From assembly GCA_045561055.1 (NCBI GenBank), contig JBJKYL010000003.1, forward strand, positions 9,797-73,796: DNA of 64,000 bases, written 5' to 3'. Position numbers and translations under genes: made by a program. The notes under the pieces are model-generated. The model saw nothing but the letters and a program-made list of their open reading frames with translations. It was not told where the DNA came from and did not search any database. How positions within the stretch are numbered: the first letter of the stretch is position 1; every line of letters begins with the position of its first letter. The stretch is from Candidatus Rariloculaceae bacterium (GTDB lineage Bacteria > Pseudomonadota > Gammaproteobacteria > Steroidobacterales > Rariloculaceae). Below are positions 1-64,000 of this stretch, piece after piece.

Positions 1-63
1 AGTAGCGAAGGGATAGCAATGTCGAACGCGCAGATTTAACGTCGCTTAGCGATGAGGTAGTAA

Positions 64-381
64 ATGACATCAACTGGAAGCAAGGATCGGATAGCTCAAA
101 TTGGTACACGAAGCCCTGTATGCCCTAGTGATATCAATATGTCTGCTTTCGTGTCCGTCGCCGTTGTGTGTGTATTAGCGTGCAACGGTGCATTCGCCCA
201 AACTTCGGCGATTGGTATTGTTAAGCGGTCGGCAGGAGTTCTCGGTGGCCTAGAGAAATTTCAGGGTATTCGTAACATCATGCTAAAGGGCTGCGGTCAG
301 TGGGCGCGGCAGCGCTGTACCGATGAACTCGCAAAAGGCAACTACTTCCCCGGCCGCCCCGTCCAGACCGAAAGATTCTGA
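64..381 (+). CDS. hypothetical small exported protein (probable true start ATG 139)
   Basis: ORF only. An internal Met is followed by a signal-peptide-like stretch, MSAFVSVAVVCVLACNGAFA-Q. No family recognised. Confidence 0.3.
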   Translation: MTSTGSKDRIAQIGTRSPVCPSDINMSAFVSVAVVCVLACNGAFAQTSAIGIVKRSAGVLGGLEKFQGIRNIMLKGCGQWARQRCTDELAKGNYFPGRPVQTERF

Positions 382-387
382 AGAAAG

Positions 388-762
388 ATGTCATCACTCG
401 CTCACAACCTCAATCTGATGAATGAGTTCAACATACTTCGTATTATCTGTGGCGCTTTCTTTATTCCGCACATTTACGCTAAATTCTTTGTGCCGGAGGC
501 GCTCGGTTTTTTTGTGGCAGCTGGCTTCAAACCACCGAAGGCATGGATGTATGTCGCCTGTGTGATAGAGGTTGTTCTCACGATCGGATTGATCTTTGGT
601 GTCTTTACCGTTTATGTTGCCGCAGTCGCCGCTATCCATCTTCTTGTAGCAGCAATTGGTGTGTGGAAGGTCACTGGCGGAAAATGGCTATGGAACATTG
701 GTGGCTGCGAATACTGCCTCTTCTGGGCGATATGCTGTGCCGTCGTTGCGATGCATGGATAA
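388..762 (+). CDS. DoxX-like small integral membrane protein
   Basis: 124 aa with about four hydrophobic helices. The pattern R..CGAFF.PH...K ... E..L..GL..G..T ... H matches what I recall for the DoxX family. Confidence 0.5.
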   Translation: MSSLAHNLNLMNEFNILRIICGAFFIPHIYAKFFVPEALGFFVAAGFKPPKAWMYVACVIEVVLTIGLIFGVFTVYVAAVAAIHLLVAAIGVWKVTGGKWLWNIGGCEYCLFWAICCAVVAMHG

Positions 763-813
763 CGGAGTGTCACTTATGATGGTACTCTGGTAGGAAGAGT
801 TATAGGAGTAAAC

Positions 814-1803
814 GTGTTGAAGAATTTCTTGCACGGCGTGTTGAGATGCGCGAGATACGTGGCGTTGGCTATAGTCATCGCTTCCGTTTCGGCTCATGGT
901 CAAACGGTAGATGAGATCCATGCTCAGCTGCGTTTGCTAGGATCTCAAGATGGTAACCCTAGGGTAGCGTCTCAGGATCTTTACCTCGGTCTGCATGAGC
1001 AGATGGATCGCAGCGATGTGGAGGTTACGCGCGATATTCGTTACGGCCCCCATCCTGACCACGTTCTAGATATTTATACTCCGGTTGAGCGTGGCGATGA
1101 GCTTCTTCCTATTGTCGTTTTCGTACATGGTGGCTTGCTGGGTAACGGTGACAAGCTCTCGGGTGGAGCTGAGGAATATGTCTCCGGGAACGTTGCGACA
1201 TTTTTCGCACGGCACGGTTTTATCGGCATAACCGCGAACTATCGTCTCGTGCCCGATATTGTTTGGCCGCAGGGTGCAGAGGACATGCGCGAGATTCTCG
1301 GTTGGTTACGAACAGAAAACGGAGCGGCATTTGGTGGTGATCGCGATGCGATGTTCATGATCGGTCAGTCCGGCGGTGCCCGCCACCTCGCGTCATATTT
1401 GTTTCATAGAACGTCGCAAATGGTTCGCTCGACAGAGCTGCGTGGTGCGGTTTTATTATCGCCGAGACTGGATGTTGGCGATTCGGATACCTTTAAGCAC
1501 TATTACGGAGAGGATCTTGGAGTGCAGGCTCAGAACTCTCCGGTCGGTTTGGTTGAGAGCTTTGACATCAACCGGCCGACTGTACCGATACTCCTGGTGA
1601 CCACTGAGTTTGATGGACCAAATATTCAAGTTCCAGTTGCGGCGTTCTTTGCCGCGACCTGTGAGAAATATCAGGAGTGCCCAAGACTTGTGCAACTGAA
1701 GAATCATAACCGGTTCTCTACAGTATTGAGCTTCGATACGGGAGATGAGACGGTGAGTGGGGTGGTTTTGGATTTTTTCCGCGGAATTTATGATTCCTTA
1801 TAA
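814..1803 (+). CDS. secreted alpha/beta-hydrolase (esterase/lipase, HGG type)
   Basis: GTG start and a signal peptide (ALAIVIASVSAHG). Oxyanion motif VFVHGGLLGNGDK and nucleophile elbow GQSGG. Confidence 0.75.
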   Translation: MLKNFLHGVLRCARYVALAIVIASVSAHGQTVDEIHAQLRLLGSQDGNPRVASQDLYLGLHEQMDRSDVEVTRDIRYGPHPDHVLDIYTPVERGDELLPIVVFVHGGLLGNGDKLSGGAEEYVSGNVATFFARHGFIGITANYRLVPDIVWPQGAEDMREILGWLRTENGAAFGGDRDAMFMIGQSGGARHLASYLFHRTSQMVRSTELRGAVLLSPRLDVGDSDTFKHYYGEDLGVQAQNSPVGLVESFDINRPTVPILLVTTEFDGPNIQVPVAAFFAATCEKYQECPRLVQLKNHNRFSTVLSFDTGDETVSGVVLDFFRGIYDSL

Positions 1804-1823
1804 AAATAGGAAGGAAAAATACG

Positions 1824-2255
1824 ATGAATAAATTTAAGCAACCGCTTATCGGAGGACGTCACATTCTGGCGATTCTTGTCGGCGTGACGTGCGCGGTATC
1901 CGCCGTCGCTCACCATGGTTTCGCCTCCTATTTGGAAGAGGAATACACCCTGACCGGTACGGTAAAAGATATGTATTTTGGTTTCCCTCATCCACAGCTC
2001 ACGATTGAATCTGAAGGACAGACTTGGAATCTGTGGTTGGCGGCATTCGGCCGTGTGAGATTTGTCTGTTTTCACGAAGAACTAGCGGTCGGCGATGAAA
2101 TCGTAGCCGTAGGACATCGTGTGCCAGATCCCTCGCGTTTTGAAATGAAGGCCGAGAATGTTCTTGTGGACAACAAGTTCTATGATTTCTACCCTCCCAA
2201 TAATCCGCTTGGCGGGAACGCGAACCCGATCAGATCCGAGCCTTGCCCAACATGA
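1824..2255 (+). CDS. exported His-His N-terminus protein, short paralog (DUF6152-like domain only)
   Basis: AGGAAGGA Shine-Dalgarno upstream. Signal peptide ends SAVA, followed directly by HHGFASY. Conserved FPHP and GDEIVAVGH blocks are shared with the next two genes. Confidence 0.8.
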   Translation: MNKFKQPLIGGRHILAILVGVTCAVSAVAHHGFASYLEEEYTLTGTVKDMYFGFPHPQLTIESEGQTWNLWLAAFGRVRFVCFHEELAVGDEIVAVGHRVPDPSRFEMKAENVLVDNKFYDFYPPNNPLGGNANPIRSEPCPT

Positions 2256-2302
2256 GTCTGGATGCGGGTTGCAAAGAAAAATTGCCGAGCTCGTCAACGC
2301 CT

Positions 2303-3277
2303 ATGAGATTAGTAAGTTGTTTGCTGTCCCTCGTAATATTGCCGATGGTTGTACATGCCCATCACTCCTTTGCAATTTACGATAGAAGTGTAATCCACGA
2401 AATTGAGGGTGAGCTGGTCGGTGTACGCTGGCGAAATCCACACGTGATGTTCACGGTGCGCACCGAGGACTCCGACGGGCAACTTCAAGACTGGGAGATC
2501 GAAGCGGCGGCAGTCTATGTTGTTGAGAGATCTGGCGTACAGGCGAGTATGTTCGACGGAGTTGGCTATGTGAAGGCAGCCGGGTGGCGCTCTCCAGATC
2601 GTTCGGCAATGCAGGTTACGAACATCTTGCTACCCAATGGAAACGAAATTTTGCTGTCGGGAAGCGCCAGCAACCGTTGGTCGGACGATTTTGTGGGTGG
2701 GCAACTTGATGGTGAGCGAGTGGATCGTGCCGATCGTGACCTGTTTCGCGTCTGGAGCATTGAGAATTTTGGTAGGGGCAATGGGCAACAACAAAGTGAG
2801 GTTCGATTGACCGAAAGGGCTAGGGAAATGCCATCTGTATTCGAACTCGACATCTGTCAGCCACAGGGAATGCCTGCGATCATGCAGAATCCTCTCCCTA
2901 TCGAGTTTATCGATAAGGGAGCGATTATCGAGCTCCGCCTTAACACATTCGGTGTATTACGGACTATCCATATGAGCGACGAACCGCGTACCGAAGCGAT
3001 ACCTCTCTCTGATCTGGGCTACTCGGTTGGCCGGCGCGTGGGTGATACGCTGGAAGTTCTAACGACACGGGTGGGCTGGCCTTATTTTGACGACAATGGC
3101 ACGCCACAAACCGAAAATATTGTGATAACGGAACGTTTCTCACTAGTCGATGACAAGTCTCGGTTGAATTATAGTCAGACGGTCACCGATCCCGAATCAT
3201 TTCTGGAACCGGTGATTTTTAGTGGTTATTGGGCCGATATCGGCGAAGAGCAGGTCGGGTTTACTGGATGCGACTGA
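2303..3277 (+). CDS. exported His-His N-terminus protein, long paralog 1
   Basis: The ORF track starts at 2243 (TTG). MRLVSCLLSLVILPMVVHA reads as a clean signal peptide from ATG 2303 and is followed by HHSFAIYD. It has WRNPHV and a C-terminal extension homologous to that of 3371-4390. Confidence 0.8.
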   Translation: MRLVSCLLSLVILPMVVHAHHSFAIYDRSVIHEIEGELVGVRWRNPHVMFTVRTEDSDGQLQDWEIEAAAVYVVERSGVQASMFDGVGYVKAAGWRSPDRSAMQVTNILLPNGNEILLSGSASNRWSDDFVGGQLDGERVDRADRDLFRVWSIENFGRGNGQQQSEVRLTERAREMPSVFELDICQPQGMPAIMQNPLPIEFIDKGAIIELRLNTFGVLRTIHMSDEPRTEAIPLSDLGYSVGRRVGDTLEVLTTRVGWPYFDDNGTPQTENIVITERFSLVDDKSRLNYSQTVTDPESFLEPVIFSGYWADIGEEQVGFTGCD

Positions 3278-3370
3278 ATGATGTCCGCGTTGAATTCTGA
3301 TCTTGTTCACGAATCCGAGTATCGAGGGATGGACATCGATAAAATTTAGTTCCCGCAGAGGAAGACTATC

Positions 3371-4390
3371 ATGAGATCGGCTCTTGATCGGTTTGGATTT
3401 TCGAGCGCGCTATTCTTAATCACCTTACCCGTGGTAGCGCATCATAGTCGGGCCATATTTGATAGGGAGCGTGTCGTTACGATAGAGGGTGTTGTGACAC
3501 AGTTCGAATGGGCCAATCCCCATGTCACTGTCTTTGTCGAAACGAAGACCGACTCGGGCGATACAGTAGTCTGGGCATTCGAGGGTGGTGCGACGACTTA
3601 CCAGAGAGGCAGAGGCTGGTCAAGCGACATGCTTGCTACGGGGGACCATGTCATCGCCGCGGGTCATCCTTTGAAGACTATCGGAGCAACGACTGCAGAT
3701 GTTGTTTCGATCCGAAAAGCAGGTGTCACGGTGGTCGACAACGGTGTTGCTACGTCAGCGCTCGAGGGGCCCGGGCTCGCATCGTTTGGGACCGATGGCC
3801 TATCCGGAATTTGGTATATTCCTCAGAACCCGTCTCATACACAATTTTCTACCCCTTCTTCTTATCCGTGGTCTTTGACATCCAAAGGTACTGGAGATCT
3901 CGCGGCGTATGATGACCGGACCATGAATCCACAAAATAGATGCGGGGTCCGTACGGCTCCATGGCTTATGACATGGGGCGTATACAGCATCGAGGTGAGC
4001 GATCGCTTGATTTCTATTCGCACTGAATTCGATACTGTTGAGCGAACTGTTTATATGGACGTTACTTCACATGATGGTGCTGCGATCACGACTCAGGGCC
4101 ATTCGATCGGTCGGTGGGAAGACGAGGTTCTGGTTGTTGACACGACGCATTTCGCAGACCACCGTATCGGCAATGCTCGGGGTGTGTCGTCGGGCTCACA
4201 AAAACATCTCGTCGAACGCTTTGAATTGAACCCCGATGGAACAGGTCTAACTTATCGCTTCGAGCTCGAGGATCCGGAGTACTTGTCCGCCCTTGTCACT
4301 GGCGAGCTGCAGTCGGCGTATCGACCAGATCTTGGATTCGAGCCGATAGACTGTAACTTGGAGATTGCGCGCCGGTTTCTAGAAGATTGA
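3371..4390 (+). CDS. exported His-His N-terminus protein, long paralog 2
   Basis: GAGGAAG Shine-Dalgarno upstream. Signal peptide ends LPVVA, followed by HHSRAIFD. It has WANPHV and C-terminal blocks GHSIGRW, LVERFEL and EDPE that match the 2303-3277 protein. Confidence 0.85.
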   Translation: MRSALDRFGFSSALFLITLPVVAHHSRAIFDRERVVTIEGVVTQFEWANPHVTVFVETKTDSGDTVVWAFEGGATTYQRGRGWSSDMLATGDHVIAAGHPLKTIGATTADVVSIRKAGVTVVDNGVATSALEGPGLASFGTDGLSGIWYIPQNPSHTQFSTPSSYPWSLTSKGTGDLAAYDDRTMNPQNRCGVRTAPWLMTWGVYSIEVSDRLISIRTEFDTVERTVYMDVTSHDGAAITTQGHSIGRWEDEVLVVDTTHFADHRIGNARGVSSGSQKHLVERFELNPDGTGLTYRFELEDPEYLSALVTGELQSAYRPDLGFEPIDCNLEIARRFLED

Positions 4391-4472
4391 TTAAATGTCC
4401 GCTTTTGGTCGAAAGAAACTGTCGGTTAATGGTTAATATGTAGGCTAGTGCACATCTGAGGAACGATCGAAG

Positions 4473-4808
4473 ATGATGAGGTGTACGTTAGTGATCGCCA
4501 TGGCCGCCATCATCCTGGCGGATGCTGTTTCCGCGCAGCCACAGAGCCCAAGTTGTGGCAGATTCGAGGTTCTAGAAGACACGATGGTTGAGACGCGCCT
4601 TTTTCGGAAAGGTACCTACGTTATTCACTCAATCGGTGTTCCATGCGAAGAAGTACTAGGAGCAGACGGGCTCTTCGCAAGGTTTCTCGGTCTTGGAGAC
4701 GATGCACCGTTGCCCGAGCCGTGGAAATCTCTCACCGAAGCGGTGGGAGCGCCGAAGTTTGCTACTAGCGCCGGATACGGTTTCCGCGCTCAGCGAATAT
4801 CGGACTGA
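4473..4808 (+). CDS. hypothetical exported protein
   Basis: GAGGA Shine-Dalgarno upstream. Signal peptide MMRCTLVIAMAAIILADAVSA-Q. Two Cys in the mature part. No family recognised. Confidence 0.55.
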   Translation: MMRCTLVIAMAAIILADAVSAQPQSPSCGRFEVLEDTMVETRLFRKGTYVIHSIGVPCEEVLGADGLFARFLGLGDDAPLPEPWKSLTEAVGAPKFATSAGYGFRAQRISD

Positions 4809-4849
4809 ACTATGACCGCTTATGGCTAAAAGTAGCGGTTAGTCAACAA

Positions 4850-5812
4850 TTAAAAAGACAACGGACGAGGTTTCACTGCAATATATCGGCTGCTGTATGC
4901 CACGATGTCAGTAACGATTATTTCTATCCCCTCTTCTGTCATTCCATCTCTCCCGTGCAAATACCCATGACCATATCCTGGGTAGTTTATTTCTTTTATC
5001 AGCTTGTTATGTTTTGTAAGTGCAGGAATTAGTAGCTCAGCATTCACTCGGTTGACCGGATGCACATCACTATGGATTAACATGACGGGAGGCGATATAC
5101 GCTGCACTTTGTTTTCAAGAATGATTTGTTTTTCACTGTTGTGATATTTTTCAAAATTAATGCCCACGTCCATGTTAGGCGTGTAGGGATCTCGCGGGAC
5201 GTTAGGGTCAGGATCAGGGAATAGTTCAGCTAGCAATGTTGTAGCAGGCTCACTAACGATGACCGCTGTCGGCGCTTCCGGTCGACCGGCAAGCTCTAAT
5301 GTCAATCGCCCGCCTGAACTATGTCCCAGCATAATAATACTATTTGGATCAATACGAGGTGATATGCGTAATTCTTCAAGGATGGCCGCTAAATCCTCAA
5401 CCGGCCCTAGGTTATCTGCTTCAAATTGCTCATGGCTTCTGAAAGATGCTAAGACTACCCCGAATCCAGCGGCTAGTAACCGGGTAATCGATGGATCATT
5501 GAGCGACTGGTCAATCCGGTTTTCAAGGGGTTGGTACCTATGGCCCCCATGCACGAAAACAATGACCGGGAAAAGACCTTCACCTACAGGAATACGTTGA
5601 ACAATTTCCACTGTATGTTGATCATGGACTGTAATGACAGAAGTCGTAACCGGCGCGATTTCTTCCGGCACATCTATGCCCGAAATCATGGGGCCTCTTG
5701 ACCTATTGCGAATAGGCTCGTCAATTCCGGTAGTTTGGGCAAAAGTAGGTGCTGATGAAATTGAAAGGATGGCTAAACTGCAGGCAATGCCAGTTAACTG
5801 AAACTTCTTCAT
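4850..5812 (-). CDS. secreted alpha/beta-hydrolase (dienelactone hydrolase / S9-like serine hydrolase)
   Basis: Signal peptide (ILSISSAPTFAQ). Motifs VIVFVHGG, nucleophile elbow GHSSGG, and a C-terminal GYGHGY histidine motif. Confidence 0.7.
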   Translation of the reverse strand: MKKFQLTGIACSLAILSISSAPTFAQTTGIDEPIRNRSRGPMISGIDVPEEIAPVTTSVITVHDQHTVEIVQRIPVGEGLFPVIVFVHGGHRYQPLENRIDQSLNDPSITRLLAAGFGVVLASFRSHEQFEADNLGPVEDLAAILEELRISPRIDPNSIIMLGHSSGGRLTLELAGRPEAPTAVIVSEPATTLLAELFPDPDPNVPRDPYTPNMDVGINFEKYHNSEKQIILENKVQRISPPVMLIHSDVHPVNRVNAELLIPALTKHNKLIKEINYPGYGHGYLHGRDGMTEEGIEIIVTDIVAYSSRYIAVKPRPLSF

Positions 5813-5958
5813 AATTTTGGCACCTAATAAATTTCTTCTCTGTTAATCGTTACCCACCTCAATTTCAAGCGTGACAACTAATCCAGGAGTTCGATGCTCG
5901 TAGTAAGAACGCTGAAGAAGGTTATCAAATTTTTTAATCAGTTATATAAGTTGAGTAA

Positions 5959-6049
5959 TGGCGGAGGGAGTGGGATTCGAACCCACGGACGGGACGAGCC
6001 CGTCACTTGATTTCGAATCAAGCCCGTTCGACCACTCCGGCATCCCTCC
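5959..6049 (-). tRNA. tRNA-Ser (anticodon CGA)
   Basis: The reverse complement reads GGAGGGA...TCCCTCC-G-CCA. It has anticodon stem-loop CTTGA-TTCGAAA-TCAAG, a long variable arm and a GGTTCGAATCC T-loop. Confidence 0.9.
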
Positions 6050-6148
6050 GCCGGCGAATCTAGCAGGTCACTAGGTGGTCGGCAACAAAGAGACGATTTC
6101 TTTCAGTGGGATCGGGGCTATAACTATCGCTGCCCGTTTCCGGCCCAT

Positions 6149-6535
6149 CTATCGGCTCAAAGTCGTCGCACCTTGATATCCGAGCCAGACTGCGATGAGA
6201 CATAGGAAAACGGATAAGAAGATATTAGCGCTAGCGAATAACCAGTCGCCATTCCTAACCAGATTCAGCGTCTGTAAGCTAAACGAAGAAAATGTCGTAT
6301 AGCCGCCGCAAACGCCGATCATTAGCAGTGCCCGTGCGTCTGGGGAAATAAGAGCGCGGCCATCAGGAGAGACGAGTCCGGCAAGGATCCCAATAGCCAG
6401 CGAACCCAAAACGTTCACGACGATCGTGCCCCATGGTAGAGCTTCACCGAAGTGCCGAGAAATAATGTTAGCGCACCAATAGCGTCCAATACCTCCAAGC
6501 GCGCTACCAAGCCCAATCCATATATAGGTCAACAC
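6149..6535 (-). CDS. crcB: fluoride ion channel CrcB/Fluc
   Basis: 128 aa with four TM helices. Motifs GGIGRYW and GGYTTFSSF. GTG start. Confidence 0.9.
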   Translation of the reverse strand: MLTYIWIGLGSALGGIGRYWCANIISRHFGEALPWGTIVVNVLGSLAIGILAGLVSPDGRALISPDARALLMIGVCGGYTTFSSFSLQTLNLVRNGDWLFASANIFLSVFLCLIAVWLGYQGATTLSR

Positions 6536-6663
6536 GCTACCATCCTTCCGGGAATGCCCTCCTCTTGATTTTCGAAGTTATAGCTATAGTAACGTGCAGT
6601 TGTATCCAGAACCATGCGACTATCGACTACGGAGGAGTAGATTCGGGCATTTAAGGTTGAGAG

Positions 6664-8082
6664 ATGACAGCTAATAGAGATACCGCGCTCGCAGAAATTG
6701 CCAAGATCGTAGGACCAAGTGGTATTGTTGATCCAACGGACGCGGAGGCATTGCTCTTAGATGAGCGAGCCCTTTTTCGTGGCGAGGCGGCGCTCATCGT
6801 ACGCCCAGCTTCTACTACTGAGTGCTCTGATGTGATGAAGGTTTGCAGTAGAGCATCGATCGGTGTTGTTCCGCAGGGAGGTAATACTGGTTATTGTGGT
6901 GGCGCAACACCATTCGATTCATCGAATCAGATTCTGCTGAATCTCTCGCGCATGAACCGCATTCGGGAGGTTGATTCCGTTGATTTCACTATGACCGTTG
7001 AAGCCGGGCTAGTGTTAAGGAATGTGCAGTTACTGGCTGAGGAGCAGGGACTCTTCTTCCCCTTGAGCCTAGGATCCGAAGGCTCTTGTCAGATCGGGGG
7101 CAATCTTGCGACAAATGCCGGTGGTCTGGCCGTTCTTCGGTACGGGTCAGCTCGTGACCTTGTGTTAGGCCTCGAGGTTGTCCTGCCGAGCGGCGAGGTC
7201 TTGTCAAACCTGAAGGGGCTGCGCAAGGACAACACGGGTTACAATCTCAACGGAATATTTCTTGGTGCGGAAGGCACGTTAGGGATTATTACCGCAGCAG
7301 TTCTAAAGCTATTCGCAGCGCCCCGTAGTCGTCAATCGGCTTGGGTTGCCGTACGCGATATTGGGGCAGCGTGCAGCCTTCTTGCCCGGGCACGCCGCGA
7401 GAGTTGCGATCAGGTTTTATCTGCGGAGTACATTTCTCGAGCCTCGCTGAATCTTGTTTTTGAGAATCTGGTCGAATGCCGTGATCCACTGGAGTCGTCC
7501 TATAATCACTACGTCTTGCTCGAACTCGCGTCCGCTGAGGCTGATTTTGCGCTGCGCGCGGTGCTGGAGCGTATTCTCGAGACGGCTCTTGAGGACGGTG
7601 AGATAGAGGATGGCGTAATCGCGAATTCGGGGCGACAGCGTGATGCGTTCTGGGCCCTTCGTGAAGGTATTCCGGAAGCCGAAAAACGCAGCGGACGGTC
7701 TGTAAAACACGACATCTCAGTTAGAGTGTCTCAGATTCCGGCATTTATTAAGGAGGCTGAAGGGATGCTGGAAAATTTGCCGCCGCATTGTGTATCCGTA
7801 TTTGGTCATATCGGTGACGGTAACCTCCATTATAATTTGCTCCCTCCTAAAGGAGCGGATGTACAAGCATTTGCTGATGGTCCTGCCCAAGAGATAACTA
7901 GCGCGATCTACAATCTTGTGGACCGGTTAGGTGGAAGTTTCAGTGCTGAGCATGGCGTCGGGATTCTTAAACGGGGTGAGCTCGAGCTCTTCACTCCAAC
8001 GGTAGCGCTCGAGTTGATGCTTTCGTTAAAAAACACCCTAGATCCAAAGGGGATAATGAATCCTGGCAAGATATTTAGTTGA
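6664..8082 (+). CDS. FAD-linked oxidase, GlcD / D-2-hydroxyacid dehydrogenase-like
   Basis: 472 aa. FAD-binding PCMH-type N-terminus (VVPQGGNTGYCGGA) and a C-terminal SAEHGVGILK...LDPKGIMNPGKIF. Confidence 0.85.
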   Translation: MTANRDTALAEIAKIVGPSGIVDPTDAEALLLDERALFRGEAALIVRPASTTECSDVMKVCSRASIGVVPQGGNTGYCGGATPFDSSNQILLNLSRMNRIREVDSVDFTMTVEAGLVLRNVQLLAEEQGLFFPLSLGSEGSCQIGGNLATNAGGLAVLRYGSARDLVLGLEVVLPSGEVLSNLKGLRKDNTGYNLNGIFLGAEGTLGIITAAVLKLFAAPRSRQSAWVAVRDIGAACSLLARARRESCDQVLSAEYISRASLNLVFENLVECRDPLESSYNHYVLLELASAEADFALRAVLERILETALEDGEIEDGVIANSGRQRDAFWALREGIPEAEKRSGRSVKHDISVRVSQIPAFIKEAEGMLENLPPHCVSVFGHIGDGNLHYNLLPPKGADVQAFADGPAQEITSAIYNLVDRLGGSFSAEHGVGILKRGELELFTPTVALELMLSLKNTLDPKGIMNPGKIFS

Positions 8083-8217
8083 AAGAAGTCTGGGCGAAAA
8101 ACAAAGCGTTGATCAGTATCCGAACAAGCACCGCATAGTCATGGTTTATTGGCTACCGTCGCACGAGATCATCCTATGCTAAGCTTGCTCGCCTTTGTTC
8201 AAGACACAGGGTAGTGG

Positions 8218-8571
8218 ATGAGCACCCAGCCGATTTATAAAGTGATTTTCATGAACCAGGGAAAGGTTTTTGAGATTTACGCGCGGAGCGTAGGACATGG
8301 CTCGCTTTTCGGATTCGTAGAGGTTGAGGAGTTGATCTTCGGGGCGCGTTCGACGGTCGTCGTTGACCCGTCCGAGGAACGCATTCAGAGTGAATTCTCT
8401 GGTGTCAGTCGAACCTATCTTCCATTGCACTCCATCGTACGGATTGATGAAGTTGAAAAACAGGGTGTGAGTAAGGTGACGTCCGCAGAGGGCAGTAACG
8501 TGGCGCAATTTCCTATGCAGATGTACCCGCCATCTGGTGAAGGTGGTAAAGGCGGTTCAGGGGACAAGTGA
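8218..8571 (+). CDS. DUF1820-like conserved hypothetical protein
   Basis: The N-terminus IYKVIFMNQGKVFEIYAR...VEVEELIFG...VDPSEE...PLHSIVRIDEV matches my memory of DUF1820 proteins. Confidence 0.55.
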   Translation: MSTQPIYKVIFMNQGKVFEIYARSVGHGSLFGFVEVEELIFGARSTVVVDPSEERIQSEFSGVSRTYLPLHSIVRIDEVEKQGVSKVTSAEGSNVAQFPMQMYPPSGEGGKGGSGDK

Positions 8572-8575
8572 TTAC

Positions 8576-9343
8576 GTGACGCTTCGATTTGCGTCCTTAG
8601 GCAGTGGTAGCCGTGGTAACTCACTGCTCATAGAGCTTAATGAAACGCTCCTTATGGTTGACTGCGGCTTGAGTCTGAAAGCCGTTGAGGAGCGGTTGTC
8701 TATTTTGGGAAGAACTCCGCTCGACGTAACCGCGCTCTTGGTGACCCATGAGCATGCGGATCACATCCAAGGAGTCGCTCGGTTTGCGCGTCGTTATAAC
8801 ACGCCTGTTTGGATGACACCTGGCACGGCTTCTACCAAGGCGACGAAAGGGATATCGCGGACCCATTCGCTCAACTGTCATCGCGAGTTCAAAATTGGAG
8901 AGATTGCCGTGCAGCCTTTTCCAGTGCCCCACGACGCCCGAGAGCCATGCCAGTTCGCTTTTACCGGTGCGGGTCGTCGGCTTGGTGTGCTCACCGATAC
9001 GGGGCATATCACGTCGCATATTGTAGACCGGTTGACCGGCTGTGACGCGGTTGCGTTAGAGGCTAATCATGATCCAGAAGCATTACGTCGCGGACCGTAT
9101 CCCGACTCCGTAAAACAACGCGTCGCGTCGTCTTTGGGTCATCTGAACAACTCACAGGCTGCGGAACTTGTTGAGATAGTGGGGCACTCGGAGCTGCAAT
9201 GGGTTGTTGCTCTGCATATAAGTAAACAAAATAATTCGAGCGATGCTGTTCGCCAGGCTTTGACTCCAATGCTAACGCGGAACGAGCAGTCCTTGTATTT
9301 GGCTGAGCAAGACACCCCGAGCCAATGGTTGGAGATTGTCTGA
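8576..9343 (+). CDS. MBL-fold metallo-hydrolase
   Basis: Motifs LRFASLGSGSRGNS and HEHADH. The ORF track start at 8537 overlaps the upstream gene, so GTG 8576 is more plausible. Confidence 0.8.
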   Translation: MTLRFASLGSGSRGNSLLIELNETLLMVDCGLSLKAVEERLSILGRTPLDVTALLVTHEHADHIQGVARFARRYNTPVWMTPGTASTKATKGISRTHSLNCHREFKIGEIAVQPFPVPHDAREPCQFAFTGAGRRLGVLTDTGHITSHIVDRLTGCDAVALEANHDPEALRRGPYPDSVKQRVASSLGHLNNSQAAELVEIVGHSELQWVVALHISKQNNSSDAVRQALTPMLTRNEQSLYLAEQDTPSQWLEIV

Positions 9344-9346
9344 GTC

Positions 9347-12300
9347 ATGGCTATGCTACAGCTGCTCGGACCGAAAGCTGAAACCGAGTTTCGGCTGCAA
9401 CGTCTGAGCCGACAACTCACTAGTCGCTGCGCTGCAGTGTGTGGTGTCACAGTTCGCTACCTTCACTTCGTCCATGCCGAGCGTAATTTGACGGAAATAG
9501 AGCTTGCCACTCTCGATGCACTGTTAACCTATGGTAGCGAGGCTGAGCAGGTCGATAGCGGTCACAAGATCGTCGTCGTTCCCCGTCTCGGTACTATATC
9601 CCCATGGGCTTCGAAGGCCACCGACATTGCACAGATATGTGGTGTTCCCGTTCATCGTTTGGAACGAGGTCGCTTGTACATTCTCAATGTTTCCTCTTCG
9701 ATTTCTATGGAGGAGACCGAACTACTTTTACCTCTCTTGCACGATCGAATGACCGAGTCCGTGTTGACCGAGTCAGTCGTGGAAGAGTTGCTCTTTGCAG
9801 AGCATCAACCGCTGCCACTGATGCGGATTGCGTTACAGAAGAACGGCGCTAAGGCACTTTCAGATGTAAATTCTGAGCTCGGTCTGGCATTGTCAAAGGA
9901 TGAGATCGATTATCTAGCGACACAATTCCTTGCGTTGCAGCGTGACCCCACTGATGTGGAACTCATGATGTTTGCGCAGGCAAATTCGGAGCATTGCCGG
10001 CATAAGGTCTTCAACGCCGATTGGTTTATCGATGGACAGTCTGCGAGTCGTAGCTTGTTTCAGATGATAAAGAATACGCATGCGCATGCACCTACGGGGG
10101 TATTGTCGGCCTATTCGGATAATGCAGCCGTGGTTTCTGGTGCCGAAGCCGCATGGTTCTGTGCTGATCCGGAAACCCACGTCTATGGTTCCTGGCACGA
10201 GCCCGCACATCTCGTGATGAAGGTTGAGACGCATAATCATCCAACAGCTATTTCTCCGTTTCCGGGTGCGGCAACCGGTTCCGGTGGGGAGATCCGGGAC
10301 GAAGGTGCTACCGGTAGGGGGGCGAAACCAAAAGCTGGGTTGACCGGTTTCACAGTTTCCCATCTCCAGGTGCCTGATTGGACTCAGCCATGGGAGTGCG
10401 CGAGCGTGGGTTATCCCGAGCGGATTGCAAGTTCGCTGCAGATAATGCTCGATGGGCCTATCGGCGGAGCACAGTTTAATAACGAGTTTGGCCGCCCAAA
10501 CCTAGCCGGTTATTTTCGAACATGTCTGCTTGAATGCGAGGGGCAGTGGCGCGGCTATCACAAGCCGATCATGATAGCGGGCGGCGTCGGTAACATACGT
10601 GGCGGCGATATTGATAAGCTCGAAGTGCCGCAGGGTTCGAAGCTCATCGTGCTCGGCGGCCCGGCGATGCTCATCGGGTTGGGTGGTGGTGCAGCTTCTT
10701 CACAGGGTAGTGGTTCGGCCGAAGCAGATCTAGATTTTGCATCAGTTCAGCGCGGTAATCCGGAAATGCAGCGGCGAGCACAGGAAGTCATCGATACCTG
10801 TTGGGCGCTAGGTAGTAGGAACCCGATTTTGTCTATCCACGACATCGGTGCCGGCGGCCTCTGTAACGCCGTACCAGAGATTGTCGATCAGAGCCATCGC
10901 GGTGCCGTTATCCAGCTTAGAGACGTGCCCAACGACGAGCCCGGTATGACGCCGATGGAGCTATGGTGCAACGAATCGCAGGAACGCTACATGATTGCTG
11001 TCGCTGCTGACGATGTTACGATTTTTTCAGCGATCTGCGAGCGTGAGCGATGCCCATACGCTGTTATCGGCGAGTTCACCGAGCAGCGAGACTTCAGAGT
11101 TTTCGATACGAATTTCGGCAACGAGCCGGTTGCGATGCCAATGGATGTCTTGTTTGGCAAGCCGCCGAAGATGACGCGAGAGACTAATCCCAAAAAATTA
11201 GAGCCGCGCGATTGGGACTGGTCCGATATATCTCTCGAGGTTGCTGTTCAGCAGGTGCTATCTTTTCCTGCAGTCGCGGATAAGTCATTTCTGATTCACA
11301 TCGGTGATCGCAGCGTCGGTGGTCTTGTAGCGCGGGATCAGCTGGTCGGTCCGTGGCAGATACCCGTAAGCGACGTTGCCGTTACTAACGCCAGCTACAC
11401 CGGATATACCGGTGAGGCGATGGCGATGGGTGAGCGTACTCCGGTCGCGATTTATGCAGGACCGGCGTCGGCCCGCCTTGCCGTTGCTGAGTCGATTACT
11501 AATATTGCTGCTTCAGATGTAGCAAGTTTGTCAGACGTGCGCCTCTCTGCAAATTGGATGGCGGCGGCAGGACACGATGACGATGATTATGCCCTCTTCG
11601 AGATGGTACAAGCTGTAGGAATGGATCTTTGTCCTGCTCTGGGTGTTGCGATCCCAGTAGGGAAGGATTCCCTATCTATGCGTACTACCTGGCAGGACAA
11701 TGGTGAGGAGAGCTCTGTGACGGCTCCTGTTTCGTTGATTGTCTCTGCATTCGCTCCGGTGCTAGATACGCGCCGTACCTTAACGCCTGAATTACGGCTG
11801 GACGTAGGCGAGACTGTTTTACTGCTACTCGATGTCTCTGGTGGTAAGCAGCGCCTTGGGGGATCTGCATTGGCGCAGAGTTTTAATGAGTTCGGCGGCG
11901 TTCCTCCAGATCTAGACGATCCTCAGACCATGCTGAATTTCTTCGCTGCGCAAAGGGCACTTCGAAGTAGGGATCTCATTCTTGCCTATCACGATAGAGC
12001 GGACGGAGGGCTTTTCATTGCACTAGTCGAAATGGCCTTTGCGGCCCGTGCCGGACTTGAAATCGAAGTGCCTGCATTTGTAGAGGATGTAATCAGCTAT
12101 CTATTCGCCGAGGAATTGGGCGTCGTTATCCAGGTCAGGGTTGAAGATCTTGACGATGTGCTCAGCGTACTGAGCGTCAATGGTATGAATCGTTCACAAA
12201 TCGTTGCGAGCGTTGCTACTCATGGCAACATTCGGATTCGCCGTGGCCAAGAGGAACTATTTAAAGCGCCTCGCGTCCGACTGCATCGATACTGGTCGGA

Positions 12301-13216
12301 ACTCAGCTATCGGATGCAGGCTTTACGAGATGATCCCGAATGTGCGCAGGAAGCGTATGACGCGATTCTCGACGATAACGATCCGGGCTTGAACGTGGAT
12401 CTGAGCTTTGAACTACCAAAACTCAGGTCGTTGTCGCAAGACGTTCGACCGAAAGTCGCGATACTGCGCGAGCAGGGCGTGAATAGCCAACGAGAGATGG
12501 CGGCGGCCTTCGACCGAGCTAGTTTTGAAGCACATGACGTGCATATGACGGATCTTCTATCGGGTAAAACTTCGCTTGCGGATTATCGTGGCGTTGTTGC
12601 GTGCGGGGGATTTTCCTACGGTGATGTGCTGGGTGCGGGCGGAGGCTGGGCGAAGTCGATTCTCTATAGCGACGTTGCTCGCAACCAATTTCTCGAGCAC
12701 TTCGCTCGCGAAGATGCGTTTGTACTCGGTGTATGTAATGGGTGCCAGATGCTAGCGGCACTGAAGGAACTGATTCCTGGTACTAATCACTGGCCGAGAT
12801 TCGTGCGTAATCGTTCGGATCAGTTTGAAGCACGTTTATCTCTGGTGAGGATTGAACCAAGTTCGTCGGTATTGCTAAGGGATATGGCAGGTTCGCGATT
12901 ACCAATCGTAACTTCGCACGGCGAAGGTCGCGCTGAGTTTACGTCGGAAGATGCGTTGCTGCGCGCGAACCGAGAACTTGCAGTTATTCGTTACGTTGAT
13001 AATTATGGCGAGAAAGCGCGGCAGTATCCTGCAAATCCTAACGGTTCGCCGTTGGGGCTAGCCGGACTTACAAACGCGGATGGCCGCGTGACAATCATGA
13101 TGCCGCACCCGGAACGCGTCTTTCGTACTGTGCAGCATTCATGGCATCCAGCAGATTGGGGTGAGAATTCGCCTTGGCAGAAATTGTTTGCAAATGCGCG
13201 CGAGTGGGTTGGTTAG
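9347..13216 (+). CDS. purL: phosphoribosylformylglycinamidine synthase (single-chain)
   Basis: 1289 aa with the full-length large PurL architecture. The C-terminal glutamine amidotransferase domain carries GVCNGCQ and MMPHPE. Confidence 0.97.
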
Positions 13217-13317
13217 AGCAGTTGGGCGGATTTAGTGCAAACGGCGCGTTAATCTTTTTAGATAGCCTAGGTTGCTAGTTCGTCGGAGAGAAAAGGCAGC
13301 GGGGCGATATTCTCGAA

Positions 13318-14991
13318 CTATGTCGACAGGCGTTTGTATCGGAGTCGGTGTGGTTGATCGGCGTCGTGACCCTTGCGCCGTTTGAGATCCTCGGAGTAGT
13401 CCGCGTAGTTGCCCTGGAAGTATACGACCTCGCCGTCACCTTCAAAGGCGAGAATATGAGTCGCGATTCGATCGAGGAACCAACGATCATGTGAGATGAT
13501 GACGGCGCATCCGGGAAATGCTAGTAGTGCGGTTTCGAGAGCGCGCAAGGTTTCGACATCCAGATCGTTGGTCGGCTCATCGAGAAATATCACGTTACCG
13601 CCTGCCCGCAGGACCTTGGCGAGGTGTACTCGGTTACGTTCTCCGCCGGATAATAAGCCGATTTTCTTTTGTTGCTCTGGTCCGCGGAAGTTGAAGCGCC
13701 CGACATAGGCTCGAGACGGCGTCTCGTAGCTACCGATCGTTAGCATGTCCTGCCCATCTGAAATTTCTTCCCAGATCGTTTTGTCGTCGTCAAGTACGTC
13801 CCTAGACTGATCTGCGTATACCAACTGGGCTGAGTCGCCGATTCTAATTGTGCCTTCGTTAGCTATTTCCTGGCCGACGAGCATGCGGAATAACGTGGTT
13901 TTGCCTGCGCCGTTAGGGCCGATGACGCCGACGATACCACCTGGGGGGAGGCTGAACTCCAGGTTCTCGAACAATACTTTTTCGCCAAAGGCTTTTCGTA
14001 CGCCGGATGCTTCTATAACGAGATCACCCAGGCGAGGTCCAGGTGGAATGTATATCTCGTTTGTCTCGTTACGCGTCTGAAATTCTTTTGAATTGAGTTC
14101 ATCGAATCGTTGTAGTCGCGCTTTTGCCTTCGCTTGGCGGGCCTTCGGATTCGTCCGAACCCATTCGAGTTCCGCTTTGACTGTCTTTTGATGGGCGGCT
14201 TCGCGTTTTTCCTCAATTTTAAATCGGGCATCTTTTTGTTCTAGCCAGGACGAGTAGTTGCCTTCCCACGGTATGCCGTATCCGCGATCCAATTCGAGAA
14301 TCCAGCCGGCTACGTTATCCAGAAAGTACCTGTCGTGGGTGACCGCCATGACGGTCCCGGAGTATTCGGCAAGAAAACGCTCGAGCCAGGCTACGGACTC
14401 TGCGTCAAGATGATTAGTTGGTTCGTCAAGCAAAAGCATATCCGGTTCCGCAAGCAGAAGACGGCAAAGTGCGACTCGACGGCGCTCGCCCCCTGATAAA
14501 GACTTCACATCTGCGTCCCAGGGAGGAAGGCGTAGGGCGTCGGCAGCGATTTCCAGCTTTCTGTCGATTTCCCAGCCACCGGAAGAGTCAAGGGCGTCTT
14601 GTAATTTTCCCTGTTCAGTTAGGAGGGCAGACATCTCTTCGTCTTCAAGAGGTTCCGAGAACCGGTCGCTGATGGCATTGAATCTATCTACTAGCGCGAT
14701 TATTTCGCGGATGCCATCTTCGACGTTGCCGCGCACGTCCTTGTTAGCGTCGAGTTCCGGTTCCTGCGACAAAAAGCCGATTTTGATTCCTGGTTGCGGT
14801 CGAGCTTGTCCGTCGAATTCAGGATCCACTCCTGCCATGATCCGCAGTAGGGTAGATTTTCCCGCGCCGTTTAGCCCGAGGACCCCGATTTTAGCGCCAG
14901 GGAAGAAACTTAGGCTGATATCGCGGAGAATGAATCGTTTTGGTGATACAACCTTGGAAAGTTGGTTCGTGGTATAGATATATTGAGCCAC
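13318..14991 (-). CDS. ettA: ABC-F energy-dependent translational throttle protein
   Basis: Two Walker A motifs ([18 protein letters not shown]) and two LSGGE signatures. The alignment to EttA begins at VAQYIYT (GTG 14991); the ORF track extends to 15051. Confidence 0.92.
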
Positions 14992-15066
14992 GGAGCCCTG
15001 GATCCTTTTGGCGGAGGCGGGATTATCAAGCAAAGCGCTTGGCGTTGCCATACGAAGGAGTAATTA

Positions 15067-16029
15067 GTGACTGAACAAGTACTCGTAATCTGCGGGGATG
15101 ACCTCGCCACCTACGGCTTTCCGGACGGCCATCCGTTTGGGCCTGATCGGCACGACGCTTTCCTTGCAGAACTCGATCAATCGGCCAAATCCGCCGAAAT
15201 TGTTCGCCGTCCTCCACGTTTGGCGACTCCGGAGGAGGTCGAGTACTTTCATACGCGCGAGTATGTCGAATTCGTCCGCTCCTACTCGGAACAAGGCCAT
15301 GGTTATTTAGACGGTGGCGATACGCCTGCCTATCCTGGTGTCTTCGAGGCTGCGTCCTATGTAGTCGGCGGAACATTAGAGGCACTGGCCGAGATCATGG
15401 AGGGCTCTATCCGATGCGCGTTCGTTCCGATCGGTGGCCTACATCATGCAGCCAGAGGAAGGGCGGCAGGATTTTGTGTATTTAATGATTGTGGTGTTGC
15501 GATTGAAGCGGCTATGAATCTTTACGGTATTGAGAGGCTCGCTTATGTTGATATCGACGCGCACCATGGTGACGGTGTGTTTTACGGATTCGAAGATGAT
15601 CCGAGAGTAATGTTTGCAGATATTCATGAGGACGGACGTTATCTATACCCGGGTACCGGTAGCCGAAGCGAAACCGGACGCGGAGTAGCCCAGGGAACCA
15701 AGCTAAATATCCCCATGCCCCCCTCTTCCGACGACACGGCATTTCTTGCCGCTTGGGCAGAGGTTGAGGCCTACTTGGCAGAAAATCCGCCTCAACTGCT
15801 GTTACTGAACTGCGGCGCCGATTCTCTGGCTGGGGATCCGATCACTCACCTTGCATATAGTGAGAACGCGCATGGGCATGCGGCAACGCGGTTGCGCGAG
15901 CTGGCAGAAGAATATTGTGAAGGACGCGTGCTGGGAATGGGTGGTGGCGGTTACGATCGAACGAATCTTGCACGTGCCTGGACACGTTCGGTTGAAGGTT
16001 TCGTAGACGCCACTTCCGCGTTATTGTAA
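15067..16029 (+). CDS. histone deacetylase-family amidohydrolase (AcuC / acetylpolyamine deacetylase-like)
   Basis: Motifs GGLHHA, DIDAHHGDG and YPGTG. GTG start. Confidence 0.85.
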   Translation: MTEQVLVICGDDLATYGFPDGHPFGPDRHDAFLAELDQSAKSAEIVRRPPRLATPEEVEYFHTREYVEFVRSYSEQGHGYLDGGDTPAYPGVFEAASYVVGGTLEALAEIMEGSIRCAFVPIGGLHHAARGRAAGFCVFNDCGVAIEAAMNLYGIERLAYVDIDAHHGDGVFYGFEDDPRVMFADIHEDGRYLYPGTGSRSETGRGVAQGTKLNIPMPPSSDDTAFLAAWAEVEAYLAENPPQLLLLNCGADSLAGDPITHLAYSENAHGHAATRLRELAEEYCEGRVLGMGGGGYDRTNLARAWTRSVEGFVDATSALL

Positions 16030-16092
16030 CAGATGTACAATGCGCTTCCTCCAACCGTGCACCGCTAGCCTCTTGGGTATCCGATACTGACT

Positions 16093-17359
16093 ATGTTTAC
16101 CAATGACTATCAAATTAAGGGATTTGACGACGAGCTCTTTCGTGCGATTCAGGCCGAGGAAACGCGGCAAGAAAATCATATAGAGTTGATCGCTTCGGAA
16201 AACTATGCCTCCCCGAGAGTTCTCGAGGCACAGGGTTCGGTATTGACGAACAAATACGCTGAGGGTTACCCCGGCAGGCGATACTATGGTGGGTTGTGAG
16301 CACGTTGATATTGCAGAGACGCTGGCAATCGATCGTGCCAAGAAACTTTTTGGTGCCGCCTATGTGAATGTTCAGCCACATTCGGGTTCGCAGGCTAATG
16401 CAGCTGCCTATCTTGCGCTAATGGATCCGGGTGATACGCTACTGGGTATGAGTCTGCCGCACGGCGGCCATTTGACGCATGGGGCCAAGGTGAATTTTTC
16501 AGGCAAGCTGTTCAATGTTTACCAGTATGGTATCGATGAGAACACCGGTGAGATTGACTATGCAGCAATGGCAGCGCTGGCGCGCGAACACAAGCCAAAG
16601 GTCATCGTTGCGGGTTTCTCCGCGTATTCGCGCGTCGTTGACTGGCAACGATTTCGTGATGTAGCCGATGAGGTTGATGCATTTTTTATGGTCGATATGG
16701 CTCACGTGGCCGGACTTATAGCGGCTGGTTTTTATCCAAATCCTGTGCCGATCGCTGACGTTACTACGACGACGACCCATAAAACTTTGCGAGGACCACG
16801 TGGCGGGTTGATACTTGCGCGGGAAAATCCTAGCCTTACGAAGCGATTCAATTCTCTCGTATTTCCGGGAACTCAGGGTGGACCTCTCATGCATGTGATT
16901 GCAGCCAAGGCAGTTGCGTTTGCCGAGGCGCTAGAGCCGGAGTTCAAGGACTATCAACAGCAAGTGCTAGCAAATGCGCGCTGCATGTCTGAGACACTCA
17001 TTGATCGTAACTATAAGATTGTTTCCGGTGGCACCGACAACCACCTTATGCTCGTTGATCTCATTAAACAGGAAGTTACCGGTCAGGACGCAGAGGATGC
17101 ATTGAGTCGTGCCAATATTACGGTTAATAAGAACGCTGTACCTAATGATCCGCGGCCGCCGCGGATAACAAGCGGTCTGCGTATCGGTACGCCGGCAATT
17201 ACGACTCGTGGCTTCAAGGAAGCGGAAACGGCGCAGTTGACCGGTTGGATAGCAGATATTCTCGATGGATTTAGCAGTCCGGAAGAATTGGGTGGGGTCA
17301 TTAGTCGAGTTCGGAAAGAAGTGTTCGAGCTTTGCGAACGCTATCCAGTTTACGTGTAG
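16093..17359 (+). pseudogene. glyA: serine hydroxymethyltransferase split by a 1-nt insertion (frameshift or sequencing error)
   Basis: ORF 16093-16299 ends ...[19 protein letters not shown] 16286-17359 continues in the +1 frame as (MVG)[21 protein letters not shown]. Removing one G from GGTGGGTTGT (16288-16297) restores the canonical YYGGCE. Confidence 0.9.
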
Positions 17360-17386
17360 CACCGAGCAACGTTGTCGGGGTGGCCT

Positions 17387-17896
17387 GTGCACTGTCCGTT
17401 TTGTAGTAACGAAGAAACCAAGGTGATTGACTCACGCCTGGCCGGCGAAGGATTACAGGTGCGGCGTCGGCGTGAATGCCAGTCCTGTAACGAACGCTTC
17501 ACTACTTTCGAAACAGCAGAGCTAGTCATGCCGCATGTCGTTAAACGTGACGGACGGCGGGAGCCGTTCGATGAAATAAAACTCCGGGCTGGCATCATGC
17601 GCGCGCTCGAGAAGCGTCCGGTGAAGAGCGAAGACGTGGAGGAGAGTGTCGGCCGCATCATACATCGTCTCCAGACCGTCGGAGAGCGAGAGGTAACCGG
17701 GCAGTTAGTTGGTGGTATGGTCATGGAGGAGTTGCATGGCTTGGACGAAATCGCCTATATCCGTTTTGCTTCCATATATCGTAGCTTCCAGGATATCACT
17801 GAGTTTCAGGAGGAGATTCAGAGATTAAGATCGCGGCCTAGTCCTGTGGAAAAGCGCGAGCAGATGTCGCTCTTGCCTGACGACGGCAAGAAATGA
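17387..17896 (+). CDS. nrdR: transcriptional repressor NrdR
   Basis: Zinc ribbon (V)HCPFC...CQSC plus an ATP-cone domain. The family begins MxCPxC, so GTG 17387 is preferred over ATG 17372. Confidence 0.92.
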
Positions 17897-19017
17897 CTAC
17901 GGTTGACGACACTGAGTTCCTGATGCGTGCGGCGAAGATTGCAGCACGCGGGCTATACACTACAGACCCAAACCCCCGCGTCGGTTGTATCTTAACTAAG
18001 GACGGTAACGTAGTGGGCGAGGGATGGCATGAACTGGCAGGTGGGCCTCACGCTGAACGCATTGCGCTATCCCAGGCGGGTGAGGCGGCGTTTGGAGCCA
18101 CGGCATATGTCACGCTTGAGCCTTGTAATTTCGAAGGACGTACCGGCGCGTGCACAGAGGCACTAATTGAAGCGAAGGTTGCTAGGGTTGTTTGCTCGGG
18201 TATCGATCCAACGCCAGAGGTAGCCGGCAAAGGTATAGCAAGCCTACGCGAGGCTGGGATTAAGGTCGATGTCGGGATCGTCGACGATACGATAACGGAA
18301 TTGAATGCTGGTTTTTTTTCGCGCTTAACGCGTGGTAGGCCATTCGTTCGTAGCAAGATAGCGGTGAGTCTTGATGGCCGCACAGCGCTCGCAAACGGCG
18401 AGAGCCAGTGGATTACAGGTGATTTGGCTCGGGTAGATGTGCATCGTTGGCGGGCTAGGTCTAGCGCTATTCTGACCAGCGTTAGTACAGTGCTAGCGGA
18501 CGATCCTTCGCTTGATGCGCGGCTAGAGGCGCCGGCACCTCCAATTAAGCAACCGCTAATAGTTGTTTTGGATTCTGATTTACGTACACCGACTAGCGCG
18601 AATGTTGTGATGAAGGGCGGTGAGGTCAGCATTTTTACGACCGATGAAGACTCTCCCGCTGCAAGCGCACTGCGGAAGCAGGAGGTAAGTATCGAGCAGG
18701 TTGGTCGCTCCCGCGGTTGTGATCTTGAAGAGGTATTTAGCCGCCTTAGCCAGCTACAGATTAACGAGGTCTGGGTGGAAGCTGGCGCAATCCTGAATGG
18801 CGCGCTAATTCGTCAGGGCCTCATAGATGAGCTCATCGTCTATATAGCGCCACAAATTTTTGGCGACACAGCTCGTGGAATGTTCGTTATCGATGAGCTA
18901 TTTAGTCTAGAACAGAGTGTCTCGTTTGAATTCAAGGATGTTCGACGGGTTGGTGATGACTTGCGCATTATCGCGAGTCCCAGTAACGTGTCTGGCCCGC
19001 AGCTCGATACTTTATAG
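17893..19017 (+). CDS. ribD: bifunctional riboflavin biosynthesis deaminase/reductase
   Basis: Deaminase motif HAE...PCxxxxxxxxC ([22 protein letters not shown]) plus a C-terminal reductase domain. Confidence 0.93.
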
Positions 19018-19019
19018 GC

Positions 19020-19685
19020 GTGTTCACCGGCATCATTAGGGGCGTGGGGCGAATCGCCGAGCAAACTAATATCGGTGGTGATCGCCGTGTCACAATTGAC
19101 AATCAGGGAGCCAACCTGCCTTCACTAAATAACGGTGATAGCGTGGCGGTAAACGGGGTGTGTCTGACGGTTGTTGAGACCACGGCGGCAGGATTTAGCG
19201 CGGATATCTCCCTGGAGACACTTGGTTTAACGACTTTCGGTGAGCTGTCAACAAGCTCCGAAGTAAATCTCGAGCCGGCCCTGTGTGTCGGAGAGCCGTT
19301 GGGTGGGCACTTGTTGACGGGGCATGTTGACGGCGTCGGTCGGGTGCTTGAGGTTAAGGAATCTGCGCGATCCGCGACGATCCATCTTGCGGCAGAGGCG
19401 GAGCTCGCCCCTTATATAGCCCGGAAGGGTGCGATTGCGGTCGATGGTGTTAGTCTGACAGTAAATCACGTCGAGAATACGATGTTTGCAGTCAATTTCT
19501 CAGTCAACATTGTGCCGCACACGCAGGAAAAAACTATCATTCTCGGGTACAAGGCTGGTACCGCTGTTAATATTGAGGTCGATATCATCGCACGTTACCT
19601 TGAGAGGCTGGCTCCGAGTCGGGATGTCTCGGCCGGGATCAACCTGGAGTTGCTGAAAAAACATGGTTACACCAGTACAGACTGA
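19020..19685 (+). CDS. ribE: riboflavin synthase
   Basis: MFTGII N-terminus and two lumazine-binding repeats (GDSVAVNGVCLTV, GAIAVDGVSLTV). Confidence 0.93.
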   Translation: MFTGIIRGVGRIAEQTNIGGDRRVTIDNQGANLPSLNNGDSVAVNGVCLTVVETTAAGFSADISLETLGLTTFGELSTSSEVNLEPALCVGEPLGGHLLTGHVDGVGRVLEVKESARSATIHLAAEAELAPYIARKGAIAVDGVSLTVNHVENTMFAVNFSVNIVPHTQEKTIILGYKAGTAVNIEVDIIARYLERLAPSRDVSAGINLELLKKHGYTSTD

Positions 19686-20805
19686 TGGTGCCTGGTCGGG
19701 ACTCAACAGCACCGAAGAAATTATCGCGGATCTACGCGACGGTAAAATGGTCGTTATTCTTGACGATGAGAATCGGGAGAACGAGGGCGACCTGATTAAG
19801 GCCGCTACTACAGTAACACCCGACGACATCAATTTTATGGCGCGATACGGTCGTGGCCTGATCTGTTTAACTTTGACACGGGCGCGATGTGGGCAACTTC
19901 GGTTGCCGCTTATGGTTAGCGATACGGATAGGCGTAGGGCAACGAATTTCACCCTATCTATCGAGGCAGCGGATGGGATTACGACAGGTATTTCGGCGCA
20001 TGATAGGGCGCGCACTATCCGTTCTGCTGTTGCGCCTGACGCACGACCGGAGCACTTGAGTCAGCCTGGGCACATTTTCCCCGTTATGGCTCAGCCTGGT
20101 GGTGTACTCACAAGAGCTGGACATACGGAAGCAGGTTGCGACTTAGTTCGACTTGCGGGGCTAGAGCCAGCTGCTGTCATTGTCGAGATTCTGAACGAAG
20201 ACGGTACGATGGCTCGTCGCGACGATCTGCTCGTGTTCGCGCGCCACCATGGCGTTAAGATAGGCACGATCGCCGATTTGATAAGCTATCGACTAGAACA
20301 TGAGGATTCTGTTGAGGCGATCAAAGAGCTTGAGGTGCAGACTGAGTTTGGACCATTCCGACTCATCTCGTTCGAAGATCACGTTAATCGTTGGGTCCAT
20401 CTAGCACTCGTGCGCGGAGAACTCGATACGCAAGAGCCCTCTATGGTGCGTGTGCATATCCAAGATACGCTGAGTGATGTTGCCGGCGTATTAGATAGCC
20501 GACTGGGCTGGCCATTGCGCGATGCTATGAAACTCATCGCTGCGGAAGGCCGTGGCGTTATCGTAATTCTTCGGCAGGACGAGCAACCGCGTGACATCAT
20601 TAACGCGATAAGTGACTTACAGCGGCCCGAGAATGAGATTTTTGCTCGAAGAGATGATTCGACCGAGCTACGTACCTATGGTACCGGTGCTCAGATTCTC
20701 AGAGCTCTAGGTGTGAAGCGGATGCGGGTACTGAGTGCACCAAAACAAATGCATGCGCTGTCAGGATTTGGCCTCGAAGTTGTGGAGTACGTCTCGTCGG
20801 ATTAA
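19663..20805 (+). CDS. ribBA: 3,4-dihydroxy-2-butanone-4-phosphate synthase fused to a degenerate GTP cyclohydrolase II-like domain
   Basis: DHBP synthase motifs DDENRENEGDL and HTEA. The C-terminal domain aligns to RibA but lacks its Cys zinc ligands. Confidence 0.9.
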   Translation: MVTPVQTDGAWSGLNSTEEIIADLRDGKMVVILDDENRENEGDLIKAATTVTPDDINFMARYGRGLICLTLTRARCGQLRLPLMVSDTDRRRATNFTLSIEAADGITTGISAHDRARTIRSAVAPDARPEHLSQPGHIFPVMAQPGGVLTRAGHTEAGCDLVRLAGLEPAAVIVEILNEDGTMARRDDLLVFARHHGVKIGTIADLISYRLEHEDSVEAIKELEVQTEFGPFRLISFEDHVNRWVHLALVRGELDTQEPSMVRVHIQDTLSDVAGVLDSRLGWPLRDAMKLIAAEGRGVIVILRQDEQPRDIINAISDLQRPENEIFARRDDSTELRTYGTGAQILRALGVKRMRVLSAPKQMHALSGFGLEVVEYVSSD

Positions 20806-20810
20806 TACTT

Positions 20811-21293
20811 ATGGATACGATAATTAAAACTGTGGAAGGGAGTCTCGATGACGTACGTGGTTTGCGTTTCGTAATTGTTGCGTCACGTTTTAACGATTTC
20901 ATCGTCGAACGGTTATTGAGCGGAGCAACAGGAGCCCTGCTCAAACATGGCGCCAGCGCAGACGATATAGAAATTGTTCGAGTTCCGGGCGCTTTCGAGG
21001 TTCCGCTCGCATTGAAAAAGCTTGCTGCGTCGCGGCGATACGATGCCTTGATTGCGTTGGGTTGCGTTATTCGTGGCGCTACCCCTCACTTCGACTACGT
21101 TGCGGGTGAGGCTACTAGCGGAGTATCCCGGGTGGCTATGGAGCATGAGATTCCTATTGGATACGGTGTGTTGACTGTGGATACCATCGAACAAGCGATT
21201 GAACGTGCAGGGACAAAAGCAGGCAATAAGGGTATAGATGCAGCACTCTCCGTGATTGAAATGACGTCCCTATTCCGGCAGTTGGAGCGTTAA
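20811..21293 (+). CDS. ribH: 6,7-dimethyl-8-ribityllumazine synthase
   Basis: 160 aa. Motifs VVASRFN, VPGAFE and GCVIRGATPHFDYV. Confidence 0.95.
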   Translation: MDTIIKTVEGSLDDVRGLRFVIVASRFNDFIVERLLSGATGALLKHGASADDIEIVRVPGAFEVPLALKKLAASRRYDALIALGCVIRGATPHFDYVAGEATSGVSRVAMEHEIPIGYGVLTVDTIEQAIERAGTKAGNKGIDAALSVIEMTSLFRQLER

Positions 21294-21307
21294 CCACGTC
21301 TCGCAAT

Positions 21308-21760
21308 ATGCTGGCCCCAGACAATAGTTCGGTACGCGCTCGACAGGGTGCTCGCGATATGTTGGTTAAAGCGCTTTATCAGTGGCAGCTGGGCGGGCAC
21401 GATCTAAGTCAACTCGAAGAGCAGTTCATGGTGACACCAGAGAACACACGAGCTGATCTTAGTTATTTCAAAGATCTACTTAGTACTGTTATCTCAGATG
21501 TTGATAAGTTTGACAAGCTCATAGCGATGCATGCGGGTAGGGAAGTGGCGACGGTAGATGCGATCGGTCGAGCTATACTTTTATTGGGGTTTGCAGAATT
21601 CGAAAGTCGTTGCGACGTTCCAGTTAAGGTTGTTATCAACGAAGCTGTAGAACTTGCGAAGCGCTATGGTTCGCCCGATTGCTATCGTTTCGTCAATGCT
21701 GTTCTGGATAAGGCAGCTAAGGCGATGCCCCCACAACGTCAATGCGACGCCAGAGGCTGA
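21308..21760 (+). CDS. nusB: transcription antitermination factor NusB
   Basis: 150 aa. Conserved RARE..ALQALYQW-like N-terminus and a ribH-nusB-thiL context. Confidence 0.9.
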   Translation: MLAPDNSSVRARQGARDMLVKALYQWQLGGHDLSQLEEQFMVTPENTRADLSYFKDLLSTVISDVDKFDKLIAMHAGREVATVDAIGRAILLLGFAEFESRCDVPVKVVINEAVELAKRYGSPDCYRFVNAVLDKAAKAMPPQRQCDARG

Positions 21761-21761
21761 A

Positions 21762-22715
21762 GTGAGCCTCGGTGAGTTCCAGATAATTCAGCGATTTTTT
21801 GCGCTTGGAAACGACGATCCCGATGTTCTTTTGGATATCGGTGACGATGCAGCCGTCGTTCAGCCATCTGGGCCGCTGGCACTAGTCACAGATACCCTGG
21901 TCGAGGGAGTGCATTTTTCCAGCCAGACAGCTGCTGACGTAGTAGGTTATAGGACGCTAGCGGTAAACCTTAGTGATCTCGCAGCGATGGGTGCCCAGCC
22001 GCGTTGGTGCACACTTGCGCTGACTATTCCCGATTCTAATGAAGGCTGGCTAGAGGGCTTCACCTCAGGATTTTTCCGACTCGCTAAGATATACGGTGTT
22101 AGTCTCGTTGGGGGCGATCTAACGCGCGGTCCGCTGAGTACAACGTTGCACCTGATTGGTGCCGTGGGTGATGGCGCTTTTTTGACGCGCGGTGGTGGAC
22201 AAGTTGGTGACGACATTTATGTTACCGGCTCTCTTGGTGACGCTGCGGCAGGCTTGGTGCTTATTGATAATGGCGTAGCGGATGAGAGCGATGCTCATCG
22301 GGCGTTAGCTGAGCGGTTTAGTCGCCCTTTGCCGCGGATCGCCGCCGGACGGGCCTTGGTAGGTCTTGCGAGCGCAGCGATCGACGTTTCCGATGGGTTA
22401 CTCGCCGATCTTGGACATCTTTGTAAGTCCAGTGGTTGCGGTGCGGTAATTGATGTAGAAAACTTGCCTTTCTCTATTGAGATGCTGGCGCTTTTTCCGC
22501 CGCAGACGGCTCAGGCCTATGCACTTAACGGAGGTGATGATTACGAGCTTTGTTTCACTGCCCCTGCGGAGAAAGCTGATGAGGTTAAAGCTGTATTAGG
22601 CGTTGCCGAGACGACAGTACACCGCATCGGTGAGCTAGTAGCTGGGGAAGGCGTCGAATCTCGCCGTGATGGAGCACCCTTCAATCAGACTGACACGGGA
22701 CACCAACACTTCTGA
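21762..22715 (+). CDS. thiL: thiamine-monophosphate kinase
   Basis: GEFQIIQRFF start, IGDDAAV and GGDLT motifs. GTG 21762 lies 2 nt after the nusB stop. The track start at 21654 sits inside nusB. Confidence 0.9.
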   Translation: MSLGEFQIIQRFFALGNDDPDVLLDIGDDAAVVQPSGPLALVTDTLVEGVHFSSQTAADVVGYRTLAVNLSDLAAMGAQPRWCTLALTIPDSNEGWLEGFTSGFFRLAKIYGVSLVGGDLTRGPLSTTLHLIGAVGDGAFLTRGGGQVGDDIYVTGSLGDAAAGLVLIDNGVADESDAHRALAERFSRPLPRIAAGRALVGLASAAIDVSDGLLADLGHLCKSSGCGAVIDVENLPFSIEMLALFPPQTAQAYALNGGDDYELCFTAPAEKADEVKAVLGVAETTVHRIGELVAGEGVESRRDGAPFNQTDTGHQHF

Positions 22716-22717
22716 GC

Positions 22718-23203
22718 ATGCATACGAACAGGCCGCCAACAACCCTACTTCGCCAACCCGTTCACCTACTTGCATTCGGGTTTGGTTCGGGGCTCATGCC
22801 GAAGGTTCCGGGCACGGCAGGAACAGCTTTGGCGGTGCTACCAGCGTGGCTGCTTGCGACTTGGTCTGTGGCGGCGAAGGCAGCTCTGATCGCGATATTG
22901 TTCGCTATCGGTGTGTGGGTCTGCGATGAGAGTGCGCGCCGACTCCAATCTCATGACCATCCCGCGATAGTTTGGGATGAAATCGTGGGTTTTCTTGCGA
23001 CATGCCTCTTGCTCCCGCCTGACCCGCTATGGTTTACAGTAGCTTTCGTTTTGTTCCGTATTTTTGATATTACTAAGCCATGGCCGATCCGAGCTCTGGA
23101 TCAAAGATTGCACGGTGGAATTGGCATAATGCTGGATGATATCGTGGCAGCCGTTTTTGCAGTAATCTGTATGGAGTTAGCGAAATTAATTCTAATTTTC
23201 TAA
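22718..23203 (+). CDS. pgpA: phosphatidylglycerophosphatase A
   Basis: 161-aa membrane protein. Motifs FGFGSG..PKVPGTAGT and FRIFDITKPWP. Confidence 0.9.
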   Translation: MHTNRPPTTLLRQPVHLLAFGFGSGLMPKVPGTAGTALAVLPAWLLATWSVAAKAALIAILFAIGVWVCDESARRLQSHDHPAIVWDEIVGFLATCLLLPPDPLWFTVAFVLFRIFDITKPWPIRALDQRLHGGIGIMLDDIVAAVFAVICMELAKLILIF

Positions 23204-23460
23204 TCGTCGTCGGGTTCGAACGCTTCTGGATCAGCGTCGACGGTTTTCTTAAGTAGGATTTCGACTGTCTGCTCGGCTTCCTTGAGTGCCGTCTGGCACT
23301 CGCGCGTGATTTTCACTCCCCGTTCAAATTCCTTGAGAGCTTCCGCAAGCGGTAACTCCTCGTTCTCAAGCCGTTCGACTAATATCTCGAGTTCTTCGAG
23401 CGATTTTTCAAGACCGCTTACGCCCGTTTTTTGTTTTGGAGTCATTGTTCCTGCCGTCAC
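23200..23460 (-). CDS. xseB: exodeoxyribonuclease VII small subunit
   Basis: 86-aa helical protein. LEKSLEELEILVERLENEELPLAEALKEFERGVKITRECQ is typical of XseB. Confidence 0.88.
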   Translation of the reverse strand: MTAGTMTPKQKTGVSGLEKSLEELEILVERLENEELPLAEALKEFERGVKITRECQTALKEAEQTVEILLKKTVDADPEAFEPDDD

Positions 23461-23521
23461 AGCTGCTGCGCAACCCTACACAGCATAACCGGGACGGTCA
23501 AACCTTTAATAGATGTATGTA

Positions 23522-23550
23522 TTGACACTTTTAAGGTGTCGCATTACATT
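23522..23550 (+). promoter_or_regulatory. candidate sigma70 promoter of the rubrerythrin operon
   Basis: TTGACA (23522-23527), a 17-nt spacer, then TACATT (23545-23550). A second possibility is the extended -10 TGCTAGAAT at 23590-23598. Confidence 0.4.
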
Positions 23551-23563
23551 ATCCTAATATGAA

Positions 23564-23578
23564 TTAGACTGAGTCTAA
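23564..23578. promoter_or_regulatory. perfect 7-1-7 palindrome, candidate operator
   Basis: TTAGACT-G-AGTCTAA lies between the candidate promoters and the rubrerythrin start codon. Confidence 0.4.
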
Positions 23579-23647
23579 ACAAGATTCTTTGCTAGAATCT
23601 GTGTAGGACTGATTATCACTAATCATTGGTTGTAAGGAGAGCGACAA

Positions 23648-24070
23648 ATGGACCTTAAGGGTAGTAGTACAGAACAGAATCTCAAGGATGCTTTTGCAGG
23701 CGAATCGCAGGCGAACCGACGTTATCTCTATTTTGCCGCGAAAGCGGATGTAGAAGGTTACAACGATGTCGCTACAGTCTTCCGTTCTACAGCAGAGGGC
23801 GAGACTGGTCACGCGCATGGTCATCTGGAGTATTTAGAAGCCGTTGGTGATCCCGCGACTGGATTACCGATTGGTCCGACGGACGAAAATTTAAAGGCTG
23901 CGATTGCGGGTGAAACGCACGAGTACACAGACATGTATCCAGGTATGGCGAAGTCTGCCCGAGATGAAGGTTTCGAAGAAATTTCCGATTGGTTCGAAAC
24001 GTTAGCGAAGGCTGAGCGGTCTCACGCCAACCGTTTTCAGAAAGCGCTTGACGGACTCGACGACTCATAG
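23648..24070 (+). CDS. rubrerythrin-family diiron protein (no rubredoxin domain)
   Basis: Two ferritin-like half-repeats with ExxH motifs ([20 protein letters not shown]) and the [11 protein letters not shown] signature. Confidence 0.88.
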
Positions 24071-24098
24071 CCAATATCGGTTTCGGCCGCCCTTATAG

Positions 24099-25445
24099 AT
24101 GAGCCATCCAAAGGTAACGGTTAGAGAAGGTAGTCTCGAGTCACCGACGCGTCATGCGATTAAGTGGCGCGAGCCTGAATATACGGAGGAAGCACCTCTC
24201 TTTTCGGAGCTCGAACGAGTTTTCGATATCTGCCATGGTTGCCGTCGCTGCTTTAATCTATGTAACTCTTTTCCCACTTTGTTCGACGCTGTCGACGATT
24301 CGGAGACGGGCGAAATTGATTCAGTGCCGAAGAAAGCCTACTGGGAGGTTGTAGAGAATTGTTATCTCTGCGACATGTGCTATATGACCAAGTGTCCTTA
24401 CGTACCACCGCATGAATGGGCTGTAGACTTTCCGCATTTGATGTTGCGTGGCAAGGTCAAGCAGTTCCAGGACGGCGGTGCACGGTTGCGCGACAAAATA
24501 TTGAGTGCGACTGATACTGTCGGTAAATTAGCAGGTATTCCCGTGATCTCTCAGACGATCAATGCAATCAACGCCTCGAAGGCTGGCCGGCAGGCGCTAC
24601 AGGGAGTACTTGGCGTGCATGTCGACGCGCCGATGCCTAAATATCACGGTCGAAGTGCGCGCAGCCGACTTGCAGATCGTGTCGGGCGTCCCGACGCGGA
24701 GGCTGAAGCGACTGGTTGTACTCAGGGAAAAGTCGTTGTCTTCTCGACCTGCTACGGTAATCGTAACGAGCCAACGCTTGTGGAAGATTTAGTAGCAGTG
24801 CTGGAGCACAACGACATTCCCACTGCGTTGGCGCGCCAAGAGCGCTGTTGCGGGATGCCAAAACTAGAACTAGGTGACTTGAAGAGCGTCGAGCGATTCA
24901 AAAACGATAATATTGATGAGCTATATCAGTGGGTATCGGAGGGCTGGGATTTGGTTGGTCCTATTCCGTCGTGCGTATTGATGTTCAAGCAGGAGTTGCC
25001 GCTTTTATTTCCTGAGGACGAGAAAGTGGGCGTGGTCGCGCGCGCGTTCTTCGACCCGTTCGAGTATCTGATGTTACGGCACCGAGGCGATAAGTTACGT
25101 CTCGACTTTCAGGCTAGCCTAGGCAAAGTGAGTTACCAGGTGCCTTGTCACCTCCGCGTGCAGAACTTTGGACTTAAAACCCGGGAGGCGTTGGAATTGA
25201 TTCCCGACACGAAAGTACAGGTTATAGAACGCTGTTCGGGTCACGATGGTACCTACGCAGTTAAGAAGGAATACAATGCAATTTCCCGCAAGATAGCTCG
25301 TCCGGTTGCAAATGCTGTTAATAAGGCCGCTGCTGACGAGTTTACGAGTGATTGCCCGATGGCTGCAGCACAGATCGCGTCAGTAGCCGAGTCAGCTGAG
25401 GCTACTAATCCGTTACAGTTAATGCGCCGAGCCTACGGGATTTAG
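24099..25445 (+). CDS. (Fe-S)-binding oxidoreductase, HdrD/GlcF/GlpC-like
   Basis: Two ferredoxin-type Cys clusters (CHGCRRCFNLC, CYLCDMCYMTKCP) and C-terminal cysteine-rich CCG-type regions (ERCCGMP, CSGHDG). Confidence 0.8.
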   Translation: MSHPKVTVREGSLESPTRHAIKWREPEYTEEAPLFSELERVFDICHGCRRCFNLCNSFPTLFDAVDDSETGEIDSVPKKAYWEVVENCYLCDMCYMTKCPYVPPHEWAVDFPHLMLRGKVKQFQDGGARLRDKILSATDTVGKLAGIPVISQTINAINASKAGRQALQGVLGVHVDAPMPKYHGRSARSRLADRVGRPDAEAEATGCTQGKVVVFSTCYGNRNEPTLVEDLVAVLEHNDIPTALARQERCCGMPKLELGDLKSVERFKNDNIDELYQWVSEGWDLVGPIPSCVLMFKQELPLLFPEDEKVGVVARAFFDPFEYLMLRHRGDKLRLDFQASLGKVSYQVPCHLRVQNFGLKTREALELIPDTKVQVIERCSGHDGTYAVKKEYNAISRKIARPVANAVNKAAADEFTSDCPMAAAQIASVAESAEATNPLQLMRRAYGI

Positions 25446-25446
25446 A

Positions 25447-26031
25447 ATGACGAAACTTACAGCTAACGATCTTATGAGTCTCGAGGAGTACCATCGGAAT
25501 CGTCGGGATTTTCGTAAGCAGGTGTTGGCGCATAAAAAAAATCGGCGGGTGGCTATTGGAGGAAACGCGACTCTTTACTTTGAAGATCAACTGACTATCA
25601 AGTATCAGGTCCAGGAGATGTTGCGGATCGAAAGGATTTTTGAACTGGAAGCTATCGAAGAAGAACTAGCAGCCTATAATCCGTTGATTCCGGATGGTTC
25701 AAATTTCAAGGCGACGTTTATGGTCGAATTTCCGGATGCGGAGGAGCGACGTTACAAACTTACGCGTCTTACTGGAATCGAGGAAACGGTTTACGCACAA
25801 GTTGAAGGGTATGCGAAGATTACTGCTATTTCCGACGAGGATCTCGATCGCAGCACAGAAGAGAAAACTTCTGCAGTCCACTTCATGCGGTTCGAGCTTG
25901 ATGAGGCAATGTGCGCCGCATTTAAAGACGGTGCCGCGCTCGGATTTGGGATCGATCACCCGAACTACACCGAATCAGTCTTGGCGGTTCAGTCAGTTGT
26001 GCGAGACTCGCTGGCCGCGGATCTCGATTAG
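25447..26031 (+). CDS. DUF3501 family protein
   Basis: KKNRRVAIGGNATLYFEDQLTIKYQVQEMLRIERIFE...AYNPLIPDGSNFKATFMVEF matches my memory of DUF3501. The start lies 2 nt after the upstream stop. Confidence 0.7.
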   Translation: MTKLTANDLMSLEEYHRNRRDFRKQVLAHKKNRRVAIGGNATLYFEDQLTIKYQVQEMLRIERIFELEAIEEELAAYNPLIPDGSNFKATFMVEFPDAEERRYKLTRLTGIEETVYAQVEGYAKITAISDEDLDRSTEEKTSAVHFMRFELDEAMCAAFKDGAALGFGIDHPNYTESVLAVQSVVRDSLAADLD

Positions 26032-26111
26032 CATCCGCAACTAGCGTTACAATCTATGTGCTTTCCTCTAGCCAAGCAATGCGGCCAGGTTAGAGTCGAG
26101 CGGATGAGTGC

Positions 26112-28001
26112 ATGACTAAAAGCTATCTCGCTGCTGACATTGAGGTCTTGAGTGGTCTTGAGCCCGTCCGTCGACGCCCGGGTATGTATACAGATACTAC
26201 TCGGCCCAACCATTTAGCTCACGAAGTAATCGACAACAGCATCGATGAAGCGATTGAGGGACATGCAAAACGCCTCGACGTTAAGGTTGCGAAGGACGGT
26301 TCGTTCGAGGTTGCCGATGACGGCCGTGGGATGCCGGTCGATATCCATCCCAAAGAGAAAATTCCCGGCGTCGAGCTAATCCTTACGAAGTTGCACGCCG
26401 GAGGTAAGTTTTCTAACGAACAGTACCGCTTCTCCGGCGGCCTACACGGTGTGGGTGTTTCCGTCGTCAATGCATTGTCGAAGAACCTAGAGGTTTGGAT
26501 ACGTCGTGACGGCAAGGAATACAACATGAGCTTCGTCAATGGTAAGCGCTGCGGAAAACTCGACGTTGTTGGTAAGGTCGGTAAAGCCAATACAGGTACA
26601 ACGCTTCGTTTCTGGCCCGATCCTAAATATTTCGATAGTGCGGCCTTCTCCGTTTCTCGGCTCAAACATGTCTTGAGAGCTAAAGCGGTGCTTTGTCCCG
26701 GTCTAGATGTGCGGCTGGAGGTGGAAGAACCAAAGGAGAAAAAACGGTGGCAGTATGAGGGTGGCTTGGAGGAGTACCTTAAGACAACTCTTGGTGGGGA
26801 ATCGTTGTGGTTACCAGAAGAGCCATTCATCGGAAGGCTCGACGCGAAGCACGAGGCTGTTGAATGGGCTCTAGTCTGGCGAACCGATGAGGCGGTCCCG
26901 GTCAGTGAGAGTTATGTAAATTTGATTCCGACCCCGCAGGGTGGAACGCATGTGAACGGGCTACGGGTAGGACTGACCGAGGCTTTACGCGAGTTCTGCG
27001 ATTTCAGGAACTTGCTGCCGCGCGGAATCAAACTTGCTCCCGACGATGTATGGGAGGGCGTTGCCTATATTTTGTCTGTGAAGATGGAGGAACCTCAGTT
27101 TTCAGGCCAGACAAAGGAGCGGCTCGGGTCTCGTGAGTGCGCGGGATTTGTAAGTGGTGTAGTTAAGGACATGTTTGCGCTATGGCTGAATCAGCATCCC
27201 GAGACGGGTGATGAAATAGGCCAGCAGGCAATCGCTAATGCGCAAAAGAGACTAAAAGCCGCAAAAAAAATCGTTCGAAAGCGTATTGTCTCGGGCCCGG
27301 CACTGCCTGGCAAACTGGCCGATTGTACGATTCAGGAACCGAGTATCGCGGAACTTTTCCTCGTTGAAGGCGATTCCGCTGGCGGTTCTGCTAAGCAAGC
27401 GCGATCGCGTGAGACGCAGGCTGTAATGCCGCTGCGCGGTAAGATTCTTAATACCTGGGAAGTCGAACCCGGAGAACTGTTGGCTTCGCAAGAGGTTCAC
27501 AACATTAGTATCGCGCTGGGCGTAGATCCAGGTTCAGAGCGACTAGATAATTTGCGCTACCACAAAATCTGTATCCTCGCGGATGCTGATTCCGATGGCC
27601 TGCACATCGCAACTCTCCTCTGTGCATTGTTTTTGCGACACTTCCGGCCGCTTGTCTCAGCGGGGCACGTTTTTGTAGCGATGCCGCCTCTTTACCGCAT
27701 CGATGTGGGCAGGGAAGTTTTCTACGCGCTGGACGATGCCGAGCGGGAGATGATTATTGATCGAATCGAGGGAAAAAAAAAGAAAGGCAAGGTTTCCGTC
27801 ACGCGGTTCAAAGGGCTTGGAGAAATGAATCCTTCGCAACTTCGTGAGACGACGATGGCTGAGGCAACGCGACGGCTCATTCAGCTTACGATCAAGGAGG
27901 AAGATAAACCGGATCAGATTCTCGATATGCTGTTGGCGAAAAAACGCGCATCGGATCGTCGGGAGTGGCTCCAGGAAAAAGGTAATTTAGCGGACATTTA
28001 G
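26112..28001 (+). CDS. parE: DNA topoisomerase IV subunit B
   Basis: 629 aa. GHKL ATPase N-terminus (GLEPVRRRPGMY, HLAHEVIDNSIDEA), Toprim EGDSAGGS, and an adjacent parC. Confidence 0.95.
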   Translation: MTKSYLAADIEVLSGLEPVRRRPGMYTDTTRPNHLAHEVIDNSIDEAIEGHAKRLDVKVAKDGSFEVADDGRGMPVDIHPKEKIPGVELILTKLHAGGKFSNEQYRFSGGLHGVGVSVVNALSKNLEVWIRRDGKEYNMSFVNGKRCGKLDVVGKVGKANTGTTLRFWPDPKYFDSAAFSVSRLKHVLRAKAVLCPGLDVRLEVEEPKEKKRWQYEGGLEEYLKTTLGGESLWLPEEPFIGRLDAKHEAVEWALVWRTDEAVPVSESYVNLIPTPQGGTHVNGLRVGLTEALREFCDFRNLLPRGIKLAPDDVWEGVAYILSVKMEEPQFSGQTKERLGSRECAGFVSGVVKDMFALWLNQHPETGDEIGQQAIANAQKRLKAAKKIVRKRIVSGPALPGKLADCTIQEPSIAELFLVEGDSAGGSAKQARSRETQAVMPLRGKILNTWEVEPGELLASQEVHNISIALGVDPGSERLDNLRYHKICILADADSDGLHIATLLCALFLRHFRPLVSAGHVFVAMPPLYRIDVGREVFYALDDAEREMIIDRIEGKKKKGKVSVTRFKGLGEMNPSQLRETTMAEATRRLIQLTIKEEDKPDQILDMLLAKKRASDRREWLQEKGNLADI

Positions 28002-28039
28002 CTCCGGTTATCTAGGCTGTGTTAACCAAGGGAAAGCTA

Positions 28040-30298
28040 ATGAAGGAACAACAACTTAATTTCGAGGGTATTGAACGAGTACCACTGGCGACGTTTACCG
28101 AGAGGGCCTACCTAGATTACTCGATGTACGTCATTCTCGACCGAGCGCTGCCATTTATCGGAGACGGTTTGAAGCCCGTGCAGCGCCGGATCGTTTATGC
28201 GATGAGCGATTTAGGAATGTCAGCTGTAGCCAAGCCGAAGAAGGCTGCGCGGGCTGTTGGCGACGTCATTGGAAAGTTCCATCCGCACGGTGATTCCGCC
28301 TGCTATGAGGCGATGGTACATATGGCTCAACCGTTCAGTTATCGTTATCCGATCGTGGACGGTCATGGTAATTGGGGATCTCAGGACGACCCAAAGTCGT
28401 TCGCGGCTATGCGCTATACAGAAGCTCGATTGACTCGCTATGCCCAGGTTCTTCTAGCCGAACTCGGCCAGGGAACGGTTGAGTGGCAGCCGAACTTTGA
28501 CGGGACACTACAGGAACCGTTGGTATTGCCCGCGCAGCTACCCAATCTCCTGTTGAACGGTTCCAGTGGGATTGCAGTGGGGATGTCAACGGATGTACCG
28601 CCTCACAATGCGCGTGAAGTGATCACGGCTTTGATTCGTTTGCTAGAGCAGCCCAGGACGACTCTAAGCCAACTAACGAAGCATATTAAGGGCCCAGATT
28701 TTCCGACAGGCGGAGAATTGATCTCGCCACCTAAGGAGATAGTGGAAATCTACAAGACTGGTTCTGGAACGCTCCGTCATCGTGCTCGCTACGAAGTCCA
28801 GGGTGATGAAATTATTATTACAGAACTTCCACACCAGGTTTCTGGATCGAAAATCCTCGAGCAGATTGCGACCCAGATGCGTGCTAAGAAGTTACCGATG
28901 CTTGAAGACTTACGAGATGAATCGGATCATGAGTGCCCGACGCGTCTTGTGCTCACGCCGCGATCGTCGCGCGTCGACATCGATGCGACGATGCGCCATC
29001 TGTTTGCCACTACTGATCTAGAACGCACGGTTAGGGTTAATTTAAACGTGATTGGTCTCGACGGTCGGCCAGCTGTCTACGGATTGAAATCGCTACTGGA
29101 GGAGTGGCTGACTTTTCGTCTGGAGACTGTTAAACGTCGTCTCCAGTATAGATTGGATCATGTAACTCATCGTTTACATATTCTCGACGGCTTGTTAACT
29201 GCGTTTCTAAATATCGACGCTGTGATCAAGATCATTCGAACGGAAGACGAACCGAAGCCCGTTCTAAAGAGACGATTTAAATTTACTGATATTCAGTCAG
29301 AAGCAATTCTCGAACTGAAACTCCGGCATCTCGCTCGTTTGGAGGAGATTCGTATTCGTGCAGAACAAGAAGAGATCGGAGCCGAAAAAATCGAATTGGA
29401 AAACCTACTACGATCCAAAGCGCGTTTAACTAAGCTTGTCAAAGGTGAGTTACTGGAACTTGCGGAAACCCATGGAGATGATCGTCGTACGATTCTCATA
29501 GAGCGAAACGCTGCACAGGCACTGGATGAGTCTGAACTCGTTGCAAGCGATCCGGTTACTGTCATATTGTCAGAGCGCGGCTGGGCACGGGCTGCGAAAG
29601 GGCATGAGGTCGATGCAGAAAAACTGAACTATCGTTCTGGAGATCAATATCTAGCAGCCGCCATCGGGCGCAGCAATCAGCTTGCTATTTTTGTGGATAG
29701 TACAGGACGGGCTTACAGTCTTGCTGCACATACTCTACCGTCGAGCCGCGGACAGGGAGAACCGCTATCTGGCCGGCTGAAGCCGCCCGACGGCTCATCG
29801 TTTCGTGCGGTGCTACTTGGGTTAGCAGAGGAAAAGTGGGTGCTTGCGTCCTCTGCGGGCTATGGTTTCGTCGTTAAGCTTGGTGATCTTTACTCGCGTA
29901 ATAAGGCTGGAAAAGCTGCATTGACGGTACCGAAGGGAATGTCTGTCATTCCTGCCGCTGCAGTTAGTGAACGAGACCGTCCTGAGGATGCGCCTTCCGG
30001 TCGATCTCTATTAGCTTCGGTATCTACGGACGGTCGGTTGTTATTGTTCGAGCTTGGCGAATTGCCAGAGCTTGCGCGCGGCAAGGGAAACAAGATTCTC
30101 AATCTACCCTCAAAGAGTGGAATTGAGATGGCCGCGATCTGTGTGCTCGAAACAGGGCAGTCTCTCAAGATAATCTCCGGTCAGCGTTATATGACCTTGA
30201 AGCCGAAGGACCTCGAGCACTATGTAGGTGTTAGGGGGAGGCGGGGACATGCGTTGCCACGCGGTTGGCGTAAGGTAGAACGGTTACTCGTGGGATAA
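28040..30298 (+). CDS. parC: DNA topoisomerase IV subunit A
   Basis: [32 protein letters not shown] and the AAMRYTE active-site Tyr motif. ATG 28040 has an AAGGGA Shine-Dalgarno; the track start is GTG 28019. Confidence 0.95.
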
Positions 30299-30345
30299 GA
30301 GATAAAAACACTATATATTCGGTTCGGTCTGTGAACAGGTATTGA

Positions 30346-31377
30346 TCATCGAAGACTCTCGTGTAGTGGTGTTTTGCTTAGCTCGCCAGGAATTTCCTGG
30401 ACGAGCCTTGGCACAAGATAGCCAGGTAGGCGCTGTCTGAGTCCAGCTAGGAGTTCTAGTGCTGTCGCATCTCTTACTTTGAAATGCATGGCCCCCGCAA
30501 CGTGGTCGAGCTGATGTAGATAATAAGGAACGATACTTGCGTCGAAAAGACTATGGCTCAGGGCCTCCAGGCTAGTTATATCGTCGTTTATTCCGCGGAG
30601 CAAAACCGACTGGTTTAGAATAAGTGTCCCGGTAGCATGAACCTGCTTCATCGCACTTCTCACTGACTCATCAATCTCGTTCGCGTGATTACTATGCACG
30701 ACCAGAACAGTCTTAAGGCTACTTTCCCTCAGGATATCCAACAAGTCTTGATCGATTCTTGTGGGTAGGATGATAGGGAACCGACTGTGAATACGAAGCG
30801 TCGTGATCGACGAGAACCGTTCCAGCTCGGATACTAGTTCCTGTAGCCGTCGGTTCGAAAGTGAGAGTGGATCGCCGCCCGATAGGATGACCTCGCTGAT
30901 TGCCGGTCGCTTTCGTAGTTCCGCGAGCGCTACGCTCCAATTACCGCGGGAAGCCGTTTGTGCCTCATAAGGAAAGTGGCGGCGAAAGCAATATCGGCAA
31001 TGGATTGGGCACGCCGCCGTTGTGACAATCAATGCTCGTCCAGGATATTTCTGCATTACTCCATCGTTCGCCAGCGCGAGTTCGCCAAGCGGATCAGTAA
31101 TGAATTCCGGGTGCTCGTTCTGTTCTTCCGTCATAGGCAGTATCTGACGGAGTAGCGGATCGTTCGTGTTGCCGGGCTGCATTCGCGAAACGAACGCTTT
31201 TGGTACCAGCAACGGAAACTCATCTTTAACAGGTTGAAACCAGCCTAAATCCTCTGGGTCAATATCGAGGATCGCGAGCAATTCCGACGCGCTTCTTACG
31301 GCCTCATTGAGTGACTGTTGCCAATTCGGTGTAGTTGGTAAGGCTTTGGTTTGGTGACTAGCGTCTGAGCTGCGCAT
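30346..31377 (-). CDS. epmB: EF-P beta-lysylation protein (lysine 2,3-aminomutase-like radical SAM)
   Basis: Radical SAM motif CPIHCRYCFRR. Divergent from efp. Confidence 0.9.
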   Translation of the reverse strand: MRSSDASHQTKALPTTPNWQQSLNEAVRSASELLAILDIDPEDLGWFQPVKDEFPLLVPKAFVSRMQPGNTNDPLLRQILPMTEEQNEHPEFITDPLGELALANDGVMQKYPGRALIVTTAACPIHCRYCFRRHFPYEAQTASRGNWSVALAELRKRPAISEVILSGGDPLSLSNRRLQELVSELERFSSITTLRIHSRFPIILPTRIDQDLLDILRESSLKTVLVVHSNHANEIDESVRSAMKQVHATGTLILNQSVLLRGINDDITSLEALSHSLFDASIVPYYLHQLDHVAGAMHFKVRDATALELLAGLRQRLPGYLVPRLVQEIPGELSKTPLHESLR

Positions 31378-31489
31378 TAATATTAGTTCGTTTCAAGGAT
31401 GCTTGGCGGTATTATCGCTTAGCTTAAAGTAAAGATTGTAGTCACATAGGTTCCCTTGATCAGGTTTTGGCAGAGAGAGTGAAATATTA

Positions 31490-32062
31490 ATGGCAAGTTA
31501 TAGCACTAACGAGTTTCGTGGCGGTTTGAAAATTATCCTAGATGGCGATCCTTGCACGATTCTCGAAAACGAGTTTGTTAAGCCGGGGAAAGGGCAGGCG
31601 TTCAATCGTGTGAAGATTCGAAACTTGAAATCAGGCCGGGTTGTTGAGAAAACGTTCAAATCTGGGGAGTCGGTTGAGGTGGCTGATGTCGTAGAGCAGG
31701 ATATGCAGTACCTCTATTCCGACGGCGAGTTCTGGTATTTCATGTTTCCAGATACATTTGAGCAACTACCGGCGGACGGGCGAGCGGTTGCCGAGTCGAA
31801 ACTCTGGCTCCGAGAGGAAGATGTGTGTACCGTCACTATCTGGAATGGAGTGCCGCTGCTGGTTACACCTCCGAACTTTGTCGAGCTCAGCGTTGTGGAG
31901 ACCGATCCTGGTGTCCGCGGCGATACAGCTCAGGGCGGAGTCAAACCGGCAACTCTAGAGACTGGGGCTGTTGTGAGAGTTCCGCTGTTCGTAGAGGAGG
32001 GAGAGTTGATCCGGGCCGATACGCGCACCGGTGAATACGTCTCAAGAGCTAAATCTAAATAA
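31490..32062 (+). CDS. efp: elongation factor P
   Basis: 190 aa. The [15 protein letters not shown] loop contains the lysine that is modified. Confidence 0.97.
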
Positions 32063-32073
32063 CATTGCTTCTA

Positions 32074-33045
32074 TCACTCACTCGGTCCGTGGGGGAAGCT
32101 CATTGTTGCGGCGACGCTAGAAACACCAGCTGCTAACGCAAGGACTCGATCCAGGCCGATTGCAACGCCCGCACAAGGCGGCAACCCGTGCTCCAGCGCG
32201 GCTAGGAAGTGCTCGTCCAGCAGCGGTTCGTGACGGCCGTCCCTCCGGCGTCGTGTAAGATCAAGTTCGAAGCGTTGCCGTTGCTCGGCGGCGTCCGTTA
32301 GCTCGGCGAAACCATTTGCAAGTTCTATACCGCTACAGAATGCTTCGAAACGTGCAGCGACCGGTGGTTTTTCTGCTTTGATTCGTGCGAGTGCAGCCTG
32401 GTTGGCAGGAAAATCGTATATAAAGGTGATGGCGTCCGGGTCCAGCTGCGGGACGATCACTTCGCTCAGCGCGAGATCGAGTATGCCGTCTTCACTAATG
32501 TTCGGTGGAAGGTCGATCCCTGCTTTCGACACTGCTGCTCGAACCTCTTCGGTATTCTCGAACCGGTCCGTATGGAGAAAATCGCGAAAAACCTGTCTGT
32601 AACTCATTCGTCCTGCTGGCGCGAGGCTACGAGTTGAATGCAGTAGCCTGTGAAGCAAGGACTCTACCTCCTCCATAAGTTGTGTTTCGTTCCAGCCAAG
32701 TCGATACCATTCAAGCAGAGTGAACTCGGGTTCGTGCCAGCGCCCTTGTTCGGCGGCGCGAAAGACACGACAGATTTGATAAATATCGCCGCTACCTCCA
32801 GCGAGCAGTCGTTTCATTGCGTATTCCGGTGACGTATGCAGATAACGGAGGACAGTGCCATTGATTGAATCTCTAGCTAACATCGGTTCAAGCCCCAAAT
32901 CGGATGTCCCGGCCGTCGACAGCGCAGGCGTTTCGACCTCGAGTACTTTTCGAGTGGTGAAAAACTCCCGGATGGCTGCCAACGATTTGGCGCGTAGTTG
33001 CAGCATTTCTTGCGATGCGTTTGATCGCCATGACGGAGAACCCAT
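32074..33045 (-). CDS. epmA: EF-P-(R)-beta-lysine ligase (GenX/PoxA)
   Basis: Truncated class II LysRS-like core, 323 aa. Motifs YLHTSPEYAMKRLL, FRAAEQGRWHEPEFTLLEWY and GVAIGLDRV. Confidence 0.9.
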   Translation of the reverse strand: MGSPSWRSNASQEMLQLRAKSLAAIREFFTTRKVLEVETPALSTAGTSDLGLEPMLARDSINGTVLRYLHTSPEYAMKRLLAGGSGDIYQICRVFRAAEQGRWHEPEFTLLEWYRLGWNETQLMEEVESLLHRLLHSTRSLAPAGRMSYRQVFRDFLHTDRFENTEEVRAAVSKAGIDLPPNISEDGILDLALSEVIVPQLDPDAITFIYDFPANQAALARIKAEKPPVAARFEAFCSGIELANGFAELTDAAEQRQRFELDLTRRRRDGRHEPLLDEHFLAALEHGLPPCAGVAIGLDRVLALAAGVSSVAATMSFPHGPSE

Positions 33046-33912
33046 TTAGGAATCTGCTGTGGCGCCAACTATCCGCCCAAGGGAATGGCCCATAAGCAGG
33101 GGCTGCTGTGCGGATAGATGGGGGTTCCAAGTAATGGTTCCTGGTGGAAGCAAGACTATTACCGTTGATCCGAGGTTAAACCGGCCAATCTCTTCACCGC
33201 GGCGATAGCATCGTTTCAGTGAGCCACCTTCTGCCTGCCAGAGACGTTGTTTACCGCTCTCGATCTCACCCAGCCATTGCGTAGTGATACTGGAAACGTT
33301 CAACGCGCCGACTAGGACCACTACCATAGAACCGATTGCGGTATCGAACCAGCATATGACGCGCTCGTTGCGGACAAAGATATTTGGGATTCGGTTAGTG
33401 GTCCAGCGGTTAACGCTGAAGCGCGTTCCCGGCAGGTAATGCGTCCGTTTCAGCGTGCCCGCCAGCGGCATGTGGACACGGTGGTAGTCTTTAGGCCCGA
33501 GATAAATTGTAGCGAAACAACCTAGTGTAATCGGCAAGTCGTCCTGTTCTTTCTCTCCGACGAGTTCGTTTAGAGAGTAGTCCAAACCCTTTGCCTGGAT
33601 AAGCTTTCCGGATTCTGCATTACCGAACTCGGTTATTTGGCCATCAACTGGCGACACTACGGTATGTTCATCTCCACTCAGCGGGCGTAAGTTCGATCGC
33701 AAAGCACGCGTGAAAAAATCGTTGAAGGTTGGGTATGCGCTCAGCTTCGATTGCTCAGCTTCGATGAGATTTACTCCATAGTAGTTCGCGAACCAATAGA
33801 TCAATGGGTTTTTGATTAGCGGCCAGGTACAACGCGCGGCCCGATAGACGAGACGGGCTAGAACGCGCTGCGGAAGGAGATATTGCGCCCACACGGCGAG
33901 GACTACCCTCAT
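33046..33912 (-). CDS. psd: phosphatidylserine decarboxylase proenzyme
   Basis: 288 aa. Self-cleavage motif FNLGSTVIVL. Confidence 0.92.
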   Translation of the reverse strand: MRVVLAVWAQYLLPQRVLARLVYRAARCTWPLIKNPLIYWFANYYGVNLIEAEQSKLSAYPTFNDFFTRALRSNLRPLSGDEHTVVSPVDGQITEFGNAESGKLIQAKGLDYSLNELVGEKEQDDLPITLGCFATIYLGPKDYHRVHMPLAGTLKRTHYLPGTRFSVNRWTTNRIPNIFVRNERVICWFDTAIGSMVVVLVGALNVSSITTQWLGEIESGKQRLWQAEGGSLKRCYRRGEEIGRFNLGSTVIVLLPPGTITWNPHLSAQQPLLMGHSLGRIVGATADS

Positions 33913-34565
33913 AGGGAGGTACGGTTATTTGTCCGTCGCGTTCGGTAAATATCGAGAACCCGTAAGTAATCAGTTGCAATAACGTTTGCATCGTGAGGGG
34001 CGCTGAAGATTGCTATCAGGTCCATATCAGGACCGATGAGAAAGATCGTAGAGTTGTGGGTGACACTGTAGGCATCAGAGCTTGTATGCTCGTGTCGTTC
34101 TACGACGATACCCATTGTGGCGAGCAAGGGTTGGAGTTGTTCCCGGCTTCCGGTGACGCCGTCGAACGCCGGGCTGAAATTATTCAGATAGCGTTGAATC
34201 TGTGTCGGCGTATCCCGCTCAGAGTCGACGCTCACGAAGAGCACGCCTGGTCTGTCAATTCCTCTGTCAATCAACTCGGCCTCGACATTAGCTAGTTTAT
34301 GTAGCGTCAGCGGGCAGATGTCGGGACAGTTGGTAAAACCGAAAAAAAGAAATGTAAATGTATCATTCAGATCTGATGTCTTGAATTCATTCCCAATTTG
34401 ATCTATCAGTTGTACCTGGGGAAGTACGAGCGGTTTTGGTAGGATAGTGGCGACGGTAGGCGGCTGTGAAAGCTGGCGGACATCCGATAGCCATACTGTT
34501 ATGGCCGCTAACAGTACGAGCCCTACTATAAGTATTCTGACCATCGGTCCCATCACGCCGGACAT
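33909..34565 (-). CDS. SCO1/SenC family copper chaperone / thiol-disulfide protein
   Basis: FGFTNCPDICP motif and an N-terminal TM anchor. The track start at 34622 overlaps prmB, so Met 34565, 34553 or 34544 is more likely. Confidence 0.85.
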   Translation of the reverse strand: MSGVMGPMVRILIVGLVLLAAITVWLSDVRQLSQPPTVATILPKPLVLPQVQLIDQIGNEFKTSDLNDTFTFLFFGFTNCPDICPLTLHKLANVEAELIDRGIDRPGVLFVSVDSERDTPTQIQRYLNNFSPAFDGVTGSREQLQPLLATMGIVVERHEHTSSDAYSVTHNSTIFLIGPDMDLIAIFSAPHDANVIATDYLRVLDIYRTRRTNNRTSL

Positions 34566-34594
34566 TATCTCACAAAGAGTATTATCGACTGTAT

Positions 34595-35497
34595 ATGACC
34601 CTCGCTGAACTTGAGAGCGCACTACTTCAAGCCATGACTGGCGATGATTGGGTTAGTTTGATTTCCCAATGCTTTGATGCGTATGACTTGAGTTTCGGAC
34701 ATGGAACCGAAAACTCCAGAGATGAAGCGTACTGGCTCCTCCGTAGCAAGCAGAATTGGGATGACGCTGTATGGGAAGGCGCACCCGACCCAGCACTGAT
34801 AGCGTCGATAGTTGACCTTGTAAGCCGACGCGTCAATGAGCGGAAACCGTTAGCTTATCTTCTGGGTGAAGCGTGGTTCGCGGGGTTACGTTTTATCATC
34901 GATGAACGCGTGCTCGTTCCGCGTTCTCCGTTATCAGAGCTTATCAGTGGACAATTCTCGCCATGGTGTCGGCTGCAAAATGGCGATCGCATTCTCGATC
35001 TCGGTACGGGTAGTGGTTGCCTAGCTGTTGCCGCCGCCCATTATTGTCCGGGCGTCCTAGTGGATGCAGTCGACGTCTCTCCGGAGGCTCTTGAAGTGGC
35101 GCGTGTGAATGTAGCAGAACACAATCTGGGTGAACGCGTGCGCGTTATAGAGTCAAATTTGTTCGATGCGCTTGAGGATTGCTATCAAGTCATCATCTCA
35201 AATCCACCCTATGTGCCCGAATCCCGTATTGGCGAGCTGCCGCCTGAGTATAGCCATGAACCTGACTCAGCATTGGTTGGTGGTGTGTGCGGGCTGTCGC
35301 TAGTCGCGGAAATCCTTGTTCAATCGTCGCGATACCTAGTTTCCAACGGTATCCTCGTAGTCGAGGTAGGAGAATCCCGGGAAGCATTCGTCAGTGAATA
35401 TCCTGACCTACCTGCCATCTGGCTCGAGTTCGAACACGGTGGCGATGGCGTCTTCGTATTGACGCGTGACGAATTGACTGGATACTTAAACAGTTAG
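34595..35497 (+). CDS. prmB: ribosomal protein uL3 glutamine N5-methyltransferase
   Basis: FGHGTENSRDEAYWLL N-terminus, SAM motif LDLGTGSG, catalytic NPPY, and an E. coli-like prmB-aroC adjacency. Confidence 0.85.
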   Translation: MTLAELESALLQAMTGDDWVSLISQCFDAYDLSFGHGTENSRDEAYWLLRSKQNWDDAVWEGAPDPALIASIVDLVSRRVNERKPLAYLLGEAWFAGLRFIIDERVLVPRSPLSELISGQFSPWCRLQNGDRILDLGTGSGCLAVAAAHYCPGVLVDAVDVSPEALEVARVNVAEHNLGERVRVIESNLFDALEDCYQVIISNPPYVPESRIGELPPEYSHEPDSALVGGVCGLSLVAEILVQSSRYLVSNGILVVEVGESREAFVSEYPDLPAIWLEFEHGGDGVFVLTRDELTGYLNS

Positions 35498-35556
35498 CAG
35501 CAGGGAATGGTAGTCTGCGATAACGTGACTTGCTTGTGGCAAGGGATATTTAGACT

Positions 35557-36660
35557 ATGGCTGGCGACACATTTGGACGTCTATTCACCGTAACGACCTT
35601 CGGCGAGAGCCACGGGCCCAGTATGGGTTGCGTAGTTGATGGCTGTCCGCCTGGCGTTAGGTTAACTGAGGCAGATATTCAAGCAGACCTCGACCGCCGT
35701 CGGCCAGGTCGCTCGCGGCACGTTACTCAGCGTAAAGAACCCGATCAGGTCAAGATTCTCTCCGGGGTTTTCGAAGGGGTTACGACGGGTACCGCGATTG
35801 GACTAGCTGTTGAGAACGTCGATCAACGGTCGCGTGACTACAGTAAGATTAAAGATAGTTTCCGGCCAGGGCATGCCGACTATAGCTATCAGCAGAAATA
35901 TGGGATCCGCGATTATCGCGGTGGAGGTCGGGCATCTGCGCGCGAGACTGTAATGAGGGTGGCCGCGGGAGGTATTGCTCGTAAGTATTTAACTGACCAT
36001 TTAGGCGTCAAGATAACAGGCTATCTTGCGCAACTAGGGCCGCATTGTCTTGCTGCACAGGACTTAAGTATTGTTAACGATAATCCGTTTTTTTGTGCTG
36101 AGCCGGACAAACTCGATGAACTCGAAAGCTTCATGGATGCTTTGCGTAAGGCAGGAGATTCGATCGGTGCACGTATCAATATTGTTGCAAGTGGTGTCCC
36201 GCCAGGTTTAGGGGAACCGGTGTTCGATAAGCTTGAAGCATCGATCGCCCATGCCCTAATGAGCATTAATGCGGTAAAAGGCGTTGAATTTGGTGACGGT
36301 TTTAAGTGTGTGGAGCAGCGCGGTAGTGAGCATAGAGATGAGATGACACCGGACGGATTCACCAAGAATTCATCAGGCGGTACCTTAGGCGGTATTTCTT
36401 CAGGTCAGGATATTCTCGTGAGCATTGCTTTGAAGCCTACCTCAAGTATTCAGGTGCCGGGAGGGACTGTTGATCGCAAAGGTCGTGCAACCGAGATTGT
36501 TACTACCGGTCGTCACGATCCTTGTGTGGGTTTGCGGGCAACACCTATCGCGGAGGCTATGTTAGCTCTGACGTTGATCGACCATTATCTTAGGCATAGA
36601 GCTCAGAATGCCGATGTTATTTCAGAAACGCCAGCGATCGGCGCTGAGCGGGAAGCCTGA
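35557..36660 (+). CDS. aroC: chorismate synthase
   Basis: Motifs FGESHG, RRRPG.SR and GRHDPC. 367 aa. Confidence 0.96.
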
Positions 36661-36691
36661 AGCACCTTACATTTCTAGTACAGGGGCCCTA

Positions 36692-37714
36692 ATGTTGAAG
36701 AAGTATGATATTGCCGTTGCGGGGGCGACCGGGTTAGTGGGTGATGCCATGATACGGATCCTTGAGGAACGAAATTTTCCGATAGGTAATTTTTACCCGT
36801 TAGCGAGCCAGCAGTCTGCCGGCCGTACTCTCGAGTTTTGTGGTGAGACGTATGAGATAGAGGCACTGGACGATTTTGATTTCTCTAAAACCCAGCTCGC
36901 CTTTTTCTCGGCTGGTGGATCCGTATCCGAAAAACATGCTCCGCGAGCGGCATCTGCGGGTACGGTTGTGATCGATAACACGTCACATTTTCGTTATGAG
37001 GAGGATGTTCCACTTGTCGTACCAGAGTGTAATCCTCAGCGGATTGCCGAATACTCTAACCGCGGCATCATTGCTAATCCAAATTGTTCTACAATCCAGA
37101 TGCTGGTAGCACTTCAGCCGATTCACAGTGCCGTTGGTATTGAGCGAGTTAATGTGGCGACCTATCAGGCTATGTCGGGGGCCGGGCGTATCGCAATGGA
37201 TGCGTTGACAGAGCAAACTCGGGCACACTTGGCTGGATCTAAAGCCGTTGGAATAGGCGGGGAGAAGCCTGTTGCATTTAATGCTGTGCCGAAGATCTCG
37301 GATATTACAAAGACAGGCTATACCGTAGAGGAAATGAAGATGGTCTGGGAAACCCGTAAGATTCTGGAAGATCCAGATATTATGGTAAATCCTACCTGTG
37401 TCCGGATACCCGTTTATTTTGGTCATTCCGAGGCGGTGCATATCGAAACACGAACTAAAATCACGGTTAGGGAAACGCAGCAATTACTAAATTCGGCGCC
37501 GGGTATCGAGCTTCTAGATGGTCTCGAGCCGGGCGCTTATCCTACGGCCATGACTGATGCTGCACATCGAGATGCTGTCTTCGTTGGACGTATTCGCGAA
37601 GATTTGTCCCATCCTCGGGGCTTGGATTTGTGGGTAGTTGCTGACAATGTCCGAAAAGGTGCGGCGTTGAATAGCATTCAGATCGCGGAGATATTGGTAA
37701 GTCAATTTATGTGA
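36692..37714 (+). CDS. aspartate-semialdehyde dehydrogenase family protein (Asd/USG-1-like)
   Basis: NAD motif VAGATGLVG and active-site NPNCSTIQM. It sits upstream of fimV-truA, as in Pseudomonas. The track start at 36608 overlaps aroC. Confidence 0.85.
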   Translation: MLKKYDIAVAGATGLVGDAMIRILEERNFPIGNFYPLASQQSAGRTLEFCGETYEIEALDDFDFSKTQLAFFSAGGSVSEKHAPRAASAGTVVIDNTSHFRYEEDVPLVVPECNPQRIAEYSNRGIIANPNCSTIQMLVALQPIHSAVGIERVNVATYQAMSGAGRIAMDALTEQTRAHLAGSKAVGIGGEKPVAFNAVPKISDITKTGYTVEEMKMVWETRKILEDPDIMVNPTCVRIPVYFGHSEAVHIETRTKITVRETQQLLNSAPGIELLDGLEPGAYPTAMTDAAHRDAVFVGRIREDLSHPRGLDLWVVADNVRKGAALNSIQIAEILVSQFM

Positions 37715-37808
37715 TGTATCGTTTTACCCAGTGTCGTTAGAGCTTGGGGATTGCGTATTGGAAGACCTTACTGTGTCGGCTAAGGTTGTATTCGGGAGAG
37801 AATAGTCC

Positions 37809-39230
37809 ATGAAACCAACTATACGTTGGGGTGCGCTAGCATTTCTACTTACTCCTTTCGGGTCTTGGGCGCTCGAGTTAGGGGATATTGGGCTTGTTTC
37901 GGCACGTAATCAGCCACTCGATGCGAAAATCGAGCTTGTTTCGGTCACTGAGGATGAACTTACCACGCTGAGCGTTAAACTTGCGAGTTTTGAAACCTTC
38001 GAGCGCTATGGTATTGATCGCCCTGATTTCCTTACCGGGATTTTGTTTCAGGTCGACGTCGACAATCTGGGTAGTGCAGTTGTTTCCGTGTCTTCGCGAG
38101 AACCTATCGAAGACTTTTTCGTCACGATGCTGGTAGACGCAACCTGGGAGGGTGGGAGATTCCTTCGAGGATATACGGTTTTATTGGATTCCCCGGCACA
38201 GTTGCCTGTATCGGAACCGCAGCTCAAGACCCTGAACTATGGTCCTGTTCAACCCTCGGAGACCTTGTCGTCGATCGCTTCCCAGTCCCGACCGATGGGC
38301 GTCACTCTTAATCAGATGATGGTTGCTATCTACCAGGAAAACCCGCAATCCTTCAGCGGGAATATGAATACGCTGCATCAGGGCGCGGTCTTGCGGATAC
38401 CGCAGTTGGACTCAGTTAGTTCAACGGTTGCGAGCCAGGGCGCTAATCGAGAGGGCGTTCTGTGGCGCGGAGATGGGGAAGATGCGCTAAGTCCGCAGTT
38501 TGCGGAATTGGACAACATTGTAGAACGTGCAGTGCCTGCGGTGGCCGACAACGCTACGTTATCTGTGATCGCTGAGTTCGAAGTCGAACGCGAAAGATTC
38601 CTTAGCGAGATAGAGAGTAGCCGGCTGCTGCTTGAGGATCGGGATCAACAACTAAAAGCTTTGCAGGCGCAGCTTGTGGCTACACAAGCGTTTTGGACGG
38701 CCTTAGACAACGAGTTTGAGCCGGCGTTGGTTGATGAAGCTAAGCAAATGGCAGAGATGGGCTCCGTCATTGTTCCGCCAGCCGCTTCGACCAGCGCAAT
38801 AACGCCGATGGTCCAACCATTACTGATGCTAAGGGGCTTGAGTTGGATTTTTAGTCCGATAGTGTTGATCGGGCTCGGACTGGTCACGTTGACCGGGTCA
38901 ACTATGTGGTATTTACGTCATAGAGAGCAAGATGCGGACGATGTGACTAGTCGCTGGCAGGCGCTGGGAGCGGATTTGGATGATGACGGTGTCTCAAGCA
39001 ATATCGTCCAGGAAAAAGTATTCAATGAAGACGGAGAGGATGTCGTCGTGGACGAATCACCATATGCTGATTCTATTACTACGATGGAAGTAGGGACGAG
39101 ACTCGATTTGGCTCGAGCCTACGCAGACATGGGTAATGCCGAAGACGCTCGCAGCATTCTGGATGAGGTCCTGAAGGAAGGAGACGATGATCAGCAGGCG
39201 GAAGCGAAAGATATCATCGACAATCTCTAA
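37809..39230 (+). CDS. fimV: compact FimV-like peptidoglycan-binding protein
   Basis: Signal peptide, FimV N-terminal LGDIGLVSARNQPLDAKIEL, a LysM-like segment (ETLSSIASQS...AVLRIP), a coiled coil, one TM helix, an acidic tail and the C-terminal FimV motif LDLARAYADMGNAEDARSILDEVL. Confidence 0.8.
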   Translation: MKPTIRWGALAFLLTPFGSWALELGDIGLVSARNQPLDAKIELVSVTEDELTTLSVKLASFETFERYGIDRPDFLTGILFQVDVDNLGSAVVSVSSREPIEDFFVTMLVDATWEGGRFLRGYTVLLDSPAQLPVSEPQLKTLNYGPVQPSETLSSIASQSRPMGVTLNQMMVAIYQENPQSFSGNMNTLHQGAVLRIPQLDSVSSTVASQGANREGVLWRGDGEDALSPQFAELDNIVERAVPAVADNATLSVIAEFEVERERFLSEIESSRLLLEDRDQQLKALQAQLVATQAFWTALDNEFEPALVDEAKQMAEMGSVIVPPAASTSAITPMVQPLLMLRGLSWIFSPIVLIGLGLVTLTGSTMWYLRHREQDADDVTSRWQALGADLDDDGVSSNIVQEKVFNEDGEDVVVDESPYADSITTMEVGTRLDLARAYADMGNAEDARSILDEVLKEGDDDQQAEAKDIIDNL

Positions 39231-39240
39231 GCTGTTTTAA

Positions 39241-40029
39241 GTGAAGTCTACTGTGCGTATAGCTCTTGGTCTCGAGTATGACGGGACAGACTTTGTCGGC
39301 TGGCAGTCACAACGGGATTGCCGCAGTGTTCAAGAGCTTGTAACTGAGGCAGTAATCGCGGTTGCTGATCACCCTTTAACTGTGGCTGGTTCCGGTCGCA
39401 CTGACGCAGGTGTCCATGCCGCCCAACAGGTTGCGCATTTTGACACTCAAGCCAATCGCCAGGCACGGCAGTGGCTGCTTGGCATTAACTCTAATCTTCC
39501 TCCCGATATTGCCGTTCAGTGGGTAAAGGAAGTTGCGCCTGATTTTGACGCCCGCCGATCGGCAATGTGGCGGCGCTATCGTTATCAGATTCAGCAACGC
39601 CTCGTACGATCCGCATTGTCGCGAAGAGGGGTTTGGTGGTTGCGGGATCCTCTCGATTGCAGTTTGATGACAGCGGCAGCTACGGCTTGGTTAGGTGAAA
39701 ATGACTTCTCTGCATTCAGAGCTGCCGGTTGTCAATCCTCTACTCCGATGCGCCGTCTTTTAGCTGTGGAGATTGAGGAAAATAATTCGATAATTGCTTT
39801 AGATTTCACGGCGAACGCTTTTCTGCAACACATGGTGCGAAATTTTGTTGGTGTGCTTGTCGCTATCGGGAGTGGCCGAGAACCGCCAGAATGGGCCGCT
39901 CAGGTCCTTGCTAGTCGAGATCGGACTCAGGGGGGGGTGGCTGCTCCGCCGCAGGGATTAACTCTACTAGAGGTAGCATACCCAAAGCGTTTCGAGATTC
40001 CAACGGCCCCTGATTCCTGGTTAAACTAA
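39241..40029 (+). CDS. truA: tRNA pseudouridine(38-40) synthase
   Basis: Motifs YDGTDFVGWQ and GSGRTDAGVHA (catalytic Asp). Confidence 0.95.
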   Translation: MKSTVRIALGLEYDGTDFVGWQSQRDCRSVQELVTEAVIAVADHPLTVAGSGRTDAGVHAAQQVAHFDTQANRQARQWLLGINSNLPPDIAVQWVKEVAPDFDARRSAMWRRYRYQIQQRLVRSALSRRGVWWLRDPLDCSLMTAAATAWLGENDFSAFRAAGCQSSTPMRRLLAVEIEENNSIIALDFTANAFLQHMVRNFVGVLVAIGSGREPPEWAAQVLASRDRTQGGVAAPPQGLTLLEVAYPKRFEIPTAPDSWLN

Positions 40030-40112
40030 CTTTAGCGTTAGAGAGTCCGAACTGTGCCGATGTGGTGTTTTAGTTATTATTCTCCCTCTCATCCGCGGTT
40101 AAAAATGTTTTT

Positions 40113-40973
40113 ATGAGCTGGTTTGAAAAATTAATACCCTCTCGGATAACAACCGCGAGGCGGAAACGCTCGGTGCCCGAGGGATTGTGGGTTAAATGCG
40201 ATGGTTGCGATGCGCAACTTTACCGAGCTGAACTCAAGCGCAATCTATTAGTTTGTCCAAAGTGCAAATATCATATGCGTATTAGTGCGCGAGATCGTTT
40301 GGATATGTTTCTTGATGCGGACTCGGGGCACGAGATTGCTGCCAAATTGGAACCCAAGGATCCTCTGAAATTTCGAGACAGCAAGCGCTATCGCGATCGT
40401 CTAAGAAAGGCGCAGACGGATACAGGCGAACAGGAGGCGCTTGTTGTATGTGCTGGGAGCGTGAAAGCTATTCCTGTTGTAGTCGGGGTCTTTGAATTTG
40501 GTTTTATGGCGGGATCGATGGGCTCGGTCGTCGGGGAGCGCTTTGTTCGCGGTGTGCGCTATAGCGTCGAGCATCAACGACCGTTTATATGTTTTGTCGC
40601 TAGCGGTGGTGCGCGTATGCAGGAAGCTTTGTTCTCATTGTTACAGATGGCAAAGACAAGCTCTGCTTTGACGGATCTGGCGGAGGCAGGGTTACCCTAC
40701 ATTTCGGTCATGACTGACCCTACGACTGGTGGTGTGTCGGCGAGTTTGGCCTTGCTCGGTGATATCAATCTTGCGGAGCCAGGCGCATTGATTGGCTTTG
40801 CGGGTCCGCGGGTTATTGAACAGACCGTCGGGGAGAAACTACCCGAGGGATTCCAGCGATCCGAGTTTCTGTTGGAAAAGGGAGCTCTAGATATGATTGT
40901 CGACCGCCGTGAGACTCGGGACACCATTGCCGCGTTGTTAGCGAAAATGATGGATCGTTTGCGGCCAGTTTGA
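40113..40973 (+). CDS. accD: acetyl-CoA carboxylase carboxyltransferase beta subunit
   Basis: N-terminal zinc ribbon CDGCDAQLY...CPKC and the carboxyltransferase domain. Confidence 0.95.
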
Positions 40974-42292
40974 AGGCGAACCGAAATCCAGCGCTGGAAC
41001 AATTTACTACCCTCGGCGAATGGCTGAGCTGGCTTGAGAATCTCCACCATAGGAAGATTGATCTCAGTCTGGGCCGGGTTAAAGCCGTACTGTCTGCTAT
41101 GGATCTTGAGCAGCCTCCCTATGGAATTATCACGATAGGCGGAACGAACGGCAAGGGATCCTGTGTTGCGATACTCGAAAGTATCTACGTGGAGTCAGGA
41201 TACCGGGTTGGAGCATTTACTTCGCCGCATCTGTGGAAGTTTAACGAGAGGGTGCGCGTGAATCGCCGCGATGCGACCGATGACGAACTGATTGCCGCAT
41301 TCCGCGCGATCGATTCGGTGCGTGGAGATGTGACTCTGTCCTATTTCGAATATTCTACGCTGGTCGCAATTGTTTTTTTTGCTACATCGGGAGTCGACGT
41401 TGCGATACTCGAGGTGGGTCTAGGTGGTCGCCTAGATGCGGTCAATGCGCTGAATCCCGATGCAAGCATGATAGTCAGCATCGATCTCGATCACGAGAAG
41501 TGGCTTGGCGATACGCGTGAAGCCATCGGTATCGAGAAAGCTGGAATTTTGCGTCCGGGTAGACCTGCTGTAATTGCGGATCGAGCGCCTCCTAATTCGC
41601 TCTTCGATTATGCCTCCGATCATGCTATCGAACTGCAACTGCTCGGTAGGGACTTCGACTACGATGTCCCATCGGAAGAAGCCTGGCGGTATACTTCAGT
41701 AAGCGCAGAAGTTAGCAATTTGCCTGTGCCGTCGTTCGGCGGTAGTGTGCGGTTTGCTAATGCCGCGGCGTGTATAGCTCTCGTTCACTCGCTCCAGGAT
41801 AAAATACCCTTCGAAAATTTCGCGTTAGCGCGTGGAATTATCCGGACACAAATCGCAGGAAGGATAGAGCGACGATACCTGAACGGTGTTGAATGGATTT
41901 TCGATGTTGCCCACAATCCGGCTGCTGCCCGGATTCTTGCTGAAGAACTACAGCGCCGCAAACAGCCAGGTAAAACTATTGCGATATTCGCGGCGATGGC
42001 TGATAAGGATATTTTCGGACTTATTGACCCGTTACTGCCGTTTATTGACCATTGGCTTGTGACGAGGGCTGACCTAGAAAGAGGCGCAACTGAAAATACA
42101 TTGATCGATGTGCTAGCGGAGCGTTGCGTCGTGCCTATGGATGCGCGTACTGAAGTTGCTGACGCTTGTGGTTGCGCAAAAAATCTTGCGGAGGAGGGCG
42201 ACAGGGTACTGGTATTTGGGTCGTTTTATATTGTTGGTCCCGCAATGACTTGGCTTGGGCTATACTGCGATCCGTCATTACCGGACGATTGA
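40970..42292 (+). CDS. folC: bifunctional folylpolyglutamate synthase / dihydrofolate synthase
   Basis: Mur-ligase P-loop GGTNGKGS. 4-nt start/stop overlap with accD. Confidence 0.92.
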
Positions 42293-42301
42293 TCCATTCA
42301 G

Positions 42302-42859
42302 ATGGACCGGGACTTAAAGGAAAGAGTAGTTGGTGCGGCGGTGCTCGTAGGCCTTGGTGTGTGGCTGATCCCTTGGTTTCTGGATGGGCCCGAGCAATCA
42401 GTGGGTACGGAACCAGACGTTCTCGAGTTGCCGAGACAGACAGATGCCTCTGCGTTGCGACATCAAATAATTACTCTGAATAGTGACCGTGATTTACCGG
42501 TTTCGGTAGCACAAACAAATCCTGAGACAGCGCTCGCGGGTGGTGCCGATGTGCAAAGCTCACTTCGCGAGCCGGTAATACCGCCTGTGAGCGCCGCTTC
42601 TAATCTGGAACCAGGCGCTTCCTTAAATGCCACAGACGAAGTTGGTTGGTTCGTTCAGGTAGGTAGTTACGCGGACGAGGAAAATGCGCGTAGACAGGCC
42701 GACCGAGTTTCGAGTTATGGATTTGAGGCAAGCGTCTCGAGTTTCGGTTCTATGCAGCGCGTCCGAGTAGGTCCGCAATCGTCACGGGAGGCTGCGGAGT
42801 TGGTCGTTTCGTCATTGTTGGTGCATGGTTTTGTGGCACAGGTAGTTCTAGAGGAATAA
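42302..42859 (+). CDS. SPOR domain protein (DedD-like)
   Basis: N-terminal TM anchor and a C-terminal SPOR domain (WFVQVGSYADEENARRQADRV...RVRVGPQSSREAAE). folC-dedD-cvpA-purF context. Confidence 0.8.
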   Translation: MDRDLKERVVGAAVLVGLGVWLIPWFLDGPEQSVGTEPDVLELPRQTDASALRHQIITLNSDRDLPVSVAQTNPETALAGGADVQSSLREPVIPPVSAASNLEPGASLNATDEVGWFVQVGSYADEENARRQADRVSSYGFEASVSSFGSMQRVRVGPQSSREAAELVVSSLLVHGFVAQVVLEE

Positions 42860-42866
42860 CATTTAG

Positions 42867-43376
42867 TTGGATTCAACCATTGTGTCCTGGGTAGATTTGT
42901 TGATGATCGCTGTTTGCATAGTTCCCGCGGGGCTTGGGTTCTTGCGTGGCTTTGCACACGAGGCTCTTTCGACTGTTACCTGGCTCGCGGCGATCTGGTT
43001 TGCTTGGCGCTTCGCTTGGTTGGTTGAGTCCTTTCTCGGCGATTGGACATTCGCGCCCGAACTTAAAATTTGGGTGGCACGAGCGTTAGTTTTTCTGTTT
43101 TTTTTGATCGTCGGAGGTTTGATTGCCCGGTCGGTTCGTGGACTTGTTCGGCGCTCGGCGCTCGGCGGTACGGATAGAATCCTAGGCTCGGTATTTGGGT
43201 TTGCGTGGGGATTACTCATCATCGGTTTGGTCGTCGTTATGCTGCAGTGGTTTGGTCTCGATCAAAATCCGTGGTGGCAGGAAGCAATGCTAAGCCCGTT
43301 AGGCGAGCGCATCGCTGATGGAGTTCGTTACTACCTCGCATTGGGCGGCAGTTATCTAGTAAGTAAGGACGTTTGA
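42867..43376 (+). CDS. cvpA: colicin V production membrane protein CvpA
   Basis: 169 aa, about four TM helices, GFLRGF motif, located upstream of purF. Non-ATG start. Confidence 0.85.
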   Translation: MDSTIVSWVDLLMIAVCIVPAGLGFLRGFAHEALSTVTWLAAIWFAWRFAWLVESFLGDWTFAPELKIWVARALVFLFFLIVGGLIARSVRGLVRRSALGGTDRILGSVFGFAWGLLIIGLVVVMLQWFGLDQNPWWQEAMLSPLGERIADGVRYYLALGGSYLVSKDV

Positions 43377-43448
43377 AGAACAGTCTAACAACATCAGTAC
43401 GCTCTCGAAGGCTGAGTGCAAACATGTAATCGTTTAGAGGTTTATTTA

Positions 43449-44987
43449 ATGTGTGGAATTGTTGGGATTGTTGGTCAGAGCGCTGTTAACCAGGCTCTTT
43501 ACGACGCGTTAACGAACTTGCAGCATCGCGGTCAGGATGCCGCCGGTATCATGACGGCCGAAGATAGTCGTCTCTATTTGCGCAAAAACAATGGCCTGGT
43601 CCGCGACGTATTCCATCGGCGGCATATGAGCAAGTTACTCGGGAATATGGGGATCGGCCACGTTCGGTATCCAACAGCTGGGAGCGATAGCCTGACCGAA
43701 GCGCAACCGTTCTATGTGAACTCCCCATACGGTATTTGCCTTGCGCATAACGGTAATCTTGTTAATGCCGGTGAATTAAAAAAGCTCGTAACCGGCAGCG
43801 ACCGCCGGCATCTCAATACGGCTTCCGATACCGAAGCCCTGCTCAACGTTTTCGCCCACGAATTGGGTCAAGTGTCGGAGAATGGCTTAACTCCTGATGC
43901 CATTCTCGCGGCAGTAGAGAATGTTCATCAAAGGTGCTCTGGCGGTTACGCTGTGGTAGCGATGATTATCGGCTACGGAATTGTCGCATTTCGAGATCCG
44001 TATGGAATCCGGCCCTTGGTGCTCGGGTTACGCAACTCTGAGCGCGGTGTCGAGCGTATCGTGGCGTCGGAAAGTGTGGCTTTGGATGCATTGGGCTTCG
44101 AGGTTGAGCGTGATATCCGGCCAGGAGAGGCGGTTTTTGTCGATACTACCGGTGAGGTTTATAGCCACGAATACTCTAAGTCCGTCCAGTACTCACCATG
44201 CATATTCGAGTTTGTTTATTTTGCGCGTCCCGATTCGATTATCGATAGCCTGTCCGTCTACAAAGCCCGGCTTCGAATGGGTGAGCAGCTTGCAGCTAAA
44301 ATAATCTCTCTGAGGCCAGATCACGGTATCGATGTGGTGATTCCTGTGCCGGATACGTCTCGTACCGCTGCGGTGCAGGTGGCGCACGAACTAGGTGTTA
44401 AGTATCGCGAAGGGTTTATCAAAAATCGCTATATAGGACGAACCTTCATTATGCCGGGACAAGCGGAACGTAAGGCATCGGTGCGCCGCAAGCTTAATGC
44501 TATCAAGTTAGAATTTCGCAGTAAGAACGTTCTCCTCGTGGATGACTCGATTGTTCGCGGTACTACCTCTAAGCAGATCATTCAGATGGCCCGTGATTCC
44601 GGTGCCAATAAGGTTTTCTTTGCCTCGGCTGCGCCGCCGGTTAGACATCCGAACGTTTATGGAATAGATATGCCTGCCTCCAGTGAGCTTGTTGCCAACG
44701 GTCGTTCTGTAGATGACGTACAGGAGATCATCGGCGCGGACTGGCTAGTCTATCAGGACCTAAATTCACTAGTGCAAGCAGTTCACCACGAGAATTCTGA
44801 GATCGAATCCTTCGATACATCCTGCTTCTCTGGTGAGTATGTTACGGGTGACGTAAGCCGCAATTATTTAGATGCGCTGGAACTTGAAAGATCCGATTCG
44901 GTCAAAGTAAAACGTGGTGGCAGTATCCGGGACGAGGAAGATGAGGATAATGACGATACTCAGATACAGGTTGCTAGCGTTGTCTAG
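43449..44987 (+). CDS. purF: amidophosphoribosyltransferase
   Basis: MCGIVGIVG Ntn nucleophile start and the PRPP motif [13 protein letters not shown]. The track start at 43416 adds 11 unsupported residues. Confidence 0.96.
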
Positions 44988-45146
44988 CTAAGTGCGCAAG
45001 CGCTCATCGCCAGTATCGATTTGGATTGTTGATTGACGTCTTAATCATCTATACACAATAGGACTGCCCCATCATTTTATGATTGGACCTGGTTCATCAA
45101 GCAGCGTTGGGGGTGAGCGAAAGCATTTCAGCTATCCGCTGATTGG

Positions 45147-45869
45147 TTATAGATCGAGCTCCGTCAGCTCGAAGCCACTTTCATTCCAGCGAACTACGCT
45201 CGCTTGGTCGTACCATGACCCGAGTACTATGCGGGTCGCATCATTACCATCAAGTTCGAAGTGGTGGATGGCCGGCTGGTGGGTATGGCCATGCAACAGC
45301 GTTGTTACGCTATGTTTACGCATGGCCGTTTCAACTGCCCTTTGGTTGACGTCCATAATTTCCTCAGCCTTCTCGGAAATTGCGGTCTGGCTTTGTGCCC
45401 GGAGGTCATCAGCAATGCGTTGGCGTTCAGCGGATGATTTCGCTAGAAACTCACTCTGCCAGGTTGGGTCGCGCACGACGCGTCGAAACTGCATATACGG
45501 TTTATCATCGGTGCATAGTAAATCACCGTGCATGAGCAACACTCGATTGCCCTCGAGTTCCAGGATTTCTGTTTCTGAGAGTAGCTCGCAGCCAGTGGCC
45601 GCCGCGAAACGGTGACCGATCAAAAAATCGCGATTTCCATGCATGAAGTAGCATGGAATGTTGTGCAGTCTTAGGGCTGCTAGCGCCTTAATAATTGGGG
45701 CGTTACTTGGATTTGTGTCGTCGTCTCCGATCCAGACTTCAAATAAATCACCGAGAATATAAAGCGCGCTTGCCTCTCGTGCTTCAGTTTCTATAAAACG
45801 TAGGAAACGGTCAATACCGTCAGGCCGCTCGGCATCCAGGTGCAGATCGGATATAAACAGCGTAGTCAT
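45147..45869 (-). CDS. lpxH: UDP-2,3-diacylglucosamine diphosphatase
   Basis: Motifs FISDLHL, ILGDLFE, GNRDF and GHTH. Confidence 0.93.
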   Translation of the reverse strand: MTTLFISDLHLDAERPDGIDRFLRFIETEAREASALYILGDLFEVWIGDDDTNPSNAPIIKALAALRLHNIPCYFMHGNRDFLIGHRFAAATGCELLSETEILELEGNRVLLMHGDLLCTDDKPYMQFRRVVRDPTWQSEFLAKSSAERQRIADDLRAQSQTAISEKAEEIMDVNQRAVETAMRKHSVTTLLHGHTHQPAIHHFELDGNDATRIVLGSWYDQASVVRWNESGFELTELDL

Positions 45870-45876
45870 GGGAAAA

Positions 45877-46455
45877 TTATTGAGTCAGGATTTCGACCTG
45901 CTCGATCACAATCGCAGTCGTTGGAACGTCGCGAGCGAGATGGCCTTGAGGTCCAGTCGGACGGTGGCCGATCTCATCCACGACTTCCATACCTTCGACG
46001 ACAGTACCGAAGACCGCGTAACCCCATCGGGTTGGGCGGGGGTTCAGATCTAGATTGTCGTCTAGATTGATATAGAACTGGGCGTTTCCTGAGTGGGGGT
46101 CGTTCGTGCGAGCCAGGCCGATAGTGCCACGTAAATTACTCAATCCATTTCCAGACTCGTTGACGACTGAACGCTCCCTTAATTTCACTTGGAGGTCTTC
46201 GGTGTAGCCACCTGCCTGCGCAAGAAAACCTGGAATTACGCGATGGAAGATCGTGCCTTCGTAATGACCCTCTTCGGCATACTGAAGAAAACTTTCAACC
46301 GTAAATGGTGCTCGATTTGGATTGAGTTCAATTACGAAGCTTCCAAGCGTGGTAGTGATATGGACACGCGGGCTGTCACTGGTCGATGGAATTTCCTGTG
46401 CTCCTATACTGGAAGCTACGAAGAACATATAGACAAAAACTTTGGACAATTTCAT
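45877..46455 (-). CDS. ppiA: periplasmic cyclophilin-type peptidyl-prolyl isomerase
   Basis: Signal peptide, plus FHRVIPGFLAQAGG and GNAQFYINL motifs. Confidence 0.9.
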   Translation of the reverse strand: MKLSKVFVYMFFVASSIGAQEIPSTSDSPRVHITTTLGSFVIELNPNRAPFTVESFLQYAEEGHYEGTIFHRVIPGFLAQAGGYTEDLQVKLRERSVVNESGNGLSNLRGTIGLARTNDPHSGNAQFYINLDDNLDLNPRPTRWGYAVFGTVVEGMEVVDEIGHRPTGPQGHLARDVPTTAIVIEQVEILTQ

Positions 46456-46526
46456 TGGCCTGTTCTCAACTGAGCGTGGCGATTCCTTGAATGATAACGA
46501 ATCAAACTACAGCCGGCACCGTTTCT

Positions 46527-47381
46527 TTAGTTTTTGCGAAGTTGCTGGGCGGCTAGTGTATTGCTCAGCAGCATGGCGACGGTCATTGGGCCAACGCCTC
46601 CAGGTACGGGCGTAATCAGCCGGGCGTGTTTTTTCGCGCCGTTGAAGTCGACATCTCCAGCTAATCGGCCGCTATCTAGCCGTGTGATACCAACGTCGAC
46701 AACGACGGCGCCTTCTTTAACCCAATCTCCGGGAATCAGTCCAGGCTTGCCGACAGCGACGCACAGTAGGTCAGCCCGTCTGACGTGGGCTTCCAGATCT
46801 GCGCTGAAACGGTGGCAGATGGTCGTGGTTGCGCCGGCTAGCAGCATTTCCAGTGCCAATGGGCGTCCAACATGATTAGACGCGCCCACGATGACGGTGT
46901 GTAGGCCGATGACGTCTACGCCGGACCGCTCGAGTAAAACCATAATGCCATGAGGCGTACATGGCCTCAGCACTGGAATTCGTTGAGTTAATCGTCCGAT
47001 GGTATAGGGATGGAATCCGTCAACGTCTTTAAGCGGCAAGATTCGCTCGATGACCTGAGTTTCGTCGATATGACTAGGTAGTGGGAGTTGGACGAGGATG
47101 CCATCGATTTCGTCTCTGGCATTGAGTTCATCAATGAGGTCCAGGACTACAAATTGTTCTGTATCTGACGGGAGATCGAGGTCGAAGGAACGAACACCCG
47201 CTATGTTACAGGCGCGACGCTTGTTACGTACGTAGATACGAGATCCTTCGTCGTCTCCAATGAGAATGACGGCCAGCCCAGGCGGACGTATCCCGTCGCT
47301 TATTCGCGCCTTTATGGTTGTCGCGACTTCAGCTTCAACCTGTTGGGCGATTGCTTTGCCGTCAATAATTGTTGCGGCCAT
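46527..47381 (-). CDS. folD: bifunctional methylenetetrahydrofolate dehydrogenase / methenyl-THF cyclohydrolase
   Basis: 284 aa. Motifs [18 protein letters not shown] and [11 protein letters not shown]. Confidence 0.96.
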
Positions 47382-47526
47382 ACAGCGCTCCTCGAGGGGG
47401 ATGCGGATTCTCGCATGGCGGTTCGGATGTCCTCAAGGCCCTTTATTAAAATCTTTTATGTTTGACGCCTTTCACTGTGCACGATTACCATCGTCGTTTG
47501 GCACGAAGTTAGCGCTCGGGATTCGG

Positions 47527-47603
47527 CGGGGCATGGCGCAGTCTGGTAGCGCATCTGCTTTGGGAGCAGAGGGTCGGCGGTTCGAATCCGTCTGCCCCGA
47601 CCA
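47527..47603 (+). tRNA. tRNA-Pro (anticodon TGG)
   Basis: CGGGGCA...TGCCCCG-A-CCA. Anticodon loop TTTGGGA and T-loop GGTTCGAATCC. Confidence 0.9.
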
Positions 47604-47650
47604 TCACAGCCTAGGTAATCTCGGTTGCAGTTGGTAGGATTCTTAACTAA

Positions 47651-47727
47651 GCGCCTGTAGCTCAACCGGATAGAGCACCGGCCTTCTAAGCCGGGGGTTG
47701 CAGGTTCGAGTCCTGCCGGGCGCGCCA
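47651..47727 (+). tRNA. tRNA-Arg (anticodon TCT)
   Basis: GCGCCTG...CGGGCGC-G-CCA. Anticodon stem-loop CCGGC-CTTCTAA-GCCGG. Confidence 0.9.
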
Positions 47728-47757
47728 GTAAAGAATTGAGTATTTTGGAAAATTTGT

Positions 47758-47834
47758 GGTGGGCGTAGCTCAGCTGGTAGAGCCCCGGGTTGTGATCCCG
47801 GTCGTCGTGGGTTCGAGTCCCATCGTCCACCCCA
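47758..47834 (+). tRNA. tRNA-His (anticodon GTG)
   Basis: An extra 5' G(-1) pairs with the discriminator C. Anticodon stem-loop CCGGG-TTGTGAT-CCCGG, with CCA encoded. Confidence 0.9.
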
Positions 47835-47860
47835 TTTCTTTTTACTCATCGTGGTCTAAT

Positions 47861-47937
47861 GGGCCGTTAGCTCAATCAGGCAGAGCAGCAGACTCTTAAT
47901 CTGTTGGTTGTAGGTTCGATTCCTACACGGCCCACCA
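47861..47937 (+). tRNA. tRNA-Lys (anticodon CTT)
   Basis: GGGCCGT...ACGGCCC-A-CCA. Anticodon loop CTCTTAA. Confidence 0.88.
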
Positions 47938-48054
47938 TAACTAGGGGAAATATCCCACATTCATTACCAAATTGGTTTAACGGGCACTGTGTGGCTGTTT
48001 GCCCTAGTTGACGCGCCTCGAAGAACGCTATAGATTCGGCTAGACGGAGTCAGA

Positions 48055-50622
48055 GTGTACTCTCACAGGTATGCATGGTTTAGGAGGAGCAACAGTTCAT
48101 GTTATTTAAAAGCCTATGGAAGCTTTCGAAGCTTTGGAAGCTATGGTTCTATTTGGGTTGTCACCGTCCTTTCTGGGTTGCAGTTATATTCCGGTGCGGC
48201 TTTTGGCCAGGCCCTGGAAGAAATAATTGTCACGGCCGAACGCCGTGAGCTCAATCTGCAGCAGACACCTATTTCTATGTCTGCTTTCAATCAGCTCGAG
48301 CTCGATCGACTGGGGCTTGAGACCACGGAGGATATAGCGAATTTCATACCCAACGTGAGCGTGGGTACGGCGTTCGGTTCCGGAGATCAGAACGCCACAT
48401 TCTCTATCCGCGGCGCGGGTCAGTTTCGTAATACCACGTTTTTCGACCGTGGTGTCGGACTCTATATCGATGATATGTATTACCCGCGAAATTCTGGTGC
48501 AATCCTGAGAATACTGGACGTTGAGCGCGTTGAGGTGCTCAGAGGTCCACAGGGCACGCTTTTCGGCCGCAACAGCACCGGCGGAGCAATCCGCTATATT
48601 TCGCAGCAACCAGAAGATGAATTCAATGCAACCGTGAATTTGACCGGTGGCACCTTCGCGCGGAAAGACTTGAAAGGTCATGTGAATATTCCGCTCGGTG
48701 ACAGAGCCGCTGCCAGGATTACGGGTGCCTCCATGGTCCGGGACGGTTACCTAAAGGGAGAAAACGGTCAAACTAAGGGAAACCTTGATGTGACCGCAAT
48801 CCGCGCTCAATTGCGGTTTCAGCCCACCGACAGCTTGGATATCAATCTCTCCTACGCTACAGATTCCTCTAAGGACAATGGCCGGACCGGCACCCCCAAG
48901 GGTGTAGACGACTTCGATCCCAGCATAAAGGCTGATGGAATGGCCGGAATGAGCGGAAGGGAGATCGCTGGCCACGTTCCTCGATTGATATACGAGGAGC
49001 CAACGTTTGGCTGTTACTGGGCGGGGGGCTCCTTGAACGGACCCTGCGTGACGTCGACATTTAATGAGAATGATCCGTCGACCTATTACTCAGACGCGTA
49101 CTTGGTCCAAGACGGTTTCTATGACTACCTCGGTGGTACCCACGATTCGCGGTCGTCCTCAAACGATTTCACGACCCTCAATGCGAACTGGGATATGACG
49201 GACAACATTACGGCCACATTGGTTGCCGGCTCCATTTCAGGTGAACGGGATGACATTTACGACGGGGATATGAGTCCTTTACCCATCCTCGCGAATAAGA
49301 CTATTGATACCTGGGATTCGTCAAGCGTCGAGTTGCGTTTCGCGGGTGAGCACGACCGGCTAAATTGGACCGCCGGCCTCTACACCTTCACGGAAACAGC
49401 TAACTCATGGAACAAAACAGACGGCTATGACTGTAGCCCCATGGGAATGGATATTGATCTCGATAGCTGCGTAGTCGACATAGGGGAAGGTACCGAGTTT
49501 ATTGATAGCGACGCAAGTGGGATATTCGCCCAGGTTAGCTACGATATAACAGATAGGCTCGGTATCACGGTCGGTCTCCGTTCAACCGAGGACACCAAGG
49601 GTGCGGGTGGTTGGTTGCTAAATGAACCGGATGTGGTGGCGTATTTTGGTAAGAGCGACATAATTACAGAGGTTAGAGCTGCCACAAACGATGCTAGGAT
49701 TTTCAGGGGCAATTCATGGACGTCGGATGACCACCGGGTAGTGCTCGATTATGAGTGGAACGACGATCTATTTACTTACCTTTCCTATAGCACGGCCTAC
49801 AAAGCGGGCGGATTCGCAGACTTCCTAGGTGATGACACGGGTTCGAATAATGTAACCGTGGGCCGGGATGGCGTCGCGGGTACCGGCGATGAAGGCCAGC
49901 CTCGATTCGGTCTGATTCCTTACGATCCCGAGTGGGTAAAAGGGTTTGAGATTGGGATGCGATCGGAGTGGTTAGACCAACGACTGCGATTAAACGTGTC
50001 GCTATTCGACATGGCCTTTACGGATCGACATATCCGTTCTCAGGATCGGTTCTTCCAGAATCCGCCGTTTACGGCTAACGCGAGTAATCTCGATGTCGAC
50101 GGTATCGAAATAGATGCGATATATGCTGCTACCGATAGCGTCAGAGTCACTGCCGCGCTTGGTACGTTGAATTCGGCGTACTCTGGTATAGACCCATCCG
50201 CAACCGGGGGCGTTTTTAATTCGACGCCGAGAGAGCGGATGCCGGCGCTCAGCGGGACACTCGGTTTTCGCCACACGGCGAACCTCGCGAATGGTGGGGA
50301 GTTCGTGACCTCTGCTAACGCCGCCTACACAGATGATTTTTATAATGGCAGTTCATCGAATCATCAGGTTCACATAGACTCCTATACGGTAATGACAATG
50401 CGCGGCGAATATTGGACTCCAAGTGGTGATTGGAGTATCACCGTTTCGTGTTCCAACTGCGCAAATGACGAAATCGTGCGAGGAGCCACAGATATGTCAG
50501 GGACACGTATTTTGCCTGATGGCTCGATCGGTGGTGGAGGCGCAGGCGTCGGTTTCAACCGCTGGGAAATTGCTGCGCCACGGCAGTTCGCAATCAACTT
50601 CGGATATTATTTTAATAATTAA
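48055..50622 (+). CDS. TonB-dependent receptor
   Basis: 855 aa. Plug domain (EEIIVTAERRELNLQQTPISMSAF, VEVLRGPQGTLFGRNSTGGAI), a long beta-barrel, and a C-terminal aromatic terminus (FGYYFNN). GTG start with a GGAG Shine-Dalgarno. The pre-cleavage N-terminus is unusually long. Confidence 0.9.
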   Translation: MYSHRYAWFRRSNSSCYLKAYGSFRSFGSYGSIWVVTVLSGLQLYSGAAFGQALEEIIVTAERRELNLQQTPISMSAFNQLELDRLGLETTEDIANFIPNVSVGTAFGSGDQNATFSIRGAGQFRNTTFFDRGVGLYIDDMYYPRNSGAILRILDVERVEVLRGPQGTLFGRNSTGGAIRYISQQPEDEFNATVNLTGGTFARKDLKGHVNIPLGDRAAARITGASMVRDGYLKGENGQTKGNLDVTAIRAQLRFQPTDSLDINLSYATDSSKDNGRTGTPKGVDDFDPSIKADGMAGMSGREIAGHVPRLIYEEPTFGCYWAGGSLNGPCVTSTFNENDPSTYYSDAYLVQDGFYDYLGGTHDSRSSSNDFTTLNANWDMTDNITATLVAGSISGERDDIYDGDMSPLPILANKTIDTWDSSSVELRFAGEHDRLNWTAGLYTFTETANSWNKTDGYDCSPMGMDIDLDSCVVDIGEGTEFIDSDASGIFAQVSYDITDRLGITVGLRSTEDTKGAGGWLLNEPDVVAYFGKSDIITEVRAATNDARIFRGNSWTSDDHRVVLDYEWNDDLFTYLSYSTAYKAGGFADFLGDDTGSNNVTVGRDGVAGTGDEGQPRFGLIPYDPEWVKGFEIGMRSEWLDQRLRLNVSLFDMAFTDRHIRSQDRFFQNPPFTANASNLDVDGIEIDAIYAATDSVRVTAALGTLNSAYSGIDPSATGGVFNSTPRERMPALSGTLGFRHTANLANGGEFVTSANAAYTDDFYNGSSSNHQVHIDSYTVMTMRGEYWTPSGDWSITVSCSNCANDEIVRGATDMSGTRILPDGSIGGGGAGVGFNRWEIAAPRQFAINFGYYFNN

Positions 50623-50630
50623 TTCTGGAG

Positions 50631-50666
50631 CGGTCCTGCGTCGGCTCGAGTGCTGACGCAGGACCG
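50631..50666 (+). terminator. perfect 12-bp stem hairpin 9 nt after the TBDR stop (no U-tract)
   Basis: CGGTCCTGCGTC, a 12-nt loop, then GACGCAGGACCG. No T-run follows, so it may be a stabiliser or REP-like element rather than a canonical intrinsic terminator. Confidence 0.4.
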
Positions 50667-50855
50667 GCCCCTGCTACCCTATCACTAGCATCGTTCCCGC
50701 CTGTCTCACGATCGTTCCCGAATAACCGCTTTAACGGTTTCCGAAACGCGCAAGCTCAATTCATTGACTTGCTTGTAGATCCCCATTTTTATACTAAACT
50801 AGTATTACATTAGAATTTCAGGTCTTATTTCGGGCTTGTATGGGGGATTGCTTGA

Positions 50856-51647
50856 ATGGTTAAAAAAATTCGAACAATTGCGGCTTCAGCGTTACTGTCA
50901 ACTGTCGCAGCTATCACCGCGTTCGCCCAGCACGGCCTAGAAGGTGCGACTCCGATGACGTTTTTTGTGACAAGTAAGCCAATCGGTGACGGTGGTAATC
51001 TCGGTGGATTGACCGGTGCTGATGTGCATTGCCAGGCGCTTGCTGAAAATGTGGGTGCTGGTGGCCGGACATGGCAGGCTTATCTGAGCACACAGGCACG
51101 GCCTGGCGTGCTAGCGGTCAATGCGCGCGATCGTATTGGCACGGGGCCGTGGCATAATTTTGAGGGTGTGATGATCGCCCGTGATGTTGCTCATCTCCAC
51201 GGCGATACGATCGACCTTGCGCGGCTAGGTAATAATCTGACGAAGCGGACAGGGCTTACCGAGAAAGGCCAGATAGTTCCTGGAATGAACGATTACAAAC
51301 ACCCACGGGACGACGATTGGGAGTATGTGCGAACGACGCCCTATACGAACCGTCACGAGGTTCTGACGGGTTCGCAGCTTGACGGTACGGCTTACCCACC
51401 GGAGCTTGACTACACTTGCGACAACTGGACAAGTAGCGTTGACCCAGTGGAAGGTGCTCCCCGTGTTCACGGCGTCATGGGCAGAGGGCTTTATCCAGGT
51501 CGCCCGAATGCACAGATTGGTTTCCCAGATCGAAATGGGGGTGGCGATGGTTCTTGGAATTCATCCCATGGCACACGCGGTTGTAGCCAGACAGCGTTGG
51601 CCATCACTCATGGTGTCGGCAAACTGTATTGTTTCGCAATCGACTGA
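50856..51647 (+). CDS. secreted endostatin-like / C-type-lectin-fold protein (DUF1554-like)
   Basis: Signal peptide ...AAITAFA-Q. FFVTS...GNLGGLTGADVHCQALA...WQAYLS, YTCDNW and LYCFAI parallel endostatin's [13 protein letters not shown]...FRAFLS, SYCETW and VLCIEN, with four Cys in the same order. Confidence 0.55.
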   Translation: MVKKIRTIAASALLSTVAAITAFAQHGLEGATPMTFFVTSKPIGDGGNLGGLTGADVHCQALAENVGAGGRTWQAYLSTQARPGVLAVNARDRIGTGPWHNFEGVMIARDVAHLHGDTIDLARLGNNLTKRTGLTEKGQIVPGMNDYKHPRDDDWEYVRTTPYTNRHEVLTGSQLDGTAYPPELDYTCDNWTSSVDPVEGAPRVHGVMGRGLYPGRPNAQIGFPDRNGGGDGSWNSSHGTRGCSQTALAITHGVGKLYCFAID

Positions 51648-51752
51648 ACAAGCATTAATCATTTGTTATAGTGAGAATATAGCAGCGCTAATGCTCCAAC
51701 TCTGTAGCAGATAAACGCTTTGATTGAACCTCGTAAGAAGGGAGCCTTACAC

Positions 51753-53006
51753 ATGAGTGAGAAGCATCTAGCAATAAGAAAACAATGGTTATCCGCGTGT
51801 GCTGCGGTCTTAGTCATCAATGGTCTGCAGGTGTTCGTTACAAACTCGACTGTGCATGCACAGGTTGTCGAGGGGCAGGTTGTCGACGCGAACGGAGCGC
51901 CTGCCTACCAAGTCGATCCCTTCTGGCCGAAAACGCTTCCCAACAAGTGGAGCATGCAACAGGTCACCGGGATCGGTGTCGACGACATGGACATCGTCTG
52001 GTTTCTGAATCGTCCGAACGCACCCGATGCCCTCGAGATCATCGCCGAACATGATCCGCGGGCGGTGCTGTGTTGTGTAATCGGCCCCGAGATCATCGCG
52101 CTGGATCAGGACGGCGATGTCGTGCACGCGTGGGACAGACCGCACTATCCCGGCTGGCCGGGCGGGCTCCAGACGGTAATTGCGGACAGCCAGGGTTACG
52201 TCTGGGTTGGTGGTACCAGGCCGCGGGAAAGCATCCAGAAGTTCACTCGCGACGGTGAACTTATATGGGACTTCGGTCATCGTGTGCCGGAAGGCGTACA
52301 GTGGGTCGAGAACAACCAGGAAGTCGACGAATTCGCCCAGAAGGGGCGGTTCCAGATCGACGAGGTCGCCAACGAGATCTACATCATTGACCAGAAGCGC
52401 GTGGTTGTCTTCGATGCCTCGACCGGCGAGTTTAAGCGTGGCTGGGGCGGCCACGGGATGCCGTTAAGTGAGATCACGAACGACCCGATTCCTGGCTACA
52501 AATGGGATGGCGGGCCGCCGCCCGAGGAGCCAAACTTCGTTCCGGCTTTGCACTTCGTTGAGATTTCAAATGACCGGTTGGTCTACATCGGTGAGCGGGG
52601 CCAGAACCGGATTCAGGTGTTTACGACCGATGGTGATTGGCAGCAGGATATTTATGTCAGTCCTGAAACACCGGGCCAACGCGCCTGCGGTAGTGACGAA
52701 AATAAAGAGATTAACGGCGTCGCCTTTATGCCAAACCCTTGCGGCACGATGTACAAAATGGTTATTTCTGTTGATCCGGAGCAGAAGTACCTATTTGTTG
52801 CTGATGCCATGAATAACGTGATCTGGTCCGTCGATCGTCGTAGTGGTGAGACGCTAGGTCACTTCGGTAGCCCTGGTCGATTGGCCGGTCAGCTGAACTT
52901 CCCGAATGCTATTGCTATGGATTCCAAGGGAAATATCTACACCGGAGAAGTTCAAACCGGGAAACGGATTCAGAAGTTCGCGCCTGTGATGGCGGTCGGT
53001 CGATAG
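51753..53006 (+). CDS. exported NHL-repeat beta-propeller protein
   Basis: AAGGGAG Shine-Dalgarno before ATG 51753, then a signal/anchor segment. Repeated NHL-type blocks (RGQNRIQVFTTDG, GQLNFPNAIAMDSKGNIYTGEV..KRIQKF). Confidence 0.75.
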   Translation: MSEKHLAIRKQWLSACAAVLVINGLQVFVTNSTVHAQVVEGQVVDANGAPAYQVDPFWPKTLPNKWSMQQVTGIGVDDMDIVWFLNRPNAPDALEIIAEHDPRAVLCCVIGPEIIALDQDGDVVHAWDRPHYPGWPGGLQTVIADSQGYVWVGGTRPRESIQKFTRDGELIWDFGHRVPEGVQWVENNQEVDEFAQKGRFQIDEVANEIYIIDQKRVVVFDASTGEFKRGWGGHGMPLSEITNDPIPGYKWDGGPPPEEPNFVPALHFVEISNDRLVYIGERGQNRIQVFTTDGDWQQDIYVSPETPGQRACGSDENKEINGVAFMPNPCGTMYKMVISVDPEQKYLFVADAMNNVIWSVDRRSGETLGHFGSPGRLAGQLNFPNAIAMDSKGNIYTGEVQTGKRIQKFAPVMAVGR

Positions 53007-53232
53007 GGTGACAACTGATCTATACTGAAATGGGGTCTCTGAAAAGGCTGACTCAATAGTCATTTTATGCTGAGTTAAAGTGAAAATGTCCTACTGAGTT
53101 TCGCATTCATAGCGGGGTAGGGATTCGCTGAGCGCGAGCCAGTACTGTTCTCGGGTAATGGGTACCGTGAACGCCAGTAGATCTGTGATCGTTATCTCGT
53201 GATCCAAGCGGGTCTGATCCTCGCTCTGAGGT

Positions 53233-53560
53233 GTGCCATTGAAGTCGAAGTATGGGAAGTTAATTCGCGAGGTCTTGACGACTAGTGTGCCTCCCTCTCG
53301 CCTTACAAAACATGGTGGCCAAAAGGCGTTATCCTGCAGCTTTGCTTACGGCCGGCGAGAACGATTCACGCGTTCACGCGCGAAAGATGGCAGCCGCCCT
53401 ACAGAATGCAACGAATGGTGATCCACACGAAGATCCGATCTTGCTTTGGGTTGACCGTTCGGCAGGCCACGGTCACGGGAAACCGCTTGAGAGTCGTGTT
53501 GCAGAGATGGCAGACGAGGTCTCTTTTATGGCCTGGCAGCTCGGTCTCAATGACCGATGA
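53233..53560 (+). pseudogene. C-terminal remnant of an S9 prolyl oligopeptidase
   Basis: YPAALLTAGENDSRV...AAALQ...PILLWVDRSAGHGHGKPL...ADEVSFMAWQLGL matches only the last ~90 aa of POP (the Asp and His triad region). The Ser-nucleophile and propeller parts are absent, and the upstream frames are broken. Confidence 0.55.
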
Positions 53561-53604
53561 GACGCACCTCGATCCGCTATAATGTCTGTCTCGGGCTGTA
53601 GTGA

Positions 53605-53689
<85 letters not shown>

Positions 53690-53750
53690 CAGCGTCAATA
53701 TCGTTGTACTAAACTAGTTAAGGAGTGGCTGAAAGCACCAGCTGAAATTT

Positions 53751-55064
53751 GTGAACGCAATTACTGATAATCCCGTAGACGTGTCGGTTGAGATGCCGGG
53801 CGGCCTAGAGCGCTGTATGACCGTGCGTGTACCGAATACTGAAATCGAGCAGGAGGTTAGTCTGCGGTTGATGCGTGTCGGACGTACGGCAAAGATAAAA
53901 GGATTTCGGCCCGGTAAGATCCCGAGCAAGATTGTCCAGCAGCGTTATGGTGACCAGGTCCGCCAGGAAGTTATTACTGATCTCATCCGCTCAAGTTATT
54001 CGCGCGCCCTTGTTCAAGAAGAGTTGAGGCCGGCTGGCGGTCCTAGTATCGAGCGAGTGAGCGGTGAGGATGATGAACAATTCTCGTTTCGCGCGACATT
54101 CGAAGTTTACCCAGAGATTACGCTGTCGTCTTTGGAGACGATTTCAATCGAGAAACCTAGCGTTGAGATCACCGATGCCGACACGGAGGAGATGCTGGAG
54201 CGCCTGCGCGATCAGCGTGCGACCTGGAAAACCGTTCAGCGTAAATCTAGTAGCGGTGATCGGGTTGTTGTGGATTTCTCTGGGAAGATAGGTAAGGAGG
54301 CATTTGAGGGTGGTGAGGGTAAGGATGTGCCGATCGTAGTTGGAGAAGGTCAGGTCATCGAAGACCTCGACAAGGCATTGTATGAGTTAACTGCCGATCA
54401 GTCGAAGAGTGCTAAGGTGAAATTTCCGAAGGATTATCCGGTAGATACGTTAGCAGGTAAAAAAGCCGTCTTCGACATAAAGGTGCAGCGTGTCGAGGAA
54501 AAAGAACTGCCGGAGATTGACGATGAGTTTCTGCAAGTATTTGGGATTTCTGAAGGTGGGATAGAAGCTCTAAAAGGCCAGCTTCGAAGCAACATGGAAC
54601 GTGAGCTAGAGCAGCGATCGCGGACGGAAATTCGCCGGCGTGCATTCGATGGATTGCTGTCAGCAAACCAAATAGACGTTCCCAAGGTGCTGATAGACAA
54701 TGAGATATCTTCCATGCAGGCAAATGCGATGCGGCAGTTGAACATCGAAGACCCTGAAAAGGCGCCGCCTAGGGAGAATTTTACGGAGCCGGCTCAGCGT
54801 CGTGCTGCCCTTGGCTTGCTCGTGCAGGAACTTATTCAGGCGAATGAGATTGAGCTCGATAGGTCTCGTTTAAATGAACGATTGACGGAACTGGTTTCGC
54901 AGCATGATAAGCCTGAGGAAGCGGCTCGACTTTATCGAAGTAATCAGGATCTAATGGCTCAACTTGAAGCCGGTATTTTAGAGGAACAGGTGGTGGATTT
55001 TATTCTCGAAAACGCTAAGACTGCGGAGAAATCCATAAACTTTAAAGAATTTATGGCAGTTTAA
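53751..55064 (+). CDS. tig: trigger factor
   Basis: 437 aa. GFRPGKIP ribosome-binding motif, a central FKBP domain, and a tig-clpP-clpX-lon context. GTG start. Confidence 0.95.
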
Positions 55065-55101
55065 CTGTAACGCCATAGACGATTATGAGAGGAGTGAGAC
55101 A

Positions 55102-55722
55102 GTGAGCGTCAACGGATTGAATCTAGTGCCTATGGTGGTAGAGCAAACATCGCGCGGGGAACGTGCCTTCGATATTTACTCGAGGCTTTTAAAGGATCGT
55201 GTCGTTTTTATCGTTGGGGGTATTGACGACATCGTAGCGAATGTTGTGGTTGCGCAGTTGCTATATCTGGAGTCGGAGAATCCAGATAAGGATATCCATC
55301 TCTATATTAACTCTCCCGGGGGTGTCGTAACTTCGGGCTTGTCTATATACGATACGATGCAGTTCATTAAACCCGACGTGAGCACTATATGCGTCGGTCA
55401 GGCTGCAAGTATGGGTTCCCTTTTACTCGCTGGGGGTGCGAAAGGTAAGCGTTATTGTTTACCTCACTCGCGGATAATGATTCATCAGCCAAGCGGCGGT
55501 TTCCAGGGGCAGGCATCGGATATCGATATTCAGGCGCGTGAAGTATTGAAGCTTAAAGCACGTCTTAACGATATTCTGGCAAGACATACAGGCCAGGCGC
55601 TGGAAACCATCGCCCGCGATAGTGACCGCGATAATTTCATGGACGGGAAAACTGCTGCCGAATACGGCTTAATCGATACGGTACTTGATAGGCGTATTGA
55701 TAGTCAAGATAATATCTTATGA
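55102..55722 (+). CDS. clpP: ATP-dependent Clp protease proteolytic subunit
   Basis: Motifs [30 protein letters not shown] (catalytic Ser) and MIHQP. Confidence 0.97.
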
Positions 55723-55855
55723 TTCATATGGTTATAAATTATAACCCTAACTTGGGTTAAGATATTAGAAACTACCAGGTAGGTCTTGGCATAGCTATTA
55801 GACAAATGCTATAAGGCTAAATTTACTTTCTAATATGTAGGTGAGCAGGTCAAGT

Positions 55856-57145
55856 ATGAGCGAAGATTCCCGTGGCAAACCGGAAGATGGCAAGCTTCTG
55901 TACTGTTCGTTTTGTGGAAAGAGCCAACATGAGGTTCGCAAGCTTATTGCGGGTCCGTCGGTATTCGTCTGTGACGAGTGCGTAGAGCTTTGTAACGATA
56001 TTATTAGTGAAGAACTTGATGATCGTACGGATAGCGGGGGCGAAAAACTTCCGAAACCTCATGAGATCAAGGCGGTTCTCGACGAATATGTAATCGGCCA
56101 ACAGGGCGCAAAGAAAGTGCTGGCGGTTGCGGTGTATAACCACTATAAGCGCTTGGAAACGCGTACTGGGGAACGTGGTAAGGATGATATCGAGCTCGCT
56201 AAGAGTAACATCCTCCTCATTGGGCCAACTGGTTGTGGTAAAACTTTGCTCGCGGAGACGTTAGCGCGGCTCCTGAATGTGCCTTTCACTATTGCAGATG
56301 CGACGACATTGACCGAGGCTGGTTATGTCGGTGAAGACGTCGAAAATATCATTCAGAAACTTCTTCAGAAGTGCGATTATGATGTGGATAGGGCCCAGAC
56401 CGGGATTGTGTACATTGACGAGATCGATAAAATTTCACGCAAGTCTGATAATCCTTCGATCACGCGTGACGTTTCAGGTGAGGGCGTGCAGCAGGCTCTG
56501 CTTAAGCTTATAGAGGGCACAGTCGCTTCGGTACCTCCTCAGGGTGGCCGCAAGCACCCGCAGCAGGAATTCCTACAGGTAGATACTGCCAATATCCTTT
56601 TTATCTGTGGTGGCGCATTTTCCGGGCTCGATAAGATTATTTTGAATCGTTCATCGAAAAGCGGAATCGGCTTTGTCGCAGATGTGAAGGGTCATGATAG
56701 TGATGAATATTTGGGCGAACTTTTGAAAGAGGTCGAGCCTGGAGATTTGATCAAGTATGGTCTCATTCCCGAGTTTGTCGGTCGTTTGCCAGTTGTGGCA
56801 ACGTTAGAGGAACTGGACGAGGACGCACTGGTAAAAATTCTCGTTGAGCCTAAAAACGCTTTGACCAAGCAGTATAAGAAACTCTTTGACATGGAGGGTG
56901 CTGAACTGGAACTGCGTGAAGATGCGCTTCGGGCTGTTGCGAGACGGGCTATGGCACGTAAGACTGGGGCTCGAGGCTTAAGAACCATACTCGAGAACGT
57001 TCTACTAGATACAATGTACGATCTGCCTTCTATGACGAACGCGACAAAGATCGTTGTGGATGAGACTACCGTAACAGGGGAAACTGAGCCTTACATTATT
57101 TATTCGACGGAAGAGCCCGCGGCCGTGGGAGATGATCGTCACTGA
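55856..57145 (+). CDS. clpX: ATP-dependent Clp protease ATP-binding subunit ClpX
   Basis: Zinc-binding N-terminus [14 protein letters not shown]...CDECV and Walker [12 protein letters not shown] 55856 fits the family N-terminus; the track start is GTG 55841. Confidence 0.97.
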
Positions 57146-57175
57146 GAATCTTTATCGGAAAGTGTTTTTTTAAAG

Positions 57176-57204
57176 CTTGAGATTTTGTGAGATGCCCCCA
57201 CGTA
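57176..57204 (+). promoter_or_regulatory. candidate sigma32 heat-shock promoter of lon
   Basis: CTTGAG (57176-57181), a 14-nt spacer, then CCCCACGTA (57196-57204). The remembered consensus is CTTGAA-N13-15-CCCCATNTA. Confidence 0.5.
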
Positions 57205-57250
57205 GGGTTTAGGTCCTCCGATCGGAGGCTATCGGTTAGGGGTTTACAGA

Positions 57251-59674
57251 GTGGACGCAGATAATCCAGCGACGGAAAGTCAAGAAAGATTACCTATACT
57301 GCCTCTACGCGACGTGGTGGTGTTCCCGCACATGGTTATTCCGCTTTTCGTAGGCCGGGAGAAATCTGTCGCGGCATTAGATTTGGCGATGTCCGCTGGA
57401 AAAGAGATCTTCCTAGTTCCTCAGACGAAGGCCGATATTGATGATCCTGGCGAAAAGGATATTTACGAGATTGGGACGATTGCGACAATCTTGCAATTGC
57501 TAAAGCTCCCGGACGGTACTGTCAAGGTGCTGGTCGAAGGCGTGCGGCGTGCACGAATCCGAAATTTAGAGATTGCCGAGTGTTTTTCGGCAGAGTCTAA
57601 AGATCTAGTAGAGAAGGCTGATTGTGACGAGCGGGAGATGGAAGTGTTGATGAGGTCCGTCATCTCGCGGTTCGAGCAGTATGTAAAGCTACACAAAAAA
57701 ATTCCGCCCGAAATTCTTACCTCTTTGGCTGGGATTGAACAGCCAGGAAGGTTGGCTGATACCGTTGCCGCTAATATGGCTTTGAAACTGTCGGACAAAC
57801 AGAAAATTCTCGAGATGACCGACGTGCAGCCCCGCCTTGAACACGTTCTGGGCTTGGTAGACGGTGAGATCGATGTCCTTCGAATGGAAAAGCGTATTCG
57901 TGGGCGTGTAAAACAGCAGATGGAGAAGAGCCAGCATGAGTACTATCTGAACGAGCAAATGAAAGCTATTCAGAAAGAGCTTGGTGATTTAGAGGATGCA
58001 CCGAACGATCTCGCTGACCTTGAGAATAAAATTAAGACGATTGGGATGAGCAAGGAGTGTAAAGAGAAAGCAATCTCAGAGATAAACAAGCTGAAACTCA
58101 TGTCGCCGATGTCGGCGGAAGCCACCGTGGTGAGAAACTACGTCGATTGGCTCGTAAAAGTTCCGTGGAAGAAGCGAACTAAAGTTTTGAAAAATTTGGA
58201 GGAAGCGGAACAGGTTCTTGAGGAAGATCATTACGGACTCGAGAAAGTCAAAGAGCGAATTCTCGAGTATCTTGCGGTGCAGCAGCGCGTCAAGAAACTT
58301 AAGGGCCCCATACTTTGCCTTGTCGGTCCGCCGGGCGTAGGCAAGACCTCGTTGGGACAGAGCGTTGCGCGAGCAACGAATCGTAAATTCATTCGTATGT
58401 CGCTGGGAGGCGTTCGGGATGAAGCTGAGATTCGGGGTCACAGGCGGACCTATATCGGCTCTATGCCCGGTAAGATTGTTCAGAATATGAGCAAGGTAAA
58501 AGTTCGCAATCCTCTTTTTTTATTAGACGAGGTTGACAAGATGTCGATGGATTTCCGTGGCGATCCGTCATCTGCGTTATTGGAAGTGCTCGACCCGGAG
58601 CAGAACTCTACTTTTGCGGATCATTATTTGGAAGTCGATTTCGATCTATCTGAGGTTATGTTCATCTGTACCGCGAATAGTTTAAATATACCTCCACCAT
58701 TGCTCGATCGCATGGAGGTCATTCGTTTGCCTGGTTACACAGAGCATGAAAAACTTAATATCGCTAAGCGCTATCTGATTCCGAAGCAGGTTAAGCATAA
58801 TGGTATAGAGGACGGTGAGCTACGGATTTCGGACTCAGCCATAATGGATTCGATTCGTTACTATACGCGTGAGGCTGGAGTTCGGAATCTCGAGCGGGAA
58901 ATCGCAAATATTTGTCGTAAAGTAGTTAAGAAACTTCTTCTAAAACCGCGTAAAAGCATGGTGCGCGTGACACATCAAAATTTAAACAATTTTCTTGGTG
59001 TCCAGCGTCATCGCTATGGTCGTGCCGATGACAGCGATAAGATCGGACAGGTAACTGGCTTAGCCTGGACCGAAGTTGGTGGTGAGTTACTCACAATCGA
59101 GGGTGAGATTGTGCCAGGCAAGGGGAAGCTCATCCATACAGGACAGCTCGGTGATGTGATGAAGGAATCTATCCAGGCTGCGATGACAGTCGTGAGAAGC
59201 CGTGCTGCCGTGCTTGGAATCGCTGAGGATTTTTATCAAAATACCGATGTGCATATCCATGTACCCGAAGGTTCTACACCGAAAGATGGGCCTTCTGCGG
59301 GGATAGGAATGTGCGCAGCATTAGTGTCTGCGCTGACCGAGATTCCAGTGCGTTCAGATGTTGCGATGACGGGTGAGATCACTTTACGAGGTGAAGTGTT
59401 GCCAATCGGTGGTCTTAGAGAGAAGTTGCTCGCTGCACATAGAGGTGGAATCGATACTGTGTTGATTCCTGCCGATAACGAAAAAGATCTGGTAGAAATA
59501 CCGAAGAACATCAAGGACAAGCTGACAATTCTTCCGGTCAAATGGATAGATGAAGTTTTAGAATTCTCACTACAGTGCATGCCTTCTCCTGCTGCTGAGG
59601 TGGAATCCGGGAGCACTCAGCATGAGGTCGAATCAGAGGATTCTAAGAAGAGCGAGGCCGTGCTGCCTCACTAG
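57251..59674 (+). CDS. lon: Lon protease
   Basis: 807 aa. LON N-domain, Walker [10 protein letters not shown], and the protease motif PKDGPSAGI with catalytic Ser. Confidence 0.97.
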
Positions 59675-59690
59675 TTCAGCAACTCTTAAT

Positions 59691-59720
59691 TTGACACCGT
59701 AAAATACGCCTTGGTATAAG
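59691..59720 (+). promoter_or_regulatory. candidate sigma70 promoter of hupB
   Basis: TTGACA (59691-59696), an 18-nt spacer, then TATAAG (59715-59720) preceded by TG (extended -10). Confidence 0.45.
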
Positions 59721-59854
59721 AAGCCCGGTCTAGAGGTTTCCTTTCGTTCGGTTGAGTTAGGCGACACGGCTTGAATACTTCTAGCAATATATTAGTTGGG
59801 CGGGCGTCATCCGATGTCTTAGTATTGTTAAGTTAACTTGCAAAAGGTAATAGA

Positions 59855-60127
59855 ATGAACAAAGCGGAACTCGTCGATTCAGTAGCAAGCAGTGCTAACC
59901 TTTCCAAAGCTGATGCGGGTCGTGCCGTAGATGCTATGCTCAGTAGCATTTCGGGATCTTTGAGCAATGGTCAGCAGGTCGCAATTGTTGGATTCGGAAC
60001 ATTTAGCGTGAAACATCGTGCGGCACGCGCGGGACGCAACCCGAGAACGGGCGAATCAATTCAAATTGCTGCTAGTAATGTGCCTGGGTTTAAAGCTGGT
60101 AAGGCTTTAAAAGAAGCCGTAAACTAG
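59855..60127 (+). CDS. hupB: DNA-binding protein HU-beta
   Basis: 90 aa. MNKAELVD start and [15 protein letters not shown] arm motif. Located downstream of lon. Confidence 0.95.
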
Positions 60128-60144
60128 TCGGCTCTTTCCCAGGG

Positions 60145-60220
60145 GGGTGCTTAGCTCAGCTGGGAGAGCGTCGCCTTTACACGGCGAAGGTCGGGGGTTC
60201 GATCCCCTCAGCACCCACCA
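60145..60220 (+). tRNA. tRNA-Val (anticodon TAC)
   Basis: GGGTGCT...AGCACCC-A-CCA. Anticodon stem-loop TCGCC-TTTACAC-GGCGA. Confidence 0.9.
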
Positions 60221-60233
60221 AGAAACTAGAGCC

Positions 60234-60310
60234 GGAGTGGTAGTTCAGCTGGTTAGAATACCGGCCTGTCACGCCGGGGGTCGCGGGTTCGAGTCCCGTC
60301 CACTCCGCCA
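60234..60310 (+). tRNA. tRNA-Asp (anticodon GTC)
   Basis: GGAGTGG...CCACTCC-G-CCA. Anticodon stem-loop CCGGC-CTGTCAC-GCCGG. Confidence 0.9.
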
Positions 60311-60317
60311 TATAGAC

Positions 60318-60359
60318 GGGGCAGATTTATTTTCTTGTGAAGATAGGTCTGCCCTTTTT
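60318..60359 (+). terminator. candidate intrinsic terminator after the tRNA-Val/Asp pair
   Basis: GGGCAGA pairs with TCTGCCC (7 bp), with an inner TCTT/AAGA helix, followed by TTTTT. Confidence 0.45.
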
Positions 60360-60396
60360 CTTGGCTCTGACAGGTCGTTAGCGAAGTAGAAGTATC

Positions 60397-62289
60397 ATGT
60401 TGCAAGCAATGCGTGAAGGTGTAGGTCGATGGGTTGCAGTCGTTATTCTTGGACTGCTGTCAGTCGCGTTTATTTTCTGGGGGGTAGACTTCACTTTGAC
60501 GGGCTCACCTTTCGCTGCGAAAGTTAACGGTACCGACATTCCAATTCTCGAGTTCGAGCGGGGTTTGCAGGCGCAACAGGCCGAATATCAGGAGCTCTAC
60601 AGAACAGAAATTACGGATGATCTACAGCGTGAACTTCGACTCGCGGTTTTGGAACAGCTGATCCGAAATGAAGCGCTGTTACAGAACGTTGAGTCTGCCG
60701 GTTACCGGGTATCCGATGAGCGTTTGATCAGTTCTATCCGGGAGCGGCCGGAGTTTCAGATTGGCGATGAGTTTTCCATCGATGTATACCGTGCGACGCT
60801 TCTGAATCTCGGCATGGCTCAGCCTACGTTCGAGGCGATGCAGCGAGAGAATCTCTCTCTTCTGGAATTGCAGGGTGGAATAATGACGTCGGGATTCTAT
60901 ACCGAAGAGGAATATACCCGTTACGTTGAGCTTTATAACCAACGGCGTGAGATCGCTTATGCGTTGTTTTCGGTAGACGATTTTCTGGCTGAAGCGATTG
61001 TCGAAGAAGAGGCTGTTTTGTCTCATTATGAGGCAAACCAAGCCGCTTATTACAGCGATGAGAGCGTCAATCTCGAATATATCGAAATTCTAGGCGCTGA
61101 TCTCGCTGCCGATGTTGAATTAACGGAAGAAGATATCGCTGCTTACTACGAGGATGAGCGTTACCGCTTTCAGACTGAGGAGGAACGGCGTGCTGCCCAC
61201 ATTCTTATTGATAAGGATACCGGGGATCCTGGTGCGGTTGTCGCTGCGATACTCGACCGATTAAATGATGGTGAGGAATTTTCGGCACTGGCTGAGGAAT
61301 TTTCCGAAGACGCTGGTACGATGGGTCAGGGTGGTGATCTTGGTTGGGTGAGCAGGGGGCTTTTGGTTGGTCCGTTCGAGGACGCACTGTTCTCGATGGT
61401 TGTCGGTGATATAGAGGGACCGGTTGAGACAGATTTTGGTTATCACATCATTCGCTTGGATGAGATCAGGGCGGAGGAGCTCCAGACACTGGAGGACGTG
61501 CGAGATGAACTTGTTCTCGATATGCAGGCACAGCGTTCCGAGCAATTGTTCTACGATCGCGCCAGTCAGCTAGCGGATCTGTCGTTCGAAGCCTTCGATG
61601 AGCTCGCTACTGTAGCAACTCAGATGGACGTGCCGTTACAAACGTTCGAAGGCTTTACGCGAAATGGTACCTCAAGTCCTTTTCTACTGAGCACGCCGGT
61701 AGTTCAGGCTGCCTATAGCTTCGAGGTTCTAGAACAGCGTGAAAATAGTCTTCCGATTGAGCTTAGCCCGGATCATGTGCTGGTTGTCCGCGTCACAGAC
61801 CATCAGGTGCCAGCAGAGCAATCTTTGGAAATCGTTCGCGAGGAAGTAGAACAAGAGTTGCTGCGTGTTGAGGCACGGCGGCTAGCGGAAGTGGCGTCGG
61901 CAGCTTTTCTTTCGGCGACTCCCCGAGCGGAAGATCTTGAGGTTTTGGCTTCCGAGAATGGTGGTACGTGGGTGCCGCCAGCCTTCGTCGAGCGTACGAA
62001 TGCAGATATTCCGACACAGGTGCTCGCGAGTGCATTTCGTTCGCCTAAGCCTTTGCCGGGCTCGGTGATCAGAGAGCTCGTTTCGCTTGCGAGCGGTGAT
62101 CAGGCTGTATTGTTACTGTATACCGTGGAGCTTGGGCTCGTGGATACGATTTCTCGCGAAGAACGTGACCTGCAGATCAGACAATTGGCAGAGCAGGCGA
62201 CTATGTTTGAAATCACGGGATACGCTTCCCAGGTTCGTGAGGAAGCGACGGTTCGTATTCCCGATATCGTATTGGACCCTGTTTTCTGA
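60397..62289 (+). CDS. ppiD: periplasmic chaperone PpiD (SurA-N plus parvulin domain)
   Basis: 630 aa. N-terminal TM anchor, parvulin block AAHILI...GGDLGWV...FGYHIIRL, and the hupB-ppiD position. Confidence 0.9.
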   Translation: MLQAMREGVGRWVAVVILGLLSVAFIFWGVDFTLTGSPFAAKVNGTDIPILEFERGLQAQQAEYQELYRTEITDDLQRELRLAVLEQLIRNEALLQNVESAGYRVSDERLISSIRERPEFQIGDEFSIDVYRATLLNLGMAQPTFEAMQRENLSLLELQGGIMTSGFYTEEEYTRYVELYNQRREIAYALFSVDDFLAEAIVEEEAVLSHYEANQAAYYSDESVNLEYIEILGADLAADVELTEEDIAAYYEDERYRFQTEEERRAAHILIDKDTGDPGAVVAAILDRLNDGEEFSALAEEFSEDAGTMGQGGDLGWVSRGLLVGPFEDALFSMVVGDIEGPVETDFGYHIIRLDEIRAEELQTLEDVRDELVLDMQAQRSEQLFYDRASQLADLSFEAFDELATVATQMDVPLQTFEGFTRNGTSSPFLLSTPVVQAAYSFEVLEQRENSLPIELSPDHVLVVRVTDHQVPAEQSLEIVREEVEQELLRVEARRLAEVASAAFLSATPRAEDLEVLASENGGTWVPPAFVERTNADIPTQVLASAFRSPKPLPGSVIRELVSLASGDQAVLLLYTVELGLVDTISREERDLQIRQLAEQATMFEITGYASQVREEATVRIPDIVLDPVF

Positions 62290-62329
62290 TTTGCAAAACG
62301 CGTTGATGCCTGAATTTGTCTGGTTTCGG

Positions 62330-63112
62330 TTAGTTGAGTTGCATTCCCACGATACTATAGCCTGCGTCGACGTATACCACTTGTCCCGTTATTCCAGCGG
62401 CAAGATCAGAGCACAGGAATGCGGCTGAGTTTCCGACGTCCTCGATAGTTACATTGCGTTTCAGCGGAGTCGTTTCCGCAACGGTAGAGAGCATCTGCCG
62501 CATTCCTTTAATTCCAGCGGAAGCCAAGGTCTTAATAGGGCCAGCTGAGATAGCATTAACGCGAGTTCCCTCCGCGCCGAGATCGTAGGCCAGGAAGCGA
62601 GTGTTAGCTTCTAGGCTAGCCTTCGCTAGTCCCATAACGTTATAGCTCGGTAGCGCCCGCGCTGCGCCAAGGTAGCTAAGCGTAAGCATCGCACCTTGAC
62701 GATTAGACATAAGTGGTTGTGCAGCTTTCGCCAGTGCAGCGAAACTGTAGCTTGAAACGTCGTGTGCGATACGAAAGCCTTCCCGGCTGATAGAGTCGAT
62801 ATAGCGACCCTCCAGTTGATCGGCCGGTGCGTATGCGACCGAGTGGACCAGTATGTCGAACCCGTCCCAGTGGGTGGAAATTCCATCGATGAATGCTTCG
62901 ATTTGACTGTCGCTGGTTACGTCAAGAGGTAGCGATATATCGCTATCGAGCTCGGCAGCCATCTTCTGTACGCGCCCTTGGAGTTTTTCTCCCTGATAGT
63001 TGAACGCGAGATCAGCGCCTTGTTTTTTCAGTGCTTTGGCAATCCCCCATGCAATAGACCGATTGCTTGCTAGTCCAACTATAACTGCTCGTTTTCCAGT
63101 TAGAAATCCCAT
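62330..63112 (-). CDS. fabI: enoyl-ACP reductase (NADH), FabI
   Basis: 260 aa. [25 protein letters not shown]-terminus and the Y..M..AK catalytic pattern ([13 protein letters not shown]). Confidence 0.95.
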
Positions 63113-63122
63113 TTTCTATCCT

Positions 63123-64000
63123 CTATCCAGTAGTTTGTTCGGTAACATCTACAAACAGCAATAGTTGCTGCCCGGGTTGTAGATATTCTTCCGATGAAAT
63201 ATCGTTCCATTCCAGTAGTTCGCTGACGCTAACACGAAAACGTGTCGAGATTCGTGATAAGGAATCGCCGCGGCGAACGGTATAGGTTATTCGTCTGATA
63301 CGCTCGTTCGATACTCGTTTGATCACTGTTTCATTGCTCCAGATCACGAGCTTTCGACCGACACTGAGAATATCGGCAGGTGCCATCGCGTTCCAGTTTG
63401 CTAGGTCCCGCAGGTCGACTCCATAGTTGCGGGCGATCGACCACAAAGATTCTCCGGGCCGAACTTCGTGGGTGCTTCTTTGCCCACTACGCGCCTGATT
63501 GTTATTCCTCTCTAGCCTTGCATCGACACTCAAGGTATAGGCGCTGAGATCACTGGTGGCACGGGGAATCATCAGAGACTGGCCAACGCGTATGAGGTTT
63601 CCCTCGATATTGTTTACATCTCGTAGAACCGCTAGTGTTGTCTGGTGGCGTTCCGCTAGGTGACTAAGAGTTTCGCCAGTTTCTACCTCATGACGCAACC
63701 ACTCGACCCTATCTCGTGCGCCGAGAGATGCGAGAGCTAATCTTAGTTGGGTGGCGTTATTAACTGGTACGAGTAAACGATGAGGTCCTGTAGGATCTGT
63801 AGCCCAGCGGTTGACTCCTGGATTGAACTCATAAAGTTGTTCTATTGAGATACCGGCAAGTTCAGCTGCAAGCGCCATATCAATTTGGGAATTTGTTGGG
63901 ATACTCTCAAATTGTGGTTCGTTAGCTAGACTGGGTAGAACGAGTCCATTGGCCTCCGCGTTCTTTATTATATTAGTGATAGCGAGTAGGCGCGGCACAT
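63123..64000 (-). CDS. mltD: membrane-bound lytic murein transglycosylase D-like protein, C-terminal part (gene continues past the window end)
   Basis: Three LysM repeats (HEVETGETLSHLA..., HEVRPGESLWSIA..., YTVRRGDSLSRIS...) follow the end of a transglycosylase-associated region. The N-terminus lies outside the window. Confidence 0.7.
   Translation of the reverse strand, partial: VPRLLAITNIIKNAEANGLVLPSLANEPQFESIPTNSQIDMALAAELAGISIEQLYEFNPGVNRWATDPTGPHRLLVPVNNATQLRLALASLGARDRVEWLRHEVETGETLSHLAERHQTTLAVLRDVNNIEGNLIRVGQSLMIPRATSDLSAYTLSVDARLERNNNQARSGQRSTHEVRPGESLWSIARNYGVDLRDLANWNAMAPADILSVGRKLVIWSNETVIKRVSNERIRRITYTVRRGDSLSRISTRFRVSVSELLEWNDISSEEYLQPGQQLLLFVDVTEQTTG

Follow-up and report, generated by a model that had tools for sequence, protein, structure and literature searches.

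The histidine brace has been defined, and the families known to carry it have been listed, namely LPMO AA9-AA17, CopC, PmoF1, YcnI/DUF1775, the CuB site of PmoB, and X325/Bim1 (PMC10952591). The known N-terminal-His copper sites include those of enzymes with major biotechnological and biogeochemical importance, such as LPMOs and pMMO. To our knowledge, all known histidine-brace proteins are built on a beta-sandwich, either Ig/FnIII-like or cupredoxin-like. CusF is a periplasmic Cu(I)/Ag(I) metallochaperone, and in TIMP it is Cys1 that inserts into the partner metalloenzyme from an OB fold. NikM reportedly has a Met1-His2...His67 site, in which an NH2-X-His chelate is combined with a distal His.

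We analyzed a locus within a 64-kb window (the whole stretch of DNA under study, to which all positions refer) that encodes three members of DUF6152, which is a large uncharacterised family of Sec-exported proteins, presumably located in the periplasm. The first-pass annotation had described three paralogous genes on the same strand, and the ORFs A (1824..2255, 143 aa, an OB module alone), B (2252/2303..3277) and C (3371..4390, 339 aa), the latter two encoding a fused OB module and beta-barrel, were confirmed on the + strand. The sequence strings it quoted were all located, including GDEIVAVGH, GDHVIAAGH, GYVKAAGW, GYSVGRR/GHSIGRW, ITERFSL/LVERFEL, and DPE. The paralogy is borne out by pairwise similarity and by a DUF6152 match for all three proteins: B and C share 26% identity over the full length (E 2e-16), and A is 28-29% identical to B and C over the N-domain only. 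A resemblance to DUF6152 had been noted in the first-pass annotation, and it proved correct: the PF19649 gathering threshold of 27 bits is exceeded by C (79.3 bits), by B (44.8) and, marginally, by A (28.2). Homologs carry the DUF6152 annotation from NCBI and JGI, and the family comprises 8,495 clusters at 50% identity (E<=1e-3). Its members frequently occur in clusters, with as many as nine copies within 17 kb, a copy number unlike that of metallochaperones; within the 64-kb window there are no further copies beyond A, B and C. No paper on the family was found in the literature searched. Tentatively, we favor the reading that DUF6152 paralogs combine a metal-binding OB module with an N-terminal His and a ligand barrel as one unit, and that the trio consists of such units placed side by side.

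In A, B and C alike, a Sec-type signal peptide ends with an A-x-A that abuts His-His, and a Pro-His follows about 25 residues on. The signal peptide of A comprises residues 1-29, with n-region MNKFKQPLIGGR, h-region HILAILVGVTCAV, and c-region SAVA. CAVSAVA-HHGFASY (hyphens here mark the predicted cleavage site) and FGFPHPQL were confirmed in its translation, which places the predicted mature His1-His2 at codons 1911-1916 and Pro-His at codons 1986-1991. For B the corresponding strings PMVVHA-HHSFAIYD and WRNPHVMF were likewise confirmed, with the predicted mature His-His at codons 2360-2365 and NPH at codons 2435-2443. The start of gene B is probably ATG 2252 (341 aa) or ATG 2303 (324 aa); the former overlaps the stop of A as ATGA and gives the same length as the gene call in relatives (341 aa), and the TTG at 2243 is an unlikely start. 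Mature B is identical whichever of the three is used. Gene C encodes a signal peptide of residues 1-23, and TLPVVA-HHSRAIFD and WANPHVTV are present in the translation, with the predicted mature His24-His25 at codons 3440-3445 and N49-P50-H51 at codons 3515-3523.

The alignment check proposed in the first-pass annotation showed that His-His immediately after the predicted cleavage site and the His of NPH are family-wide. His-His abuts a -1 residue of A, G, S or T in 117/117, 122/122, 118/118, and 18/18 usable full-length homologs (about 380 from three subfamilies); the exceptions, every one a truncated sequence or a miscalled start, were left out of these counts. Judged from these alignments, the pattern of His-His after a small residue is far beyond chance. 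HHGF is unchanged in all 18 full-length A-type homologs, whose signal peptides also have invariant A27 (-3) and A29 (-1). In a separate alignment of 133 sequences, down to 20% identity, His1, Pro50, and His51 are 100% invariant and are the only invariant columns of the N-domain; His2 is conserved in at least 90%. A mature chain starting at His-His, as we infer, fits both the -3/-1 rule and the family conservation.

Two Cys residues had been noted in each mature long protein, one of them at the start of the C-terminal extension. Exactly two are present in B and C, and at equivalent positions, but the first lies about 50 residues into the extension and not at its start. These residues (C191 and C328 in C numbering; within DICQ and TGCD in B) are conserved in at least 85% of 178 sequences. 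The remark need not have been limited to the long proteins, since mature A-type proteins likewise have two invariant Cys, C82 and C141. The C-terminal tail of A is also conserved, as DFYPPxNPLGGNxNPxRxEPCPT.

An AlphaFold model of C gave a pLDDT of 84.9 with the signal peptide and 93.7 for the mature protein (pTM 0.89). The first 10 residues of the mature model have a pLDDT of 82, so the N-terminus appears ordered and not a floppy His tail. Both models have isolated beta-bridges at F30 and N49, which suggests packing of the N-terminal segment against the NPH loop. As modelled, the DUF6152 N-domain is an OB fold (residues 24 to ~125 of C), a five-stranded barrel with a helix between strands 3 and 4: b1 36-47, b2 52-59, b3 65-73, helix 75-80, b4 93-101, and b5 108-116. 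Foldseek matched it to SSB, PriB, RPA, and the LysRS N-domain with probability 1.0 and TM of about 0.5-0.6, near 0.55 for SSB, PriB, and RPA, at E-values of only about 1e-2. A mean-field DCA aimed at contacts of the N-terminal segment (440 mature sequences, Meff 248) was discarded, as columns linked by indels between subfamilies made up most of its top couplings and invariant His residues give no signal.

The C-terminal module (residues ~140-339 of C, 3788-4387; ~2723-3274 in gene B) is, in the same model, a calycin or FABP/CRABP-like beta-barrel, in which a GxW strand A and a helical lid are followed by about ten antiparallel strands. Foldseek matched it to CRABP2 and FABP4/5 (probability 0.99-1.0, TM 0.55-0.62), and no Pfam family covers it. 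The GxW motif reads SGIW (145-148 in C), with W148 conserved in at least 85% of sequences. R225, E282, and one Gly are invariant and S245, D301, and a further Gly near-invariant, the two glycines (G243 and G247) and S245 falling in the GHSIG segment (243-247) of C. The barrel of C also offers a candidate for a second three-His site (H234, H244, and H279), invariant among close C-type homologs. It was rejected as a feature of the family, since conservation of these His is lost in diverse C-type and in B-type proteins. Searches of PDB sequences with C, by phmmer and with a 133-sequence profile, found no solved structure of the family; a match to type II dehydroquinase (E 0.3) was a chance hit through the common NPH string.

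The best reading of the conserved residues is a metal centre on the free N-terminal His of the DUF6152 OB module. Cleavage by signal peptidase would leave His-His as residues 1-2 of the module, and the invariant (N)-P-H would be carried on its beta1-beta2 loop. Three imidazoles and the free alpha-amine, perhaps with a conserved Asp at +8, could then form a mononuclear metal site, for which Cu(II) is the most likely metal. Two binding modes can be envisaged: a histidine brace formed by the NH2 and N-delta of His1 with the distal His, or an NH2-X-His chelate that the distal His completes. The second module, presumably stapled by a disulfide, would be an FABP/lipocalin-like barrel that probably accommodates a small ligand or substrate. 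Both modules would act as one unit: B and C carry them fused, and in many other genomes they come from neighboring genes. The first-pass annotation had proposed a histidine brace: the sequence prerequisites for it do hold family-wide, but the OB fold, the lack of homology to brace families, and the lack of enrichment of metal genes nearby speak against it. Pfam scans of A, B and C gave no LPMO, CopC, YcnI, PmoB, or X325 match at E<=1, the same families are absent from the best 50 PDB fold matches, and no paper joining an OB fold with a histidine brace was found in the literature searched.

The same invariant H-H...H set would also fit a metal site other than a brace. It could be an N4 site of square-planar geometry that takes Ni(II), Co(II), or Zn(II), resembling the site of NikM/CbiM, with the alpha-amine, the amide N and imidazole of His2, and the distal NPH His as ligands, or a zinc-scavenging N-terminus like that of ZinT; its role would be metal capture or trafficking. 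NH2-X-His plus a distal His is exactly the ligand set of NikM, and in ZinT a His-rich mature N-terminus goes together with a barrel of calycin-like type. We consider this explanation unlikely. The 150 immediate neighbor genes include two for HupE/UreJ Ni/Co permeases, TonB-dependent receptors account for two of 38 large neighbors within three genes, and one sphingomonad locus has a TonB-dependent receptor adjoining it, but metal transporters and regulators are not enriched. No Cu, Zn, or Ni homeostasis gene was found among these 150 and 38 neighbors, nor a multicopper oxidase or redox partner, and the 38 large ones include no P-type ATPase or RND pump. Many paralogs per genome would be atypical of a trafficking protein, and the N-terminus is modelled as ordered, whereas the ZinT tail is flexible. 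Sequence similarity to ZinT, NikM, or CusF was absent in the Pfam scan and in the PDB sequence and profile searches.

Gene organization ties the OB module to the barrel. Across 84 loci we counted 107 fused, 21 OB-only, and 34 barrel-only genes, and 16 of the 21 short OB-only genes adjoin a co-oriented barrel-only gene. This indicates that the OB and barrel modules work together, and cooperation of the two, whether in fused or adjacent genes, is well supported. Split pairs occur in cultured Croceibacterium atlanticum (WYH_RS16165/16160/16155) and Novosphingobium humi (PQ457_RS21825/21820). Even if the metal is not copper, the pairing of OB and barrel modules and the barrel domain without annotation are new to the annotation of these proteins, and DUF6152 is now testable through three exact residues and the split two-gene form in cultured sphingomonads.

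Obligate pairing of the modules would also suit a metal-free site, in which the invariant His would be catalytic or structural in a composite active site where the OB and barrel modules meet, for instance serving as acid/base partners of R225, S245, E282, and D301 in acting on a small organic substrate inside the barrel. The barrel brings an invariant polar set and a GxSxG motif of its own, and the inter-domain arrangement is predicted with confidence, as the pTM given above indicates. The neighbors mostly encode catabolic enzymes (esterases, MBL hydrolases, dehydrogenases, GSTs, and glyoxalase-fold proteins), a Glyoxalase/VOC domain is fused to the barrel in one barrel-only gene, and FABP-like barrels can be enzymes, as in dinoflagellate luciferase (1vpr), a weak fold match of the barrel. 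This alternative leaves unexplained, however, why His stands exactly at residue 1 in every member. A-type proteins retain HH and PH without any barrel, and the GxSxG lies on a beta-strand and not on a nucleophile elbow. We rate a metal-free site as improbable too, to much the same degree as the N4 or ZinT-like one.

The first-pass annotation had suggested that A, B and C make up a multi-component system, a view that the gene context did not sustain. Upstream of A is a gene for an exported alpha/beta-hydrolase with a signal peptide (BD-FAE/COesterase/Abhydrolase_3 by Pfam; 814..1803, + strand), which is the conserved upstream partner of A at a gap of 20 bp. The order esterase to A, with gaps of 14-25 bp, is found in loci L001, L085, L086, L089, and L090. 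Downstream of C is a gene for a 111-aa exported protein with two Cys (4473..4808, + strand), conserved in close relatives and present 3' of the C homolog in loci L087, L088, L089, and L090; it has no Pfam match, and an NCBIfam scan of this protein and of A, B and C matched no family. A second exported alpha/beta-hydrolase (Abhydrolase_6/Peptidase_S9/BD-FAE by Pfam; 4850..5812, - strand) is convergent with the cluster and is found in locus L089 but missing from L088.

That A, B and C form one dedicated periplasmic system draws on their tight same-strand packing with no terminator between them, on the ATGA overlap of A and B, on the retention of the whole gene block in relatives at 95% identity, and on OB-only genes elsewhere that pair with barrel-containing genes. 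A scan for sigma-70 promoters and terminators over positions 1-6200 found nothing above the shuffled expectation. Against such a system, A homologs (74-80% identity) stand behind the esterase without B or C, and in the nearest MAG a distance of 8 kb separates the homologs of B and C. The neighborhood check proposed earlier also showed that the trio is not conserved: at the syntenic site in relatives at 87% identity the order is Peptidase_M19, C, and the 111-aa gene, and the esterase, A, and B are missing. We give the three-part system little credence. Rather than an obligate three-part machine, the trio is a set of paralogous units (esterase-A-B and C-111aa) that lie side by side at this locus. 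A is a variant without a barrel, coupled instead to an exported esterase.

The constant pairing of A with a hydrolase, together with an OB fold of strictly fixed N-terminus, could also bring to mind a TIMP-type inhibitor or regulator, whose free N-terminal residue would ligate the metal of a partner metalloenzyme. MBL-fold hydrolases (Lactamase_B) are the commonest neighbor family, at only 5 of the 150 flanking genes, which fall into 118 Pfam families; a conserved operon partner was considered and then rejected on two neighbor censuses. A is partnered by a serine-type alpha/beta hydrolase and not by a metalloenzyme, no metalloprotease is conserved nearby, and TIMP is absent from the best 50 fold matches. 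Three invariant His resemble a self-contained site, and dozens of inhibitor paralogs would be hard to rationalise. An inhibitor role is very improbable indeed.

Returning to the metal-bearing OB module and its barrel, a more specific version would make DUF6152 proteins two-module periplasmic oxygenases or peroxygenases and a new structural class, in which a mononuclear Cu oxidoreductase centre of histidine-brace type on an OB fold is presented to a substrate-holding FABP-like barrel. The barrel substrate would then be small and hydrophobic or amphipathic, the paralogs would have expanded in marine and soil heterotrophs, and the proteins would work beside exported esterases and hydrolases as LPMOs do beside glycoside hydrolases. 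We regard this version as quite unlikely. If true, it would extend N-terminal-His copper chemistry to an architecture of OB fold plus ligand-binding barrel, probably with new substrates.

Compared with known systems, the DUF6152 proteins share parts with several. The TIMP N-domain (OB) and the serralysin inhibitors Inh/APRin (calycin) have an essential free N-terminus made by signal-peptide cleavage, but there the N-terminus ligates the zinc of the partner, whereas the three invariant His of DUF6152 suggest an intrinsic site. ZinT/YodA is periplasmic, with a calycin/lipocalin-like barrel and a His-rich mature N-terminus; its His stretch is flexible and variable, with the main site on the barrel, whereas the N-terminus of DUF6152 is strict, and ZinT is single-copy, under Zur control and without an OB domain, in contrast to the multi-copy DUF6152 proteins with their OB module. 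CusF has an OB fold in common with DUF6152 and is a small periplasmic protein with its metal on the barrel surface, but it uses His/Met/Met and a Trp cap, leaves its N-terminus unused, and is encoded in the cusCFBA operon; it gave no Pfam match for A, B, or C and is not among the top fold matches. NikM/CbiM of the ECF Ni/Co transporters, with alpha-amine, residue-2 His (amide N and imidazole), and distal His, follow the candidate ligand logic of DUF6152, but NikM is an integral membrane protein of unrelated fold, without signal-peptide processing and with Met as residue 1, where DUF6152 has His. FABP, CRABP, CRBP, and lipocalins have the topology of the DUF6152 C-terminal module, which differs from FABP-type barrels in being about 60 residues larger, with an extended helical insert and 11-15% identity, and from intracellular lipid-binding proteins in being exported with a predicted disulfide staple. 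From the histidine-brace proteins DUF6152 is set apart by its OB fold in place of a beta-sandwich, by the lack of sequence homology, by a conserved His2 where a residue-2 His is not part of known braces, and by a context without copper operons. Both groups are exported, and in histidine-brace proteins cleavage makes His residue 1 and the distal His is invariant (PMC10952591), as is predicted for DUF6152; PmoB, with His1 and two more His, has the same count.

The interval 1824-4390 is taken up by three plus-strand ORFs, A (1824-2255, 143 aa), B (listed from TTG 2243, 344 aa) and C (3371-4390, 339 aa). B probably starts at ATG 2252 or ATG 2303 rather than at the listed TTG. ATG 2252, an in-frame codon (2252-2254), overlaps the A stop (TGA, 2253-2255) as ATGA at 2252-2255, and gene callers in 95%-identity relatives start B there, giving 341 aa. 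The overlap suggests that A and B are translationally coupled. All sequence strings quoted in the first-pass annotation were found in the three proteins, which share a signal-peptide layout: an n-region with positive charge leads into 13-15 hydrophobic residues and then a small-x-small c-region (SAVA in A, VHA in B, VVA in C), with His-His directly after it and Pro-His 25-26 residues past the His-His. The same annotation had called them paralogs and likened their domain to DUF6152, and both statements hold: B and C are 26% identical from end to end (E 2e-16), A can be aligned to both at 28-29% identity confined to the first ~100 residues, and Pfam PF19649 scores above threshold for all three, marginally for A. 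No NCBIfam model matches A, B or C, and no further family copy was found in the 64-kb window. As genes, A, B and C are unremarkable members of a DUF that is already catalogued.

By word-indexed search C had 778 homologs, B 442 and A 19, and exhaustive phmmer gave 8,495 clusters at 50% identity (E<=1e-3). The histidine signature proposed from the three proteins proved to be family-wide. In every full-length homolog examined, HH stands right after A/G/S/T at -1, position -3 holds A/V/S/G/L/T, and a hydrophobic core comes before it; every homolog without the pattern either lacks part of its N-terminus or has a wrongly called start. In an alignment of 133 B- and C-type sequences reaching down to 20% identity, the sole invariant columns are His1, Pro50, His51, Pro197, Arg225, Gly243 and Glu282; conservation is 90% or higher at His2, Ser3, Gly40, Asn49, Trp148, Cys191, Ser245, Gly247, Thr258, Asp301 and Cys328. 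Ala is invariant at both -3 and -1 in the A subfamily, which favours AxA/HH cleavage over the alternative SA/xAHH. The spacing from the predicted cleavage site to the conserved motif is constant across highly divergent family sequences, and this is the strongest argument that a free N-terminus would be important.

AlphaFold2 models of C were built with 48 homologs (pLDDT 84.9, pTM 0.80) and, for mature C, with 133 homologs (pLDDT 93.7, pTM 0.89; five models all >92.8). Residues 24 to ~125 fold into a barrel of five strands, with a helix linking the third to the fourth, for which Foldseek returned SSB, PriB, RPA and the LysRS anticodon-binding domain (probability 1.0, TM about 0.5-0.6); the modelled N-domain is an OB fold. 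Residues ~140-339 form strand A, which bears a lipocalin-type GxW motif (SGIW), a helical lid and ~10 further strands, matching CRABP2 and FABP4/5 (probability ~1.0, TM 0.55-0.62). No match reached E<1e-3, no known histidine-brace protein was in the Foldseek top 50, no PDB relative of the family was found by sequence or profile search, and no Pfam family covers the barrel. Among the matches to residues 140-339 was the dinoflagellate luciferase domain 1vpr (E 6.6e-3, probability 0.54), an FABP-like barrel and an oxygenase regulated by N-terminal histidines; this match is weak and may be meaningless. NPH lies in the beta1-beta2 loop, and the N-terminus is modelled as ordered, given a mean pLDDT of 82 over the first ten mature residues. 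Both models have single-residue beta-bridges at F30 and N49, and the simplest reading is that these residues pair, which would bring the HH segment beside NPH.

We gathered 80 genomic loci that contain C-type relatives, together with some others, from Rariloculaceae, Woeseiaceae, Steroidobacteraceae, Hyphomonadaceae, Micropepsaceae, Rhodospirillaceae, Terriglobia, Vicinamibacterales and Gemmatimonadales, and searched their ORFs by iterative HMM, which yielded 107 fused, 21 OB-only and 34 barrel-only genes. Each OB-only gene (~125-165 aa) encodes a signal peptide, HH and NPH; each barrel-only product has a signal peptide of its own and the motif PDLxGxW. A co-oriented barrel-only gene adjoins 16 out of 21 OB-only genes, with gaps of -7 to +59 bp and a single exception, a 48-bp overlap; two of the 16 pairs may be frameshifted fusions. 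Among cultured bacteria, plasmids of Croceibacterium atlanticum and Novosphingobium humi carry the same kind of split pair, in the former as two OB-only genes with a barrel-only 'hypothetical protein' and a TonB-dependent receptor. This fusion and fission pattern is strong evidence for joint action of the two modules. A 619-aa barrel-only member adjoining an OB-only gene (locus L008, 1374-3233, minus strand) carries at residues ~195-306 a Glyoxalase/VOC domain, a metal-dependent dioxygenase superfamily, the sole fusion to a known enzyme fold seen in the collected loci. A Terriglobia MAG (locus L057, 4681-15744) has four tandem OB-only plus barrel-only pairs in 11 kb, three of them near-identical repeats (131-132 aa + 247-251 aa), indicative of a recent amplification at this locus. 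The A subfamily has an almost invariant C-terminal tail (A residues 121-143, DFYPPxNPLGGNxNPxRxEPCPT) that B, C and the other OB-only members lack, and Cys141 of this tail probably pairs with invariant Cys82 of the OB barrel.

A three-component system of A, B and C had been proposed, and the gene neighbourhoods led us to replace it with the two-module model. The 95%-identity relatives keep the complete block DoxX-(MFS)-esterase-A-B-C-111aa. A homologs at 62-80% identity always lie 14-25 bp behind an exported BD-FAE/COesterase esterase, and two of these three esterase-A loci lack B and C. C relatives at 87% identity have the right flank of the window (CrcB, FAD oxidase, DUF1820, MBL-fold protein, PurL) and on the left Peptidase_M19-C-111aa, without esterase, A or B; in Ca. 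Rariloculaceae LRMED-395, the nearest MAG with a name, 8 kb separates the B homolog from the C homolog, and A lies on a different contig. Given this variable linkage, the trio is two or three paralogous units that have come to lie side by side. The 111-aa exported protein (4473-4808, plus strand) has two Cys and matches no family in Pfam or NCBIfam; since a 111-aa gene also comes after the C homolog in relatives at 87-95% identity (L087, L088, L089, L090), this protein may serve C as a dedicated partner. The esterase-A-B-C-111aa-hydrolase block is bounded on its right by a tRNA-Ser(CGA) gene (5959-6049, minus strand); this may be an indel-prone spot, since none of esterase, A, B and the reverse-strand hydrolase is present in the syntenic locus L088. 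A gene for a DoxX-family membrane protein (388-762, plus strand), kept in L089 and L090, comes immediately before the esterase and is itself preceded by a 105-aa ORF (64-381, plus strand) that contains a hydrophobic segment in its interior and matches no family. Other tRNA genes are a Pro-TGG, Arg-TCT, His-GTG, Lys-CTT cluster (47527-47937, plus strand), Leu-TAG (53605), Val-TAC (60145) and Asp-GTC (60234).

At least two family genes occur in 40 out of 84 loci, with a maximum of nine in 17 kb. The 150 immediately flanking genes represent 118 Pfam families, the commonest being Lactamase_B (5), followed at 3 each by several including GST, Zn-ADH, Glyoxalase, SBP_bac_11 and Hydrolase_4. Among 38 neighbours >600 aa within three genes, two are TonB-dependent receptors, and P-type ATPases, RND pumps and multicopper oxidases are absent. 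This census gives no sign of metal homeostasis; what characterises the neighbourhoods is catabolic enzymes together with exported hydrolases. Copy number and catabolic context argue for a predicted enzyme or ligand-handling role of the OB + barrel unit rather than a chaperone role.

In the literature searched, we found no mention of DUF6152 and no paper linking the OB fold with the histidine brace. What is new and testable is that an OB scaffold is predicted to bear an N-terminal His site, that this site is obligatorily paired with an FABP-like barrel lacking annotation, and that a variant without a barrel (A) is coupled to an esterase. Invariant His1-His2 at a fixed, ordered N-terminus together with an invariant loop His would be most economically explained by an intrinsic mononuclear metal site using the alpha-amine, a candidate to which we give slightly less than an even chance. 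A non-metal catalytic role of the conserved His is possible, as is a TIMP-like N-terminal warhead. For the intrinsic metal site, copper has the best precedent, from the histidine-brace definition and families (PMC10952591). The copper brace put forward in the first-pass annotation is a plausible candidate for DUF6152; copper specifically, as the putative metal, is less likely than not. Membership in the known histidine-brace families fails on fold (OB) and on homology, so DUF6152 would be at most brace-like in its working. NikM binds Ni(II) via an NH2-X-His chelate and a distal His, and a chelate of this kind closed by the loop His would fit the sequences equally well. The PmoB site is built from His1 and two further His, the same number of His as in DUF6152.
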